Shown: piece after piece, positions 1-64,000 of the stretch
Position numbering within the stretch: the first letter of the stretch is position 1
Layout of the letters: each line of letters starts with the position of its first letter
DNA from: Salinisphaera sp.
GTDB lineage: Bacteria; Pseudomonadota; Gammaproteobacteria; Nevskiales; Salinisphaeraceae
Assembly: GCF_002729955.1 (NCBI RefSeq)
Contig: NZ_PBYA01000033.1
Location: 5,494 to 69,493 of the forward strand
Length of the DNA stretch: 64,000 nucleotides
Direction of reading: 5' to 3'
Made by a program: the position numbers and the translations under genes
The notes under the pieces: generated by a model
Database searches by the model: none
Told to the model about the DNA's origin: nothing
Seen by the model: only the letters and a program-made list of their open reading frames with translations

Positions 1-541
1 CACAGCCGTTGCCGGGATTGGCCACGATCTTGAGCGGCTTCATCTGCTCGGGCTTGACCTGATCGAGCAGAAAACGGACATAGTCGTCGCGCTGGTCCAG
101 CGGCCTGCGTTCGCCGGTGTGCGCCGAATCGGCAAAGTCGTTGTCGTAGGCCCGCTTTTCGATATCGAACAGGCCGGTATCGCTCGAGATCGGGCGCGCC
201 TGTTCGCGCACGAACTTCAAGCCGTTGTAGTCCTTGGGGTTATGGCTGGCGGTCACCATGATGCCGCCGTCCGCGTGCTGGGAGAAGGTGCCGTAATACA
301 CCTCTTCGGTGCCGCACAGTCCGATATCCAGCACATCGGCGCCGCCCGCGGTCAGCCCGTCGATGAGCGCATCGGCCAGCTCTTCGCTGGACAGACGCAT
401 GTCGCGACCCACCACGACCGTCTTCGCGCCCAGTTCTGCCACGAAGGCACGTCCGATACGCCGGGCCAGCCCGGCATCCAGCTCGTCCGGCACCTTGGCA
501 CGTACGTCATAGGCCTTGAAGAACGGATAATACTGGCCCAT
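1..541 (-). CDS. manB: phosphomannomutase, N-terminal ~180 aa (gene runs off the left window edge)
   Basis: Own reverse-strand translation from ATG at 541: MGQYYPFFKAYDVRAKVPDELD...GGIMVTASHNPKDYNGLKFVRE. It carries the TASHNP phosphoserine loop of alpha-D-phosphohexomutases and is colinear with CpsG/ManB-type enzymes. No stop occurs before position 1, so it is missing from the ORF track. A 4-nt gap separates it from the manC stop. Confidence 0.85.
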   Translation of the reverse strand, partial: MGQYYPFFKAYDVRAKVPDELDAGLARRIGRAFVAELGAKTVVVGRDMRLSSEELADALIDGLTAGGADVLDIGLCGTEEVYYGTFSQHADGGIMVTASHNPKDYNGLKFVREQARPISSDTGLFDIEKRAYDNDFADSAHTGERRPLDQRDDYVRFLLDQVKPEQMKPLKIVANPGNGC

Positions 542-545
542 CGGG

Positions 546-2033
546 TCACTCCTTGGTTGGGTGCAGGGTGGAATCGGCGGCCGCCGCCGTGCCTGGGACC
601 GTGCTCCGGTCCGACGGTTCATTGTCGCTACGGCCATAGACGTCGTCGAATCTTACGATATCGTCTTCGCCGAGATAGCTGCCCGACTGCACCTCGATCA
701 GGTCCAGATCGACCTTGCCCGGGTTTTCCAGGCGATGCACGGCGCCCAGCGGGATGAAGGTGGATTCGTTTTCGGTAAGCAGGCTTTCACGCCCGTCGCA
801 GGTGATCTTGGCGGTGCCGTGGACCACGATCCAGTGTTCCGCGCGATGATGATGCTTCTGCAACGACAGCCGGCCGCCCGGCGTCACGCGGATATGCTTG
901 ACCTGAAAACGCTCGCCCACGGCGATCTGTTCATAACTGCCCCAGGGCCGGTAGGCCTTGCGATAGGCCGTGGCCTCGTCTCGACCGCTTTTCACCAGAC
1001 GCGTGACGAGCTCGCGAATGCGTTGTTCGCTGTCGCGATCGGCCACCAGCACCGCATCCGCCGTTTCAATGACGATGGTGTCGCGCAGGCCAATCGTGGC
1101 AAGCAGGCGATCCTGGCTATGCAGGATGCAGCCCTGGCTGTCTTCGGTGACGACATCGCCCCGCACGCTGTTGCCGTCTGCGTCGGCGCCCACGGCGTCG
1201 GCGACGGCCGACCAGCTGCCCAGATCACTCCAGCCGGCGTCGAGCTCGACCATCACCGCATCGTCGGCGCCCTCCATTACCGCATAGTCGATCGATTTCG
1301 ACGGGCTGTCGTCGAACGCGTCCTCGTCCAGGCGCAGAAAGTCGATATCGACATGGGCCCGGGCATGGGCGGCCCTGGCCGCGGCATGAATCGCCGGGGC
1401 CTGGCGCGCCAGAGACGCCAGGTAGTCGCCGGCCCTGAACAGGAACATGCCGCTGTTCCAGTAGTAGTCCGGATCTTCGAGATAGACGGCCGCACGGGCC
1501 CGGTCGGGTTTTTCCACGAAGGTCTGTACGCGCCGTACGCCGTCGTCCAGGGGCTCGCCGGCCTGGATATAGCCAAATCCGGGCTCGGGTCGATCCGGGC
1601 GTACACCGAACAGCGTCATCCCGCCGCGCGCGGCGCGCGCACGCGCGCGTCCCACCGCCTGCTCGAAGGCCTGGGCGTCGGCAACGGCATGGTCGGTCGG
1701 CATGACCAGCAGTTCCGCGTCGTCTCCGTGATCGGCGAGCGCCTGAAACGCCGCCGCGGCAACCGCGGGCGCGGTATCGCGGCGCGAGGGTTCCAGCATG
1801 ACCTGGCCCGGCATCCCGCTGGCCCGCAGCTGCTCGGCCATGACGAAGCGGTGTTCGACGTTGCCGATCAACAGCGCTGGACCCACATCGGCTAGCCGCG
1901 CCGCGCGCGCCAGCGTCTGTTCAAGTAGGCTGGCCTCGCCGTTAAGTGCAAGGAACTGTTTCGGCCGGCTTTCGCGCGACAACGGCCACAATCGGGTACC
2001 GATGCCGCCTGCAAGCAAAACGGGAATCAGCAT
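546..2033 (-). CDS. manC: mannose-1-phosphate guanylyltransferase / mannose-6-phosphate isomerase (bifunctional, XanB/AlgA type)
   Basis: 495-aa ORF. The N-terminus MLIPVLLAGGIGTRLWPLSRESRPKQF is the nucleotidyltransferase signature. A C-terminal cupin (GSYEQI...HRAEHWIVV) is typical of type II PMI. Confidence 0.93.
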   Translation of the reverse strand: MLIPVLLAGGIGTRLWPLSRESRPKQFLALNGEASLLEQTLARAARLADVGPALLIGNVEHRFVMAEQLRASGMPGQVMLEPSRRDTAPAVAAAAFQALADHGDDAELLVMPTDHAVADAQAFEQAVGRARARAARGGMTLFGVRPDRPEPGFGYIQAGEPLDDGVRRVQTFVEKPDRARAAVYLEDPDYYWNSGMFLFRAGDYLASLARQAPAIHAAARAAHARAHVDIDFLRLDEDAFDDSPSKSIDYAVMEGADDAVMVELDAGWSDLGSWSAVADAVGADADGNSVRGDVVTEDSQGCILHSQDRLLATIGLRDTIVIETADAVLVADRDSEQRIRELVTRLVKSGRDEATAYRKAYRPWGSYEQIAVGERFQVKHIRVTPGGRLSLQKHHHRAEHWIVVHGTAKITCDGRESLLTENESTFIPLGAVHRLENPGKVDLDLIEVQSGSYLGEDDIVRFDDVYGRSDNEPSDRSTVPGTAAAADSTLHPTKE

Positions 2034-2245
2034 CAGGTTTCTCCAGGTGCGCCGTAATAGTAAGGAAGGAGCGCGGCGCCTTCAGGGGTGCCGCAGGTTT
2101 TATAACAAAAATGATGCGTTAGCCGCGCGCGATGCAAGCGCGGGCGCGGCGTCTAGTATAATTTCTTGAAGTCGAGACCACGACCGGGCGAATCGTACGC
2201 CGGCGTGCGCTCTTACGCTTCTCAGCAGGACAGGACGATGCACTC

Positions 2246-3190
2246 GTGACACGACGCATAGCGACAAAGCCGTTCGCGGCCCTGCTGGGCGCGCTGCTTT
2301 TCGTGTCCACGGCGGCCACGGCGGTCACGCTCGACGAGCTCCAGCACGAAATCGATACCGGCAAGTTCGATGCCGCAGCGCGCCTGTCCCAGACCTATCT
2401 CGAAACCCATCCCGGCAATCGCGATGCGCGCTTCATGCATGCGCGCGCGCTGGCCGGCCAGGGGCATGTCGAGAAAGCGATCGCCGAGTACGAAAAACTC
2501 GCGGCGGATTATCCCCTGCGTGTGGAGCCTGCCAACAACCTGGCCGTGCTCTATGCCGACCAGGGCGAATATGACAAGGCCCGCAAGTGGCTGGAAAAGG
2601 CGCTGGCCACACAGCCGGCCTATGCGACCGCCCATCGCAACCTGGGCGATGTGTATACCGCCCTGGCCGAACTGGCCTATCGCAAGGCGCTGGGCACCGA
2701 CGACGATGACACCAAGCTACCGCTGACCATGCTCGATCGTCTATATTATGCGCAGGAGTCGGTCGCGCCGGGGAATGCGCCGACGCCGGCGCCCGCGAAG
2801 CGGCCCGCGACGCCGAATTCCAATAGCGATACGATCAGCGATCAGGCCAGCCGCAGCATCATCCAGACCGTGCGTGCCTGGGCGCAGGCATGGTCGGCGC
2901 AGGATTTCGACGCCTACACCGATTTCTATGCGGATGAGTACGATCCGGGGGACGGCATGACTCGGCAGGAATGGCTCGAATTACGCCAGGCACGCCTGAA
3001 CAAGCCCGAGGATATTCATATCCGTATCGAGGACCCCTCGATCACGCGGCTGGCCAATGGCGCGGTTCAGGTCGATTTCACCCAGGAATACGAATCGCCC
3101 CGCTATAGCGACCGGGTCGACAAGCAGATGGTGCTCACCCGCACCCCGGCGGGCTGGCGCATCCTGCGCGAAACCACGGGGACGAACTAG
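2246..3190 (+). CDS. secreted TPR-repeat protein with C-terminal SnoaL/Cds6-like domain
   Basis: 314-aa ORF (GTG start) with a signal-peptide-like N-terminus. TPR-like repeats are present (AIAEYEKLAADYP, YDKARKWLEKALATQPAYATAH). It pairs with the downstream L,D-transpeptidase gene. Confidence 0.7.
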   Translation: MTRRIATKPFAALLGALLFVSTAATAVTLDELQHEIDTGKFDAAARLSQTYLETHPGNRDARFMHARALAGQGHVEKAIAEYEKLAADYPLRVEPANNLAVLYADQGEYDKARKWLEKALATQPAYATAHRNLGDVYTALAELAYRKALGTDDDDTKLPLTMLDRLYYAQESVAPGNAPTPAPAKRPATPNSNSDTISDQASRSIIQTVRAWAQAWSAQDFDAYTDFYADEYDPGDGMTRQEWLELRQARLNKPEDIHIRIEDPSITRLANGAVQVDFTQEYESPRYSDRVDKQMVLTRTPAGWRILRETTGTN

Positions 3191-3194
3191 CGTC

Positions 3195-4418
3195 ATGTCG
3201 GTGCGCCAAGCCATCCATAGCTTTTTGTTGATCGCCTGCTACCTGATGCTAGCGGCAAGCGCGTTCGCGGCCGGTACCGAAACCCAGGCGGCGCGCAGCG
3301 GCGGCAAGGTGCACTCCAGCGCCGAGGCCCAGCTGCTGGCCGTGCTCAATCTGGCCCAGAAAGGCGACTACGATAGCGCCATCAACGATCTGTCGGATCT
3401 GATCGAGGCACGGCCGAACTTTCGCCTTGCCCAACTCGTTTACGGCGAACTCATGGTGGCGCGCACCGGGCGTAGTATCGACCCGGCAATCAGCGAAAAG
3501 ATGCGCGACCAGCGCGATGCCCTGCTCGACGAGGCCAAGAGCCGCTGGGCACACCGCGTGTCGGCAGCCACCGACGGGAAGGTGCCGGACGTGATACTGC
3601 AGCTGTCGCCCGAGTACGACAACGTGGTCGTGGTCGACCTGTCGAACAACCGACTCTATCTGTTCGACAACGAACAGGGCGTGCCCCGGCTCGTGTCCGA
3701 CTTCTATACCACCATCGGTCGCGGCGGCGCGGGCAAGCAGGTCGAGGGCGATATGCGCACGCCGATCGGCATCTATCACATCACCCGCTATATCGACGAC
3801 AACAAGCTGCCCGAACTCTATGGCGTGGGCGCACTCCCGGTGAACTACCCCAACGCCCTCGATCGGCTGCACGGGCGCACCGGCTACGGTATCTGGCTGC
3901 ACGGCGTGCCGCGCACCACCTATTCACGCACGCCGCGTGCCAGCGAAGGCTGCGTGGTGATCGCCAACGACGACTTCGAGTCGATTCGCGAGCAGGTGAC
4001 CATCGGCAAGACGCCCGTGATCATGACCACCGGCCTGAACTGGGTATCGGCGGCCGAGGTCGAGCAGCAGCGCACCGCGATGCTGTCGACGATCGAATCC
4101 TGGCGGCACAGCTGGCAGGCGATCGATACCAAATCGTATCTCGCCTATTACGCGCCCAGCTTTGTCAGCGACAAGGGGCTCGACAAGAAAGACTTCGCGA
4201 TCGAGAAGAAGCGCATCAACGCCACCAAGACGAAAATCGAGGTGGATTTGAGCGATATCACCATCATGCGCTATCCCGGCGAGGATCGAATGATGAAGGT
4301 GATGTTCAATCAGGCCTACACCAGCAACAACTACCACGCCGAAGACCGCAAGGTGCAGTACTGGCAGCAAAGCGACGACGGCGACTGGCAGATCGTGCTG
4401 GAAACCGAACAGGATTGA
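3195..4418 (+). CDS. L,D-transpeptidase family protein (YkuD domain)
   Basis: The in-frame ATG at 3195 gives MSVRQAIHSFLLIACYLMLAASAFA (signal peptide). The YkuD catalytic region is WLHGVPRTTYSRTPRASEGCVVIAN (His...Ser-x-Gly-Cys). The longer 3057 start overlaps the upstream gene and looks spurious. Confidence 0.85.
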   Translation: MSVRQAIHSFLLIACYLMLAASAFAAGTETQAARSGGKVHSSAEAQLLAVLNLAQKGDYDSAINDLSDLIEARPNFRLAQLVYGELMVARTGRSIDPAISEKMRDQRDALLDEAKSRWAHRVSAATDGKVPDVILQLSPEYDNVVVVDLSNNRLYLFDNEQGVPRLVSDFYTTIGRGGAGKQVEGDMRTPIGIYHITRYIDDNKLPELYGVGALPVNYPNALDRLHGRTGYGIWLHGVPRTTYSRTPRASEGCVVIANDDFESIREQVTIGKTPVIMTTGLNWVSAAEVEQQRTAMLSTIESWRHSWQAIDTKSYLAYYAPSFVSDKGLDKKDFAIEKKRINATKTKIEVDLSDITIMRYPGEDRMMKVMFNQAYTSNNYHAEDRKVQYWQQSDDGDWQIVLETEQD

Positions 4419-4883
4419 GTCGCGGGTAGGGTCGACCCGCAGCACGCGGTGGCTGGATGAAATCGCGGTTCGCAGCTGTCACGGCGTTGTCGCAATGAGG
4501 CTGCGCACTGGCCGCGCTGGCTGATCGCCTAACCACCCCCCCTGCCCGGGTCGTCGAGCGGCGTTCCACACGCGTGAACGCGCCGTGATCGCCCTGTCTT
4601 CAAACGATGGTGATGGTCAAAGTCGGCGCCTACCGGGCCATTCATGCAACGGTACGCGGCCAAGCCGCACCCTGCTCGCGTTTGGCATCCGTGTTTCGCC
4701 GGGCCTGGGGTCCTACCGCCGTGCGTGGGCGTCCTTGGGCGGCCCTGACTCACCCGCGCCTTTACCAACGCGGTACGCAGTAGCGGGCAGGCAGCCGGCA
4801 GGCGTCCACTTCAGGAAAGGCCGTTGGTGGCAGTGGATTGGTGGTGTTCGCGGCTATGGCGGCCGCAGGCGGGCATGCCGGGG

Positions 4884-5528
4884 TTACGGACGCGCGCTAC
4901 GCTGCTGGCTGATCAGATAATCCGCGACCTCGAGCATACGGTCGTTGCTGCCGGCAGTGCGCCCGGTCACGTAATAGCGCCCTGCCACCGTAATGCTCGG
5001 CGTGGCTGTCACCGGGAAAGCCTGCATGGCCTGGGCAGCTTGGCGCACTTTCTGCGTGATCTCGTCGCTTTCATAGACTTCGGCAAAGCGATCGCCATCG
5101 ACGCCCTGGTCGACCATGAAATCGCGCATGGCGGACTCGCTGAGCAGCCGCCGGCCCTGCTCATGAATTGCGGCAAAGATCTTGTCGTGCACCTGTTCCA
5201 GCACGCCGAGCTTTTCGGCGGTGTAATACAGACGCGCATAGGGCTCGCCGCCGGCACTGAAAAGTACGGGTACGCGCGAAAATTCGACGTCGTCGCCCAA
5301 CTGGTCGCGCCAGGTCTCGAGATCGGCCTCGAGGTGATAGCAGTGCGGACAGCTATAGAGGAAGAACTCGGTGACGTGGATCTTGCCGTCATCGGGCTGG
5401 TCGATCGGCTGCTTGGCGGCAAGATAATGCTCGCCTTCCACATAGCGCGAAATCATCAGCCCCTGCGCGTGGACCATCCCCACGATCAATAGCAGGACCA
5501 CGCCCGTTGCAATGCGCCACGTCTTCAT
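4884..5528 (-). CDS. dsbA: thiol:disulfide interchange protein DsbA
   Basis: Start trimmed to MKTWRIATGVVLLLIVGMVHAQG (signal peptide). CPHC active site in FFLYSCPHCYHLE. dsbA-cc4-engB-polA synteny as in pseudomonads. Confidence 0.92.
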   Translation of the reverse strand: MKTWRIATGVVLLLIVGMVHAQGLMISRYVEGEHYLAAKQPIDQPDDGKIHVTEFFLYSCPHCYHLEADLETWRDQLGDDVEFSRVPVLFSAGGEPYARLYYTAEKLGVLEQVHDKIFAAIHEQGRRLLSESAMRDFMVDQGVDGDRFAEVYESDEITQKVRQAAQAMQAFPVTATPSITVAGRYYVTGRTAGSNDRMLEVADYLISQQRSARP

Positions 5529-5567
5529 TCGTGCCCGACCTCTCTCAGGCGCAGCCGAACCCAATCG

Positions 5568-6473
5568 TTACTGCGCGTCGCTGTCGTCTTCGCTGGCCGC
5601 GGCGGCATCTTCGCCCGCATCGTCGGCCTCGTTGTTCTCTGCGCTGGCGGCCTCATCGCCAGCGGCCGCGCCGGCTTCCTGCTTGGCTGCTGCGTCAGCG
5701 TCCTGCGATTGCTGTTCGCTGGCGTCAACGGCCTCGGGCGAGGCTTCGCTTTCCGCGTCGTCACCGGTCTCAGCCTGGCCTGCCGCAGCGCCCGCCGGGC
5801 CGCCGGCATGCTGCATCAACGCGCCGTGGCCGCCGCCTTTCTTCTCGCCGGTCGCCGGCTGCAGCCCGGCCACATAGGAGGCCAGCGCCTGGATATCTTC
5901 ATCGCTGAGATTCTCGGCGACGCCATTCATGATGGTGGCATTGCGATAACCCGAACGGTCACCGCTGCGATAGGCCTTGAGCTGGGTGGCGATGTACTGC
6001 GGGGACTGGCCCGACAGACGCGGGAACTTCGCCGCTTCATTGCCGAGCCCGCTTGGGCCGTGGCAACCGGAGCAGGCCGGTACCGCATTCTCTGCGTCGC
6101 CGGCGTGATAGAGCATGGCGCCGGCAGGCGCGATCGACACATCGGCAGCGCCCGGGCGGGTCTGCTGGGACGCGTAATAAGCGGCGAGGTTTTTCATGTC
6201 CTCTTCGCTCAGACCCGCGGCCTGGCCGGCCATGATGGCGTTCTGGCGCTCGCCGGACTTGAACAGCTTGAGCTGTTCATAGATGTAGGGCGCGCCCTGG
6301 CCGGCAAGCTTGGGAAACTGGGCCGACTCCATGTTGCCCTGCGGGCCATGACAGGCCGCACACTGGGCAGAACGAGTCTTGCCGGCCTCGATGTCACCGT
6401 CCACCAACGGCTCGGCGGCGACGGCCCCGGCACAGATCATCAAGCCGAACAACACAAAAAGGCGCTTGGTCAT
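5568..6473 (-). CDS. cc4: di-haem cytochrome c4 with ~100-aa acidic low-complexity C-terminal tail
   Basis: Start trimmed to MTKRLFVLFGLMICAGAVAA. Two CxxCH haem sites (CAACHG, CSGCHG). The tail is GEKKGGG...DDAESEASPEAVDASEQQSQDADAA...EDDSDAQ. Confidence 0.9.
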   Translation of the reverse strand: MTKRLFVLFGLMICAGAVAAEPLVDGDIEAGKTRSAQCAACHGPQGNMESAQFPKLAGQGAPYIYEQLKLFKSGERQNAIMAGQAAGLSEEDMKNLAAYYASQQTRPGAADVSIAPAGAMLYHAGDAENAVPACSGCHGPSGLGNEAAKFPRLSGQSPQYIATQLKAYRSGDRSGYRNATIMNGVAENLSDEDIQALASYVAGLQPATGEKKGGGHGALMQHAGGPAGAAAGQAETGDDAESEASPEAVDASEQQSQDADAAAKQEAGAAAGDEAASAENNEADDAGEDAAAASEDDSDAQ

Positions 6474-6648
6474 GTCGTAGTCGTCTCCGACGCAAAACGG
6501 CAGCACAATGGCGCTATCCGAACTCTATCGGATTCTGGCTGCCCACTGGATATAGTCTTTTATTGTATACCACCCGCTGCGTACGCCACAGTCTTGCGCG
6601 CAGCTACGGCTGACTTTCTCTTACCCGTTCTCTTCCGGTTCGTCCTTC

Positions 6649-7263
6649 ATGACAAGCATTACGCCCGCCGATTTCAAAGCGATGCGCTTTGTGTGCTCGG
6701 CACCCAATCCGCGCGCCTTCCCGGAGCCGGCCGGCGCGGAAATCGCCTTTGCCGGCCGCTCCAATGCCGGCAAGTCCAGCGCGCTCAACGCGCTGTGCGA
6801 GCGGACCGGGCTTGCACGCACCAGCAAGACGCCCGGCCGCACCCAGGCCATCAACTTCTTCACCAGCGATCAGCTGCGCTTCGCCGACCTGCCGGGCTAC
6901 GGTTTCGCCAAGGTGCCGCCGGCGGTCAAGGCCGCCTGGCAGGCGCTCATCGAGGGCTATCTGGCCACCCGCACAACCCTGGCCGGGGTGGTGCTCATCA
7001 TGGACGCGCGCCGCCCGCTCATGGAGTTCGACCGCCAGTTGATTGACTGGGGGGAGGCCCAGGGCCTGGGCTTTCATCTGCTGCTGACCAAGGCCGACAA
7101 GCTGTCGCGCAACCAGCAGGTCAATACTCTGCGCCAGGTCGAACGCGACATGCCCGATGCCAGCGTACAGCTGTTTTCATCCACCAAGCGCCAAGGCATC
7201 GACGAGGCCCGAGCCGCCATCGCGGCCTTTGCCAACGGTGCCAATGAGCAGCGCGTCGATTAG
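6649..7263 (+). CDS. engB: ribosome biogenesis GTP-binding protein YihA/EngB
   Basis: 204 aa. P-loop GRSNAGKSSALNAL, DLPGYG switch and LLTKADK (NKxD-like) motifs. Confidence 0.93.
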   Translation: MTSITPADFKAMRFVCSAPNPRAFPEPAGAEIAFAGRSNAGKSSALNALCERTGLARTSKTPGRTQAINFFTSDQLRFADLPGYGFAKVPPAVKAAWQALIEGYLATRTTLAGVVLIMDARRPLMEFDRQLIDWGEAQGLGFHLLLTKADKLSRNQQVNTLRQVERDMPDASVQLFSSTKRQGIDEARAAIAAFANGANEQRVD

Positions 7264-7273
7264 CGAACTATAT

Positions 7274-7292
7274 GCAAATGCGAATCATTCTC
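7274..7292 (+). promoter_or_regulatory. candidate Fur box overlapping the promoter of the small ORF at 7331
   Basis: GCAAATGCGAATCATTCTC matches 14/19 positions of the GATAATGATAATCATTATC Fur consensus. A TATGCT -10-like hexamer follows at 7296-7301. Confidence 0.3.
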
Positions 7293-7330
7293 ATGTATGC
7301 TCGAAGCACATCCTTCAGGAGGGCTGACAC

Positions 7331-7531
7331 ATGGGATATGACATTCGGGCCTGGCTCGATCGAGAGGGCCGCCCCCAGTTGCAGATCATCGATATCGATT
7401 CCGGCCACGTGCAGCTGGCCTGGGACTGCGGCGGCGAACGTTCACCCGCTATCAAGTCCCTGTTTCATGAGCTGATCCTGCTAAGCGCACGCGAGGATCT
7501 CAATCGGCGCATGGTCGCGCCGCGCCGTTGA
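7331..7531 (+). CDS. hypothetical small protein (66 aa)
   Basis: ATG preceded by a strong SD (AGGAGG, 7 nt spacing). Balanced, non-repetitive composition. A hairpin plus T-run follows downstream. No family recognised. Confidence 0.55.
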   Translation: MGYDIRAWLDREGRPQLQIIDIDSGHVQLAWDCGGERSPAIKSLFHELILLSAREDLNRRMVAPRR

Positions 7532-7576
7532 CGCCGCCAGCCGCGCCCATATCGCGCGGCGACGACCGCTCATCGG

Positions 7577-7610
7577 AAAACCGGCCGTTTTAATCGACGC
7601 GCCGGTTTTT
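7577..7610 (+). terminator. putative intrinsic terminator of the small ORF
   Basis: AAAACCGGC...GCCGGTTTTT: a GC stem with a large 15-nt loop, followed by T5. Confidence 0.45.
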
Positions 7611-7653
7611 CTGTGGCATAAAATAGCCACAGCAAGAGATTGATTGCTCAGGG

Positions 7654-7770
7654 AATAAAAAAGCCCCGGCGGCAGGGGGAATACCGCCGGGGCGACCGAT
7701 CCGGCCTTGGGGGGGGGACCGGATCGAATTACCGCTCAGGGAGAAAAGCGGGCAAGTATTGCGCTTGCAT
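7654..7770 (-). ncRNA. C-rich-loop small RNA, copy A (sX13-like architecture)
   Basis: Minus-strand RNA: SL1 GCAAG-CGCAAUA-CUUGC; SL2 CCGCU-UUUCUCCCUG-AGCGG; SL3 CGAUCCGG-UC9AAGG-CCGGAUCG; SL4 GCCCCGGCGG-UAUUCCCCCUG-CCGCCGGGGC followed by U6 (terminator). The 5' end is inferred from the promoter at 7775-7802. Confidence 0.7.
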
Positions 7771-7774
7771 AGGG

Positions 7775-7802
7775 TCAGACCGGCAGCCAATCGGTTTGTT
7801 CC
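7775..7802 (-). promoter_or_regulatory. ECF sigma-E/AlgU-type promoter of sRNA copy A
   Basis: Minus strand GGAACAA-N16-TCTGA. Confidence 0.55.
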
Positions 7803-7872
7803 AAAAAAGTTGAAAAAATTTGCGGCTCGACGGCGGGCGGCTCTGGGGAGAGCCAACCTGCTGAATGAGCGC

Positions 7873-7984
7873 AAAAAAAACCCCGATGGCTGGGGGAAGC
7901 CTATCGGGGCAATAGACCGGTTCTTGGGGAAAACCGGATTCGGTTACCGCTCAGGGAGAAAAGCGGTCAAGCATCGCGCTTGTA
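7873..7984 (-). ncRNA. C-rich-loop small RNA, copy B
   Basis: SL1 CAAGC-GCGAU-GCUUG; SL2 CCGCU-UUUCUCCCUG-AGCGG; SL3 CCGGUU-UUCCCCAAG-AACCGG; SL4 CCCCGAUAGGCU-UCCCCC-AGCCAUCGGGG followed by U8. Confidence 0.72.
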
Positions 7985-7989
7985 GAGGG

Positions 7990-8018
7990 TCAGACCGTGA
8001 ACTCGGCGGGGGAGTTCC
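7990..8018 (-). promoter_or_regulatory. ECF sigma-E/AlgU-type promoter of sRNA copy B
   Basis: Minus strand GGAACTC-N17-TCTGA. Confidence 0.6.
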
Positions 8019-8075
8019 TGACCGAACCGGTTATTTTTTGCGGCGTGGACGCCCGTCCAGCAACAAAGCCGGCCA

Positions 8076-8191
8076 AAGAAAAACCCCGACGTCGTGGGGG
8101 AACGACGTCGGGGTAAATATTCCGGTTCTTGGGGGGAAACCGGATATCGGTTACCGCTCAGGGAGAAAAGCGGTCAAGCCTCTTGCTTGTA
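8076..8191 (-). ncRNA. C-rich-loop small RNA, copy C
   Basis: SL1 CAAGC-AAGAG-GCUUG; SL2 CCGCU-UUUCUCCCUG-AGCGG; SL3 CCGGUU-UCCCCCCAAG-AACCGG; SL4 CCCCGACGUCGU-UCCCCC-ACGACGUCGGGG followed by U5. Confidence 0.72.
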
Positions 8192-8196
8192 CAGGG

Positions 8197-8225
8197 TCAG
8201 ACCGTGGCCCTCGAGCCAGAGTTCC
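8197..8225 (-). promoter_or_regulatory. ECF sigma-E/AlgU-type promoter of sRNA copy C
   Basis: Minus strand GGAACTC-N17-TCTGA. Confidence 0.6.
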
Positions 8226-8289
8226 CGAGTCAGCCCACTATTTTTTCGCGGCGCGACCGGCTTGCTGGCCGAATTGGGAATCACCCCCA

Positions 8290-8410
8290 ATAAAAAACCC
8301 CGACGTCGCGGGGGAAACGACGCCGGGGCGAGTGTTCCGGTTCTTGGGGGGAAAACCGGATATGGGTTACCGCTCAGGGAGAAAAGCGGTTGAGCGTCGT
8401 AACGCTCATG
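8290..8410 (-). ncRNA. C-rich-loop small RNA, copy D
   Basis: SL1 GAGCG-UUACGA-CGCUC (stem sequence differs from B/C but pairing is retained); SL2 CCGCU-UUUCUCCCUG-AGCGG; SL3 CCGGUU-UUCCCCCCAAG-AACCGG; SL4 CCCCGGCGUCG-UUUCCCCCG-CGACGUCGGGG followed by U6. Confidence 0.72.
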
Positions 8411-8415
8411 GAAGG

Positions 8416-8443
8416 TCAGACCGGGCGTTTCCAGCCGAGTTCC
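8416..8443 (-). promoter_or_regulatory. ECF sigma-E/AlgU-type promoter of sRNA copy D
   Basis: Minus strand GGAACTC-N16-TCTGA. The -35 element lies only ~38 nt after the polA stop codon. Confidence 0.6.
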
Positions 8444-8480
8444 CGAGATTCGCGAAAAATTTTCAAACCGCGCTCTGGCC

Positions 8481-11234
8481 TCAATGTGCCTGCTGCCAGT
8501 TGGCTGCGATGCCGGCCTCGGCAAGCAACGGCACGTCGAGTTCTGCCACCCGGCCCATGCGCTCACTGATGACCTTGCCCAACCGCTCGGCCTGGTCCGT
8601 GGGCACTTCGAAGACCAGTTCGTCATGTACTTGCATGATCATGCGGGCCGGCTCCCCGGTTTCGTGCAGCCACGCATCCACGTCGATCATGGCTTTCTTG
8701 ATCAGGTCGGCGGCCGTGCCCTGAAGCGGCGCGTTGATGGCCGCGCGTTCCGCGCCCTGGCGGCGCGCGCCGTTGCGCGAATTGATTTCCGGTAGATAAA
8801 GCCGACGCCCATAGAGCGTTTCGACATAGCCCTCGGCCTTGGCAAGCTTGCGGGTTTCGTCCATGTAGCGACGCACGCCGGCGAAGCGTTCGAAGAAGCG
8901 ATCGATATAGGCACCGGCTTCCTCGCGCGAGGTTTCCAGCTGTTTGGCCAGCCCGAACGCCGACATGCCATACATCAGGCCGAAGTTGATCGCCTTGGCC
9001 GCGCGCCGCTGATCGGTGCTGACCTCATCAAGCGGCGTATCGAAGACTTCCGAAGCCGTGGCCGAATGAATATCCCGCTCTTCGTTGAAGGCCGCCAGCA
9101 GGCCCGGGTCGCCGGACAGATGCGCCATGATGCGAAGCTCGATCTGCGAGTAGTCGACGGCCAGAATCTGCTGGCCTTCGGGGGCGATGAACGCCTCCCG
9201 GATACGCCGGCCGGATTCGGTGCGAATAGGGATGTTCTGCAGGTTCGGATCCGACGAGGACAGTCGACCGGTGGCTGCGACCGCCTGATGGTAGGAGGTA
9301 TGAATACGCCCCGTGTTCGGATTGATCTGGGTCGGCAACTTCTCGGCATAGGTCGAGCGCAGCTTGGACAGCTCGCGCCACGACACGATAAGCGCCGGCA
9401 GTTCGTGCTGATCGGCCAGTTCGCGCAGCACGTCCTCGGCGGTCGAGGGCGCGCCCTTGGGCGTTTTGCGGATCACGGGCAGGGCGAGCCGATCGAAGAG
9501 AATATCCTTGAGCTGGGCCGGCGAACCGAGGTTGAACTCGCCCCCGGCGGCCTCGAACGCCTGGGTCTGGATTTCGGCCATACGCTCGGCCATTTCCTGA
9601 CTCACCCGGCCGAGCAGATCGCGATCGACCAGTACGCCGTTGGCTTCGACGCGGGCGAGCACGGGCATGAGCGGCATCTCGATATCTTCGTACAGCGCCT
9701 TCAGGCGCGGACTCTCGGCGAGCTCCCCGTAAAGACGGTGATGCAGCTGTAGCGTGATATCCGCGTCTTCGGCCGCATAGGGCGTGGCCTGTTCCAGCGA
9801 TACCTGGTTGAAGGTGATCTGCTTGGCGCCCTTGCCAGCCACTTCCTCGAACTTGGTGGTGCTCCGGTCCAGATACTTCTGTGCCAGCGAATCCATATCG
9901 TGACGCGTGGCCGTGCTGTTAAGCACATACGATTCGAGCATGGTGTCGTGATCGGCGCCGGCAACCTCGATTCCGTGACGGCGCAATACGTTGATGTCGT
10001 ACTTGATGTGCTGACCGAGCTTGGCGATATCGGGGTTTTCCAGAACCCCGCGCAGGCGATCGAGCACGGTTTGCATCGACAGCTGTTCGGGCGCGCCCAT
10101 GTAGTCGTGGCCGACCGGTACATACCAGGCCTCGCCTGCCTGAACCGCGAACGACAGCCCCACCAGATTGGACTGCATGGCCGACAGCGCATCGGTTTCC
10201 GTATCCACACAGATCAGGTCGGCGGCCTCAAGCCTGGCCATCATGGCCTCGAGGGCGTCCTGGTCGCGTACCTCGTGGTAATGCGTTTCGGCGGGTGCAG
10301 CCGGCACGTCCGGGCTGGCCTGTTCGGCGGGCGCGTCCAGATCTTCCAGGAACTTGTGGAATTCATAGCCACGGTACAGATCGCTGAGCGCCCGGACATC
10401 GGCCTCGCGCCGGGTGAGCGCCTCGCCGACCGAACCCAGGTCCAGATTACAGCGGATCGTGGCCAGATCCTTGTACAACGGCAGCTCGTCGAGCGCCGCG
10501 CGCAGGTTGTCCGCCACCTTGCCGCCGATTTCGTCGGCGTGGGCCATCACGCCGTCGAGGCCGTCGTACTGCAACAGCCATTTCGCCGCGGTCTTCGGCC
10601 CGACCTTGGCCACGCCGGGGATGTTGTCCGAACTGTCGCCCACCAGGGCGAGATAGTCGGTGATCAGCTCGGGGCCGACGCCGAATTTCTCGTGCACGCG
10701 GGCCACATCGGTACGCTTGTCCTGCATGGTATCGAGCAGGTTCACCCGCTCGTTGACCAGCTGCGCCATATCCTTGTCGCCGGTCACGATCAGCACTTCG
10801 CCGGCGTCGCGGGTGGCCAGGGTGCCGATTACATCGTCGGCTTCCACGCCGTCGACCTGCAGCAGGGGCAGGCCCAGTGCGACCACCACGTCGCGAATAC
10901 CCGCGAACTGTGCCGAAAGTTCTTCGGGCACCGGCGGACGATTGGCCTTGTAATCGGCGAACAGCTCGTTACGAAAGGTCGGGCCGCGCGGGTCGAACAC
11001 CACCACGATGCGATCGGCATCGTATTCGCGCAGGAACTTGCGCAGCATGTTGGTCATGCCATAGATCGCACCCGTGGGCTCGCCGGCGGCGTTGGTCAGC
11101 GGCGGCAGCACGTGGTAAGCGCGATACAGCCACGACGAGCCGTCAATAAGAATCAACGGACCACGCGGCGGCGTCGCAGCTGCGTTTTCGGAAGCAGAAG
11201 AACCAGCGGAATCGGACATGGGAGCAACCGGCAA
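8481..11234 (-). CDS. polA: DNA polymerase I
   Basis: 917-aa ORF with the 5'-3' exonuclease N-terminus (PLILIDGSSWLYRAYH), the 3'-5' exonuclease domain, and the polymerase motifs (DYSQIELRIMAHLS, QVHDELVFE). The track start is TTG at 11234. An ATG five codons downstream (11219) is an alternative start. Confidence 0.97.
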   Translation of the reverse strand: MPVAPMSDSAGSSASENAAATPPRGPLILIDGSSWLYRAYHVLPPLTNAAGEPTGAIYGMTNMLRKFLREYDADRIVVVFDPRGPTFRNELFADYKANRPPVPEELSAQFAGIRDVVVALGLPLLQVDGVEADDVIGTLATRDAGEVLIVTGDKDMAQLVNERVNLLDTMQDKRTDVARVHEKFGVGPELITDYLALVGDSSDNIPGVAKVGPKTAAKWLLQYDGLDGVMAHADEIGGKVADNLRAALDELPLYKDLATIRCNLDLGSVGEALTRREADVRALSDLYRGYEFHKFLEDLDAPAEQASPDVPAAPAETHYHEVRDQDALEAMMARLEAADLICVDTETDALSAMQSNLVGLSFAVQAGEAWYVPVGHDYMGAPEQLSMQTVLDRLRGVLENPDIAKLGQHIKYDINVLRRHGIEVAGADHDTMLESYVLNSTATRHDMDSLAQKYLDRSTTKFEEVAGKGAKQITFNQVSLEQATPYAAEDADITLQLHHRLYGELAESPRLKALYEDIEMPLMPVLARVEANGVLVDRDLLGRVSQEMAERMAEIQTQAFEAAGGEFNLGSPAQLKDILFDRLALPVIRKTPKGAPSTAEDVLRELADQHELPALIVSWRELSKLRSTYAEKLPTQINPNTGRIHTSYHQAVAATGRLSSSDPNLQNIPIRTESGRRIREAFIAPEGQQILAVDYSQIELRIMAHLSGDPGLLAAFNEERDIHSATASEVFDTPLDEVSTDQRRAAKAINFGLMYGMSAFGLAKQLETSREEAGAYIDRFFERFAGVRRYMDETRKLAKAEGYVETLYGRRLYLPEINSRNGARRQGAERAAINAPLQGTAADLIKKAMIDVDAWLHETGEPARMIMQVHDELVFEVPTDQAERLGKVISERMGRVAELDVPLLAEAGIAANWQQAH

Positions 11235-11281
11235 ATAATCGGCCCCGCTGTTGAACGCGGCGGCCGCAAGTACAAATCGAC

Positions 11282-11586
11282 CCGCAGATTAACGCAGATG
11301 GCAACGGATTAAGACCCAACCGGCCCGCATGTACCCAAAGCCGGCACTCGGAACATGATCAAAACGCGCATCGCGCCGCGTTCTTCGAAGAAGTAACCGC
11401 AGATCGACGCAGATTCACGCAGATCAAAGGCGGGCAGCTCAGCTTATGCGTTACCCAAGCCACCCAACATCGTGTTCTTATCTGCGTTGATCTGTGTCGA
11501 TCTGCGGAAAAAGGCCTTATCCGGCGGCGAAGCAGCGCCTATCGTTTGCGGCGCCTTCCTATCTGCGCAATCGGCGTAATCTGCGG
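11282..11586. repeat. degenerate outer inverted-repeat pair of the GCAGATC element family, enclosing the intact copy at 11397-11507
   Basis: The left arm CCGCAGATTAACGCAGATGG (11282-11301) and the reverse complement of the right arm (11561-11586; CCGCAGATTACGCCGATTGCGCAGAT) share the first 10 nt and a second GCAGAT motif. Confidence 0.4.
11397..11507. repeat. MITE/REP-like palindromic element (copy 1) with ~30-bp terminal inverted repeats
   Basis: Left arm CCGCAGATCGACGCAGATTCACGCAGATCAA. Reverse complement of the right arm CCGCAGATCGACACAGATCAACGCAGATAA. Each arm is three GCAGATY motifs spaced 10 bp apart. It lies in the lysA-polA intergenic region. Confidence 0.65.
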
Positions 11587-11623
11587 TCAGCGCCTTCAAA
11601 AAACGCGCGAACACTCTCGAAGA

Positions 11624-12886
11624 TCAGGCAAAAGGCAGCCGCTTTTCGCCGCGCATGAGATCGGCGACGGTTTCGCGGGCGCGCACTTCGTGCGGAGTAT
11701 CGCCGTCGACCATGATTTCGGCCACGCGCGGGCGGGCGTTATAGCTCGATGCCATGGTGAAGCCGTAGGCACCGGCACTGCGTACGGCCAGCAGGTCATC
11801 CGCAGCCAGGGCCAGTTCGCGGTCGTGACCGAGAAAATCGCCGGTTTCGCAGATCGGGCCGACGATTTCCCAGGCGCGGGCCGACGTATCGGTGCGCGGG
11901 CTCACGGCCACGATCTCATGCCAGCCGTCGTAGAGCGCCGGTCGGAGCAGGTCGTTCATGGCCGCATCGACAATGGCGAAATGCTTGTCGTCTTCGGCCT
12001 GGCCCGGCTTGAGCAGCTCCACGCGGGTAAGCAGCACGCCGGCGTTGGCGACCAGCACGCGGCCCGGCTCGAACACGAGCTTGAGGTCGCGACCTTCCAC
12101 CAGATCACGAATATTCTCGGCGTATTCGGCCGGCGAAGGCGGGTTCTCGTTGCGATAACGAATACCCAGACCGCCGCCCACGTCCAGATGCTCGATGACG
12201 ATACCGCGTTCGGCCAGCCGATCGATGAGGGCCAGTACGCGCTTGACGGCATCACGAAACGGCGCCAACTGGGTCAGCTGCGAGCCGATATGACAATCCA
12301 CGCCGCGAATCGTAATGCCCGGCATCTCGGCCGCGCGCGCATACAGGGCTTCGGCCCGGCCGATATCGACGCCGAACTTGTTCTCTTTCAAGCCGGTCGC
12401 GATATAGGGATGGGTCTGGGCATCCACATCCGGGTTCACCCGCAGCGATACCGGCGCGGTGGTGCCCATACGCCGGGCGATACTGTCGATACGCTCGAGT
12501 TCGGCTTCCGATTCGATATTGAAGCAGGCAATACCCACTTCCAGCGCGCGCTCGATTTCATCGACGCGCTTGCCCACGCCCGAAAACACCACCTTCGCCG
12601 GATCGCCGCCGGCGGTGATCACGCGCTCCAGCTCGCCCACCGAGACGATATCGAAACCGCTGCCCAGATCGGCCAGCAGGCCGAGCACGCCGATATTACC
12701 GTTGGCTTTCACGGCAAAGCAGATGCGGTGATCGATACCGGCCAGGGCTTCGTCGAATACGCGATAGTGGCGGGCGATGGTGGCCGCGCTATACACATAG
12801 CAGGGGGTACCGAAACGCTCGGCGATCGCAGGCAGGGCAACGTCTTCGGCGTGGAGCACGCCGTCGCGATACTCGAAATGATCCAT
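11624..12886 (-). CDS. lysA: diaminopimelate decarboxylase
   Basis: 420 aa. MDHFEYRDGVLHAEDVALPAIAERFGTPCYVYS... with the PLP-lysine region ICFAVKAN and CETGD near the C-terminus. Confidence 0.95.
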   Translation of the reverse strand: MDHFEYRDGVLHAEDVALPAIAERFGTPCYVYSAATIARHYRVFDEALAGIDHRICFAVKANGNIGVLGLLADLGSGFDIVSVGELERVITAGGDPAKVVFSGVGKRVDEIERALEVGIACFNIESEAELERIDSIARRMGTTAPVSLRVNPDVDAQTHPYIATGLKENKFGVDIGRAEALYARAAEMPGITIRGVDCHIGSQLTQLAPFRDAVKRVLALIDRLAERGIVIEHLDVGGGLGIRYRNENPPSPAEYAENIRDLVEGRDLKLVFEPGRVLVANAGVLLTRVELLKPGQAEDDKHFAIVDAAMNDLLRPALYDGWHEIVAVSPRTDTSARAWEIVGPICETGDFLGHDRELALAADDLLAVRSAGAYGFTMASSYNARPRVAEIMVDGDTPHEVRARETVADLMRGEKRLPFA

Positions 12887-13096
12887 TTAATCGACGCGGT
12901 TATCGGTGGCTTCGGCGCGGTTGTCGGGCGCCGGCGTGCTGCTTTCGTCCGCCGTATCGTCGTCCATGCCGAACGGGCCGTCGGTCTGGGATTCAGGCGC
13001 TTCGCCCGGCAGATACAGCGGCCCGGTCTGACCGCAGCCAGCCAGTACGACCGCTACAAACGCCCACAGCAGTACACTCGAAAGCGCTTTCATCAT
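12887..13096 (-). CDS. lptM: LPS-assembly lipoprotein LptM (YifL family)
   Basis: 69 aa. Lipobox LAGC followed by GQTGPLYLPGE, the YifL signature. Its position immediately upstream of lysA is typical. Confidence 0.8.
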   Translation of the reverse strand: MMKALSSVLLWAFVAVVLAGCGQTGPLYLPGEAPESQTDGPFGMDDDTADESSTPAPDNRAEATDNRVD

Positions 13097-13246
13097 TGCT
13101 CGCCACCGTGAATTGAGCGCCTAGTCTAGGGCCTGTGGTGGTTTCGCGCGACACCTCGCCGAACAGCCGCCGAGGCGCCCGGCCGGTGCACGATTCCGAC
13201 CGGGCCACACGCCGGCCCCAACGGCCGACGCACGTTCGCGGAAGCG

Positions 13247-14101
13247 CTAGCTTTCCACGCCCATGTGGCTGGCCAGAAAGCGCAGATGATCTTCCATGAA
13301 GCTGGCGATGAAGAAATAGCTGTGGTCGTAGCCTTCGCGTCGATGCACGGTGACATCGGCGCCGACCTTGTCGGCGGCTTCCTCGAGCCGGTGCGGCTGC
13401 AGCTGTTCGTCGAGGAAGTTGTCGGCCAGGCCCTGCTCGACACGAATCGGCGGCAGTGCCTCGGGGTTGTCGGCGTTGGCGAGCAGATAGCTGGCGTCGT
13501 AGGCATACCAGTCCTGCTTGTCGTCACCGATGTACTTCGGAAACGCCTTGTGGCCCCAGGGCACTTCGCTGGGCGCACAGATGGGCGAGAACGCCGAAAT
13601 CGCGGCAAAGCGATCGATATTGCGCAGACCGATCACCAGCGCCCCGTGGCCGCCCATCGAATGCCCGAAGATCGCTTCGCGCGAGAGATCCAGCGTGGTG
13701 CCGAATTCGTCGGCGAGCAGGCTCGGCAACTCGCTGACCACATAGTCGTACATCTGGTAGTGGCGCGCCCAGGGCTGTTGCGTGGCATTCACATAGAAGC
13801 CGGCGCCCTTGCCCATGTCGTAGCTGTCCTCGTCGGGGACATCCTCGCCCCGCGGGCTGGTATCCGGGGCGACGATGGCAATGCCGAGTTCCGCGGCAAT
13901 ACGCTGGGCACCGGCCTTGTTGACGAAGTTTTCGTCGGTACAGGTCAAACCGGACAGCCAGTAAACCACGGGTACGCGCCGGGTATCGGCCAGCGGCGGC
14001 AGATACACCGAAAAGGTCATGTCGCAATTGCAGACCTCGGAGGCATGCGTGTAGCGGCGCTGCACGCCGCCGAACGAGCGGTGTTCGTCAATCTTTTCCA
14101 T
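13247..14101 (-). CDS. fghA: S-formylglutathione hydrolase (esterase D family)
   Basis: Start trimmed to ATG 14101 (GGAG SD upstream): MEKIDEHRSFGGVQRRYTHASEVCNCDMTFSVYLPP. GHSMGGHGA nucleophile elbow. Adjacent to adhC. Confidence 0.92.
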   Translation of the reverse strand: MEKIDEHRSFGGVQRRYTHASEVCNCDMTFSVYLPPLADTRRVPVVYWLSGLTCTDENFVNKAGAQRIAAELGIAIVAPDTSPRGEDVPDEDSYDMGKGAGFYVNATQQPWARHYQMYDYVVSELPSLLADEFGTTLDLSREAIFGHSMGGHGALVIGLRNIDRFAAISAFSPICAPSEVPWGHKAFPKYIGDDKQDWYAYDASYLLANADNPEALPPIRVEQGLADNFLDEQLQPHRLEEAADKVGADVTVHRREGYDHSYFFIASFMEDHLRFLASHMGVES

Positions 14102-14202
14102 CGTGGACTCCGCGCAGAATTCGAGACAGTCGTTCCAATCTAAACGAAATCGCCGTGATGTCGTGACCGACACCACGGCGATCCGGGTTCATGCAGACAG
14201 TT

Positions 14203-15345
<1,143 letters not shown>

Positions 15346-15511
15346 TCATTGCCTGTATGAACGTAGGCGAACGAGTCTAGCGCACCGGTCCAGAGTCTAG
15401 GCAAGACAGACTATGGTTGAACAAGGCGGTGGGAACTCGAAGAATTGCTTGCGCCCACGGCCCGGGCTGGCCAGACTTCGCCTTCTCGTTTGTTCCTCAT
15501 CGCGATAAAGC

Positions 15512-16171
15512 ATGCTCGACTGTATCGAGATCGAACCCAAAACCACCGCCCGCGCCAGCGTGATCTGGCTGCATGGTCTGGGCGCCGACGGCAATGATTT
15601 CGTGCCGATTGTCGACGAACTGGGCCTGGGCGCGGATCACGGAGTGCGCTTCGTGTTCCCCAACGCCAAGACGCGTCCGGTGACCATCAACAACGGCATG
15701 AGCATGCGCGCCTGGTACGACATCAAGGGCATGGCCATCGCCGACAAGCAGGATGCCGAGGGCATTCACGACAGCGCGAACGAGATCGAACAGCTCATCG
15801 CGCGCGAGGTCGAGCGCGGCGTGGCGACCGAATCCATCGTCATCGCCGGCTTTTCCCAGGGCGGCGCCATCGCCCTGCATACCGGCGTACGCCATGCCGA
15901 TCGGCTGGCCGGCATCATGGGCCTGTCCACCTATCTACCGCTGGCCGAGACCGTGGCCGCCGAAGCCAGCGAGGCCAATCGCGCCACGCCGATTCTCATG
16001 GCCCACGGCAGTCACGATCCGGTGGTGCCGGTGCAGCTCGGCCAGGCCAGTCGGGATCAGCTCCTCGAGGCCGGCTACGACGTCGCCTGGCACGAATACC
16101 CGATGCAGCATCAGGTCTGCATGCCCGAGATCGCGACCATCGGCCGCTGGTTGGGCGAGCGTTTGCTGTAA
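15512..16171 (+). CDS. carboxylesterase / phospholipase (alpha/beta hydrolase, EstB/LYPLA-like)
   Basis: 219 aa. VIWLHGLGADGNDF and the GFSQGG nucleophile motif. Confidence 0.85.
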   Translation: MLDCIEIEPKTTARASVIWLHGLGADGNDFVPIVDELGLGADHGVRFVFPNAKTRPVTINNGMSMRAWYDIKGMAIADKQDAEGIHDSANEIEQLIAREVERGVATESIVIAGFSQGGAIALHTGVRHADRLAGIMGLSTYLPLAETVAAEASEANRATPILMAHGSHDPVVPVQLGQASRDQLLEAGYDVAWHEYPMQHQVCMPEIATIGRWLGERLL

Positions 16172-16743
16172 TGATCGAAACGCTACAGGGCCTGATCGCC
16201 GACTTCGGCGCCTTCGCGGTCGCCATCGGCTGTCTTCTGGAAGGCGAAACCGCGATTCTGCTGGGCGTATTCGGCGCCCACCGTGGCTGGCTCTCGCTGG
16301 AAAGCGTGGTCGTCGCCGCCACGATAGCCACAATCATCGGCGACAACCTGTGCTTTCATATCGGCCGCCGCATGGGCCGGCCGGCGTTGGATCGACGCCC
16401 CGGCTGGCAGCCCAAGATCGCCCGTGTCGAACGCCTGCTTGAAAGCTACGGCGCGCCGGTGATGATCGGCTTTCGTTTTCTCTACGGGCTGCGCTACGTC
16501 ACGCCGTTTCTGCTCGGCTCGCTTGGCGTATCGCCGCTACGCTTTTTTCTGCTCGCCATGATCGGCACGTTGCTGTGGGTCGGCACAGTCACCTTCGTCG
16601 GCGTGCATCTCGCCGGCGCGATCGAGCATGCCCTGGCCCATATCCACGATGTGGAAAAGATCCTGGCCGCCGTTGTGCTCATCGGTGCCGGGTTGGGTCT
16701 GGCGGTTTACTGGATGCGCCGCAACGTCACCGCCCAGCGCTGA
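16171..16743 (+). CDS. DedA family inner-membrane protein
   Basis: 190 aa, multi-TM. DedA-type motifs (EGETAILLGVF..., GDNLCFHIGRRMGRP, FRFLYGLRYVTPFLLG). Its ATG overlaps the upstream stop. Confidence 0.85.
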   Translation: MIETLQGLIADFGAFAVAIGCLLEGETAILLGVFGAHRGWLSLESVVVAATIATIIGDNLCFHIGRRMGRPALDRRPGWQPKIARVERLLESYGAPVMIGFRFLYGLRYVTPFLLGSLGVSPLRFFLLAMIGTLLWVGTVTFVGVHLAGAIEHALAHIHDVEKILAAVVLIGAGLGLAVYWMRRNVTAQR

Positions 16744-16790
16744 TAGAGCCGATTCGGGACGCTTTTTTCGCGTCATTCTGAAGTCAGAGT

Positions 16791-16924
16791 CCGCAGATCG
16801 ACGCAGATCAGCGCAGATCAATACACGGCCTGACGGCCCGATCCCTAGTTCGAACGACGGCTGACTAGCGGCTAGCGCCCGTAGCGCAGGTTTTTCATCT
16901 GCGTGAATCTGCGTCGATCTGCGG
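16791..16924. repeat. MITE/REP-like palindromic element (copy 2), same terminal inverted repeats as 11397-11507
   Basis: Left arm CCGCAGATCGACGCAGATCAGCGCAGATCAA. Reverse complement of the right arm CCGCAGATCGACGCAGATTCACGCAGATGA. The core is unrelated to copy 1. It sits between the convergent dedA and tamB. Confidence 0.65.
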
Positions 16925-16983
16925 ACGGCGCACCGCCTGTGAAGGACGCGAACACGACCCGAGAGCGGTTATGCAGAGCGTCC

Positions 16984-19900
16984 CTAGCGGTCGATCGAAT
17001 AGATCAGGTCGCCGCCCGTGGCCACGCTGCTGGACTCGGTTTCCAGGCGCCAGCGCGAGCTGAGCGTATAGCGTAGCGACAGCGTCGACACCGGGTTGAA
17101 CAGCCCGATCCCGTAACTCACATAGAGCTTGGGCGACAGATACTTGCCGACCGTGAAGGCGGCGTTGTCGCTGGACTGTCCCGCCCCGGCGCCAATACCG
17201 ATATCGTCGATACCGAGCCGATCGCCGACGTTTTCAAGCGTCTGGTTGGCGCGGTTGTTCCCCAGCGCCAGCGCAGCCCGTGCCACCAGGCTGGACTGCT
17301 GGCTGTTGGCGCCGTCGAGCGGGCGGCCGAGCAACAGCCACGACAGCTGTTCGGACTGGCCCATAGCGGGCTCGGAGAACAGCGTCAGCCGCGGGTTTTC
17401 AACGCTGCCCCGGACTTCCACACCCACGGTCACATCCTCGGCCGGGTAGCGCGCCGCGCGCAGATCCAAGCCGGGTTCGCTCACCGGCCCGCCGGCAAAC
17501 AGAATACGGCCTTCCTGAATATCGAGATTCTGGCCGTAGGCCCGGTAGGCGCCGTCCACGATCTGGATTTCGCCGGTGCCGGTGGTCACATCACCCGGCT
17601 GCTGCACCACGCGCAGATCGCCGGTGAGATTGGCACTCAGACCGAAACCTTCGATATGCACGTCGTCGCCGAGTACCACCTGCACATCGGCATGAATCGC
17701 ACGGGTGATCGCCTCGGTCGCCGCATCGGGTTGTTCGTCGGTCACGATCACCTGATCGCCCGAGACGGTGGTCACGCCCGAGGCCGGCAGATCCCGGGGT
17801 GTAATCGAGGCTTCGGGCACCACCACGCGGCCTTCGACATCCACCCGCGACGGGGTGACGGCCACGCGAAGATCGGGGCTGACATAGGCGGTGGCGTCCG
17901 GGATGTTGACCACCTGAAAACGCTCGCCACGAATGGTCAGATCGACGTCCTGACCGTCGTCGTTGAGCGCGATCGCGCCGTTGGCGTTCAGCGTGCCGCC
18001 GCCGGATTTCGCACTCGCGTCGATATCGATGGTGTCGCCACGCCCGGTGGCCGCCAGGCTGAGATCGGTGAGTACCAGGCCGGGCGTGACCAGCACCACG
18101 CGCGAGGCGTTCAGGCCGATATCGCCCAGCACGGTCGGGCGCGCGAGGCTGCCGCCCAGGTTGAGCTGGCCGGCGATCTTGCCATCGAACTCGTCGACTT
18201 CGGGCGAGAGCTGCTCGATGACCGACAGGCGCTGGATATCGAGGTTCACGGACCCGCTGAGCGCGCGTTCGGTCAGCGGCGCAGCGCCCGGCGCGACCGC
18301 GACATCCGCGGCAATACGTCCGGTCTGGCCCAGCGGCAGATCGATCGCGCCGTCGAGCGCCGAGCGCTGCATGCGCAGGGTGATGGTGCCGGGCTGCATA
18401 TCCACGATGCGTACGACGCGCTCGTCGGGCTGGGTCAAGGAGACGCTGCCGGCACTGGTGTTCAGGCGCGCGTCGACGTCGGGGTCGCCGCCGGCCGGCA
18501 GGCGGGCATCGATGGTGCCGGATACCGAGCCATCGATATCCAGGCCTTCCGGAAAATAGATGCGGGCATAGTCGTAGGCGAAATCCGACAGCTCGATATG
18601 CGCGCTGCTGGCGTTGGCGTCGTGACTGCCGCGCAGACAAACGCGGGCATCGCCCGAGGTCAGGCAGGCGTTGTCGATCGACTGCGCCTCGGCCGAGACG
18701 GCGCCCTTTGCGGTAGTGGCGAGCGTCCAGGGGGCCAGTTCGCCGTAGGCGGCCTTGAGCTGGTCGAGCGTATACCGCCAGTTCATGGTCTTCTTGTCGA
18801 GTGCACCGTCGAGGCCGATATCGGCGGTGGCGATTTCGGAATCCACGTTGGCGCTGATCGAATGCGCGCCGGGCGTACCGTTCATGCGCAGGGCCACGCT
18901 GTCGATCGCCTGACCACCGGCCTCCACGCCGGCGATATCCAGCACCACGTTGGAGCGGCTGTTGCCGGACCAGTCGACCCTGGCATTCAGGTCGGCACGC
19001 GCCACGCGGTTGTCGTCGACCGCGATATTGCGGGCGGCGAGCGTGGCATCCACGTTGGGCGCCGAAACACGCCCCTTGACGGTTCCGCGGCTTTGCAAGG
19101 AACCGGCCAGTGTCGGCCAGGCGGTGGACAGATCGCTGGAATCGATCGTCCAGCGCCCGTCGAGCGCAGCATCCGGGGTCCAGCCAAAGCGTCCGCTGAT
19201 CTTCGCGTCGGTGGCACCCGAGACCAGATCGAAGCGCTCCACGAGCACGTGATCGCCCAGATAGCGTGCCTTGGCATCCAGGCGCAGCGGCTGTCGGCGC
19301 AGGCTGCCGCGGGCAGTGAGCTTGTCGATGTCGGCCACGATGCGCTCGCCGTCCTGTTTCGCGCGCAGGTCGGCGACCAGGTTGAAATCGCCCGGTACAT
19401 CGGCCACCACCGCGCCCGGATTGATGTTTTTGCCTTCCAGATGGGCGTTGACGTCGAGCGCTGGCGCCCAGCGGATCGAGGCGTTGCCATTGATATCGCC
19501 CGGCCCGCCGCTGATATCGAGCTTGGCCAGCTCGAAGGCTTCCATGCTGCCGCGGCCGTCGAGGCTGAGCTTGCCAGCGGTCTGGCCCACGACCTGCCAC
19601 GCCAGGTTGGTGGCCAGCTCGTAATCGGTCATTTCGCCGGTCAGGCGCACACGCCCCGTCTCGGAGCGATACGCCGGCGTACCGGCCAGTGGCCACTGCA
19701 GATCGGCCCAGTCCACCGAAAGGTCCATGGCATTGCCTTCGGCCAGCGCCACCTGGCCCTTGGCAGCGAGCGTGCCGGCCATGTCCGGGCTGGAGAGATT
19801 CAGGCTGTCGATAACGAGGGTATCGCCGGTATAGCGCAGGGTGCTGGTCAGCGCGGCGCGGCCGTAATCGGCGCTGTCGGCATCGACATCCACATTCACT

Positions 19901-20880
19901 TCGAGGGCATCGATCGGCCCCTTCGCGCCGATCGTGGCGGTGAACCCGGCCTGGGGCAGATCCTCGCGGATGGCCGGCAGGCGCGTATTGTCGAGCTTGA
20001 GGGTGGCATCGACGGCCGGCTTGTCGAGGGCGTCGGTCAGCCGTCCGCTCAAGTTGACGTTATAGGGCGCGGCCACGGTCAGGCTCACGCCCAGATCGGC
20101 CAGATCGCCTTCGATCTCGGCGTCGGCCTCGATCGGTGCGAGATCGGGCAGGCGCAGCGCGGCGTTGAGCGACAGATTGGTGGCATAGCCACCGCGCGGG
20201 TTGAGCCGCGCCTGGGCATCCACGTCGAACATCGGGCCATGGCCGGTCAACGATTCGATACGCCAATCCTCGTCGTCCAGCCGTGCATTGGCCAGGCGCG
20301 CGCTATCCACCACGAAGGGCTCGGCCTCGGGTGCGGTCTTCGCCGAGATATCGTCGAGAGACACCCGGTCGATCTGTACCGCCACCGGCAGATCGATCGC
20401 GTCCGGCAGGCTGAACGGCTCAGCCGGTTCTTCCGGCTCGGGTTCCGGGGTATCGACGATCTTTGTGACTTCGTAGTTCACCCCGCGTACGGCGAGATTG
20501 CGTACATGCACGGTGGCCGAAAGCAGTTCGCTGGCCGTCCAGTCCAGATCCACCGCGTTGACCGACAGCTTCATGGTCTCGGTTTCGACGTTCACGCCGC
20601 GCACTTCCAGCGGGCCGATCAGCCGGCCTTCGACGCTGGCCACTTCAATGCCGTCGGGCAGGCGCGGACCGATCTGGCCCCAGGCGAAGTCGAGCCCGCT
20701 GCGCGTGGTCGCCACCCAGGCGATCAGGCCGACGAGTACGAGCACGATCACCAGCAGGGTCAACAGCGTCCATTTGACGATACGCCAGACCCGCGAACGC
20801 TTCTTGGCGGCCGCGTGCTTCTGCTCGCCGTTTGCCTGCGCGGGCGCGGAGGCGGCGTTGTTGTCGTCGTGTTCGCTCAC
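16984..20880 (-). CDS. tamB: translocation and assembly module subunit TamB (DUF490/AsmA-like)
   Basis: 1298 aa with an N-terminal TM anchor and a long beta-rich repetitive body. The C-terminal DUF490-like region ends ...LSLRYTLSSRWRLETESS. The GTG start overlaps the tamA stop (GTGA). Confidence 0.9.
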   Translation of the reverse strand: MSEHDDNNAASAPAQANGEQKHAAAKKRSRVWRIVKWTLLTLLVIVLVLVGLIAWVATTRSGLDFAWGQIGPRLPDGIEVASVEGRLIGPLEVRGVNVETETMKLSVNAVDLDWTASELLSATVHVRNLAVRGVNYEVTKIVDTPEPEPEEPAEPFSLPDAIDLPVAVQIDRVSLDDISAKTAPEAEPFVVDSARLANARLDDEDWRIESLTGHGPMFDVDAQARLNPRGGYATNLSLNAALRLPDLAPIEADAEIEGDLADLGVSLTVAAPYNVNLSGRLTDALDKPAVDATLKLDNTRLPAIREDLPQAGFTATIGAKGPIDALEVNVDVDADSADYGRAALTSTLRYTGDTLVIDSLNLSSPDMAGTLAAKGQVALAEGNAMDLSVDWADLQWPLAGTPAYRSETGRVRLTGEMTDYELATNLAWQVVGQTAGKLSLDGRGSMEAFELAKLDISGGPGDINGNASIRWAPALDVNAHLEGKNINPGAVVADVPGDFNLVADLRAKQDGERIVADIDKLTARGSLRRQPLRLDAKARYLGDHVLVERFDLVSGATDAKISGRFGWTPDAALDGRWTIDSSDLSTAWPTLAGSLQSRGTVKGRVSAPNVDATLAARNIAVDDNRVARADLNARVDWSGNSRSNVVLDIAGVEAGGQAIDSVALRMNGTPGAHSISANVDSEIATADIGLDGALDKKTMNWRYTLDQLKAAYGELAPWTLATTAKGAVSAEAQSIDNACLTSGDARVCLRGSHDANASSAHIELSDFAYDYARIYFPEGLDIDGSVSGTIDARLPAGGDPDVDARLNTSAGSVSLTQPDERVVRIVDMQPGTITLRMQRSALDGAIDLPLGQTGRIAADVAVAPGAAPLTERALSGSVNLDIQRLSVIEQLSPEVDEFDGKIAGQLNLGGSLARPTVLGDIGLNASRVVLVTPGLVLTDLSLAATGRGDTIDIDASAKSGGGTLNANGAIALNDDGQDVDLTIRGERFQVVNIPDATAYVSPDLRVAVTPSRVDVEGRVVVPEASITPRDLPASGVTTVSGDQVIVTDEQPDAATEAITRAIHADVQVVLGDDVHIEGFGLSANLTGDLRVVQQPGDVTTGTGEIQIVDGAYRAYGQNLDIQEGRILFAGGPVSEPGLDLRAARYPAEDVTVGVEVRGSVENPRLTLFSEPAMGQSEQLSWLLLGRPLDGANSQQSSLVARAALALGNNRANQTLENVGDRLGIDDIGIGAGAGQSSDNAAFTVGKYLSPKLYVSYGIGLFNPVSTLSLRYTLSSRWRLETESSSVATGGDLIYSIDR

Positions 20881-22772
20881 AGATCGGGGCCGAGGCTGAA
20901 GTGAATACGGAAATCGCTGTCCGGATCGTCCAGCGGGTGGGCCAGATCGAGCCGGATCTGGCCGACCGGCGAGGCCCAGCGAAAGCCGATGCCCACGCCC
21001 CGCTTGAAGTCGAAGCTGGTGGTATTGGCGACATCGCCGACGTCGAAGAAGGCGGCCAGACCGTAATCCTTGTAGACCTTGTAGTCGGCTTCGATACTGC
21101 CTACGGCCAGATAACGGCCCCCGATGTTGTCGCCGTCGGCGTTTTCCGGGCTGATCTGCTGGTAGCCATAGCCGCGCACGGTACGATCGCCACCGGTGAA
21201 GAACCGCTGCGACGGCGGCAGTTCGTCGAAGTCGTCCACTTCGATGGCGCCGAACTGGCTACGCAACAGCAGCCGGGACTTGGAGGTCAACGGCAGAACC
21301 GCGTTGCCGGTCACCTTCGCCTGGACAAAATCCACGCTCGAGCCCAGCGACTCGCTGGCGCCGTGCACGTCCACCGACGCGCTTACACCCTTGCGCGTAT
21401 TGAGCAGGTCGTCGGCCTTCTGCAGGGTAAGCGTATAACCGGGGTAGAGCAGCGTGGAGGTGCGATCGCCCACGTCATCGCCCAGGTCGTAGGTTTCGCG
21501 TTCGAGATTGATATAGGCGCGCTTGCGCCCGAGCGACCAGCCGGTATCCCGGACCGCGCCGATGCCGTAGTTGATCGAGGTGATATCGCCGAAATCCTCG
21601 TTGGCGACGTTGGCGGTGAAGCTGAGCTTGTCCTGGGCGACGTTGGCGATGGGGATATCGTAGGACGCCTGCAGAGCCTGCTGAACCGCCGACAGGCGCA
21701 GATCGCTGCGAAACTGATGGCCGCGCTTGTTGAGATGGCGAAACTTCACGCCCAGACCCACGCGCGGGCCGGTATCCGTGCCGTAGCCGGCCGAGATCTG
21801 ATAGCTCTGCGGCTTGCTCGCTTCGGCGGTCACCCCCACCGGCACCTGTAGCCGGCCGATACTGATGAGCGGGTCGTCCGGCGGGTAGATGATATCGAAC
21901 AGCCAGTCGCCGATCGGTGCTTCGCGCTCGGCGTCGCCGCGTTCGGCCTGAATCGAGATCTTGTTGAAATAATCGGTATCCGACAGGATCAGCTGCAGGT
22001 CGACCAGGCGCTCGGCATCGAACGGGTCGCCGGCCTTGAACGGCACGAAACGACGCACGAAATCGTCGTTGAGTACGTCCTGGTCGAAGTTGACGTCGCC
22101 GAAGTAGTAGCGCTCGCCGGTATCGAGCACCAGATCGATGGCCGCCGTATTGTTGTCGGGGCGCACGCGAATGACCGCCTGGCTGAATCGTGCATCGAGA
22201 TAGCCCGCATCGTAGGCCGCGGTATACAGCGCGTTCTTGGTGGCCGTGTACTGCGAATGGATCAGGCGCTTGCCGGTGGCCAGCCTGCTCGCCCGCAGCG
22301 CCTCGCGGATTTCTGGCAGCTCGTCGCCCGGTCCGCGTACGGCCAGGTTGAGCGCGGTGACTTTCGTCTGCGGTCCGCGATCGATACGAAACGTGGCCTG
22401 CCAGGTATCGCCATCGCCGTCGGGCTCGGCCAGCGTTTGTTCGATCGTCGGGTTGTAATAGCCGAAAGGCGCGAGCGCGGCCTTGATCTCGTTGGGCGCA
22501 AGCCGATACAGCCGCCGGATCTTGCCGGGCGCCCAGGGCTTTTCATGCTCGGCGGCCACCGACAGCGAGTTGCGCACGTTGGCAAGCAACGGGTCGTTGA
22601 TGCCGTCGATATTGACGTTGACCGTATCGGCCACCGCCGGACGCACGAGCACGCCCGCTAGCGCGATCATAACGACCAGCGGCAGATGCCGCCGCTTGAA
22701 CAATCTGCGATAGCGCTCGATCACGGTGCTCGTGTTACCCACCCAATAATGTACCCGCGCCTGCGTTTTCAA
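20877..22772 (-). CDS. tamA: outer-membrane autotransporter assembly factor TamA (Omp85 family)
   Basis: 631 aa with POTRA-like repeats and an Omp85 barrel ending ...DSDFRIHFSLGPDL. Operon with tamB. The true start may lie at an internal Met before the signal peptide (MIALAGVLVRPAVA). Confidence 0.88.
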   Translation of the reverse strand: MKTQARVHYWVGNTSTVIERYRRLFKRRHLPLVVMIALAGVLVRPAVADTVNVNIDGINDPLLANVRNSLSVAAEHEKPWAPGKIRRLYRLAPNEIKAALAPFGYYNPTIEQTLAEPDGDGDTWQATFRIDRGPQTKVTALNLAVRGPGDELPEIREALRASRLATGKRLIHSQYTATKNALYTAAYDAGYLDARFSQAVIRVRPDNNTAAIDLVLDTGERYYFGDVNFDQDVLNDDFVRRFVPFKAGDPFDAERLVDLQLILSDTDYFNKISIQAERGDAEREAPIGDWLFDIIYPPDDPLISIGRLQVPVGVTAEASKPQSYQISAGYGTDTGPRVGLGVKFRHLNKRGHQFRSDLRLSAVQQALQASYDIPIANVAQDKLSFTANVANEDFGDITSINYGIGAVRDTGWSLGRKRAYINLERETYDLGDDVGDRTSTLLYPGYTLTLQKADDLLNTRKGVSASVDVHGASESLGSSVDFVQAKVTGNAVLPLTSKSRLLLRSQFGAIEVDDFDELPPSQRFFTGGDRTVRGYGYQQISPENADGDNIGGRYLAVGSIEADYKVYKDYGLAAFFDVGDVANTTSFDFKRGVGIGFRWASPVGQIRLDLAHPLDDPDSDFRIHFSLGPDL

Positions 22773-22926
22773 GACGAAGCCCCCTGGGAAGCCGCAGTCA
22801 CGGCCCGAAAAACGCAGACCCAGCGTCCAGATTACCGCAAACGCTTTCCTGCCCCATAAACGAGCGGGGCGTGCGTCGCGTCTACTGTCTACGTGCGATG
22901 CCCGTCGCGGCGATTCATGTGCGCTG

Positions 22927-24879
22927 CTAGCCGTCGAAATTATCGATGGTCAGGGGCCGACAATCCTCGACGCCCGCGATCCGCAGTACGCGGGTATAGA
23001 AAGCGCGCTCGGACTCGATGGCGGTACGGATATTGTCGGCGTCGCGAAAGCCGTGGCGCTCTTCGGGAAACACCACGTAGGCCACGGCCACGCCGCGTTC
23101 GCGCAGCGCTTCGACCATGGTCTCGGCCTGATCGGGCGGCACGACCTTGTCCTTGAGCCCCTGCAGGAACAACACCGGGCAGGCCAGACGTTCGGCATGG
23201 GCGAGCGGTGAACGCTCGGTCAGCAGGACGTCGTCGGCGCCGATCAGCCGATGCAGGTAGCGCGATTCGAATTTATGCGTCGAGGCCATCAGGCGACGCA
23301 GGTCACCGATGCCGTAATAGCTCGCCCCGGCGGCGGCCACATCGGTGAATGTGAGCACGCACAGCACGGTATAGCCGCCGGCACTGCTGCCGGAAATGAG
23401 CACGCGCTCGCCGTCGACCCGGCCGAGCTCGGTCAGATGACGTGCGCCGTATTCACAGTCGGCCACATCGGCCACGCCCCAGGCATCGGTGAGCTTCTGA
23501 CGATAGGTACGACCATAGCCGGTGCTGCCGCGATAGTTCACGTCCAGCAGCGCATAGCCGCGCGATGTCCAGTACTGGATACGCGCATCCAGGGCGGTGC
23601 TGGTCGCCCCGGTGGGGCCGCCGTGGCACTTGAGGATCAGCGGCGGGCGCTCGTCATCGGGGCCGCGACAGACATGGCTTGCCGGCGCGTAGTAGAGCCC
23701 GTGCGCGGTATCGCCGTCGGCGGTCGGCCAGCTCATCGGTTGCGGCGCTGCCAAGGCGGTGTCGCCCGGCAGGCCGTCGGTGGCCCGCAGCACACGGGCC
23801 GTGCCGTCGCGCTCGATGGCCACCAGCTGTTTGGGCGTGCGCGCGTTCGCGGCCACCACGACCACGCGGTCGCCGACGGCCTGCAGCTGTTCATAGAAAT
23901 CCCAGGCCAGCGGCCAGGGCGAGAACGCGCCGTTGTTCGGATCGACCTCGCCGAGCTGCCACAGGCCATCGGCGCTGGCCATGGCAATGAGCCGGCCGTC
24001 GGCGGTGAAGGTATAGGTACTCTGGCCGAACACCCATTGCGGCACGCCGAATTCCGCGCGCTCGCGGGTGACTGCCTCGAAGCCATCCTGGCCCGACCGC
24101 TCGCGATAGATATTCCACCACTCGTTTTCGTCGCAGACGATATGCAGCCGCCCGTTCGGGTCGAAACGCGGGCCGAACAGCGAGGCATCGGCCGGTGCCC
24201 ACAGACAGCGCGGCACGCCGGGCATGCCGTCGTCATCGATCTCGGCCTGCCAGAGTTCGGTGGCATCCCAGGGCATATCGGGATGATTCCAGGCCAGCCA
24301 CACCAGGCGCTCGCCACCCGGGCACAGCCGCGGGCTGGCATAGAAGTCGTGGCCTTCGGCGACGACATGGCGTCGTCCATCGGCGGTGACGATTTCGATC
24401 GTCGCCTTCGGCTCGCCGCCCTCGACCGGGGTTTCTGCCACCACCACCATTTGCTCGCGGCGGGCATCGTATTGCAGGTCGGCAAAGCGGACGTCGTCGT
24501 CGCTCGCCGTGACGGGGCGGATGGTGGCGTCGGCATCACGCCGATAGATCGCCTGATCGGCCGCGTTGACGAACCACACGGTCTGCCCATGCACGGTAAA
24601 CGCTGCGCCGCCGTATTCGTGGACCGCGCTGCGCGCACTCAGCGGTGCATCGAGCAGTGACACGGCCTCGCCGCGGTCATCGAGGCGCATGATCGTGTTG
24701 CGGCCGGCCTCGTCGGGGCGGCTTTCGATCCAGTACAGGGTCGGCGTCTCGACGCCCGTGTCCACGCAGACATCGCTGAGTTTACGCCCCGCCGCAGCCA
24801 CATGATCGGCGGTGATGGCCGACGGCCAGCTGCCGTAGGGGCGGATTTCGCGCTCTGTGCTTTCCTGCGTGCTCATCAT
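22927..24879 (-). CDS. S9 family serine peptidase (prolyl oligopeptidase / acylaminoacyl-peptidase-like)
   Basis: Start trimmed to MMSTQESTER. Beta-propeller N-terminal half, then a C-terminal alpha/beta hydrolase with the GSSAGGY nucleophile motif. Confidence 0.85.
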   Translation of the reverse strand: MMSTQESTEREIRPYGSWPSAITADHVAAAGRKLSDVCVDTGVETPTLYWIESRPDEAGRNTIMRLDDRGEAVSLLDAPLSARSAVHEYGGAAFTVHGQTVWFVNAADQAIYRRDADATIRPVTASDDDVRFADLQYDARREQMVVVAETPVEGGEPKATIEIVTADGRRHVVAEGHDFYASPRLCPGGERLVWLAWNHPDMPWDATELWQAEIDDDGMPGVPRCLWAPADASLFGPRFDPNGRLHIVCDENEWWNIYRERSGQDGFEAVTRERAEFGVPQWVFGQSTYTFTADGRLIAMASADGLWQLGEVDPNNGAFSPWPLAWDFYEQLQAVGDRVVVVAANARTPKQLVAIERDGTARVLRATDGLPGDTALAAPQPMSWPTADGDTAHGLYYAPASHVCRGPDDERPPLILKCHGGPTGATSTALDARIQYWTSRGYALLDVNYRGSTGYGRTYRQKLTDAWGVADVADCEYGARHLTELGRVDGERVLISGSSAGGYTVLCVLTFTDVAAAGASYYGIGDLRRLMASTHKFESRYLHRLIGADDVLLTERSPLAHAERLACPVLFLQGLKDKVVPPDQAETMVEALRERGVAVAYVVFPEERHGFRDADNIRTAIESERAFYTRVLRIAGVEDCRPLTIDNFDG

Positions 24880-24892
24880 GACAACGCCTTTT

Positions 24893-25657
24893 TCAAAGAT
24901 CAGTCCAGTGTTCGTCGATTGCGTGCGTGGGCCGTGCATCCGCGTCGAAACCCCGCTCGTGGAATGCAACCGAACCGTCGGCGCCGCGTTTGATCACCGT
25001 GGAGGCACGCGTGCCGTAGTAGCCGCTGCGAATGAAAAGCGGGGATAGAAAACGCTCGCGCTCAGTGCCGATGCCGGTATCCGGGAGGGCGTCGATGGCT
25101 ACGGTATCCGTATCGGCCAACAGCTCGAACAACGTCTCGGCGTCGAGATCATCGTTTTCGATGCGCGTGCGCAGCCGCGATTGGGCCGCCTCGGTCTTGG
25201 GCCAGTGATCCCCCCAGCAGCCGTTGGAAATGGCGTGCACGCCCGGACGCAGCCGAAGATGACGCACCGCACCGCGATTGGATACGAACCACAGGCTCGT
25301 TCGATCGCCGACCAGCAGATTGAACGGCCCGTAGGCATCGCCTTCGGCATGCATGCGCGCGGCCCAGTCGTCGGCATTGGTTTGTGTCGCGAAATAATCG
25401 CGTACCAGCAGGCCACGCGAACGCGCCTCGGCCACCTTCGATGCCTCGCGGACGTTGGTCACGGCCGCAAAGCGACCCTGCCGGTCGGCTGCGCACCAGG
25501 CGCCGCCGGCCTGCAGATCGCGCCCACCGAAGGCTTCGGCCGGCTGTTGCCACCAATGGGCGGCCTCGGTGGGGCGGGCATGAAACTCGTCGCGATTGGC
25601 GGCCACGATGAGGTCCAGCTCAGGATGCGCGCGCCAGGCAAAGGCGATCAGACACAT
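24893..25657 (-). CDS. NRDE family protein (DUF833/TANGO2-like)
   Basis: 254 aa. MCLIAFAW... and the eponymous VAANRDEF motif. Confidence 0.85.
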   Translation of the reverse strand: MCLIAFAWRAHPELDLIVAANRDEFHARPTEAAHWWQQPAEAFGGRDLQAGGAWCAADRQGRFAAVTNVREASKVAEARSRGLLVRDYFATQTNADDWAARMHAEGDAYGPFNLLVGDRTSLWFVSNRGAVRHLRLRPGVHAISNGCWGDHWPKTEAAQSRLRTRIENDDLDAETLFELLADTDTVAIDALPDTGIGTERERFLSPLFIRSGYYGTRASTVIKRGADGSVAFHERGFDADARPTHAIDEHWTDL

Positions 25658-25722
25658 ATAGCAATCTCTCCCGCGCTGCGCGAAGCTGCTAAGCTTTTCG
25701 GCCGCTTTTTCGGTGCAGAATC

Positions 25723-27048
25723 ATGAGCGATAGCAACAGTACGCGACATCATGTCGTGATCGTCGGTGGCGGTTTTGGCGGTCTGTTCGCCGCGCGCAAG
25801 CTCGGAGGAAGCGGCTACGACGTAACGCTTGTGGACAAGCGTAATTTCCATACCTTTCAGCCTCTGCTGTATCAGGTCGCCGTCGGCATGCTCACCACCG
25901 GCGATGTGTGTACGCCCCATCGGGTGACCCTGCGCCGCAAGAAAAACATCCGCTCGCTGATGAGTACGGCCTACGATATCGACCCGGCGAAGCGTCTCAT
26001 ATTTCATGAAAGCGGCGAGCTTTCCTACGACACGCTGATTGTGGCCACCGGCGTCAAACATGCCTATTTCGGCAACGACGAGTGGAGCGAGCACGCCCCC
26101 GGCCTGAAAACGGTGGAGCACGCGCTGCGCATGCGTCGGCGTATTTTCCATGCCTTCGAAACCGCCGAGCTTACCAGCGACGCCGCCGAACGCGCGCCCT
26201 GGCTGAACTTCGTGGTGGTCGGCGCGGGGCCGACGGGCGTGGAGCTGGCCGGCGCCATCGCCGAACTCGCGCATCGCATCATGGTGGAGGATTTCCGCAG
26301 CTTCGATCCACGTGAAACACGCATTCTGCTGGTCGAAGGGGCAGAGCGCGTGCTGCCGGCCTACCCGGAAAAGCTTTCGCGCCAGGCCAAGGAGATGCTG
26401 GAAGAACTGGGCGTCGAGGTGGTCACCGATACGATGGTGTCCTCGATCGATGAACAGGGCGTGGCCATGAAAGGCCCGGACGGCGAAAAGACGCTGGCTG
26501 CACGGACCGTGCTCTGGGCGGCCGGGGTGCGCGCTTCGGTGTTCGGCGAGATTCTGGCCGAGCGCACCGAGGCCGAACGGGCCGGCGGTGGCCGCCTGGT
26601 GGTGGATACCGACCTGACCCTGCCCGGCTACCCGGATATCTTCGTGATCGGCGATCTGGCCGCGGTGACCGATCGTGCCGACAAGGCGGTGCCCGGCCTC
26701 GCACCGGCCGCTATCCAGCAGGGCGAATATGTCGCTGGTGTGCTCAAGCGACGTCGCCGTGGCAAGACCACCCCCGGCTTCAAGTACAAGGACAAGGGCA
26801 GCATGGCGGTCATCGGACGCAACCGCGCCGTGGCCAATCTGCCGGGCTTCACCATGGCCGGTTTCAGTGCCTGGCTACTGTGGGTGCTGATCCATATCTA
26901 TGCGCTGATCGGCAGCGAACGCCGGCTGCGGGTGATGGTGCAATGGGTATGGAAATACTTCACCTGCCGCACCGGCGATCGGCTGATCACCGGCCGGCCG
27001 CCCAACACCCGCCGGCTGCATCAGACCCGCGGTGAAAAACCCCGCTGA
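25723..27048 (+). CDS. ndh: type II NADH:quinone oxidoreductase (NDH-2)
   Basis: 441 aa. HHVVIVGGGFGGLFAARKL and a second dinucleotide fold, VVVGAGPTGVELAGAIAE. Confidence 0.9.
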   Translation: MSDSNSTRHHVVIVGGGFGGLFAARKLGGSGYDVTLVDKRNFHTFQPLLYQVAVGMLTTGDVCTPHRVTLRRKKNIRSLMSTAYDIDPAKRLIFHESGELSYDTLIVATGVKHAYFGNDEWSEHAPGLKTVEHALRMRRRIFHAFETAELTSDAAERAPWLNFVVVGAGPTGVELAGAIAELAHRIMVEDFRSFDPRETRILLVEGAERVLPAYPEKLSRQAKEMLEELGVEVVTDTMVSSIDEQGVAMKGPDGEKTLAARTVLWAAGVRASVFGEILAERTEAERAGGGRLVVDTDLTLPGYPDIFVIGDLAAVTDRADKAVPGLAPAAIQQGEYVAGVLKRRRRGKTTPGFKYKDKGSMAVIGRNRAVANLPGFTMAGFSAWLLWVLIHIYALIGSERRLRVMVQWVWKYFTCRTGDRLITGRPPNTRRLHQTRGEKPR

Positions 27049-27084
27049 CGCGCCCGCCTCACGGCTGGACGATCAACCGGTTGA

Positions 27085-28596
27085 TCAAACGGCTTCGGAT
27101 TCCATGCCGAGTTCCTTGATCTTGCGCGTGAGCGTATTGCGGCCCCAGCCCAGCAGGCGCGCGGCTTCCTGACGGTGGCCATCGGTGCGCGCCAGGGCCG
27201 CACGGATCATCACCCGTTCCAGGCTCGGGATGGCCTCGTCGAGCAGATGATCGGCCCCTTCGGCCAGACGCTCTTCGGCCCAGTGCGCGAGCTGGTCGTC
27301 CCAGCGCTGTTCGCCGGCCACGGGCATCGTAGGAGGCGCTGCCGCCGTCGCGGTCGGTGAGGCGGCGGCCTGGGGTTTCGGCTCGGCCGGCGCGGGTGCA
27401 TTGGCTGCAGGCATGGCGCTGCCGTCGCGCAGTTCCTGTGGCAGATCCTCCAGCACGACCTCGCGGCCCGGCGCCATGACGGTGAGCCAGCGACACAGGT
27501 TTTCGAGCTGGCGAACGTTGCCCGCCCAATCCAGAGCGCTGAGAAACTGGCTGGCCTGCTTGCTCAGGCTCTTGAGTTCCATATCGAGCTCGCGCGCGGC
27601 GCGACCGAGGAAGAACTCAAGCAGCAGGGGAATATCCTCTCGGCGTTCGCGCAGCGGCGGCACGCGTAGCCGAATGACGTTCAGGCGATGGAACAGATCT
27701 TCGCGAAAACGGCCCTTGCGAACCTCTTTTTCCAGCTCCTGGTTGGTCGCCGCGATAATGCGTACGTCCACCGACACGGGCGTATGTCCGCCCACACGAT
27801 AGAACTGCCCGTCCTGGAGCACGCGCAACAGCCGGGTTTGCAGATCGGCCGGCATATCGCCGATTTCGTCCAGAAACAGAGTGCCGCCATGGGCCTGCTC
27901 GAAGCGCCCGCGGCGCTGGGCGGCCGCGCCCGTGAAGGCGCCTTTTTCATGGCCGAAGAACTCCGATTCCATCAGGTCTTTCGGAATCGCGGCGGTGTTC
28001 ACGGCGATGAACGGCCGGCTCGCCCGCGGGCTGTGCTCGTGCAGGGCATGGGCCACCAGTTCCTTGCCGGTGCCCGACTCGCCGGTGATCAGCACCGTGA
28101 TATTGGAGGCCGACAGGCGTCCGATGGCACGAAACACTTCCTGCATGGCCGGCGCTTCGCCGATGATGATCGAGGCCTGGGGCTTCGCGGCTTCGCTTTC
28201 CGGCTGGCCTTCGCGGGCCAGACGGGCCGCGCGCATCACCAGCTCGACCGCTTCGTCCAGATCGAACGGCTTGGGCAGGTATTCGAAGGCACCGCCGCGA
28301 TAGGCCGATACCGCGCTGTCCAGATCGGAATGCGCGGTCATGATGATGATCGGCAGCTCGGGCTTGCGCGCATGCACGCGCTCGAGCAGATCCAGGCCGG
28401 AGATGCCGGGCATACGGATATCGGTGAGCAGTACGTCGGGGGTCTGCTCGTCGAGGGCATCGAGCAGTTCGGCGCCGCCGGGAAAGGTCACGACGTCGAT
28501 ATCCGCGCTCTTGAGCGCGCGTTCGAGCACCCAGCGAATGGATTCGTCGTCGTCCACCACCCATGCCGAGAGCGTGCCTGTATTGCCTGTGCTCAT
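27085..28596 (-). CDS. ntrC: nitrogen regulation protein NR(I), sigma-54-dependent response regulator
   Basis: 503 aa. Receiver domain ([12 protein letters not shown]), AAA+ domain ([29 protein letters not shown]) and a C-terminal Fis-type HTH. A long Ala/Pro linker precedes the HTH. Confidence 0.95.
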
Positions 28597-28617
28597 CGCG
28601 AACTCACCTTGTTCTGG

Positions 28618-29694
28618 CTAATCATCACCGGCCTCCAGGGGCAGGATGACGCTGAAAATAGTCTGCCCCGGGCGGCTTTCGCACTCGATCAGCCCGTGGT
28701 GCAGGTGAATGAGGTACTGGGCGATCGGCAGGCCCATGCCGGTGCCCTCGGCGCGCGAACTGACCATGGGGTGAAAGATGCGCGGCAGCAGATCGCGCGG
28801 GATGCCGGGCCCGTTGTCGACGACATCCACACGGACCACCAGCCGATGCTGGGTTCCGCCAATCGTGAACAGCCGCTGGGTACGGGTGCGTAGCAGGATC
28901 TCGCCGCTGCCATCGAGCGCGGTAACGGCATTGCCCACCAGATTGAAAAGCGTCTGGATGAGCTGCTCACGATCGGCCCTGATCTCTGGAATGCTCGGGT
29001 CGAAATCGCGCTTGAGTTCCACGCCCGGGGGCAGATCGGAGCTGATAAGCGCCCGCACATGCTCGAGCGGCTCGTGGATATTGAGCGGCTGCTTGTTGGG
29101 CGGACGCCTCGGCCCGAGCAGCCCGTCCACGAGGTTCTGCAGCCGATCGGCTTCGCGAATGATGACGGTGGTGAATTCCTTGAGCGCGTCGTCGTCGATC
29201 TCGCGTTCGAGCAGCTGGGCCGCGCCGCGCAGCCCGCCCAGCGGGTTCTTGATCTCGTGCGCCAGCCCGCGAATCATCTCGCGATTGGCCAGGTTCTGGA
29301 CCCGCATCTGATCGTCGCGGGATATGCGCAGCTGGCGGTCGAGCGAGAGGAACTCCAGCAGCAGCGCCGAGCCGCCGTTACGATCGGTGAACGGCGTGAC
29401 CGTGCAGTCCACTGTCAGCGGATCGCCCACGCCGGCGCGCAGATACAGCTCGCGCTCGGTGAAGGCCGCCCCCTTGTACAGGGCGGATTCGAGCTTTGCT
29501 CGATGGTCGGCAAGATAGGGCAGCGCCCGGTCGAACGGCTCGCTGCCGCAGTGGCGTGCCGATACCCCGAACAGCATTTCGCTGGCCGTATTCAGATAGG
29601 TCACCCGCAGGCGGGCATCCAGACAGACCACGGCGGTCTTCAGATTATCGAGGATGGTGTCGGGACGAACACCGATACTGTCGCGTGAACTCAT
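28618..29694 (-). CDS. ntrB: nitrogen regulation sensor histidine kinase NR(II)
   Basis: 358 aa. PAS N-terminus, H-box GLAHEIKNPLGG, and N/G boxes (DNGPGIP, GTGMGL). Confidence 0.95.
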   Translation of the reverse strand: MSSRDSIGVRPDTILDNLKTAVVCLDARLRVTYLNTASEMLFGVSARHCGSEPFDRALPYLADHRAKLESALYKGAAFTERELYLRAGVGDPLTVDCTVTPFTDRNGGSALLLEFLSLDRQLRISRDDQMRVQNLANREMIRGLAHEIKNPLGGLRGAAQLLEREIDDDALKEFTTVIIREADRLQNLVDGLLGPRRPPNKQPLNIHEPLEHVRALISSDLPPGVELKRDFDPSIPEIRADREQLIQTLFNLVGNAVTALDGSGEILLRTRTQRLFTIGGTQHRLVVRVDVVDNGPGIPRDLLPRIFHPMVSSRAEGTGMGLPIAQYLIHLHHGLIECESRPGQTIFSVILPLEAGDD

Positions 29695-29761
29695 GACGCA
29701 GGGGAAAGCAAGACTTGGGCCAGTGCCGACATCCCGCGCGACGGGACTGCGACAACGCTAT

Positions 29762-29778
29762 TGCACCATCATAGTGCT
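29762..29778. promoter_or_regulatory. NtrC-binding-site-like dyad upstream of ntrB
   Basis: TGCACCATCATAGTGCT resembles the TGCACC-N5-GGTGCA consensus. Its position is analogous to NtrC autoregulation at glnLp. Confidence 0.45.
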
Positions 29779-29891
29779 ATGCGTGTCGTCCTGCGTCTTC
29801 GGCAGGGCATTTACCCTGCGGCGGGCCGGGTTCGTCCAACGCCGGGGCGTAAAGCGCTAACCGCCCGCCCGAGGGGGAAAAACGCTGCTGC

Positions 29892-30578
29892 CTAACTTGG
29901 CGGTGCGGCCAGGCCGCCCCCCGTATTCAAGCGCGGGGTACTGGGCGCGCCGCCCACGTTGCCCGCTGCCGGTGCAGCGGTGGAGGTACCCGGCGAATCA
30001 CTGTTGCCTGCATCGCCGCCGGCGTTCTGGCCGCTGTTCAACGGCGAGATCGCAGAGGGCGGTTTCATGTAGAAGGTCACGGGTTCGGTACGGCGCAGTT
30101 CGGTGCCCTGATACAGCAGGGCCGCACTGAGCGTATGAGTTCCACGTGGCACATTGCCCAGCGACAGCTGGGTATCGTCGGTCGGCGATTGCGGGATCGG
30201 GCTGCCGTCGAGGTAATAGGTGATCTGCTCGCCGTCGCGCAGCTCGGGCGAACCGCTGATTTCGACCGATACCGGTACGATGCCGCGGGCATCCCGGAAG
30301 GTCTGCTCGGGCTCTGGGCTCACGAGCGTTGGCATGCGCGATTCGGCGTTGTTCTTTCGCGAACGCGCGCGGTCGGAGGCGGCCTGAAGCTCCTGCAGGG
30401 CATCGGGGTTGCCGTCCACCGTTTGCAGCCCGGGCAGGTTGGCCCGTTTGGCCCCCTGGCTCTTGGCGCTGTCGCTGTAATGGCGCACACCCTGGGCATC
30501 CACCCAGGTATAGATATCGGCATGGGCCGTGCCCACGGCGGCGAGGGCGAGAAGCAACAGCGCGATAGAGGTTTTCAT
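29892..30578 (-). CDS. DUF4124 domain-containing secreted protein
   Basis: 228 aa. Signal peptide, then DIYTWVDAQGVRHYSD (DUF4124 hallmark). Located between glnA and ntrB. Confidence 0.8.
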   Translation of the reverse strand: MKTSIALLLLALAAVGTAHADIYTWVDAQGVRHYSDSAKSQGAKRANLPGLQTVDGNPDALQELQAASDRARSRKNNAESRMPTLVSPEPEQTFRDARGIVPVSVEISGSPELRDGEQITYYLDGSPIPQSPTDDTQLSLGNVPRGTHTLSAALLYQGTELRRTEPVTFYMKPPSAISPLNSGQNAGGDAGNSDSPGTSTAAPAAGNVGGAPSTPRLNTGGGLAAPPS

Positions 30579-30607
30579 GGCTTCAATCTAGCGCGAAGCG
30601 CGAACAT

Positions 30608-30640
30608 AAAAAAGGGCGCGTCCGATAAAAGGACGCGCCC
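30608..30640 (-). terminator. intrinsic terminator after glnA
   Basis: Minus strand GGGCGCGTCC-TTTTATC-GGACGCGCCC followed by T6. Confidence 0.8.
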
Positions 30641-30707
30641 TGCCGGCCAGCGGCGTCGTGCGATCAAACGCACATGCCCCGGCCTCCCCTGAAGCGGGGG
30701 TCCTGCC

Positions 30708-32117
30708 TTAGCAGGAGTAGTACATGTCGAACTCGGCCGGATGCGTGCTCATCTTCATGCGCAGCACTTCTTCCATCTTGAGTTCGATATAGCCGTCGAT
30801 CAGATCGTCGGTGAACACATCGCCCTTCTTGAGGAATTCGCGGTCTTCGTCGAGGGCCTTGAGCGCTTCTTCTAGCGACTGGGCCACGGTCGGGATCGCT
30901 TTTTCCTCTTCCGGCGGCAGATCGTAGAGATCCTTGTCCATGGCTTCGCCCGGATGGATCTTGTTCTGGATGCCGTCGAGGCCCGCCATCATCATCACCG
31001 AGAAGGCGAGATAGGGGTTGGCGGTCGGATCGGGGAAGCGCACCTCGATACGACGGGCCTTCGGGCTGGACACCCACGGAATACGGATCGAAGCGGAACG
31101 GTTGCGCGCCGAGTACGCCAGCAGCACCGGCGCCTCGAAGCCCTTGACCAGACGCTTGTAGCTGTTGGTCGAGGCGTTGGCAAAGGCGTTGATCGCCTTG
31201 GCATGCTTGATGATGCCGCCGATGTAGTACAGGGCTTCTTCCGACAGACCGCCGTACTCTTCACCCGAGAAGATGTTCTTGCCGTCCTTGGACAGCGACT
31301 GATGCACGTGCATACCGGAGCCGTTGTCGCCGACCAGCGGCTTGGGCATGAATGTCGCCGTGCGGCCGAAGCTGTGGGCGACGTTGTGCACGCAGTACTT
31401 GTAGATCAGCGTTTCGTCGGCCTTCTTGACCAGCGTATTGAACAGCATGCCGATCTCGCCCTGGCCGGCGGTGCCCACTTCGTGGTGGTGCACTTCGACG
31501 GTCAGGCCCATTTCTTCCATGGCCAGACACATGGCCGAACGCATGTCCTGATGGGAATCGACCGGCGGGACCGGGAAGTAGCCGCCCTTGATACCCGGGC
31601 GATGGCCCATGTTGCCTTCCGGATACTGCTTGGCGCTGTTCCAGTAGCCTTCTTCGGAATCGATCGCGAAACCGGCGCCCTTCATTTCGTTCTGCCAGGT
31701 CACGGAATCGAAGACGAAGAACTCGGCTTCCGGGCCGAAATAGGCCGTATCCGCGATGCCGGTGGAGGCCAGATAGGCCTCGGCACGCTTGGCGACGGTG
31801 CGCGGGTCGCGCTCGTAGCCCATCATGGTGTTGGGTTCGAGTACGTCGCAGCGAATGATGACCGTGGGTTCTTCGAAGAACGGGTCCAGCACCGCCGTGC
31901 TGTCGTCGGGCATGAGCACCATGTCCGACTCGTTGATGCCTTTCCAGCCGTCGATCGACGAGCCGTCGAACATCTTGCCTTCTTCCATGAACTCTTCGTC
32001 GACGATATGCGCGGGCATCGTCACGTGTTGTTCCTTGCCGCGCGTATCGCAGAAGCGGAAGTCGACGAACTTCGCCTCGGTTTCCTTGATCAGCTTGAGC
32101 GCTTCGCTACTCGCCAT
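30708..32117 (-). CDS. glnA: glutamine synthetase type I
   Basis: Start trimmed to ATG 32117 (AAGGAG SD): [31 protein letters not shown]. Full-length GSI, including the adenylylation-site region. Confidence 0.97.
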
Positions 32118-32187
32118 TGATGACTCCTTGTATGTAGAACCCGTTCGAACTGTCTGGTGCAGAGCAACGAGGATAGCCACTATAAAG

Positions 32188-32202
32188 GCAGAATCCGTGC
32201 CA
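32188..32202 (-). promoter_or_regulatory. sigma-54 promoter (-24/-12) of glnA
   Basis: Minus strand TGGCACGGATTCTGC fits TGGCAC-N5-TTGC (one mismatch in the -12 element). Confidence 0.6.
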
Positions 32203-32234
32203 CGTCATCTTTGCCTTTTTTCGGGTCACAGGGC

Positions 32235-32279
32235 GGTGCTACGCACCTATACGGAGCAAATACAGCACCAAAATAGTGC
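32235..32279. promoter_or_regulatory. two NtrC-type enhancer dyads upstream of glnA
   Basis: GGTGCTACGCACC (32235-32247) and GCACCAAAATAGTGC (32265-32279). Both are GCAC...GTGC dyads upstream of the sigma-54 promoter. Confidence 0.5.
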
Positions 32280-32376
32280 TTAAGAGTTCATCTGCACTTA
32301 TTTGATGCGTAGCAGCGCGAAACCATGGAAGAGGCCTGTTTCGTTATACTCCGCGCTCGAACACAGGACAGTTTGC

Positions 32377-33269
<893 letters not shown>

Positions 33270-33273
<4 letters not shown>

Positions 33274-35351
33274 CCGCCGCTACGCTACTCATCGAAATCG
33301 GGGTGGAAGAACTGCCCCCCAAAGCCATGCGTACGCTTGCCGATGCCTTTGCCGACGGCGTCACCAGCGCGCTGTCCGAAGCCGGGCTCGCGCTGGGTGC
33401 TACGACGCGTTATGCCACGCCGCGCCGACTGGCCGTGGCGATCGCCGATGTCGCCGAGGCCACCGACCCCGTCGCCGTGGAAAAAGCCGGGCCGACGCTT
33501 GCCATTGCCTATGACGAGGCCGGCCAGCCCACCAAGGCCGCCGAAGGCTTTGCGCGCTCTCTGGGCACGACCGTGGACGCGCTCGAGCACGAGGATAGCG
33601 ACAAGGGCGAACGCCTGGTCTATCGCGCCACCGAGCCGGGCAAGCCGATCGCTACGCTGATCCAGCCCGCGGTCGATCAGGCGATCAAGCGTCTGCCCAT
33701 CCCCAAGCTGATGCGCTGGGGCGACAGTGAAGCCGCCTTCGTACGCCCGGTTCACTGGGTCGTCGCCCTGCACGGCGATGAGATCGTGCCGCTCAACGTT
33801 TTCGAACAAAGCGCGGACCGCGAGACCTTCGGCCATCGCTTCCATCACCCGGCGGCGATCGAGCTCGCGCGCGCCGACGACTATGCGAAGGCGCTGAACG
33901 ACGCCTGGGTCGTGGTCGACCCGGACGTTCGCCGGCAACGTATCGTCGAACAGGTGGAACAGGCCGCAGCCGATTTCGGCGGCCGCGCCCTGATCGACGA
34001 TGGCCTGGTCGAAGAAGTGACCGCGCTCGTGGAATGGCCTGTCGGCATTGCCGGGCGCTTTGACGAGCGTTTTCTGGTCCTTCCGCGCGAGGTGCTCATT
34101 TCCACGCTGCAGGAACATCAGCGTTATTTCCCGATCGAGAACGAGGCCGGCGAGCTTCTGGCCGGTTTCATTACCGTGGCCAATATCGAAAGCCGCGACG
34201 TGGCCCAGGTGATTGCCGGCAACGAGCGTGTGGTCCGTCCACGCCTATCCGACGCGCTGTTCTTCTGGGATCAGGATCGTCGCCAGGGGCTTGCCCATCA
34301 TGTTGACGGGCTTGCACGGGTGACCTTCCAGCAGTCACTGGGCTCGCTGGCCGACAAGAGTGCACGCATCGCCAAGGCAGGCGAGCGTCTGGTCGCGCCG
34401 ACCGGCGCTTCGGCACCGGCCGTCGCACGGGCAGCAGAACTCGCCAAGGCCGATTTGCTGACGGAGATGGTCGGCGAATTCCCCGACCTGCAGGGCCTCA
34501 TGGGCTTCTACTATGCCGAGGCGGACGGCGAACCCACCGAAGTGGCCCGAGCGATCGCCGAGCAGTATGCGCCGGCGCGTGCCGGTGCCGACATCGCCGC
34601 CACGCCCGCCGGGCGCGCGCTGGCCCTGGCCGACCGGCTGGATACGCTCAGCGGCATTTTTGCCATCGGACGCCGGCCAAGCGGCGACAAGGATCCGTTC
34701 GGCCTTCGTCGTGCCGCCCTGGGGGTTTTGAGAACCGTCATCGAAGCCGGCATCGTGCTCGACCTGCGGGCCGAACTCTCGGCTGCGCTCGCCAACCAGC
34801 CGGTGGAAGCACAAGCCGATACGCTCGACGCGCTCTGGATGTTCCACATGGAACGTCTACGTGGCTACTATGCCGATCAGGGGATCGGTACCGACCGCTT
34901 CGAGGCAGTCGCCAATCTCGAGCTCACCGACCTGGTCGATTTCGATCGTCGGATCCGTGCGCTCGATGCCTTTGGCCGCGAAAGCAGCGCCCAGACGGTA
35001 TGCGGCGCACACAAGCGCATCCGCAATATCCTGCGACGCAATGCTGACGAGCTTGAAGGTCGCGCCTTCGATACCGCCACGCTCACCGAGCCGGCCGAAC
35101 GCGATCTTGCCGCGGCTTATGCAGCCCAACACGACGTGGTCGTCGAGAAAATGCAGGCGCGAAACCCAACCGAGGCGCTGGCAGCGTTGGCGGCGCTCGC
35201 CGAGCCCCTGGACGGCTTCTTCGATCAAGTGATGGTCATGGCCGACGACCCCTCACTCAGACAGAATCGACTGGCCCTGCTCAGCCTGCTCGACGAACTC
35301 TGCCGAGAGGTGGCCGATATCTCCTGTCTATCGCTCGAGCAGAGCGATTAG
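33270..35351 (+). CDS. glyS: glycine--tRNA ligase beta subunit
   Basis: 693 aa. ATGA overlap with gly[19 protein letters not shown] is the typical N-terminus. Confidence 0.96.
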
Positions 35352-35384
35352 ACTGGTCGGCGAACATTTGTCGGGCGATGCCTC

Positions 35385-35945
35385 ATGAAGCTCATCATTC
35401 TGGACCGCGACGGCGTCATTAACGAAGACAGCGACGACTACATCAAGTCGCCTGCCGAATGGCGCCCGCTTCCCGGTAGCCTGGAGGCGGTGCTCAAGCT
35501 CAAGAACGCGGGCTACCGTGTCGTGGTCGCCAGCAACCAGTCCGGTCTCGCACGCGGGCTGTTCGACTACGACACGCTGTTCGCCATCCACGACAAGATG
35601 ACCCGCATGCTCGCCGATATCGGCACCCATGTGGACGGTATCTTCTTCTGCCCACACGGGCCGGAGGACGGCTGCAGCTGCCGCAAACCCGGCACGGGGC
35701 TGCTCGACGATATCGCCAAACGCTTTGGGCGCACGCTCAGCGGGACGCCGTTCATCGGCGACAGCATTTCGGATGTCCAGGCCGCACAAGCGGCCGGGGC
35801 CACGCCCCTTGTCGTACGCACCGGCAAGCCGGTCGATGACAGCGCCGCGGAACTGGCGGGCGTCGACGTTTACGACGATCTGGCCAGCGCAGCCGACAGC
35901 CTGATCGCCCGCGACAAATCCCGCGCCCATAAAAAAGGCGGCTAG
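35385..35945 (+). CDS. gmhB: D-glycero-beta-D-manno-heptose 1,7-bisphosphate 7-phosphatase
   Basis: 186 aa. HAD motif I ILDRDGVIN, a Zn-binding CPHGPEDGCSCRKP loop, and GDSISD. Confidence 0.9.
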   Translation: MKLIILDRDGVINEDSDDYIKSPAEWRPLPGSLEAVLKLKNAGYRVVVASNQSGLARGLFDYDTLFAIHDKMTRMLADIGTHVDGIFFCPHGPEDGCSCRKPGTGLLDDIAKRFGRTLSGTPFIGDSISDVQAAQAAGATPLVVRTGKPVDDSAAELAGVDVYDDLASAADSLIARDKSRAHKKGG

Positions 35946-35991
35946 AAAGCCGCCTTTTCACGTCTGGCCGGCATTCAGCATGCCGGCATGG

Positions 35992-38415
<2,424 letters not shown>

Positions 38416-38476
38416 TCACCGCGTCGTGAGCTAAATGGGTGCAAGTCAACCCATGGATTCTAGCATGTTAGGCCAT

Positions 38477-39550
38477 TCAGCCGCGGCGTAGCGTCCCATG
38501 TTCCACGTGGAACATCGCACCGTCTTTGAGGGCGTCGGGTACCAGACTCGGTTCGAGGAAAGTCAGGAAACACTGGCCACCAAGCCCCGCGATTTCTTCG
38601 GCGAGAACCTGCCGGTAGCGTGCGCCCAATTCGGCGGCCATATCGTCGATCAGCAAAACGGGGCGCACTTGTCGACGGGCATATAAAAGCCGAGCCTGAG
38701 TAAGCAGCATCGCCGTGGTCAGGATTTTCTGTTGACCTCGCGATACCCAGTCGCGAGCGGCGGCCGTAGCGATCGATACACGAAGGTCAGCACGGTGTGG
38801 GCCCTGTTGGGTGAAACCTGCGCGCACGTCCTGATCGAGCGACGCAGCGAGTGCTGCGCCATAGCCGTCCTCTCCGCGCCACCCACAGTCGTATTCGAGA
38901 ACGACAGGCTCGTCGCCGAGGAGCTTGGCCGACTGGTCCGGCAGGTTCGCATACAGATGGTCGATATAGGCGCGACGAGAAGCGTCCACTATTTCTGCCG
39001 CACGGACGAGCTCCGCATCCCATACAACGATGTCTGCTTTTGACATGCGCGACTTCAACGCGCGATTACGTTGTTTGAGGGCGCGCCTGAATCGTCGCCA
39101 TGCTGGAAAGAAAGCGTGTTCCACGTGAAACACGCCCCAGTCGAGGAAATGCCGCCGATAGCGGGGACCCTGTTCGAGCAGGCGGTGAACGTTAGGGTCC
39201 ACCATTTGCAGGGGCAGCGTGCTGATTAGGTCGATTCGGTTGGTGTTGCTTTCGCCATCGCGACGATATTTGATACCGCGCTTGTCCCGACTGACGCCGA
39301 GGCGATGAGATCGGCCGTCCGGCACGGCGATGTCACCGGTCACAGTGAAGGCGCTCGCGCCTGCACGTATTGCTGGACGAGGTCCGGACTGGCGAAACGA
39401 CTGACCACGACCCAGAAAATAGATCGCCTCGAGCAAGGTGGTCTTGCCCGAGGCGTTGTCGCCGGTAATGACGTTAATCGATGGATCAGGTTCGATGTCC
39501 GCTGAGGCGAAGCAGCGAAAATCGTGCAGGCGAAGACGCGTTAGATGCAT
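38477..39550 (-). CDS. recF: DNA replication/repair protein RecF
   Basis: 357 aa. Walker A GDNASGKTTLLEAI. Position between dnaN and gyrB. Confidence 0.95.
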   Translation of the reverse strand: MHLTRLRLHDFRCFASADIEPDPSINVITGDNASGKTTLLEAIYFLGRGQSFRQSGPRPAIRAGASAFTVTGDIAVPDGRSHRLGVSRDKRGIKYRRDGESNTNRIDLISTLPLQMVDPNVHRLLEQGPRYRRHFLDWGVFHVEHAFFPAWRRFRRALKQRNRALKSRMSKADIVVWDAELVRAAEIVDASRRAYIDHLYANLPDQSAKLLGDEPVVLEYDCGWRGEDGYGAALAASLDQDVRAGFTQQGPHRADLRVSIATAAARDWVSRGQQKILTTAMLLTQARLLYARRQVRPVLLIDDMAAELGARYRQVLAEEIAGLGGQCFLTFLEPSLVPDALKDGAMFHVEHGTLRRG

Positions 39551-39561
39551 TCGAACCCGAT

Positions 39562-40662
39562 CTAGAGCCGCATCGGCATAACGACATACCGCGTGGCCGG
39601 ATCGTTGACGCTCTGCAGGAGGCCACTGCTATCGGGGCCTGACAAGGAAAGCGTGAACTCACCGCTATCCATCGCGCCGAGCGCTTCCAGCAAATAGTTG
39701 ACGTTAAAACCGATTTCAATCGGATCGTTGTCGTACGTTACCTGGATTTCGTCTTCGGCTTCTTCGCGTTCCACGTTCTGAGCCTGTAGCCGAAGACTGT
39801 GTTCGCCCAGCGCAAGGCGTACACCGCCGAACTTTTCATTCGAGAGAATCGCGGTACGAGACAGGGCTTGGCGAATCGTGTCCCGATCTGCGTGCATCTG
39901 CTTATCGGCCTGATCCGGGATCACCCGTTCGTAGTCCGGAAATCGTCCGTCTATCAGCTTGGTGGTGAACACCAGGCCAGGCAGCTGCAAACGCAGGTGC
40001 TTGGACGACAACTGAAGATTGATTTCGGCTTCGCTCGAGTCCAGTAGGCGTACCAGCTCGGTGATTGCCTTGCGGGGCACGATCGCCTGAATCGGTTCGT
40101 CGATCTCGATATTGAGTGGCGTATCGCTTAACGCCAGACGATGACCATCGGTTGCGACACAACGAGCGCGGTCGGTTCTGAGTGCGAGCAGCAGGCCGTT
40201 CAGGTAATAGCGCACGTCCTGATGGGCCATCGCGAAGTGGGTGCGATCGAGCAAGCCTTTGAGAAGTCGTTCTGGAATAGAGATCTGTTGTCCGGTTTCC
40301 ACCTCATCCAGATAAGGCCAATCCTGAGCCGCCATGGTTGACAGGGTAAAGCGCGAGCGCCCGGACTGAACGCGAGTCTGCTGGCCGTCATGCTCCAGCG
40401 TGATTTCTGCGTCGTCCGGCAGGCCACGACAGATATCGAGCAGTTTGCGAGCCGGGATTGCAGCGGCACCCGGCTGGCTGATCACTGCGGGCGTATCAGT
40501 GATGAGCTCGAGTTCGAGGTCAGTCGCCGTCACCACGATCCGATCGTTTTCTGCCTTGATCAATACGTTCGACAGGATGGGCATCGTCTGACGGCGTTCG
40601 ACTACGCCGATGACGGTTTGAAGGGCAGAAAGCAAATCCTTGCGCTGCACCGTGAATTGCAT
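39562..40662 (-). CDS. dnaN: DNA polymerase III beta sliding clamp
   Basis: 366 aa. MQFTVQRKDLLSALQTVIGVVERRQTMPILSNVLI... ending MPMRL. Confidence 0.97.
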   Translation of the reverse strand: MQFTVQRKDLLSALQTVIGVVERRQTMPILSNVLIKAENDRIVVTATDLELELITDTPAVISQPGAAAIPARKLLDICRGLPDDAEITLEHDGQQTRVQSGRSRFTLSTMAAQDWPYLDEVETGQQISIPERLLKGLLDRTHFAMAHQDVRYYLNGLLLALRTDRARCVATDGHRLALSDTPLNIEIDEPIQAIVPRKAITELVRLLDSSEAEINLQLSSKHLRLQLPGLVFTTKLIDGRFPDYERVIPDQADKQMHADRDTIRQALSRTAILSNEKFGGVRLALGEHSLRLQAQNVEREEAEDEIQVTYDNDPIEIGFNVNYLLEALGAMDSGEFTLSLSGPDSSGLLQSVNDPATRYVVMPMRL

Positions 40663-40914
40663 GGCGGTCTCCCGAGGCAGTCGGCCTTATTGTCTTTTAA
40701 GGCTTAAAAAAAGTTAGTCGTAGTAGTAACTACGGTGGCTTGATTCTGTTGAAAATCGATTTAATTATATTTAAATCAATCGCTTATACTAATGACAACC
40801 CTGTAGTGAACAGGGTTTGGATGTTGTTGCTTGCATGTGGACAAAGTGTGCGTTCTTTCGCAGCCGCAGCCTCGTTATTCGTTCACGAGGCGTTGGCCCC
40901 CAGCTTATCCACAG
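40663..40914. other. candidate chromosomal replication origin (oriC) in the dnaA-dnaN spacer
   Basis: 252-bp non-coding gap, markedly AT-rich for this genome, especially 40741-40800 (GAAAATCGATTTAATTATATTTAAATCAATCGCTTATACTAATGAC). A perfect DnaA box TTATCCACA sits at 40905-40913 and a one-mismatch box TGTGGACAA at 40836-40844. Confidence 0.45.
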
Positions 40915-42225
40915 CTAGCTTGTGAGTATTCTGCTTAGATTCGCGTAGTCCTCTTCGGTGCGGGCGTCGGTTTCGCGTAGTTCCTTGACCTTGCGGCAGG
41001 CGTGCAACACGGTCGTATGGTCGCGGCCGCCGAAGCCCTGTCCGATTTCGGGCAGGCTGTGGTTGGTGAGTTCCTTGGCCAGCGCCATGGCAATCTGCCG
41101 AGGGCGAGCCACTGATCGGGTGCGCTTCTTGCCGAGCAGATCGGCGAGACGCATCTTGTAGTACTCCGCGACGGTCCGCTGGATGTTCTCCAGGGTGACC
41201 AGGCGGTCGTATACCGCGAGCATGTCGTAGAGCGCCTGTTTGGCGAAGTCCACCGTGATGGGTGTGCCGGTGATCTGGGCAGACGCCTTGAGACGGTGCA
41301 AGGCGCCTTCCAGATCGCGCACATTCGAGCGAACCCGTTTGGCGATGAAGAAGGCGACTTCCTGCGGCAGGGTGATGCCGTGGTAGTCGGCCTTGGAGAG
41401 CATGATCGCCACCCGTGTTTCGAGTTCCGGGGGTTCGACTGCCACCGACAGCCCCCAGGAGAAACGCGACTTCAGCCGATCTTCCAGGCCTTCAACTTCC
41501 TTGGGAAAGCGATCGCAGGTGATCACGATCCGCTGGTTCGACTCCAGCAGCGAGTTGAAGGTATGAAAGAATTCTTCCTGGGATCGATCCTTGTTCGCGA
41601 AGAACTGGATATCGTCGATCAGCAACGCATCGAGCGAGCGGTAATGTGCCTTGAACCGATCCATGCGGTTGTGGCGGATCGCGGTGATCATTTCGTTGAC
41701 GAAATGCTCGGAGCGTACGTAGGCGACCTTGGCTCGCGGGTTGGTATCCAGCAGACGGTTGCCCACGCTCTGCATGAGATGGGTCTTGCCCAGGCCCACA
41801 CCGCCATAGATCAGTAGCGGGTTGTAGGCCATGTTGTCGGGGTTGGCTGCCTGTTCGGCCGCGGCCCGGGCGATCTGGTTCGACTTGCCCTGAACGAAGC
41901 TCTCGAACGTATAGCGGCTGTCCAGGTTGTGGCGCGAGGTGGGTGCCGGCGCGGCCGGCTCGCTCGCTGCGGCCTTGGGTTTCTGCCCGCCGCCCACCAG
42001 CACGCGAATACGCTTGGGTACCGCGCCCAGATCGTTCAGGGCGTTGGCGATCGGGGTTCGCAGCTCGCGTTCGACCTGATCGCGTACCACCTCGTTGGGG
42101 GCCATCAGATCCAGGCCTTCGTCGGTGAACTCGGCCTCGAGCGGTCGCAGCCAGAGGTTGATGTCCTTTTCGGGCAGTCGCGCCTCGATATGCGTCAGAC
42201 AGCGTTGCCAGAGCGTGTCAGCCAA
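40915..42225 (-). CDS. dnaA: chromosomal replication initiator protein DnaA
   Basis: 436 aa. AAA+ Walker [19 protein letters not shown], and a C-terminal DNA-binding domain (...[15 protein letters not shown]). Confidence 0.98.
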
Positions 42226-42301
42226 AATTCCGTTACTCCGTAGCGAAAAAAGCGTGGCCGGGGCCGACGCTGGCGCCTTACCCTAGCGTACGGGCCACAA
42301 G

Positions 42302-42310
42302 TTATCCACA
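42302..42310 (+). promoter_or_regulatory. perfect DnaA box in the dnaA-rpmH divergent promoter region
   Basis: TTATCCACA, 77 nt upstream of the dnaA start. Consistent with dnaA autoregulation. Confidence 0.6.
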
Positions 42311-42404
42311 GCATTTTACAGGCTTGCAAGCGGGGTGGCAGGCGACTAGAATCCGCGCTCTTTACCGTGAAGCGCGTCGTGCCCGGCGCCAGAACGAGAC
42401 CGTC

Positions 42405-42539
42405 ATGAAACGAACTTATCAGCCGAGTAATCTGCACCGTAAGCGTACCCACGGCTTCCGTGCCCGCATGGCTACGAAGAACGGCCGTGCCGTACTGTCC
42501 GCACGTCGTGCCAAGGGCCGCAAGCGCCTGACGCCGTAA
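42405..42539 (+). CDS. rpmH: 50S ribosomal protein L34
   Basis: Internal ATG gives [44 protein letters not shown] (44 aa), canonical L34. Confidence 0.97.
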
Positions 42540-42548
42540 GGAAACGCC

Positions 42549-42935
42549 GTGCCCCGGGCCGCGTTTCCCGCGACTGCGCGTCTGAGGCAATCGGCAGAAT
42601 TTCGTGCCGTTTTTGCAAACGGCCGCAAGTTCGTCAGTCCGGGATTCGTCGTCATTGCCGCCGAAGGTTCTGCCGGGCAGGCCCGACTCGGATTGGCCCT
42701 GGCGAAGCGGCGCATCGCGCGCGCCGTCGAACGCAATCGCGTCAAACGGGTCCTTCGCGAGTCGTTTCGATTGCACCGCGCCGACCTGGCCCCGATCGAC
42801 GTGGTCGTACTGGCCCGTAGCCTTACGTCGACCATGAGCAACGCCGCGCTGTTCGATCAGCTCGAAGCGCTTTGGCCACAGCTTGATCGTGTGGCAACGT
42901 CGCCGGCCACCCGCTCACCGAGTGACAGCCGTTAA
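42549..42935 (+). CDS. rnpA: ribonuclease P protein component
   Basis: 128 aa (GTG start). RLRQSAEFRAVF and the RNR-like motif AVERNRVKRVLRE. Follows rpmH. Confidence 0.9.
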   Translation: MPRAAFPATARLRQSAEFRAVFANGRKFVSPGFVVIAAEGSAGQARLGLALAKRRIARAVERNRVKRVLRESFRLHRADLAPIDVVVLARSLTSTMSNAALFDQLEALWPQLDRVATSPATRSPSDSR

Positions 42936-42955
42936 CCGAAGGACATTAGCCGCGC

Positions 42956-44704
42956 ATGGAAAATATTCGCTTCGGACTGCTCTGCGCTGTCGCCGTTATC
43001 TGCTTTTTCCTGTATCAGGCCTGGCAGAACGATTACGCGCCCACCCAGGCGGACGCGACGTCGGCCAATAACCAGACCAGCGCCCAGCAGGACTACGCCT
43101 CGGCCGAGGACGACGTCCCGTCGCTGGATTCTGCGCCCACCGCCGACAATGAAGGCGGCCCCGAGCAGCGCGGCCCGCAGGCCAGCGCCGATGAACGCGG
43201 TGCCGACAATGCCCCGGTGGTCAGTCAGGCGGACCAGATCCATGTGGTCACCGACAAGCTCGACGTGATCATCGATACCCGCGGGGGCGACCTGCGCAAG
43301 GTCGAACTGCGTGGCGTGCCGGTTTCCTCGGAACAGCCGGACACCAATCTGCGCCTGATCAACGACAGCGCGCCAAACTTCTTCATTGCCCAGAGCGGTC
43401 TGGTCGCCGACGGCGCCAAGGCGCCCGACCATCGTTCGCGCTACAGCGCCGAGCGCAAGGAATACGAGCTGGCCGACGGCGAGGACAGCATCGAGGTGCC
43501 GCTGACCTGGACCAATGACGCCGGGCACGAGGTCACCAAGGTCTATACCTTCAACCGCGACAGCTACCGCATCGGGCTGCGCCACGAAGTGGCCAACAAC
43601 GCCGGCGATGACTGGAAAGTCTCGCAGTACGTGCGGTTCTGGCGTACCCCCTACGAAATTACCGGCGATGTGCCCTTTGCCCAGGCTTTCTTCGGCGTGG
43701 GCTGGTACAACCGCAAGGACGGCGGCGAGAGCTACAGCTACAAGACCGAAAGCCACGAGGACCTGGGCGAGAACCCGCTCGAGCTGACCCAGCAGGGCGG
43801 CTGGGTGGCCATGATCCAGCACTACTTCATCGGCGCGGCCATCCCGCCGCCGGATGCGAAGGTGCGCTTCTTCGGCGAGCCCAAGAACGTCCCCAATGCG
43901 GCCGGCGGCTTTGCGACCGGCTTCATCGGCGCCCAGCAGGCGATTGCGGCGGGCACGCAGAGCACGCTCGAAGCCACGCTCTTCGTTGGCCCCAAGCTGC
44001 AGGACCAGCTCGACGCCGTGGCCCCCGGCCTGGGTCTGACCGTCGACTACGGCTGGCTGACGGTGCTCGCCAAGCCCATCTTCTGGGTGCTGGAGCATCT
44101 GCATGCGCTCGTCGGCAACTGGGGCGTGGCCATCATTCTGCTGACGTTCCTGATCAAGCTGGTGTTCTACAAGCTGTCGGAAACGCAGTACCGGGCCATG
44201 GCCCGCATGCGCAAGTTCGCGCCGCGCATGCAGCAGCTCAAGGAGCAGTACGGCGACGACCGCCAGAAGCTCCAGGCCAAGATGATGGAGCTCTACAAGA
44301 AAGAGGGCTTCAATCCGCTGGCCGGCTGCTGGCCCATGCTCGTGCAGATGCCGGTGTTCATTTCGCTGTACTGGGTGCTGCGTGAGTCGGTGGAGCTGCG
44401 CCATGCGCCGTTCATGCTCTGGATACAGGATCTGTCCGCGCCGGACCCGTACTACATCCTGCCGGTGGTCTTCGGCCTGACCATGTTCCTGCAGCAAAAG
44501 CTCACCGCGAACGTGACCATGGACCCGATGCAGCAGCGCATCATGCAGATCATGCCCGTGGGTCTGGCGGTGTTCTTTGCCTTCTTCCCGGCCGGTCTGG
44601 TGCTCTATTGGTGCACCAACAACATGCTGTCGATTGCCCAGCAGTGGTATATCTACCGCAAGCTCGACGCTGAAGGCCTCGGCCACAAGGCCGCCAACAG
44701 CTGA
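42956..44704 (+). CDS. yidC: membrane protein insertase YidC
   Basis: 582 aa. N-terminal TM, a large periplasmic domain, and the conserved core (GWLTVLAKPIFWVLEHLH, NWGVAIILLTFLIKLVFYKLS, MLSIAQQWYI). Confidence 0.96.
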   Translation: MENIRFGLLCAVAVICFFLYQAWQNDYAPTQADATSANNQTSAQQDYASAEDDVPSLDSAPTADNEGGPEQRGPQASADERGADNAPVVSQADQIHVVTDKLDVIIDTRGGDLRKVELRGVPVSSEQPDTNLRLINDSAPNFFIAQSGLVADGAKAPDHRSRYSAERKEYELADGEDSIEVPLTWTNDAGHEVTKVYTFNRDSYRIGLRHEVANNAGDDWKVSQYVRFWRTPYEITGDVPFAQAFFGVGWYNRKDGGESYSYKTESHEDLGENPLELTQQGGWVAMIQHYFIGAAIPPPDAKVRFFGEPKNVPNAAGGFATGFIGAQQAIAAGTQSTLEATLFVGPKLQDQLDAVAPGLGLTVDYGWLTVLAKPIFWVLEHLHALVGNWGVAIILLTFLIKLVFYKLSETQYRAMARMRKFAPRMQQLKEQYGDDRQKLQAKMMELYKKEGFNPLAGCWPMLVQMPVFISLYWVLRESVELRHAPFMLWIQDLSAPDPYYILPVVFGLTMFLQQKLTANVTMDPMQQRIMQIMPVGLAVFFAFFPAGLVLYWCTNNMLSIAQQWYIYRKLDAEGLGHKAANS

Positions 44705-44714
44705 TCGATAGCCG

Positions 44715-46073
44715 GTGACGGGTACGCCCGGCGACACCATCGCCGCGCTGGCCAGCGGCGCCGGCCGGGCCGGGGTGGCGGTGGTCCGTGTTTGCGGGCC
44801 GGCCGTACCCCGCATCGCCGAGGCGTTGATCGGCCGCCTGCCGCCCGCGAGGCAGGCCCACGTCTGTGCATTCGTGGATGAACATGGGGTGGCCATCGAC
44901 CGTGGCGTGGCACTCTATTTCGCTGCGCCCGCCTCGTTCACCGGCGAGCATGTGCTCGAACTGCAGGGCCATGGCAGCCCGGTGCTGGTCGATATGCTGC
45001 TCACGCGCCTGCTCGAACTGGGCGTACGCCTGGCCGAGCCGGGCGAGTTCTCGCGGCGTGCCTTTCTCAACGACAAGCTCAGCCTCGACCAGGCCGAGGC
45101 GATCGCCGATACCATCGAGGCCGGCAGCAGCGCGGCCGCCCGTGCGGCCATGCGCTCGCTCGAGGGCGTGTTCTCGCGCGAGATCGAGGCGCTGGTCGCC
45201 GCCCTCGTGGAGCTGCGGGTCTATACCGAAGGCGCGATCGATTTCCCCGACGAGGACGACGTCGACTTTCTCGGCGACGGCGAGATCGAACGTCGTCTGA
45301 CGGTCATCCGGCAGCGACTGGCGGATTTGCGTAGCCAGGCGGTTCAGGGCGCGAGCCTGCGCGAAGGCCTGCGCCTGGTCATTCTGGGTTCGCCCAACGT
45401 CGGCAAGTCCAGCCTGCTCAATCGTCTGGCGCGGCGCGATACCGCCATCGTCACCGATATCGCCGGTACCACCCGCGACGTACTCCACGAGCAGCTGTCC
45501 ATCGACGGCCTGCCGTTAACGCTCGTGGATACGGCCGGCCTGCGTGAAACCGACGATCCGATCGAAGCCGAAGGCGTACGCCGCGCCAAGGCCGAAATCC
45601 GGCATGCCGATCGGGTGCTGCTGGTCGTGGACGACTGCAACGGCCTGGGCGCGGATGAGCGAGCGGTACTGGCCGAGATCGATGGGCGCTGCCCGGTGAC
45701 CGTGATCGCCAACAAGATCGACCTCAGCGGCGGCATTGCCGGGCTGCGCGACAGCGCGGACTACGACACCATCGGCGTCTCGGCGACCAGTGGCGCCGGT
45801 TTCGATGCGCTGGCCGTCCAGCTCAAACAGGCGGCCGGGATGAACGACGATGCGACGCCGGCCTTCGTGGCGCGGCGTCGGCATCTGGATGCGCTCGCAA
45901 GAGCCGCCGAGGCGCTCGAGACCGGCCACGAACGGCTCGTGGTCGATGCGGCCGGCGAACTGCTGGCCGAAGAGCTGCGTACGGCACAGAACGCCCTGGG
46001 CGAGATCACCGGCACTTTTACCAGCGACGATCTGCTGGGCGCCATTTTCTCGAGCTTTTGTATCGGCAAATAA
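44715..46073 (+). CDS. mnmE: tRNA modification GTPase MnmE
   Basis: 452 aa (GTG start). DTIAALASGAGRAGVAVVRVCG, G-domain GSPNVGKSSLLN / DTAG / NKID, and the C-terminal FCIGK. Confidence 0.96.
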   Translation: MTGTPGDTIAALASGAGRAGVAVVRVCGPAVPRIAEALIGRLPPARQAHVCAFVDEHGVAIDRGVALYFAAPASFTGEHVLELQGHGSPVLVDMLLTRLLELGVRLAEPGEFSRRAFLNDKLSLDQAEAIADTIEAGSSAAARAAMRSLEGVFSREIEALVAALVELRVYTEGAIDFPDEDDVDFLGDGEIERRLTVIRQRLADLRSQAVQGASLREGLRLVILGSPNVGKSSLLNRLARRDTAIVTDIAGTTRDVLHEQLSIDGLPLTLVDTAGLRETDDPIEAEGVRRAKAEIRHADRVLLVVDDCNGLGADERAVLAEIDGRCPVTVIANKIDLSGGIAGLRDSADYDTIGVSATSGAGFDALAVQLKQAAGMNDDATPAFVARRRHLDALARAAEALETGHERLVVDAAGELLAEELRTAQNALGEITGTFTSDDLLGAIFSSFCIGK

Positions 46074-46106
46074 GCATTCGCCCCGATTGAGCCGCGCGCC
46101 CAGGCA

Positions 46107-47726
46107 ATGCATGCTGCATGCACGATACCTACGAGCGCCCCCATGTTCGGCTACCCGCGGCTCATCTACGCCGGCTTTGTTCTACTCACGATCGCACTTG
46201 GCCTCGTGCTCGCGCTTTGGTGGCCCGTCGGCCTGTGGCCGTGGCTGCTCATGCTCGCGCTGGTGGTCGTTGGCGCGCTGGATCTGCGGTCACGCCATAA
46301 CGTGCTACGCAATTTTCCCGTTATCGGGCATTTGCGCTACATGCTCGAGTTCCTGCGACCGGAGCTGCGCCAGTACTTCTTCGAGTCGGAAACCAGCGGC
46401 CGGCCCTTCAACCGCGAACAGCGCGAAATCGTCTACAAGCGCAGCGCCGGCGCGGGCGATACCTCGCCTTTCGGCACCATGCGCGACTTCGAGGATGCCG
46501 GCTTCAATTTCGCCCAGCATTCGATGGCGCCCAAGGACGTCGACAAACGCCACGCCCGACTGATGATCGGCGGCTCGCAGTGCCGCCAGCCCTACGATTC
46601 CTCACGCCTGAATATTTCCGCGATGAGCTTTGGCTCGCTGTCCGGCAACGCGGTGGCGGCCATGAACCGGGGCGCGGCGCTGGGGAACTTCGCCCAGGAC
46701 ACCGGCGAAGGCGCGATCAGCGACTATCACCGCGAACACGGGGGCGATCTGATCTGGGAGGTGGCCTCGGCCTATTTCGGTTGTCGGACCAGGGATGGTC
46801 GCTTCGACGACGCCGAGTTCGCGAAAAAGGCCAATACCGATCAGGTCAAGATGATCGAGATCAAGATTTCCCAGGGCGCAAAGCCCGGCCACGGCGGCCT
46901 GCTGCCGGGCTCGAAGGTCACCGAGGAAATCGCCCGCGTGCGCGAGATCGAGGTCGGTGAAGACTGTGCCTCGCCGGCCTCGCATCCGGAATTCGATACC
47001 CCGCGCGGCCTGCTCGAGTTCGTCGATCGGCTACGCCAGCTCACCCACGGCAAGCCGGTCGGCTTCAAGTTCTGCCTGGGTCGCCAGGATGAATTCATGA
47101 GCATCTGCAAGGCAATGCTCGAAACCGGCATCTACCCCGACTTCATCACCGTCGACGGCGCCGAAGGCGGCACCGGGGCCGCGCCGACCGAGTTTCAGGA
47201 TTCGCTGGGCACCTATATCAACGAGGCCCTGCCGTTCGTCGACAATTGCCTGCGGGGCATCGGCCTGCGCGACGAGATCCGCATCATCGCCAGCGGCAAG
47301 GTGGTGATGGGTTTCGATATGGTGGTCAAGATCGCCCTGGGTGCGGATATGTGCAACGCCGCCCGGCCGTTCATGTTTTCGGTGGGCTGTATACAGGCGC
47401 GTCGCTGTCATACCGATACCTGCCCCACCGGCGTGGCCACACAGAACCCCCGTCGCTCGGCGGCCATCGACGTGCTGGGCAAATCGCTGTCGGTGCGTAA
47501 TTTTCACGAGGCCACGATCGGCTCGTTTCTGGATATCACCGGCGCCATGGGCTGTTCGACGCCGGATGCGCTCACCCGCTCGCTGATCCACCACCGGCCC
47601 GAGCACGGCCCGGCCCGTACCTTTGGCGACGTCCATCCGACGGTCAAAAGCGGTGCGTTTCTCAACGGCGACCTGCCGGAAAGCTATGTGAGTGCCTGGG
47701 CCCGGGCCAGCGCGGATGCGTTCTAG
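46107..47726 (+). CDS. FMN-binding glutamate synthase family protein (membrane-anchored GltB-domain-2 homologue)
   Basis: 539 aa. N-terminal TM segments, then a GltS FMN-domain-like core (ISAMSFGSLS, IKISQGAKPGHGGLLPG, ITVDGAEGGTGAAP). The start may be the internal Met at 46143. Confidence 0.85.
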   Translation: MHAACTIPTSAPMFGYPRLIYAGFVLLTIALGLVLALWWPVGLWPWLLMLALVVVGALDLRSRHNVLRNFPVIGHLRYMLEFLRPELRQYFFESETSGRPFNREQREIVYKRSAGAGDTSPFGTMRDFEDAGFNFAQHSMAPKDVDKRHARLMIGGSQCRQPYDSSRLNISAMSFGSLSGNAVAAMNRGAALGNFAQDTGEGAISDYHREHGGDLIWEVASAYFGCRTRDGRFDDAEFAKKANTDQVKMIEIKISQGAKPGHGGLLPGSKVTEEIARVREIEVGEDCASPASHPEFDTPRGLLEFVDRLRQLTHGKPVGFKFCLGRQDEFMSICKAMLETGIYPDFITVDGAEGGTGAAPTEFQDSLGTYINEALPFVDNCLRGIGLRDEIRIIASGKVVMGFDMVVKIALGADMCNAARPFMFSVGCIQARRCHTDTCPTGVATQNPRRSAAIDVLGKSLSVRNFHEATIGSFLDITGAMGCSTPDALTRSLIHHRPEHGPARTFGDVHPTVKSGAFLNGDLPESYVSAWARASADAF

Positions 47727-47863
47727 CGCCGTCGGGTAGAACGTCGGCGTCCGTACTTGGGCGGATTCTTCGCGCGCTGCGACATCGTTACCGTGTGCGC
47801 CCTCTCAGGCGCCCGGCGCATTCAGTTGCCGGACGCCGGACCGGTTTACACAGGAGTACAGCG

Positions 47864-48265
47864 ATGATCGTAAGAGATCACAAAGACGCCGAAAAAACGG
47901 CCGTCGACGAAGAGAAATTCATCAGCCGCCGCTATACGCTGCGCGCCGACGGCATGGGGCATTCGTTTCACGAAACCTATGTCAAACCCGGCTGTGCGCT
48001 GCATATGTGGTACAAGAATCACAAGGAAACAGTGATCTGTATCGAGGGCGAAGGCCAGATCGAGGACCTCACCGAGGGCGGTAAGTGGGATCTCAAGCCC
48101 GGCGTGCTCTATGCGCTGGACAAGCACCAGCAGCATATCCTCTCCAGCGAAAAGGGCATGACCGTGCTGTGCTGCTTCTCGCCCTCGCTGGTCGGCCCTG
48201 AAGATCACGACGAACAGGGCAGCTATGCCCTGCTCGACGACGACGGCAGCGTGCTGCAGCGCTAG
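47864..48265 (+). CDS. ectC: ectoine synthase-like cupin protein (solitary EctC-type)
   Basis: Start trimmed to ATG 47864 (CAGGAG SD). MIVRDHKDAEKT...FHETYVKPGCALHMWYKNHKETVICIEGEGQIEDLTEGGKWDLKPGVLYALDKHQQHIL is colinear with bona fide EctC (MIVR..., HYKHH.EAVYCIEGEGE.E....G....I.PG..Y.LD.HD.H.L). No ectA or ectB lies nearby. Confidence 0.8.
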   Translation: MIVRDHKDAEKTAVDEEKFISRRYTLRADGMGHSFHETYVKPGCALHMWYKNHKETVICIEGEGQIEDLTEGGKWDLKPGVLYALDKHQQHILSSEKGMTVLCCFSPSLVGPEDHDEQGSYALLDDDGSVLQR

Positions 48266-48281
48266 GCGTTCTGGAACCGAC

Positions 48282-49076
48282 CTAGGGCCTATCGGGCGCC
48301 GGCGCGATGCCTCGCGGCGGCGCGACGGTGAACGTCTTCGGCCAGTACTTGCCGGTGAGATAGATACGCCCTTGGTCGGGATCCCAGGCGATGCCATTGA
48401 GCACGTTCGCCCCGCTTGCCGCGTCGCCCAGTGCCGTGCGCAGTGTGCTCGCATCGAGCCAGGCGACGATGGCCCCCGTGTCCGGGTCGATACGTGCAAT
48501 GCGGTCCGAATACCAGATATTGGCCCAGATCTCGCCGTCGATGTATTCCAGTTCGTTGAGCTTGTCGATGGCCTGCCCGCCGTCGTGTACGTCGATACGG
48601 CGGACCACGCTGAAATCGCCGGGGTCGAGCACGCGCAGCGTGGCGCTGCCGTCACTCATGATCAGGTGGCGGCCGTCGTAGGTCAGGCCCCAGCCCTCGC
48701 CCTCGTAGCGGCGTGTGCCGACCTGCTCGAAGCTGTGAATATCGAATACGAAGGCACGCCCGGCGTGCCATGTCAGCCAGAACAGCTGATCGTCTACGCG
48801 TGCCAGCCCTTCACCGAAATAATCCTCGGGCAGCTGAATCTCACGGGTCACGGTATGGTTTGCCGGGGCCACCCGTCGTAGTCGAGACTGGCCGTACTTG
48901 CCCGTACTCTCGAATAACGCGTCGTCGTAATACAGCAGTCCCTGCGTGAATGCCGACGTGTCGTGCGCAAATTCGCCGGTCATGTGGGCGGGGTACGTGG
49001 GGGTAGTCTGGGCAGAACAGGCGCATGCAAGCAATGCAGCCAGCGTAACTGCCGGAAAGCGAAAAAAACGACGCAT
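48282..49076 (-). CDS. glutaminyl-peptide cyclotransferase (beta-propeller, plant/bacterial type)
   Basis: Start trimmed to MRRFFRFPAVTLAALLACACSA (signal/lipobox-like). FTQGLLYYDDALFESTGKYGQSRLRRV and ...NGIAWDPDQGRIYLTGKYWP are typical of this family. Confidence 0.85.
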   Translation of the reverse strand: MRRFFRFPAVTLAALLACACSAQTTPTYPAHMTGEFAHDTSAFTQGLLYYDDALFESTGKYGQSRLRRVAPANHTVTREIQLPEDYFGEGLARVDDQLFWLTWHAGRAFVFDIHSFEQVGTRRYEGEGWGLTYDGRHLIMSDGSATLRVLDPGDFSVVRRIDVHDGGQAIDKLNELEYIDGEIWANIWYSDRIARIDPDTGAIVAWLDASTLRTALGDAASGANVLNGIAWDPDQGRIYLTGKYWPKTFTVAPPRGIAPAPDRP

Positions 49077-49191
49077 GGCCGGATGATATGGCGCACAATT
49101 CAATAGCGCCAGCCCGTCTCGGCGATACCGTTGTGCGCTTTGCACAGCGCCTGCCATCGATGATTGACCACCGCTAGGGAAAACACCAAGC

Positions 49192-50052
49192 ATGGCCGAA
49201 CAAGAACATACCGAACACGACCTTGATTCCAGCCAGAAACGCGACGCCCGCCGTCGCGAAGCGCCGAGCGCGGCCGTGGTCTATGAAGCGATTCGACGCG
49301 AAGCCGAATCGGAGCTGACCCGCCCGCTGCCCGGGCTGGCGTTCTCGGGGCTGGCCGCCGGCCTGTCGATGGGGTTTTCGTTCATCGCCCAGGCCCTGCT
49401 CTACAGCTACACGCCGGAATCCGCCTGGCGTCCGATCATCGCCAGCTTCGGATACTCGATCGGCTTTCTGTTCGTGATTCTCGGTCGCCAGCAGCTGTTC
49501 ACCGAAAACACGCTCACGCCGGTGCTCGAAGTCTTGCGCGTGCGCCAGCTCTCGACCATCTTGCGCACGACTAACCTCTGGGTGGTGGTGCTGATCGCCA
49601 ATATGGTCGGCACGGCCATATTCGCCTTCATGATGTCGTACTTCGATGTCCTCGACCCCAAGATCAACGGCGCCCTGGCCTCGATTGCCGCCAAGGAGTA
49701 CGAAAACGGTTTTGCCACCATGTTCGTGCGCGCCATATTCGCCGGCTGGCTGGTCGCGCTCATGCTCTGGCTGATGCCGTTCGCCGAAACCGCGCGCGTG
49801 GGCGTGATTATTCTGGTGACCTATGTCATCGGCCTGGCCCATTTCCCGCACATCATCGCGGGCTCGGTCGCGGCCCTCTACGGCGTGTTTACCGGCGGCC
49901 ACGGCATGATGGAGTTCTTCAGCGTGTTCTTCGTGCCCACCATTCTCGGCAACGTGCTCGGCGGTGTGGCCATGGTGGCCGCGGTCAACTATGCGCAGGT
50001 CGCCTATAGCGATTCCGATCGCGATGACAGCGACGTCGACAAGGGCGATTGA
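49192..50052 (+). CDS. formate/nitrite transporter (FNT) family protein
   Basis: 286 aa, about 6 TM. FNT-like segments (FSGLAAGLSMGFS, ILGRQQLFTENT, NMVGTAIFA, AHFPHIIAGS). Confidence 0.8.
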   Translation: MAEQEHTEHDLDSSQKRDARRREAPSAAVVYEAIRREAESELTRPLPGLAFSGLAAGLSMGFSFIAQALLYSYTPESAWRPIIASFGYSIGFLFVILGRQQLFTENTLTPVLEVLRVRQLSTILRTTNLWVVVLIANMVGTAIFAFMMSYFDVLDPKINGALASIAAKEYENGFATMFVRAIFAGWLVALMLWLMPFAETARVGVIILVTYVIGLAHFPHIIAGSVAALYGVFTGGHGMMEFFSVFFVPTILGNVLGGVAMVAAVNYAQVAYSDSDRDDSDVDKGD

Positions 50053-50128
50053 CGACGATCTCACCGGTGGCTGGCAAAGTTTTCCCAATACGGTATAGTC
50101 AGCTCACCACTCAAACGGAAAATCTGTC

Positions 50129-50335
50129 ATGGCAGAATCCGACGACAAATGGGAAGGCCGCTGGGATCGTGTGAAGGGCAAGGCCCGCGAGCATTTCGGC
50201 CGTCTGACCGACGACGAGGTTGAGGAAACCAAGGGCAAACGCCAGAACATGCTGGGCACGATCCAGGAGAAGTACGGCGAGACCAAGGAAAAAGCCGAAG
50301 AGATGCTCAAGGAATTCGAGAGCAAATATCTCTAA
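50129..50335 (+). CDS. CsbD family general stress protein
   Basis: 68 aa. KGKAREHFGRLTDDEVEETKGKRQNMLGTIQEKYGETKEKAEEMLKEF is the canonical CsbD repeat. Confidence 0.85.
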   Translation: MAESDDKWEGRWDRVKGKAREHFGRLTDDEVEETKGKRQNMLGTIQEKYGETKEKAEEMLKEFESKYL

Positions 50336-50350
50336 CGCCATGGCGTTTGA

Positions 50351-50379
50351 AAGGGCCGCCCCACGGGGCGGCCTTTTTT
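50351..50379 (+). terminator. intrinsic terminator after csbD (shared with the convergent amidotransferase gene)
   Basis: GGCCGCCC-CACG-GGGCGGCC followed by T6. Confidence 0.8.
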
Positions 50380-51091
50380 ATGCCCGGCGTTCGGCCTGCA
50401 GCGCTTCTGTCCCGGCGTCGCGACGCCTACGGCAGGCCGCGACCAGAGCCCGAAAGAGCCGGCGCTGTGAGCCCTGATAGCACAGATACTCCGGATGCCA
50501 TTGCACGCCGATCACGAAGTCGTATTTCGGGGCTTCAATCGCCTGCACGAAGCCGTCGGCATCGCGGGCAGTGGCACCGATGCCCTCGCCCAGGGCCAGC
50601 ACCGCCTGATGATGCAGGCTGTTCACCCGCAGCCGCCGCCTGCCGAAAATCGCGGCCAGCCGCGAGCGCCGCTTGATCGCGATGGGCTTGCACGACAATA
50701 CGTTCACCCGGTTCGACGTGGCCTGGCGCAACTTGCTGATATCGCTGTAGAGCGTGCCGCCGGCCGCGACGTTGATCAGCTGCGCGCCCCGGCAGATGCC
50801 CAGTACCGGTTTGTTTTCGGCCAGCGCCTGTTTGATGCCGGCCAGTTCGAAGGCGTCGCGGGCGCGGTCGGCGGTATTGTCGTAGGCCGCGCTCGCGCCG
50901 TAGAGGTCGGTGGCGATATCGTCACCCCCGCCGATCAGCAGGCCGTCGATAGGCGTGGGCATGGGGTGGCGCGGCGTGGCACGTACCGCGCGCCCGCCGG
51001 CCAGGGCGATGGCAAGCCATGCGGCCCACCAGCCCGGCGCCCAGCGGCTGGCCTTGCCGGTCACGGCGATAATGGGTCGTGCGCGCCTCAT
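50378..51091 (-). CDS. class I glutamine amidotransferase / gamma-glutamyl hydrolase (peptidase C26, PuuD-like)
   Basis: 237 aa. GICRGAQLINVAAGGTLY (nucleophile Cys) and GVQWHPEY (catalytic His). Confidence 0.85.
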   Translation of the reverse strand: MRRARPIIAVTGKASRWAPGWWAAWLAIALAGGRAVRATPRHPMPTPIDGLLIGGGDDIATDLYGASAAYDNTADRARDAFELAGIKQALAENKPVLGICRGAQLINVAAGGTLYSDISKLRQATSNRVNVLSCKPIAIKRRSRLAAIFGRRRLRVNSLHHQAVLALGEGIGATARDADGFVQAIEAPKYDFVIGVQWHPEYLCYQGSQRRLFRALVAACRRRRDAGTEALQAERRA

Positions 51092-51099
51092 ATCGGCGT

Positions 51100-52158
51100 T
51101 CAGCGCTGCAGGTACTGTTCGAACACGTGGCTCCAGCGGCCGAACCAGTCGCCGAACGGCCGGTCCAGGGCGTCGCAGTAATCGGCACAGATCTGTTCCA
51201 GCCGCTCGGGATCGGCGGCGAGTTCCTCGATCACCAGCCAGTGGTTCCAGGCCGGATGCAGATCCCAGCCGGGGCGTTCGACTTCGCAGTTGGGCAGGCG
51301 GTAATGCAGTGTCGGCCGGGCCTTGATCAGCCCGTCGGACACGGCCTCGCGTACGCGCGGCTCGTCGAGGTGGGCGAACACGGGCAGCATGTCGAGCGCA
51401 CGGTTGCGGCTGGCGTTCTCGGCCAGATAATCGTCGATGAGCTGTTCGCGGGTGGGCGCGTAGTCCGGATCGCAGATCTGGCGCACATAGGCCTTGGTGT
51501 AGGGCTGGATATACGGAAACACGCGCCGGCTGATATCGATTTCGCTGACCCGCTTGAGCCAGTCGAAGGCCACCGCGAAGGCACGCATATAGTCCAGCAG
51601 GGTTTCGGTTTCGAGATCCGGCAGTTCCGGGTTCAGGTGCAGGCCGAAGGCATAGATCGCCGACTGGCTGGTGCCGCGGGCGCCGGCTTCGCGCAGGGCC
51701 GAGATCAAGGCGTTGATGGCATGCAGTTCGCTGATCGCAATCGGCGGGCCCACGATCTCGAAGGGCACGACGCGCTTGGCCACCGCGCCCAGCATGTCTT
51801 CGGAGACGCGTTCGATCTCCTCAAGCAGGCCGGGCTGGCTTTCACGCCGGCCGCGTTCCTTGAGAAAGGCGTAGTCGAGTTCGAGGGCGAAATCGCCCAG
51901 CGGGGTATTCGCCACAGTGTATTCGTACGCGCTGTGCGGGCGAATTTCGCCGCCCAGCGTACTGCGTACGATCTCGCTGATGCGCTCGATCGACAGCCCC
52001 GTAAACTCAAGTTCCACGCCTACACGGCGTTCAACGTTCGATGCCGTATGGCGGCGTGATGGCAGGCGCAGCGGGGCCTGTGCCGCGGCGGCGTCGATCT
52101 TGGTCATTGTATAGTGCAACGCAGCATAATCGAGAAACGCTGAAAGCATGCCATCCAT
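51100..52158 (-). CDS. putative amidoligase (Amidoligase_2 / glutamine-synthetase-like fold) family protein
   Basis: 352 aa. RVGVELEFTG... and the overall layout match the uncharacterised amidoligase family. An 8-nt gap separates it from the downstream amidotransferase. The start is uncertain (ATG 52158 or 52107; neither has a clear SD). Confidence 0.65.
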   Translation of the reverse strand: MDGMLSAFLDYAALHYTMTKIDAAAAQAPLRLPSRRHTASNVERRVGVELEFTGLSIERISEIVRSTLGGEIRPHSAYEYTVANTPLGDFALELDYAFLKERGRRESQPGLLEEIERVSEDMLGAVAKRVVPFEIVGPPIAISELHAINALISALREAGARGTSQSAIYAFGLHLNPELPDLETETLLDYMRAFAVAFDWLKRVSEIDISRRVFPYIQPYTKAYVRQICDPDYAPTREQLIDDYLAENASRNRALDMLPVFAHLDEPRVREAVSDGLIKARPTLHYRLPNCEVERPGWDLHPAWNHWLVIEELAADPERLEQICADYCDALDRPFGDWFGRWSHVFEQYLQR

Positions 52159-52247
52159 GCCGAAGAACGACTAGTTGTCTCGCCTCGAAATGCGGGCGTA
52201 GTATCGGTTTCAGACCGTATTCACCGAGCTATTTCAAGGAGCGCCTT

Positions 52248-54938
52248 ATGGCCCAGGCGAGCCCGCACCCCGAGCACGCCGACGACGTCGAAGACGTCGA
52301 TCCGCAGGAATCCGCCGAGTGGCGCGATGCGCTCGACGCCGTCATCGAAATCGAAGGCCCCGAACGGGCCCATTATTTGCTGGAAATGCTCATCGAGCGT
52401 TCCCGTCGTTCGGGTGCCTATATTCCGTATTCGCCGAATACGGCCTATATCAACACCATTCCGCCGCATCTGGAAGAACGTTCGCCGGGCGATCCGGCCA
52501 TCGAGTGGCGGATTCGCTCGATCATCCGCTGGAATGCGATGGCCATGGTCGTCCAGGCCAATCGTCACCACGAAGGCGTGGGCGGGCATATCGCCAGCTA
52601 TGCCTCGGCGGCCACGCTCTATGAAGTGGGCTTCAACCATTTCTGGCATGCCCCCAGTGAAGATCACGGCGGCGATCTGGTCTATATCCAGGGCCATTCT
52701 GCGCCGGGCATCTATGCGCGATCCTATCTCGAAGGCCGCATCAACGAAGATCAGCTCTACAACTTCCGCGCCGAATCCACCGGCAAGGGCCTGTCGAGCT
52801 ATCCGCATGCCTGGCTGATGCCGGACTACTGGCAGTTCGCGACCGTGTCGATGGGTATCGGCCCGATCAACGCGATCTACCAGGCGCGCTTCATGCGCTA
52901 CATGCAGAACCGCGGCGTACAGGACAACGAAGGCCGCCACGTGTGGTGCTTCTGCGGCGACGGCGAAATGGACGAGCCCGAATCCATGGGCGCCATCGAT
53001 ATCGCCGCGCGTGAAGGCCTGGACAACCTGATTTTCGTGGTCAACTGCAACCTGCAGCGCCTTGATGGCCCGGTACGCGGCGACTCCAAGATCATCAACG
53101 AACTCGAAGGCGCCTTCCGCGGTGCCGGCTGGAACGTGATCAAGGTCATCTGGGGCGCACTCTGGGACGGCCTGCTCGCCCAGGATCACGACGGCAAGCT
53201 CATCGAACTGATGAACGAAACCGTCGACGGTGAATACCAGGCCTTCAAGGCCAACGGCGGCGACTACACCCGCGAGAACTTCTTCGGCAAGTATCCGGAG
53301 CTCAAGGAAATGGTCGCCTCCATGTCCGACGAGGACATCCGCCGCCTCAACCGCGGCGGCCACGACCCGCACAAGGTGTTTGCCGCTTATCACGCAGCGG
53401 TGAACCAGAAGAACGGGCGCCCGACCGTGATCCTGGCCAAGACGGTCAAGGGTTATGGCATGGGCGAGGCCGGCGAAGGCCAGAACATCACCCATCAGCA
53501 GAAGAAGATGGGTGAGGACGCGCTTAAGGAATTCCGCGATCGCTTCGAAATTCCGGTCGACGACGACCGAATCGCCGATGCGCCCTTCTACAAGCCGGAC
53601 GAAGACTCCGAGGAGATGAAGTATCTCCAGGCGCGTCGCAAGGAACTCGGCGGCTATCTGCCGCAGCGGCGTACCCAGGGCGACAAGCTCGAAATCCCCG
53701 AGCTGAGCGCTTTCGACAAGCTGTTGCAGGGCTCCGGCGATCGCGAGATGGCCACCACCATGGTGTTCACGCGCATCCTGCAGATCCTCACCCGCGACAA
53801 GAACATCAAGGACCGCGTCGTCCCGATCATTCCGGACGAGGCGCGCACCTTCGGCATGGAAGGCATGTTCCGCAGCCTGGGTATCTACTCGCCGGTGGGC
53901 CAGCTGTTCGTACCCGAGGATTCGGACCAGCTCGCCTTCTACAAGGAATCGGTCAAGGGCCAGATCCTCGAGGAAGGCATCACCGAAGCCGGCGCCATGT
54001 CGTCGTTCATCGCGGCGGCCACGGCCTACTCGAATCACGGCAAGACGATGATTCCGTTCTATGCCTTCTATTCGATGTTCGGCTTCCAGCGCGTGGGCGA
54101 CTTCTGCTGGGCGGCTGGCGACATGCGTGCCCGCGGCTTTTTGCTGGGCGGCACCGCCGGACGAACCACCATCAACGGCGAAGGCCTGCAGCACCAGGAC
54201 GGCCATTCGCATGTGCTGTTCGACTGCGTGCCCAACTGCCGTGCCTATGATCCGACCTTCTCCTACGAGATGGCCGTAATCATGCATCGAGGGCTGGTGG
54301 AGATGTTCGAAGAACAGCGCGACGTCTACTACTACCTCACGATGATGAACGAAAACTACGCGCATCCGCCGATGCCGGAAGGCGTGGAAGACGACATCAT
54401 TGCCGGCATGTACCAGTTCTCGCAGTCGGGCGCCGACAAGGAGCTGCAGGTCAATCTGCTGGGTTCCGGCACGATCCTCAACGAAGTGATTGCCGCGGCC
54501 GAGATGCTCGAAAACGAGTTCGAGGTGGGCACCACGGTATGGAGCGCGCCGAGCTTCACCCAGCTCAAGCGTGACGGCGCCTCCGTGGAGCGCTGGAACA
54601 TGCTGCATCCGGAGGAAGAGCCCAAGCAGAGCTTCGTGGCGAAGAAGTTCGCCGATGCCAAGGGCCCGGCCATCGCCGCCACCGACTATGTCCGCGGCCT
54701 GCCGGAAATGATCCGTCCCTATCTGCCGGTCGCGTATCACACGCTCGGCACCGACGGGTACGGCCGCTCGGATACGCGCGAAGCGCTGCGCGAGTTCTTC
54801 GAGGTGGACCGGCGCTGGATCACCGTCTGTGCCCTCAAGGCCCTGGCCGACGAAGGCAAGATCGAGCGCAAGGTCGTTGGCGAAGCCATCCGCAAGTACG
54901 GCATCGACCCCGACAAGCCGGAGCCGATCACGCACTGA
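52248..54938 (+). CDS. aceE: pyruvate dehydrogenase E1 component (homodimeric type)
   Basis: Start trimmed to ATG 52248 (AAGGAG SD): MAQASPHPEHADDVEDVDPQESAEWRDALDAVIEIEGPERAHYLLEML. Full-length AceE with the ThDP motif (GDGEMDEPES...NCNLQRLDG). Confidence 0.97.
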   Translation: MAQASPHPEHADDVEDVDPQESAEWRDALDAVIEIEGPERAHYLLEMLIERSRRSGAYIPYSPNTAYINTIPPHLEERSPGDPAIEWRIRSIIRWNAMAMVVQANRHHEGVGGHIASYASAATLYEVGFNHFWHAPSEDHGGDLVYIQGHSAPGIYARSYLEGRINEDQLYNFRAESTGKGLSSYPHAWLMPDYWQFATVSMGIGPINAIYQARFMRYMQNRGVQDNEGRHVWCFCGDGEMDEPESMGAIDIAAREGLDNLIFVVNCNLQRLDGPVRGDSKIINELEGAFRGAGWNVIKVIWGALWDGLLAQDHDGKLIELMNETVDGEYQAFKANGGDYTRENFFGKYPELKEMVASMSDEDIRRLNRGGHDPHKVFAAYHAAVNQKNGRPTVILAKTVKGYGMGEAGEGQNITHQQKKMGEDALKEFRDRFEIPVDDDRIADAPFYKPDEDSEEMKYLQARRKELGGYLPQRRTQGDKLEIPELSAFDKLLQGSGDREMATTMVFTRILQILTRDKNIKDRVVPIIPDEARTFGMEGMFRSLGIYSPVGQLFVPEDSDQLAFYKESVKGQILEEGITEAGAMSSFIAAATAYSNHGKTMIPFYAFYSMFGFQRVGDFCWAAGDMRARGFLLGGTAGRTTINGEGLQHQDGHSHVLFDCVPNCRAYDPTFSYEMAVIMHRGLVEMFEEQRDVYYYLTMMNENYAHPPMPEGVEDDIIAGMYQFSQSGADKELQVNLLGSGTILNEVIAAAEMLENEFEVGTTVWSAPSFTQLKRDGASVERWNMLHPEEEPKQSFVAKKFADAKGPAIAATDYVRGLPEMIRPYLPVAYHTLGTDGYGRSDTREALREFFEVDRRWITVCALKALADEGKIERKVVGEAIRKYGIDPDKPEPITH

Positions 54939-55019
54939 TCGGTTTTACGGCCGGGCAGGCAGCAACGATAGACACGGCGCAGCGGCGAGCCGCTGCGCCA
55001 GCAGCCAAGGAAACGCTTT

Positions 55020-56828
55020 ATGGCGGCGCAGGAAATCAAGGTCCCGGATATCGGCGACTTCGACTCGGTCGAAGTCATCGAGGTACTGGTATCCAAGGGC
55101 GACACGATCGAGCAGGAACAGCCGATCATCACCCTCGAATCCGACAAGGCGACCCTCGAGGTGCCTTCCACCATTGCCGGCAAGATCACCGAAATGAAGG
55201 TTTCGGAAGGCGATACCGTCTCCGAAGGCGACGTGATCGCGCTCGTGGAAGCCGCTGAAGACGACGACGACTCGGACGACGAGGGCGAGGACGACGCCTC
55301 CGACCAAGGCGAGAGCGACGAATCTGATGCCGAAGAGGACGACTCGGAGGCGGATGACGACGACAGCGAAGACGCCGACGAGGATGACGAGGACGACGGT
55401 GAAGAAGACGACGGCGACGATGAAGACGCCGGCGGTCAGACCATCGAGGTAAAAGTCCCCGATATCGGCGATTTCGACTCGGTGGAAGTCATCGAGGTGC
55501 TGGTCTCCGAGGGCGATGAGGTCGAGGAAGAACAGCCGCTCATCACGCTGGAATCCGACAAGGCCACGCTGGAAGTGCCCTCGTCCGCGGCCGGCAAGAT
55601 CACCGAACTGAAGGTCTCGGAAGGCGATACCGTCTCCGAAGGCGACGTGATCGCCCTGCTGCAAGGCGCAGGCGGCAAGTCCGGCGGCGACAAGAAGAAG
55701 TCGTCCAAGCAGGACAAGGCGTCGAGCAAGCAATCCGGCGACGACGACCGCGCCAAGAAGGATAAGAAGTCGGACAAGAAAGACGACAAGGCCGACAAGA
55801 AAAAGGCCGAAGACAAGTCGTCGAAGAAAGAGCCGGCATCGAACAAGCAGATGCCCAAGGACAGCGGCGATTCCTCCAAGCTGGACAAGGTCGACGAAGA
55901 ACGCTTCGGCAAGGCCCACGCCTCGCCCAGCGTGCGCAAATATGCACGTGAACTCGGCGCCGATCTCGGCCGCGTGGAAGGCTCGGGCCGCAAGGGCCGG
56001 ATCACCTTCGAGGACGTTCAGTCCTATGTGAAGCAGGCCCTGTCGCAGAGCCAGAGCGGCGCTTCAGCCGCGGCCCCGGCCGGCGGTGGCGGCGGCGTGC
56101 CCGCCCAGCCGGATATCGACTTCAGCCAGTTCGGCGAAGTCGAAATTACCGAGCTGTCGCGTATCCGCAAGATCTCGGCCAAGGCGGTACACAAGAACTG
56201 GCTGCTCATTCCGCATGTCACCCAGTTCGACAACGCCGATATCACCGATCTGGAAGAATTCCGCCAGGCCAACAAGGAAAAGGCCAAGGCCGAAGGCGTC
56301 AAGCTCACGCCGCTGGCCTTCCTGCTCAAGGCCTCGGCGGCTGCGCTCAAGGCCTTCCCGGACCTCAACAGCTCGCTCACGGCCGACGGCGAGTCGCTGG
56401 TGCACAAGAAGTACGTGAACATCGCCGTGGCGGTGGATACACCCAACGGCCTGCTCATGCCGGTGATCAAGGATGTCGACAAGAAAGGCATCTACGACAT
56501 CGCCCGCGACCTGGACGACGTCTCCGGGCGTGCCCGCGAAGGCAAGATCAAGGGCGACGACATGAAAGGCGCCTGCTTCTCGATCTCGAGCCTCGGCGGT
56601 GTCGGCGGTACGGCCTTCACGCCGATCGTGAACTCGCCGGAGGTCGGCATCTTGGGCGTGTCCAAGCACAGCTGGCAGCCGGTCTGGAACGGCTCCGAGT
56701 TCGTACCGCGGCTGATCCTGCCGCTGTCGTTCTCCTACGATCACCGCGTGATCGACGGCGCCAAGGCGGCACGGATTACCGGCTTTATCAGCGAGAAGTT
56801 GTCGGACCTTCGCACCTTATTGCTATAG
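55020..56828 (+). CDS. aceF: dihydrolipoyllysine-residue acetyltransferase (PDH E2) with two lipoyl domains
   Basis: 602 aa. Two lipoyl domains (ESDKATLEVPS twice), a PSBD (ASPSVRKYARELGADL) and a catalytic domain (SFSYDHRVIDGA). The linkers are poly-acidic and Lys-rich rather than Ala/Pro-rich. Confidence 0.96.
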   Translation: MAAQEIKVPDIGDFDSVEVIEVLVSKGDTIEQEQPIITLESDKATLEVPSTIAGKITEMKVSEGDTVSEGDVIALVEAAEDDDDSDDEGEDDASDQGESDESDAEEDDSEADDDDSEDADEDDEDDGEEDDGDDEDAGGQTIEVKVPDIGDFDSVEVIEVLVSEGDEVEEEQPLITLESDKATLEVPSSAAGKITELKVSEGDTVSEGDVIALLQGAGGKSGGDKKKSSKQDKASSKQSGDDDRAKKDKKSDKKDDKADKKKAEDKSSKKEPASNKQMPKDSGDSSKLDKVDEERFGKAHASPSVRKYARELGADLGRVEGSGRKGRITFEDVQSYVKQALSQSQSGASAAAPAGGGGGVPAQPDIDFSQFGEVEITELSRIRKISAKAVHKNWLLIPHVTQFDNADITDLEEFRQANKEKAKAEGVKLTPLAFLLKASAAALKAFPDLNSSLTADGESLVHKKYVNIAVAVDTPNGLLMPVIKDVDKKGIYDIARDLDDVSGRAREGKIKGDDMKGACFSISSLGGVGGTAFTPIVNSPEVGILGVSKHSWQPVWNGSEFVPRLILPLSFSYDHRVIDGAKAARITGFISEKLSDLRTLLL

Positions 56829-56885
56829 AAAGGACGCGCGGCCCGTGTTCTGGCTCGATCACGCATGGGTAAAGAGGAATTGATA

Positions 56886-57140
56886 ATGGCGCGATCGGTA
56901 GAGGACATCGAAAAAGATATCGACGCCCTGAGCGCCGAGGATCAGCAGCGAGTGTTGCAGCATCTGGTTGCCGAACTCGACCAACGGTCGCAGCCAGTGG
57001 CGCCTCGCGACAATATAGAAGCGGCTTGGCTGGCGGAGTGCGAGCGGCGATACGAGGAACTTGCAAGCGGCGAAGTTGAAGCCATACCCCTGGAAAAGGT
57101 TATGGCGGACCTTCGCCGCCGGCACGGTCGTGCAGATTGA
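56886..57140 (+). CDS. type II antitoxin, 'putative addiction module component' family
   Basis: The second ATG (AGAGGA SD 8 nt upstream) gives MARSVEDIEKDIDALSAEDQQRVLQHLVAEL...AAWLAECERRYEELASGEVEAIPLEKVMADLRRRHG. This is the characteristic AW..E..RR...l.sG pattern. It overlaps the toxin gene. Confidence 0.75.
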   Translation: MARSVEDIEKDIDALSAEDQQRVLQHLVAELDQRSQPVAPRDNIEAAWLAECERRYEELASGEVEAIPLEKVMADLRRRHGRAD

Positions 57141-57426
57141 ATTTCTGCGAGCGGCTCGCGCCGAGGCTAGGGAACAGGCGGCGTACTACCAGGAAATAGA
57201 GGCCGGGTTGGATGAATGCTTCATCGATGAGTTGGACCGCATACTGGCGCTGCTGTCTGCGTATCCTGCTATCGGGCAACGGATCGCCGAAGATGTGCGT
57301 CGGCTGGACCTTACCGGCTTTCCCCACGCGGTTGTCTATCGATTGGAACAAGGCCGCTTGCTGATTCTCGCAATCAGCCATCACAGGCGTCGCCCCGGCT
57401 ACTGGCGCGGGCGACTTTCGAACTAG
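57130..57426 (+). CDS. type II toxin, ParE/RelE superfamily (plasmid stabilisation protein-like)
   Basis: The GTG at 57130 overlaps the antitoxin stop by 11 nt. VQIEFLRAARAEAREQAAYYQEI...PAIGQRIAEDVRRLDLTGFPHAVVYRLEQGRLLILAISHHRRRPGYW fits the ParE fold pattern. The exact start is uncertain. Confidence 0.7.
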   Translation: MQIEFLRAARAEAREQAAYYQEIEAGLDECFIDELDRILALLSAYPAIGQRIAEDVRRLDLTGFPHAVVYRLEQGRLLILAISHHRRRPGYWRGRLSN

Positions 57427-57494
57427 GGACGAGCAAAGACCGTCGACGAACTACGACACAAGCCGGTCGACGCCGGCTAAGGCACGGAAACACC

Positions 57495-59387
57495 ATGGCA
57501 CAGGAAATCAAAGTCCCCGACATCGGCGATTTCGACTCCGTCGAAATCATCGAAGTGCTCGTCGCCGAGGGCGACACGGTCGAGGAAGAACAGCCGCTCA
57601 TCACGCTGGAATCCGACAAGGCCACCCTCGAAGTGCCGTCCACGGTGGCCGGCAAGATCACCGAACTGAAAGTCTCGGAAGGCGATACCGTCTCCGAAGG
57701 CGACGTGATCGCGCTTATCGAAGCCGCCGATGAAGACGGCGGCGACGATGAAGGCGACGACGATTCGGACGACGCTGATGCGGAAGACAGCAACGACGAA
57801 TCCGAAAGCGACGACGACAAGGAGGAGGATGCCAAGTCGGCTAAATCCGACAAGTCCGACGACAAGAAATCGTCTTCAAAATCCGATAAGCGGTCCGCGT
57901 CCAAGGACAAATCGGCCGACAAGAAACAGTCGTCCGACGCCAAGCAGTCGAAAGACAAGGCCAAAAAGCCCGCCGGCGGTGATCACGACTACGATTGCGA
58001 CGTGCTGGTGCTCGGCTCCGGCCCCGGCGGCTACACCGCCGCCTTCCGCGCGGCCGACATGGGCCTGAACGTCACCCTCGTTGAACGCCACAACGTGCTC
58101 GGCGGCGTCTGCCTCAACGTGGGCTGTATTCCGTCCAAGGCGCTGTTGCACTCGGCCAAGGTGATTGAAGACGCCGCCAACATGGCCAGCCACGGTGTGA
58201 CCTTCGGCAAGCCCGAGATCGATCTGCCCAAGCTGCTCGACTACAAGCAGTCCGTCATCGACCAGCTCACCGGCGGCCTCAAGTCCATGGCCTCCAAGCG
58301 CAAGGTGAATATCGTCAACGGCACCGGCACCTTTGCCGATGCCCATACCCTCAAGATCGAGGGCAACGACGATACCGACCAGATCACCTTCAACAACGCC
58401 ATCATCGCCGTGGGCTCCGAGCCGGTCATGCTCCCCAACCTGCCCGACGACAAGCGCATCTGGGATTCCGAAGCCGCCCTCTCGCCGGACGAAATCCCCG
58501 ACTCCATGCTGCTGATCGGCGGCGGCATCATCGGCGTGGAAATCGCCAACGTCTATGCCGCCCACGGCACCACCGTGGATATCGTCGAGATGACCGATGG
58601 CCTGCTACCCGGTGCCGATCGCGACCTGGTCAAGCCGCTGCACAAGCGCATGGCCAAGCGCTGCGACAATATCTGGCTCAACACCAAGGTCACCGGCGTG
58701 GAAGCCGGCGACAAGCTCACCGTGAGCTTCGAAGGCGACGACGCGCCCAAGTCCAAGGACTACGACCGCGTGCTGGTCGCCATCGGCCGCAAGCCCAACG
58801 GCGCCAAGATCGGCGCGGATGCCGCCGGCGTGAAGGTCGACGATCGTGGCTTCATCGCCATCGACAAGCAGTGCCGCACCAACGTCGACAACATCTTCGC
58901 CATCGGCGACGTCTCCGGCGAACCCCAGCTCGCCCACCGCGCCACCCATCAGGGCAAGGTCGCCGCCGAATGCTGCGCCGGCGAAAAATCCGCCTTCGAT
59001 GCCAAGGTCATCCCCTCCGTCGTCTATACCGACCCGGAAGTCGCCTGGACGGGCGTGACCGAAACCCAGGCCAAGAAAGACGGCATCGAATACACCAAGG
59101 GCGCTTTCCCCTGGGCCGCCAACGGCCGCGCCATCGGCCTGGACGCCACCGACGGCAACACCAAGCTGCTGTTCGGCTCGGATGGCCGCATCATCGGTGC
59201 GGGTGCGGTCGGCAGCGGTGCCGGCGATCTCATCGCCGAAACCTGTCTCGCCATCGAAATGGGCGCGAACGCAGACGACATCGGCCTGACCATCCACCCG
59301 CACCCGACCCTGGCCGAAACGGTCGGCATGGCCGCCGAGGCCGAAGCGGGAACGCTCACGGATTTGTATATTCCGAAGAAGAAATAG
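57495..59387 (+). CDS. lpdA: dihydrolipoyl dehydrogenase (E3) with N-terminal lipoyl domain
   Basis: 630 aa. Lipoyl domain (residues 1-77, ESDKATLEVPS), a ~90-aa charged linker, then E3 (VLVLGSGPGGYTAAFRAA, the redox-active GGVCLNVGCIPSKALL disulfide, and C-terminal HPHPTLAE). Confidence 0.96.
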   Translation: MAQEIKVPDIGDFDSVEIIEVLVAEGDTVEEEQPLITLESDKATLEVPSTVAGKITELKVSEGDTVSEGDVIALIEAADEDGGDDEGDDDSDDADAEDSNDESESDDDKEEDAKSAKSDKSDDKKSSSKSDKRSASKDKSADKKQSSDAKQSKDKAKKPAGGDHDYDCDVLVLGSGPGGYTAAFRAADMGLNVTLVERHNVLGGVCLNVGCIPSKALLHSAKVIEDAANMASHGVTFGKPEIDLPKLLDYKQSVIDQLTGGLKSMASKRKVNIVNGTGTFADAHTLKIEGNDDTDQITFNNAIIAVGSEPVMLPNLPDDKRIWDSEAALSPDEIPDSMLLIGGGIIGVEIANVYAAHGTTVDIVEMTDGLLPGADRDLVKPLHKRMAKRCDNIWLNTKVTGVEAGDKLTVSFEGDDAPKSKDYDRVLVAIGRKPNGAKIGADAAGVKVDDRGFIAIDKQCRTNVDNIFAIGDVSGEPQLAHRATHQGKVAAECCAGEKSAFDAKVIPSVVYTDPEVAWTGVTETQAKKDGIEYTKGAFPWAANGRAIGLDATDGNTKLLFGSDGRIIGAGAVGSGAGDLIAETCLAIEMGANADDIGLTIHPHPTLAETVGMAAEAEAGTLTDLYIPKKK

Positions 59388-59412
59388 CCCGCGACGCGTT
59401 CTTGCGTATCGG

Positions 59413-59436
59413 AAGCCGGCCTTGTGCCGGCTTTTT
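59413..59436 (+). terminator. intrinsic terminator of the PDH operon
   Basis: AAGCCGGC-CTTGT-GCCGGCTT followed by a short T-run. Confidence 0.75.
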
Positions 59437-59805
59437 CCATCTCGGCCGCCCGTATCGAACTTTCGTTACGCACGAACCTCGGCACGCGGGTGGGTTCGCG
59501 TCGCGCGCTCGATAACGACGCCAGCAGCGCCCGGCTCGGCGAATGGCGAACGCACAAAATGCTTGCCCCCAACCAAAAAACGCACGACGTTTTGTCGGCC
59601 GGCGGCCCATTTTGTTTTATTATTCCGCGCTTTGCCGAAGCGCGATCGTGTCGGGACGCCGTATTTACGTGATGTAGAGCGGGCCTGATCGCTCGTTATC
59701 GGCGTGTATTCGTGGTGGTGTTGTGTCGCAAAGCCGGGGCATCTTGGGTGTCGATCGTCGAATTCGCGGAAAGGCAGCGGATACCGGTGCGATGAGCGGC
59801 ATGCG

Positions 59806-61434
59806 ATGAGTGCGCCGGCTGTCTTGTATTACCACCATGATCGCGCCGACTTGCGCGGCGGCGCCTGGCTGGTCGGCATCGGCGGCCTGGCGCTGCTGGC
59901 GATCATGTTGCCGATCGTCCATGAATCGGCTTCCGAACAGGCTCCGCTGATCACGGGTGCGATCGCGATCGCGCTCTGGCTTGCGCTGGTGGCAGTGTTG
60001 GGGTGGCAGGCACGTATCGCCCGGGGCCGTGCGGACACGATCACGATCGATGCCACGGGCTTTGTCTCGCAGCTGTTCGGACGTGTCGATTTTGCCGATA
60101 TCACGAGCCACGCCGTCGGCCGGGATACGAAACCCTGGCGTTGGGAGTGCAACGCGCCGGCGCTGCGATTGACGCTCGCCGACCGGCGGCGGCTGCGTTT
60201 TCATCTGGACGCTCGCCACTACCACGAGGATCTGCTGGATTATGTCGCGTTCGTGGACACGGTCCGTGCCCGTGTTCAGAACGCGCCGAGCAGCGCGGCG
60301 CACGCGGATGTACTGGGCCGCGCCCGCCTGTTTGGCGATACGCCGACCGAGCCGGTCAGGCCGGCCGCGCCCGCCGCCGCCGCGCCTGCTGAAAAGACAC
60401 CGTCGCGCGATGACCGGCGCGCCCGCCGGGCGGCGTCGAACCCGTCGCCGTCCTCTGTCGAGCGGGTACGCCGGCCGCGGCGACAGCCTGCCACGCACGA
60501 CGCGCAGCCCGATACGCGGGATGACGATACGGGCACGGCGGCCCACCGCATGAGCCAGGCCAACCGGCGCGCCGATCAGCGCTTCAGGCAACAGATGGCC
60601 CGTCACGGCAAATGGGCGGCACTGGCGATGGTGCTGTTGCCGCTGAGCTATGCGATACGCACCTGCGATATGAGCGCGATCAAGCCAGGGCCGTTCGATG
60701 GCATGGCCGAGCAAGCGCCCCAAGCCCTTGAAAACAGCCGCAGCCTGTTGCAAACCGCGATCGCGGAAAAAGGGCCGGTCTATCTCTGGAGCAATGCCCA
60801 GGATCAAACCATCAAGCCGGTACTCGCGCCCAACGTCCAGGCGCGCGATATCGGCATCGACACGCTGGACATGATGAACACCGCCGGCGACCTGATGAGC
60901 TTTGTCATCAATGACGAGGCCGAGGGCTATCGAATGGGCATCCAGCACGACGGCACGCTGGCGCTGTCGTCTTATTCGAAGATCTCGCTGCGCCCGGTCG
61001 AGGGCGAACGCACTCTGTTCTTCTTCGTGCTCGCGCCCGCCGGCGTCGATGTCGAAAGCCAAACCGGCCACGCGATGCCGGATATCAGTTGGCGCGTGTC
61101 CTATCGAAATGCCGACGACCTGCCGCAACGAATCGAACAGGCCGACAAGCCTCTGCCGATGTCGCTGATCACCCGCTGGATGCAGATGACCCCGCCGCCG
61201 CGCATCATGGTGGCGGCCGCGCGCTATCACGGTATGACCGACGCCGATTTCGACACCGCCGTGGCGCAACTCACGGCCGACTTCGAGCGTCGCGGCATCG
61301 ATACATCGGGCTTTGAAACACGCCGTTTCGACACCGGCATAGTGCGTGCGCCCGAGCACGATAGCAGCAGCGCCGGCGATGCCGACACTGCGACCGACCC
61401 CCAGCAACGAGAGGCCCGCGATGGCCACCAGTGA
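59806..61434 (+). CDS. hypothetical membrane protein (2 N-terminal TM, Pro/Ala/Arg-rich disordered linker, third TM, ~250-aa C-terminal domain)
   Basis: The plus-strand frame has high third-position GC and a protein-like composition, with clear TM helices (WLVGIGGLALLAIMLPIV, ITGAIAIALWLALVAVLGW, WAALAMVLLPLSYAI). The start is taken at MSAPAVLYYHH. The antisense 620-aa ORF is Arg-rich junk. No family recognised. Confidence 0.6.
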   Translation: MSAPAVLYYHHDRADLRGGAWLVGIGGLALLAIMLPIVHESASEQAPLITGAIAIALWLALVAVLGWQARIARGRADTITIDATGFVSQLFGRVDFADITSHAVGRDTKPWRWECNAPALRLTLADRRRLRFHLDARHYHEDLLDYVAFVDTVRARVQNAPSSAAHADVLGRARLFGDTPTEPVRPAAPAAAAPAEKTPSRDDRRARRAASNPSPSSVERVRRPRRQPATHDAQPDTRDDDTGTAAHRMSQANRRADQRFRQQMARHGKWAALAMVLLPLSYAIRTCDMSAIKPGPFDGMAEQAPQALENSRSLLQTAIAEKGPVYLWSNAQDQTIKPVLAPNVQARDIGIDTLDMMNTAGDLMSFVINDEAEGYRMGIQHDGTLALSSYSKISLRPVEGERTLFFFVLAPAGVDVESQTGHAMPDISWRVSYRNADDLPQRIEQADKPLPMSLITRWMQMTPPPRIMVAAARYHGMTDADFDTAVAQLTADFERRGIDTSGFETRRFDTGIVRAPEHDSSSAGDADTATDPQQREARDGHQ

Positions 61435-62647
61435 AGCCGCCCCGCCGGTTCCGGAACGTATCGGCGCGGTGTTCGTCGTGCGCGTGGCCTGTCGCGATCT
61501 CAAACGGCTGGCGATTGCCGACGACATGACCGTCTATCGGCTGTGTACCGATGGCGGCGTGTTCTTCTTCGACGACCGGCAGTTCGATGTCGATGCCCTG
61601 CAACGCCGGCTGCGCCGCGGCGATACCGTGACGATCGGCGCTCACCGCCTGCGCGACGGCAGCGCCTGGCTGCATTGGATCAGCCGTGATCGGCGCATAT
61701 GGGCGGCCGAGCCCGCGCGCCGGCGCTGGCTGGCACCGTGTGTGCTCGCGCTCTGCTGGGTGCCGATCGCCATCGCGCTGATGCTGCCCGGGGCCGTGAA
61801 TATCGGCTGGGTCCTGCTGCGGATCGTATTGTTCGTCACCGCCGGCGGTGCACTGGCGTGGTCGTCGTACCGGCTGATGCTCGAATGGCACCCGGGCCGT
61901 CGCCGTCTGCGCGCGGCGCTCGATGCACTTCGAAACGGGCGGCAGCCGGTGTTGTCCACGCCGCCGGCGTATTCAAGCGCGCCCGACCTGGCATTGCCCG
62001 ACGGCGTGCACGGCGATATGGGGCTTCTGCAGGGGCCTCTCAGCGGCGTGCTCGTGGCGTTGCGCACCTACGGCACCGGGCGCTACAGCTACAGCGTTTA
62101 CGAGTACCAACTGCGCTGTTCGGGCGAGACATTCGCGCTGAGCACCACGGCCTGGGACTGGCGCCGCGCGATCGACCCGGTGCTGCTCCGTCGGCCGCCG
62201 TTGTTTCTGGCCGAGGGCGATCGCGTCACCCTGCTCACCTCCATGGCCGACGGCGAGGTGCGCGGCCTGCTCAACCATACCGACGGTATCGCCCATGTCT
62301 CGTACAAGGGCACGCCGCATACCCCGACCGCGCGGCGTATCGTGCTGCCGATCGTCGCCCTCATGCTGGCGTTCATGTTCGTCGTGATGCTCAGCTTCGA
62401 GCTCTATAGCTGGTACGAGCGCGGCGTGGGGCCGGACTACTGGGACTGGCGCGAGCTGCTTGGGCTCGGCGGCACGATCATGCTCATGATGATGCTCCTG
62501 CTCAGTGGCTTCGGCCTGATCGGCGAGCGGATCCATCATCACTATTATCGCTACCGGGAACGCCCGTCGATGGATCGGATTCTGGGTATCGCGTTCCAGT
62601 GGCGGCTGCGCCAGCGGCGTAGCGCCACCCTCAACGAGATGGCCTGA
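61421..62647 (+). CDS. hypothetical polytopic membrane protein
   Basis: The ATG at 61421 overlaps the upstream stop by 14 nt (translational coupling). There are two central and two or three C-terminal TM helices, with soluble domains between them. No family recognised. Confidence 0.6.
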   Translation: MATSEAAPPVPERIGAVFVVRVACRDLKRLAIADDMTVYRLCTDGGVFFFDDRQFDVDALQRRLRRGDTVTIGAHRLRDGSAWLHWISRDRRIWAAEPARRRWLAPCVLALCWVPIAIALMLPGAVNIGWVLLRIVLFVTAGGALAWSSYRLMLEWHPGRRRLRAALDALRNGRQPVLSTPPAYSSAPDLALPDGVHGDMGLLQGPLSGVLVALRTYGTGRYSYSVYEYQLRCSGETFALSTTAWDWRRAIDPVLLRRPPLFLAEGDRVTLLTSMADGEVRGLLNHTDGIAHVSYKGTPHTPTARRIVLPIVALMLAFMFVVMLSFELYSWYERGVGPDYWDWRELLGLGGTIMLMMMLLLSGFGLIGERIHHHYYRYRERPSMDRILGIAFQWRLRQRRSATLNEMA

Positions 62648-62649
62648 GC

Positions 62650-63927
62650 ATGGTCCCGGTCTGGGTACGGCCGTGGTTGCTTGCGGCATTGCTGGCTTAT
62701 GCCGTGTTCGGCTTCTACTGGTATCTGTTCGTTGGCTATGCCGGCGGCTGGCACAATCAGCCCGAACAGCGTCTCGCCACGAAACTGGTTGAACCGGTGG
62801 ACTGGGACACACTCGAAACGGCCGCGGCCGGCGACGACGTGCTGCTGAGCGTGACATCCAGCGGCCGCGACGGCGAAGCCGAAGCCTGTACGCGCGACGG
62901 CGCCTGTCGCGACAAATGTCAGGCCGATGGAACAGTCAGGGCAGACGACACGCACCCGGTGCTCAACTGTCTGGTAACTGTGCCCGAAGCCGACATGAGC
63001 GATCGCAAGCAACAGATCGAGCGGATGATACGCCAGCGCGACCCGCTCGGTTTGAGCTATCTGCTGCGCGCCACCGATGACGAGCTGGCCGTCGTGGCCC
63101 GCTTGCAAGGCAACATCGAAGCCATGCAGTGCGGGCCGAACGGCACCTGCTATCTGATCGCGGAACTGCCGGATATCCCGAACAAGACGGTATTCGTCTC
63201 GAACGACCACGGCCACCACTGGCAACTGGCCGCGCAGAACGTGCTCGACAAAGCCTATGTGCCGAAAATCGTCGGTATCGACGGCGAGCGCGTGTGGGTC
63301 GACGGGTTCCAGCGTATCGTTCTGTCGGACGACGGCGGGCGCACCTGGCGCGTGCTCGCCGATGAAGAGCGGCTGCTCGCCCACAACGCCCGCGTCATGG
63401 GCGACCAGTCGCATAGCGACAGTATGAGCGATCGCTTTCGCTGGCGCCTGGACGATGCCGGCCAGCTCTATGCCGTGAGCGGCGACGGCTATAGCGATCG
63501 GTCGGGCGTGGCGATCTACCGGCTCGACGCGAAAACCGGCGAGATCGTCTCCGCCGCGCGCCATGAGGGCAGCTTCCCCTCGCTCGTCAACGGCCCCGGC
63601 GGCCAGCTTTTCGGCATCTACCGCACGCCCGAGCCCGCCCGCTATACAGTGTATCGCCTGCGCAACGGCAACTGGTCGCCCGTACTGGTGGCCGGCAACG
63701 CGCCGCTCAGTAGCTTGCGCGGCAACGCCCACGCGCTCATCGTCGAAAAAGGCCGCGGCGACGGCGCGCACCTGCTGCTCAGCCGGGACGGCGGTCAGCA
63801 CTGGCAGGCCATGGCCGATCTCTATATCCGTGATCGTATGGAATTCGACCCGGCCGGCGCCGGCTGGCTGCGCATGGGCTACCGCAACCGGGAAGGCTAT
63901 TACGGCTATCGCTGGATTCGGCCGTAG
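62650..63927 (+). CDS. membrane-anchored BNR/Asp-box repeat (beta-propeller-like) protein
   Basis: 425 aa. The ATG lies 2 nt after the upstream stop. N-terminal TM (WLLAALLAYAVFGFYWYLFVGY). Three Asp-box motifs S-x-D-x-G-x-x-W (SNDHGHHW, SDDGGRTW, SRDGGQHW). Confidence 0.7.
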   Translation: MVPVWVRPWLLAALLAYAVFGFYWYLFVGYAGGWHNQPEQRLATKLVEPVDWDTLETAAAGDDVLLSVTSSGRDGEAEACTRDGACRDKCQADGTVRADDTHPVLNCLVTVPEADMSDRKQQIERMIRQRDPLGLSYLLRATDDELAVVARLQGNIEAMQCGPNGTCYLIAELPDIPNKTVFVSNDHGHHWQLAAQNVLDKAYVPKIVGIDGERVWVDGFQRIVLSDDGGRTWRVLADEERLLAHNARVMGDQSHSDSMSDRFRWRLDDAGQLYAVSGDGYSDRSGVAIYRLDAKTGEIVSAARHEGSFPSLVNGPGGQLFGIYRTPEPARYTVYRLRNGNWSPVLVAGNAPLSSLRGNAHALIVEKGRGDGAHLLLSRDGGQHWQAMADLYIRDRMEFDPAGAGWLRMGYRNREGYYGYRWIRP

Positions 63928-63945
63928 GGCGCCGGGATATCCCCG

Positions 63946-63989
63946 GGATATCCGGGGACAGTATACTGGATATCCGGGGACAGTATACT
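63946..63989. repeat. perfect 22-bp tandem duplication containing two 8-bp palindromes per unit
   Basis: GGATATCCGGGGACAGTATACT occurs twice (63946-63967, 63968-63989), preceded by a partial CCGGGATATCC copy at 63932-63942. GGATATCC and AGTATACT are each self-complementary. Confidence 0.8.
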
Positions 63990-64000
63990 GATCTCGCTTT

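Follow-up and report, generated by a model that had tools for sequence, protein, structure and literature searches.

A tandem array of four unannotated small-RNA units between polA and engB in Salinisphaera sp.

The interval between polA and engB

In the 64-kb stretch of DNA from a marine Salinisphaera sp. analysed here (the window), the space between the polA stop codon (8481) and engB contains four head-to-tail units of about 110-120 nt each, located on the minus strand downstream of polA and in the same orientation. They form a real, unannotated tandem array, which is a variant of an already known kind of sRNA. The features of the interval are given below from engB to polA; R1 denotes the covariance model derived from these four units.

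6649..7263, plus strand: engB/yihA, ribosome-biogenesis GTPase (Pfam MMR_HSR1; named YihA/YsxC, Salinisphaera sp.)
7331..7531, plus strand: 66-aa ORF between engB and the array (no Pfam match; tblastn 57-89% identity in four Salinisphaera loci)
7654..7770, minus strand: sRNA unit A, nearest engB (fold -58 kcal/mol, z -6.36; sX13 model 48.3 bits, E 1.1e-7)
7759..8724, plus strand: spurious 321-aa ORF on the strand opposite units B-D and the polA 3′ end (no Pfam match)
7775..7802, minus strand: predicted promoter motif of unit A, GGAACAA-N16-GTCTGA (A/T tract 7803-7822)
7873..7984, minus strand: sRNA unit B (fold -45.4 kcal/mol, z -5.10; R1 119.1 bits)
7990..8018, minus strand: predicted promoter motif of unit B, GGAACTC-N17-GTCTGA (A/T tract 8031-8040)
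8076..8192, minus strand: sRNA unit C (fold -53 kcal/mol, z -7.66; R1 130.4 bits)
8197..8225, minus strand: predicted promoter motif of unit C, GGAACTC-N17-GTCTGA (A/T tract 8238-8247)
8290..8410, minus strand: sRNA unit D, nearest polA (fold -55.9 kcal/mol, z -7.28; R1 120.9 bits)
8416..8443, minus strand: predicted promoter motif of unit D, GGAACTC-N16-GTCTGA (A/T-rich tract upstream, 8455-8467)
8481..11234, minus strand: polA, DNA polymerase I (ORF and translation; Pfam domains of the identical gene in L001)

A preliminary description made from the sequence alone had placed four tandem minus-strand units after polA, where they are indeed present, and everything it listed was found at the coordinates given. 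Their spacing, with successive offsets of 217, 203 and 214 bp, is slightly less regular than the 210-220 bp originally given; Tandem Repeats Finder puts the period at 207 bp over 7872-8390. In an alignment of the four units, mean column identity is 82% over the RNA bodies and 73% when the flanks are included. All four RNA bodies fold into precisely the hairpins previously described, four in each, at -45 to -58 kcal/mol (z -5.1 to -7.7), and none of 200 shuffled sequences folds as well as the units. The loop motifs are near-identical between copies, at three per RNA and 12 per array.

A terminator scan found no terminator between the polA stop and unit D, and the terminator of unit D therefore probably also ends polA transcripts. 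On the other side, engB is convergent with the array and is a conserved partner of the sRNA locus across Gamma- and Betaproteobacteria, R1 matches being found directly 3′ of engB in about 35 loci. Neither this partnership nor the sigmaE-type promoters described below had been noticed in the first reading. The conserved 66-aa ORF between engB and the array stands, as far as can be told, outside the sRNA system. Exact-sequence look-ups of two Salinisphaera EngB proteins gave no match.

Hairpins, promoter motif and relatives

The first hairpin, SL1, keeps its pairing while its sequence differs between copies, as had been claimed: copy A has the stem GCAAG/CUUGC, copies B and C both have CAAGC/GCUUG, and copy D has GAGCG/CGCUC, lengthened to 7 bp. 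SL2 (CCGCUUUUCUCCCUGAGCGG) is the same in all four copies. SL3 is CCGGUU...AACCGG in B, C and D, and the variant reported for copy A is confirmed, with the stem lengthened to 11 bp (CGAUCCGG...CCGGAUCG) and a C9 loop. SL4 is an intrinsic terminator whose 12-13-bp stem carries a C5 loop and is followed by a U tract, and three of the four unit terminators are detected by the terminator scan. The fold thus comprises a 5′ hairpin and three hairpins with C-rich loops, which contain CUCCC in SL2, C4-9 in SL3 and C5 in SL4.

Covariation of these stems is strong. Counted on model-fitted alignments, which bias the counts toward the modelled structure, 95.2% of cells pair in 22 Salinisphaera copies and double changes occur at 18 of 32 pairs, as opposed to 2-6 double-change pairs in slid controls, while none of 500 shuffles reaches the observed values; in a 40-sequence alignment counted in the same way, which takes in sX13 and single-copy gammaproteobacterial relatives, double changes are seen at 28 of 32 pairs vs 10-13 in the controls. 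The covariation score of the 40 sequences is 0.519, compared with no more than 0.089 in the controls. Conservation extends to all three hairpins other than the terminator, with covariation between species in two.

A scan of 7400-8700 with the sigma70 consensus found no promoter, and we therefore searched for a promoter of another type. A sigmaE/AlgU-type motif, GGAAC-N17-19-GTCTGA, precedes each of the four units, which supplies a predicted promoter motif for the earlier statement, originally made without one, that the units are individually promoted. In a pattern search, this motif has four matches in 64 kb (0.06 expected), all of them at these units. It agrees with the published AlgU consensus, GAACTT-N16-17-TCtgA (PMC3819740). 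The GGAACAA variant found at unit A also precedes the unit A orthologues in L009, L010 and L012, and the relaxed form GAAC-N18/19-TCNNA precedes 31 of 46 family members, whereas 0.5% of random 85-nt windows contain it, and it ends typically 3 nt before the model 5′ end (1-13 nt outside Salinisphaera). For unit D, transcription is predicted to start at about 8409, and the 3′ end to fall in the U tract at about 8291. A tblastn search of the window with an E. coli RpoE query found no rpoE homologue; we assume that rpoE lies elsewhere in the genome.

Arrays of 2-4 copies occupy this site in all seven Salinisphaera-type loci and display positional orthology. Unit A has orthologues at L009:7012-7125 and L010:6987-7100 (91% identity each) and at L007:5977-6093 (81%), the orthologue of unit B is L009:7226-7340 (89%), and the positional orthologue of unit D is L009:7444-7564 (84%). 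Unit C has no single orthologue, being 81-83% identical to B, D and both L009 counterparts; it combines an SL1 like that of B with a terminator like that of D, and is absent from S. shabanensis. The sX13, anti-hemB and ErsA relatives are single-copy in the loci sampled.

At Rfam gathering thresholds, the window, six Salinisphaera loci and eleven engB loci of Lysobacterales all gave no match; in Lysobacterales engB does not adjoin polA, so that sX13 is not visible in those engB loci. The covariance-model search proposed at the outset thus yielded nothing at the curated thresholds, and a match of copy A to sX13 below them. In the reverse direction, R1 picks up each of the 80 genuine sX13 genes that were retrieved (41-55 bits). 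An R1 match at 39418-39528 (23.8 bits) reads as Walker-A coding sequence and was discarded as a false positive. The models 6C, Scr3202, NsiR1, tfoR and Spot_42 were also rejected, as they score far below their cut-offs and have only C-rich loops or terminators in common with the units.

Proposed function and alternative explanations

From the observed anatomy, conservation, covariation, promoter-motif enrichment and similarity to validated sRNAs, we infer, with a probability of about 0.7, that the region holds four paralogous, separately transcribed sRNAs of about 110-120 nt with sigmaE-type promoters and an anti-Shine-Dalgarno action. Each unit would be read from an RpoE/AlgU (sigmaE)-type ECF promoter with an A/T-rich tract upstream, and each transcript would stop at its own intrinsic terminator, yielding an RNA in which a variable 5′ hairpin is followed by the C-rich loops UUUCUCCCUG, C4-9AAG and UUCCCCC. 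In sequence the loops complement GGGAG/GGGG motifs and, by analogy with sX13, may pair with G-rich Shine-Dalgarno-like sites in mRNAs, lowering their translation. The promoter would tie sRNA output to the envelope-stress response, as it does for ErsA in Pseudomonas. With near-equal seeds, four copies and 12 loops would mainly provide a higher dose and a steeper response, while the diverged 5′ hairpins and linkers could allow some specialisation. A crude duplex scan of the loops against possible start sites of all window ORFs with 120 aa or more yielded no interpretable target, its top hits being the antisense strand of the units and spurious high-GC ORFs.

The part of this reading that concerns sigmaE has a less favoured counterpart, namely that these are sRNAs of the sX13 kind in which another ECF sigma factor reads the motif or expression is constitutive; GGAAC-type -35 boxes are used by many ECF sigma factors. 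The sX13 loci have a different upstream box, with a sigmaE-type motif in none of 43 unique upstream regions, and sX13 is described as constitutively expressed (PMC3771888), which means that promoter type varies within this sRNA group; moreover, ncS04/anti-hemB was unchanged in all seven published qPCR conditions, including biofilm, starvation and osmotic stress (PMC5688073). However, both halves of the unit motif and its 16-17-nt spacing fit the AlgU/RpoE consensus, and the motif recurs before relatives from many orders, including ErsA with its published sigma22 dependence, making control without sigmaE unlikely. We regard it as improbable that the RNAs serve chiefly as a multivalent decoy comparable to CsrB/RsmY, with the twelve C-rich loops sequestering a G-rich RNA or an RNA-binding protein instead of pairing one-to-one with mRNA ribosome-binding sites. 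The near-identical repetition of the loop motifs would suit such a role, and the authors of the sX13 study left binding to RNA, protein or ribosome open, but regulation of their reporters needed the C-rich loops as well as G-rich motifs in the target mRNAs (PMC3771888), ErsA works through base-pairing with mRNAs, and no candidate protein partner is encoded beside the array.

It is very improbable that the repeats are mere duplicated terminators or insulators, yielding no stable RNA. A strong terminator does end every unit, the array lies between the convergent polA and engB genes, and polA has no separate terminator; nevertheless, the conservation and covariation of the non-terminator hairpins, the promoter motif at a fixed distance before every unit, and the experimental detection of homologous sRNAs in three other lineages all argue against it. 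Finally, there is scarcely any likelihood that the region encodes a 321-aa plus-strand protein with repeated GYRSGRKAVK peptides. The ORF is uninterrupted from 7759 to 8724, but it lacks a Pfam match, overlaps the polA 3′ end on the opposite strand, and is split in S. shabanensis into ORFs of 101 aa and 126 aa, even though EngB there is 95% identical; substitutions, in addition, preserve RNA base pairs and not the reading frame. We rejected it as a real protein, in line with the preliminary description, and it can be removed from the annotation.

Comparison with known sRNA systems

By overall architecture, the closest relative of the array is sX13 of Xanthomonas campestris pv. vesicatoria and other Xanthomonadaceae, described as a 115-nt RNA with C-rich loops that is exclusive to Xanthomonadaceae and always lies downstream of polA (PMC3771888), and the features given for it in the preliminary description are correct. 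It adjoins polA in 80 of the 80 loci retrieved. Like the units, sX13 lies immediately 3′ of polA in the same orientation, measures about 115 nt, and begins with a 5′ hairpin and continues with three that bear C-rich loops, the terminator coming last; the loops of the third hairpin (CCCCAAG) and of the terminator (UCCCCCUG) are near-identical in both. It differs in being single-copy in 80/80 loci, where the Salinisphaera units form an array, in having engB as a neighbour in 0/80 loci, whereas the units adjoin engB, in the sequence of its second hairpin (GGAUCUCUCCCAUCCCCUGGAGCAGAUC), and in its upstream region, which carries the conserved box CTTCACGA...yATAnn in place of GGAAC-N17-19-GTCTGA. 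At relaxed thresholds, the best-scoring model for copy A, the most sX13-like of the four, is sX13 (RF02232; 48.3 bits, E 1.1e-7), below the gathering cut-off of 50, while the scores of the other three copies lie at 28.4-29.8 bits, so that by Rfam's curated cut-off the units are outside the sX13 family. The idea of a four-copy sX13-like array missed by standard annotation is sustained by the copy A score and by the recovery of the sX13 genes with R1; the likeness holds for architecture and polA position, and fails for the Rfam cut-off, the second hairpin and the promoter type. These last two, second hairpin and promoter, are of the anti-hemB/ErsA type and not of the sX13 type.

In anti-hemB/ncS04 of Burkholderia and other Betaproteobacteria, a Northern-confirmed, Hfq-binding RNA (PMC5688073), the best-kept hairpin is nearly as in the units, CC(C)GC-UU(C)UC(CU)CCCUGA-GCGG(G): SL2, CCGC-UUUUCUCCCUGA-GCGG, aligns to the first anti-hemB hairpin, CCCGC-UUCUCCUCCCUGA-GCGGG, with one indel. 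Like the units, anti-hemB lies directly 3′ of engB in convergent orientation, with a sigmaE-type motif upstream and a C-rich terminator loop, and its conserved layout of first hairpin, small hairpin and terminator is also found in the units. It is shorter, however (81 positions in the Rfam model), its middle hairpin is without a C-rich loop, and in the loci examined it is single-copy and does not adjoin polA. With the anti-hemB model (RF02837), all four units reach 35.9-41.8 bits (E 5e-8 to 2e-6), under the gathering cut-off of 49.5, whereas betaproteobacterial engB-linked RNAs are genuine anti-hemB at 63-72 bits.

ErsA of Pseudomonas is encoded in the polA-engB spacer and is sigma22-dependent (PMC8575079, PMC7565897). 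It shares with the units the spacer, the orientation, the AlgU promoter consensus and a C-rich terminator loop, but it is single-copy and consists of two hairpins with a U-rich single-stranded seed between them, as opposed to the three C-rich loops of the units, and its sequence likeness to them is mostly in the terminator. Model matches are weak in both directions: the best unit score with the ErsA model (Pseudomon-1, RF01719) is 37.1 bits for copy C, against a cut-off of 50 and 134 bits for real ErsA; with R1, ErsA yields 20-23 bits.

Although the units fall under every Rfam cut-off, they match sX13 and anti-hemB significantly and have the promoter type and position of ErsA, which makes a testable case for one old family linked to an envelope-stress sigma factor. 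The array may represent an old engB/polA-linked sRNA locus with sX13, anti-hemB/ncS04 and ErsA as its described members, expanded in Salinisphaera into an array in which A, B and D would be long-lived positional paralogues, of which there are at least three, and C a recent addition. We consider the broader proposal evenly balanced: a single sigmaE-driven ancestor in the engB-polA spacer would have given rise to sX13, anti-hemB/ncS04, ErsA and many unannotated single-copy RNAs of other Gamma- and Betaproteobacteria, the Salinisphaera units would be a linking mosaic with SL2 and promoter anti-hemB-like and the other three hairpins sX13-like, and only Salinisphaera would have made a stable array of independently promoted paralogues. 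The three RNAs belong to no Rfam clan, and no paper in the literature searched treats them together. Base-pairing sRNAs are usually untraceable beyond family or order, and this locus, if the proposal is true, would be among the oldest traceable ones in Proteobacteria. The Salinisphaera arrays also amount to a natural sRNA gene-dosage experiment, with 2-4 copies, a promoter motif and terminator for each, and paralogues kept genus-wide, and the covariance model together with a locus rule (beside engB and polA) provides a means of finding sRNAs missed by current pipelines.

Two further comparisons concern location and organization. Spot 42 (spf) of Enterobacteria and Vibrionaceae resides in the same polA-engB/yihA spacer, and location alone is common to both; its promoter is CRP-controlled, its seeds are not C-rich loops, and the Spot_42 model gives 23 bits against a cut-off of 80. 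CcsR1-4/cuckoo (ar14) of Alphaproteobacteria and NmsR/NgncR_162-163 of Neisseria are tandem siblings in which C/U-rich loops complement ribosome-binding sites, the NmsRs being described as tandem sRNAs with CU-rich regions. The ar14 model scores 38 bits on copy A (cut-off 58.8), in another genomic context. The likeness to CcsR/cuckoo and NmsR is an analogy, without demonstrated homology, and the comparison with CcsR/cuckoo and RsaE drawn in the preliminary description holds in this sense and goes no further. Processing of a single transcript under RpoHI/HII control yields the CcsR RNAs, whereas each of the Salinisphaera units has a promoter motif and a terminator of its own.

Anatomy of the array

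Between the polA stop (position 8481) and the convergent genes, a 1.2-kb spacer contains four head-to-tail units on the minus strand, unit A being nearest to engB and unit D nearest to polA.

Features at the locus (window positions)
6649-7263, plus strand, engB/yihA, convergent with the array
7331-7531, plus strand, 66-aa ORF, convergent with the array
7654-7770, minus strand, sRNA unit A
7873-7984, minus strand, sRNA unit B
8076-8192, minus strand, sRNA unit C
8290-8410, minus strand, sRNA unit D

Tandem Repeats Finder gave a period of 207 bp, the true unit offsets being 217, 203 and 214 bp; the units are 82% identical across the RNA bodies and 73% identical with flanks included. Each body, folded alone, forms the four hairpins (SL1-SL4, 5′ to 3′) of the preliminary description, with folding energies 5.1-7.7 SD below dinucleotide shuffles, none of which folded as well (0/200), and the proposed organization was thus confirmed in detail by sequence, repeat finder and folding. 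SL1 differs in sequence between copies while its pairing is kept, bearing out the pair-keeping changes claimed for it; SL2 (CCGCUUUUCUCCCUGAGCGG) is the same in all four copies; the SL3 loop consists of C4-C9 with AAG at its end; and SL4, the terminator, has a 12-13-bp stem, a C5 loop and a U tract. No terminator was found between polA and unit D, so that the unit D terminator probably serves polA as well. The interval from the 66-aa ORF to unit A (7540-7650) contains two more hairpins, ACCGGC...GCCGGT, flanked by A and T runs, and CTGTGGC-ATTTTAT-GCCACAG, which probably terminate the plus-strand transcript of engB and the small ORF.

While a sigma70 scan found no promoter at the array, each unit is preceded by GGAAC-N17-19-GTCTGA, i.e. 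GAAC(TC/AA)-N16/17-TCTGA, which fits the published AlgU/sigmaE consensus GAACTT-N16-17-TCtgA (PMC3819740), with an A/T-rich tract 10-20 bp farther upstream. The 64-kb window contains the motif four times, versus 0.06 expected, and always at the units, in agreement with the earlier claim that they are individually promoted. Since it ends 3 nt ahead of the modelled RNA 5′ end, transcription would start at about 7770, 7983, 8190 and 8409, near the coordinates originally proposed, implying RNAs of about 110-120 nt.

Distribution and conservation

We searched the window and 82 engB loci from named genomes with R1, a covariance model built from units A-D.

Copies in the engB-polA spacer
Window, Salinisphaera sp.: 4
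L007, S. aquimarina: 4
L009, S. shabanensis E1L3A: 3
L008, Salinisphaera sp. SPP-AMP-43: 3
L010, titled "Endozoicomonas sp. G2_2": 3
L012, Salinisphaera sp. PC39: 2
L011, Salinisphaeraceae MAG, contig truncated: 2

The window EngB matches a named Salinisphaera sp. protein exactly and shares 95% identity with its S. shabanensis E1L3A counterpart; Tara Oceans assemblies also contain the same contig. The engB-polA gap measures 1.0-1.6 kb in array genomes, versus about 0.1-0.5 kb in most other Gammaproteobacteria with the gene pair. About 25 more gamma- and betaproteobacterial loci yielded an R1 match (20-60 bits) directly downstream of engB and convergent with it, single in nearly all.

Within Salinisphaera the copies are positional orthologs. 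The engB-proximal copies of L009 and L010 both share 91% identity with unit A, and in L009 the middle copy matches unit B at 89% and the polA-proximal copy matches unit D at 84%. Unit C, which has no counterpart in S. shabanensis and is 81-83% identical to B and D alike, looks like a recent duplication or a recombinant, and a separate recent duplication of a middle copy (91% identity) is seen in S. aquimarina. Judged from these identities, the array is old, with recent turnover in its middle.

Several neighboring observations deserve mention. L010 (NZ_JAGHQU010000005.1, array at 6987-7620) shares 82% EngB and 88% PolA identity with the window and probably represents a mislabelled or contaminated record. 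In L008, the stretch of about 830 bp (6267-7100) that separates the polA stop from the last copy detected contains short ORFs only and no R1 match; engB-polA gaps as large as in Salinisphaera (1.7-2.2 kb), with no R1 match there, occur in Methylococcales (L013, L015, L019, L046, L049). A Thiohalophilus MAG carries a second, weaker member with a sigmaE-type motif (L053:8619-8752, minus strand, 25.8 bits), which is situated some 2 kb away from the copy beside engB and may be a dispersed, not tandem, duplicate. The 66-aa ORF has no Pfam match; its protein identity is 89% in L009, 73% in L010, 68% in L007 and 57% in L012, and it is probably a genuine small gene.

In 22 Salinisphaera copies, standard pairing was found in 95.2% of cells and double-sided changes at 18 of 32 pairs, compared with 2-6 in slid controls; no shuffle (0/500) reached any observed measure. 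A wider alignment of 40 sequences, adding sX13 genes and single-copy gammaproteobacterial relatives, showed double changes at 28/32 pairs (10-13 in controls) and a covariation score of 0.519 (at most 0.089 in controls). Both alignments were model-fitted, which favors the structure, yet the margin over slid controls is wide.

Proposed action and alternatives

The four units are conserved and structured; all carry a sigmaE-type promoter motif, end in an intrinsic terminator and have validated sRNAs among their homologs. We propose that sigmaE would transcribe all four genes under envelope stress and that, by analogy with sX13, the C-rich loops would base-pair with G-rich, Shine-Dalgarno-like sequences, reducing target translation. 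As the loops are nearly identical, the four copies would mainly multiply dose.

That the units, while real sRNAs, are driven by another sigma factor or expressed constitutively is rather unlikely; the sigmaE-type motif precedes 31 of the 46 R1 matches, against 0.5% of random 85-nt windows, its carriers including betaproteobacterial anti-hemB, Pseudomonas ErsA and most unannotated gammaproteobacterial singles. Action of the RNAs as a decoy is less probable again; for sX13, loop-based regulation was shown with loop and 4G-motif mutants (PMC3771888). We consider it very improbable that the repeats are terminators only: SL2, invariant in Salinisphaera and hence uninformative on covariation there, covaries in the 40-sequence set. 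A 321-aa ORF in the region, having no Pfam match and being broken in S. shabanensis, was excluded as a coding gene.

Relation to known sRNA families

The Rfam search suggested in the preliminary description found no match at gathering thresholds in the window or in Salinisphaera loci. At relaxed thresholds, copy A scored 48.3 bits (cut-off 50, E 1e-7) with sX13 (RF02232) and the others 28-30 bits; all four copies scored 36-42 bits (cut-off 49.5) with anti-hemB (RF02837), copy C 37 bits with ErsA/Pseudomon-1 (RF01719), and copy A 38 bits with ar14.

An Rfam-consensus pattern matched 87 metagenomic DNA stretches, of which the 80 listed sX13 loci were analyzed. Each gave one R1 match (41-55 bits, E-values 1e-8 to 1e-12), and polA adjoins in 80/80, engB in none. 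The sX13-like label holds for homology, with all four copies below the cut-off and the promoter type differing: none of 43 unique upstream regions of the listed loci has the sigmaE-type motif, in agreement with the reported constitutive expression of sX13 (PMC3771888), and they carry another common box, CTTCACGA...yATAnn. Within 60 nt upstream of the RNA (L089-L168), the CTTCACGA box is invariant, and its spacing to yATAnn departs from that of a standard sigma70 promoter. In these loci the R1 alignment extends past the Rfam 5′ end by about 11 nt (e.g. L089:5615-5740, minus strand), and a conserved hairpin homologous to SL1, ACAGGC...GCCTGT, spans that end, so that the 5′ end of the 115-nt sX13 as published may be a start site or a processing site within this hairpin.

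The engB-adjoining betaproteobacterial RNAs are genuine anti-hemB (63-72 bits), a 105-nt RNA confirmed by Northern blot with reported Hfq binding (PMC5688073), and the engB-adjoining Pseudomonas RNA is ErsA (134 bits), which is sigma22-dependent and lies in the polA-engB spacer (PMC8575079, PMC7565897).

C-rich-loop sRNAs at the polA/engB locus are a known type of element, and the sX13 authors raised the question of related sRNAs at this polA site in other bacteria (PMC3771888). The array is well supported, is useful for annotation and sRNA evolution, and introduces no new principle. What is new is a tandem array of 2-4 copies, independently promoted as judged by motif, kept across Salinisphaera; sX13 homologs beyond Xanthomonadaceae; and a sigmaE-type promoter common to the units, ErsA and anti-hemB. 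No paper in the searched literature names sX13 and ErsA together, although the connection may still have been made. The units resemble anti-hemB in their second hairpin, promoter type and engB linkage, ErsA in promoter type and position, and sX13 in polA linkage and the other three hairpins (the 5′ hairpin, the third with loop CCCCAAG, and the terminator with loop UCCCCCUG); by these features they are a mosaic, tying together three Rfam families, none placed in a clan.

Follow-up and report, generated by a model that had tools for sequence, protein, structure and literature searches.

How is a tandem cluster of small RNA (sRNA) units placed behind polA transcribed, and to which known RNAs is it related? 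The question arises in a marine Salinisphaera, where the sRNA array sits between polA and engB. Four head-to-tail units of ~115-123 nt each run along the minus strand from 8411 to 7655 of the analyzed window, a 64-kb stretch of DNA, and succeed one another with periods of 219, 207 and 215 nt (Table 1). The neighboring PolA has the Pfam DNA_pol_A, 5'-3' exonuclease and 3'-5' exonuclease domains, and its C-terminal 399 residues share 95% identity with Salinisphaera shabanensis E1L3A. The exact sequence of the array region is also present in marine metagenomes. From comparison of sequences, the units are probably four tandem, separately transcribed paralogues of the ErsA/sX13 family, each with its own RpoE/AlgU-type promoter.

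Table 1. Coordinates of the sRNA array, its putative promoters and the flanking genes (positions counted from the first nucleotide of the window).
Feature	Position	Strand	Remarks
polA (DNA polymerase I)	8481..11234	-	directly upstream of array, same strand as array
unit D promoter	8416..8463	-	A/T tract 8463-8455 (UP-element-like); -35 GGAACTC 8443-8437; N16; -10 TCTGA 8420-8416
sRNA unit D (~120 nt)	8289..8411	-	covariance models R1/R2; fold -55.9 kcal/mol, z -7.2; terminator scan
unit C promoter	8197..8246	-	A tract 8246-8239; -35 GGAACTC 8225-8219; N17; -10 TCTGA 8201-8197
sRNA unit C, extra copy	8075..8192	-	covariance model R1; fold z -7.6
unit B promoter	7990..8039	-	A tract 8039-8031; -35 GGAACTC 8018-8012; N17; -10 TCTGA 7994-7990
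sRNA unit B	7872..7985	-	covariance model R1; fold z -5.5
unit A promoter	7775..7821	-	A/T tract 7821-7803; deviant -35 GGAACAA 7802-7796; N16; -10 TCTGA 7779-7775
sRNA unit A	7655..7770	-	covariance model R1; fold z -6.1
engB/yihA-type GTPase	6649..7263	+	Pfam MMR_HSR1; convergent with array

All four units fold into four hairpins each (z -5.5 to -7.6). The first is a variable 5' hairpin, the second has an invariant UUUCUCCCUGA loop, and the third has a loop with a run of 4-9 C (C6 in unit D). The 3' end of the unit is a GC-rich intrinsic terminator with a UUCCCCC loop, followed by a U-run. Among the four copies the seed loops are nearly identical. In an alignment of 42 sequences, 95.8% of cells are paired, as opposed to 35-45% in slid controls, and double changes are seen in 31 of 32 pairs; because the sequences were aligned to the model, these covariation counts are biased towards its structure. 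The 5' hairpin covaries in 4/4 pairs, with 98% of its cells paired (slid controls again 35-45%). Both arms are therefore in the RNA, and the transcript begins upstream of this hairpin.

A promoter motif of the sigma-E/AlgU type had been described upstream of every unit in the first-pass annotation, and for copies A, B, C and D the sequence reads exactly as claimed. The motifs agree with the published AlgU consensus, GAACTT-N16/17-TCtgA (PMC10651043), and are of the RpoE/AlgU (ECF group 2) type; the GGAACAA of copy A is a weaker-looking -35 element. The annotated 5-7 nt between the -10 element and the first hairpin is roughly right, being 6-7 nt when the outermost possible pairs are counted and 8 nt to the AAGC/GAGC stem. 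In all 15 Salinisphaeraceae units an A/T tract begins 20 nt upstream of GGAAC, and given the GC-rich genome it looks like an UP element. Readings as sigma-54, sigma-32 or sigma-28 promoters were rejected by inspection, as the sequence does not fit them.

Matches to GAACNN-N16/17-TCTGA number four on the two strands of the 64-kb window, and all four are the unit promoters. The expected count, taken from 100 dinucleotide shuffles, is 0.57; no shuffle gave more than 3 matches. The matches had been called independent and very unlikely to arise by chance; the copies are paralogues, however, and their matches are not independent events. Independent support for the motif is found in the diverged spacers and in other genomes. 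Among the units, the -35 and -10 blocks are invariant and the spacer between them has drifted. A relaxed sigma-E search of the window also returned three further matches, at 621-594, 57345-57372 and 62790-62817, with poor -10 elements.

The distribution of related units was surveyed with a covariance model (R1) built from the four window units and searched against 80 gammaproteobacterial polA loci. In ~40 of the 80, R1 matches lie directly downstream of polA and on the polA strand. Salinisphaeraceae have 1-3 copies, and Solimonas, Hydrocarboniphaga and Panacagrimonas have 1-2; matches are also found in Woeseiaceae, Wenzhouxiangella, Chromatiales, Methylothermaceae and Xanthomonadales. A fifth, weak R1 match in the window (39417-39529, 23.5 bits) was discarded as a false positive, for it lies inside a recF-like coding sequence, lacks the motif and is lost with R2, a covariance model made from an sX13-like set.

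The 70 nt upstream of 38 polA-linked homologues from outside the window were then inspected for the promoter. The pattern GAAC-N18/19-TCNNA occurs in 34 of the 38, ending 2-18 nt (mode 4) before the start of the RNA model. The first-pass annotation had named loss of the motif in homologous arrays as grounds for refutation, and the motif survived this test; besides these 34 of 38, it is kept in 86 of 88 distinct loci of the Pseudomonas sRNA ErsA, as GGAACT(A/T)-N16/17-TC(A/T)GA at a fixed distance. For the homologues the consensus is (G/T)GAACT(T/C)-N16/17-TCT(A/G)A, with a spacer of 16 nt in 32 and 17 nt in 6. GAAC and TC..A each carry ~2 bits of information per position, as opposed to ~0 for spacer and flanks. 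The relaxed pattern has a background of ~7e-5 per nt in the same loci, and the nominal binomial P of ~4e-81 is overstated, relatives not being independent. The motif in Xanthomonadales loci takes the form CACGAACY-N16/17-TCTAT/TCATA/TCTCA, with TCTAT as the -10 element in some, and it is missing in some, as in L069.

The same pattern of fixed blocks and drifting spacers is seen at close range. Orthologous promoters in two of the loci, L001 (the cultured S. shabanensis E1L3A, with three units at 5269-5821) and L002, have kept their motifs and changed their spacers, and in a related strain known from metatranscriptome contigs the unit B spacer differs with GGAAC and TCTGA retained. For the RNAs, unit D is 89% identical to unit 1 of L001, unit B is 91% identical to its orthologue, unit 2 of L001, and unit A has orthologues in unit 3 of L001 (92%) and unit 3 of L002 (91%). 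Unit C has its best matches in unit 2 of L001 (85%), unit B (84%) and unit 2 of L002 (84%). Since positional orthologues in Salinisphaera are closer than paralogues, the array is old. Even the deviant GGAACAA recurs in the last copies of L001, L002 and L003, which are orthologous to unit A; it is present in four genomes and conserved between species.

As to the identity of the RNAs, no Rfam family matches the window at gathering thresholds. The Pseudomon-1/ErsA model (RF01719) gives the units 18-37 bits, below its gathering score of 50, the best being unit C with 37.1. The sX13 model (RF02232) gives 48.3 bits for unit A, compared with a gathering score of 50, and 28-30 bits for units B-D. Sub-threshold scores are also obtained with anti-hemB (36-42 bits; unit C 41.8). 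The units fail the Rfam score for both ErsA and sX13 and so are described as diverged new members, not as sX13 or ErsA proper.

The ErsA comparison was made with loci obtained by scanning metagenome contigs for a conserved word of the Rfam ErsA consensus; of those retrieved, 14 were tested. Rfam identifies every one of them as ErsA (106-144 bits), and in each the gene is placed between polA and an engB that converges on it, the position published for ersA (PMC8575079). The engB next to ErsA in these loci shares ~50% identity with that of the window. R2 matches 14/14 ErsA genes over their full length, at only 25-39 bits and with E-values of 1e-7 to 3e-4, which are rough, as are all E-values from these home-made models. 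The match begins 6 nt after TCAGA. Measured from 5-6 nt after the -10 element through the end of the U-run, the ErsA loci give 132 nt, matching the published length of ErsA (PMC5819304).

ErsA of Pseudomonas aeruginosa thus resembles the window units in its polA-engB position, in a sigma-E/AlgU-type promoter at the same distance and in its similar length. It also has a 5' hairpin, a C-rich-loop hairpin after GAUAUCCGG, and a C-rich-loop terminator. In contrast to the four copies here, ErsA is single copy, and a long unpaired GCUCCUAUGUUGUGUUAAGUGUUGGCA region takes the place of the UUUCUCCCUGA hairpin; the 3' halves align well, whereas the 5' halves differ in architecture. ErsA transcription is strictly sigma-22/AlgU-dependent by experiment, and the ersA promoter has conserved -10/-35 core motifs, according to passages in PMC7565897, PMC8395346 and PMC5819304 that cite Ferrara et al. 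(2015). The RNA is Hfq-dependent, and its C-rich loop pairs with G-rich ribosome-binding regions (PMC8395346). Only for ErsA have sigma-22 and Hfq dependence and a set of targets (algC, oprD, amrZ, anr) been established.

The second relative, sX13, is always downstream of polA and, like the window units, has C-rich-loop stem-loops. In Stenotrophomonas, R1 matches sX13 with 52 bits (E ~1e-11, on the same rough scale) at a site that scores 123.6 bits with Rfam sX13. The C-rich (4C/5C) loop motifs of sX13 pair with G-rich mRNA motifs, the RNA is Hfq-independent, and it builds up in high salt and at 37 C (PMC3771888). It differs from the window units in being described as single copy and restricted to Xanthomonadaceae; it has been called exclusive to that family (PMC3771888), with no homologues elsewhere according to PMC4615179.

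In its published 115-nt form sX13 is also without the 5' arm of the first hairpin, and this has a bearing on the start site. In the window, the predicted start lies 5-7 nt downstream of TCTGA; it is supported indirectly by the covarying 5' hairpin, both arms of which have to be transcribed, and by the 132-nt length of ErsA, which fits such a start. The Rfam sX13 model, however, has its 5' end within the loop of that hairpin, at a distance of 17 nt from a -10-like element, and so seemed at odds with the prediction. The apparent conflict is resolved because sX13 is a processed product: in dRNA-seq its reads were found mainly in the untreated library, no start site was detected, and it was named a processing product (PMC3300014). 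The missing 5' arm has the same explanation, and the 5' end published for the 115-nt form arises by processing and does not mark a start of transcription.

Transcription data for the array come from assembled marine metatranscriptome contigs. Units B and C are represented in them, and polA is essentially uncovered; in a 20-kb view the coverage is patchy and low. Contig ends at 7969 and 8176 were considered as RNA ends and set aside, since they coincide with a 33-nt word common to units B and C and are assembly breaks. Contigs of the related strain have loose ends at 7996, in the unit B promoter. Some contigs cross the spacers between terminator and promoter, where read-through or DNA carry-over is possible.

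Three other accounts of the promoter motifs can be weighed with these data. That the promoters are real and are read by an ECF sigma factor other than the RpoE/AlgU orthologue, in response to a different signal, is unlikely. No rpoE homologue was found by tblastn within the 64-kb window, and the -10 element varies among lineages (TCTGA, TCTAA, TCATA, TCAGA, TCTAT), as such an account would allow. Many ECF groups have GGAAC at -35, which also favors it; most other ECF groups, on the other hand, have CGTC-type -10 elements. RpoE/AlgU promoters are recognized by a TCnnA -10 element (TCTGA in Pseudomonas) separated by 16-17 nt from GGAACTT (PMC10651043), and the ersA promoter, a probable homologue, is sigma-22-dependent in the experiments referred to in a passage of PMC7565897.

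It is very unlikely that the units are cut from a polA read-through transcript, as a cluster derived from its 3'-UTR, with the GGAAC and TCTGA blocks serving as processing or protein-binding sites or the like. For such an origin one can cite the report that sX13 is processed from a longer transcript and shows no start site in the enriched library (PMC3300014), the lack of an evident terminator between the polA stop codon and unit D, and the metatranscriptome contigs that cross inter-unit spacers. Against this, a strong intrinsic terminator ends every unit, exact sigma-E spacing with a free spacer is held in >100 loci, and contigs that cover units B and C leave polA essentially uncovered. According to a passage in PMC7565897, ErsA is transcribed as a primary, sigma-22-dependent RNA, and the sX13 5' end, lying in the loop of a covarying hairpin 17 nt after the -10-like element, fits trimming of a short primary transcript better than processing from the polA mRNA. 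The last account, in which the four matches reflect shared descent only and the real promoters are of sigma-70 type elsewhere in the spacers, is scarcely tenable: the units are paralogues, so shared sequence is expected, and an A/T-rich tract stands upstream of every unit, but a consensus scan of 7400-8700 found no sigma-70 consensus pair, in keeping with the first-pass annotation, the -35/-10 spacers have diverged between invariant blocks, and orders whose flanking sequences cannot be aligned still share the motif.

An ECF-controlled, envelope-stress sRNA array, as originally proposed, is thus supported by the comparative evidence (34/38 homologues, 86/88 ErsA loci) and by probable homology to the sigma-22-dependent ErsA. 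For Salinisphaera, the start site, the sigma factor, the inducer and the target mRNAs are inferred. Under envelope stress, an anti-sigma factor would release the RpoE/AlgU orthologue, and all four promoters would then fire in parallel. The product would be an RNA of ~115-123 nt with the 5' hairpin, the UUUCUCCCUGA and CCCCCC loop hairpins and the C-rich-loop terminator. Its anti-Shine-Dalgarno-like C-rich loops may pair with G-rich ribosome-binding regions and change translation of the target mRNAs, as is the case for sX13 and ErsA.

The array had also been credited with four-fold gene dosage, a claim that holds in part. It is favored by the near-identity of the seed loops, on account of which amplification most likely raises the dose or grades the response rather than diversifying the targets. 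It is weakened by the age of the paralogues, which have positional orthologues, and by the conserved deviant -35 element of copy A.

Other sRNAs share one or another feature with the array. MicA, RybB and MicL of enterobacteria are sRNAs transcribed by sigma-E and make up the repressing side of the envelope-stress response (PMC1851643). They are unrelated to the window units in sequence, structure and locus, are not tandemly amplified, and are Hfq-dependent, with linear seed regions directed against porin and lipoprotein mRNAs. The CcsR1-4 or cuckoo RNAs (RSs0680a-d) of Rhodobacter and other alphaproteobacteria are likewise four tandem, paralogous, stress-induced sRNAs with C-rich CCUCCUCCC loops (PMC4615179). 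A single RpoH-type promoter serves the cuckoo RNAs together with the gene upstream of them, as one transcript, whereas each window unit has its own promoter-like motif and terminator. The cuckoo-related ar14 model reaches 38 bits in the window (threshold 58.8), and the cuckoo RNAs are reported to have no homology to sX13 (PMC4615179).

Spot 42 (spf, RF00021) occupies the same polA-engB/yihA position in Enterobacterales, Vibrionaceae and Shewanella (PMC3771888). It has another sequence and structure, and its promoter is a CRP-repressed sigma-70 promoter. The window scores 23.1 bits with the Spot 42 model (gathering 80). Among the polA loci searched, true Spot 42 occurs only in the Edwardsiella and Shewanella loci, and no sigma-E motif is found in those Spot 42 loci.

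The window units, sX13 and ErsA look like one family, in which the 5' hairpin and the 3' half, made up of the C-loop hairpin and the C-loop terminator, are common and the second module differs between branches. The comparisons tilt towards a wider reading, in which ErsA and sX13 would be two branches of one ancient, polA-engB-linked, C-rich-loop family spread across much of the Gammaproteobacteria, with a sigma-E-type promoter that is ancestral and nearly universal. Spot 42 would replace this family in enterics, vibrios and Shewanella, and the family would be amplified (2-4 copies) in several marine lineages. Its members would include those of Salinisphaeraceae, the Solimonas group, Woeseiaceae, Wenzhouxiangella, Chromatiales, Methylothermaceae, Xanthomonadales and Pseudomonas. 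No paper naming both ErsA and sX13 was found in a search of the open literature, where both the link between them and the order-spanning sigma-E promoter appear to be unreported.

The kind of system is known already: an sRNA adjacent to polA and driven by sigma-E/AlgU is established for ErsA, of which the Salinisphaera promoters would be a plausible and unsurprising extension. What is new is the tandem amplification of ErsA/sX13-type members in a new lineage. For this halophilic marine bacterium, unstudied at the RNA level, the analysis provides a testable regulon assignment for an abundant sRNA locus. It also connects ErsA and sX13, both well-studied, virulence-associated sRNAs that have been treated separately in the literature, and proposes a sigma-E-type factor as the missing regulator of sX13. 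On the one-family reading, sX13 should be under sigma-E control, and its 115-nt form should derive by trimming from a primary transcript ~10 nt longer. If confirmed, the family would be a conserved sRNA arm of the envelope-stress response, kept at a fixed chromosomal address in most gammaproteobacteria, with copy number as an evolutionary dial.

An A/T tract (AAAWTTTT...) begins 20 nt upstream of the GGAAC -35 element in all 15 Salinisphaeraceae units, those of the window and of the related polA loci L001-L005. The surroundings of these tracts are otherwise GC-rich, and from sequence the tract looks like an UP element attached to the predicted sigma-E-type promoter.

In Stenotrophomonas (polA locus L070), the annotated 5' end of sX13, a proposed relative of the window sRNAs in Xanthomonadaceae, lies inside the loop of the conserved, covarying 5' hairpin and 17 nt downstream of a sigma-E-like -10 element. 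Taken with a published study in which no start site of sX13 was detected (PMC3300014), this placement suggests that sX13 is a trimmed product, with a predicted primary transcript about 10 nt longer.

Two kinds of prediction in the window are set aside. The covariance model built from the four window units (R1) gave a 23.5-bit match at 39417-39529 (-), within a recF-like coding sequence (...ITGDNASGKTTLLEAIYFLGRGQSFR...). This candidate fifth unit is a false positive, since it lacks a promoter motif and does not appear among the matches of R2, the later model built from the sX13-like set. The sRNA array is also overlapped by mechanically called ORFs, 94-321 aa long, which should not be annotated as genes; a Pfam search with the 94-aa ORF gave no match.

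Positions of the features discussed.
Feature	Position	Strand	Basis or remark
A/T tracts of window units	8463-8455, 8246-8239, 8039-8031, 7821-7803	-	sequence
Mechanical ORFs over the array	7590-7874, 8174-8626	-	94-321 aa
Mechanical ORFs over the array	7759-8724, 8094-8393	+	94-321 aa
Anti-hemB (RF02837) match	8076-8176 and other units		Rfam model
Sigma-E-like element/5' hairpin region, Stenotrophomonas	L070:5329-5358		Rfam sX13 model begins L070:5350
Tandem sigma-E-type motifs, Endozoicomonas/Alteromonadaceae	L011:5239-5817, L034:5607-5841, L042:5447-5598		
R2 matches, Shewanella	L065:5684-5789, L022:5459-5554		24-28 bits

In one metatranscriptome contig (run X3), window position 7770, close to where unit A starts, is linked to position 8364 inside unit D through 173 letters of other sequence. 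The contig represents either a strain with different copy number or content, or an assembly join induced by the repeats.

Locus L002 (NZ_JAGHQU010000005.1) is recorded as Endozoicomonas sp. G2_2. It holds a Salinisphaera-type array of three units, its PolA is 91% identical to that of the window Salinisphaera, and the record probably carries the wrong organism label or comes from a contaminated assembly. Downstream of polA, Endozoicomonas and Alteromonadaceae loci have two or three sigma-E-type motifs in tandem; covariance model matches there are weak (17-29 bits), and these loci may be tandem arrays of the window units' family that have diverged further. Weak R2 matches also occur in two Shewanella loci. 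In L065 the genuine Spot 42 gene spans 5495-5613; the match follows just downstream of it and is not preceded by a sigma-E motif. The Shewanella matches may be a remnant or chance matches.

All four window units are also matched by the model of the Burkholderia 'anti-hemB' sRNA (RF02837), with scores of 36-42 bits and E-values from 4e-8 to 2e-6. The CCGCUU-UCUCCCUGAGCGG hairpin is part of this match in nearly verbatim form, a hint that the family, or modules of it, reaches into the Betaproteobacteria.
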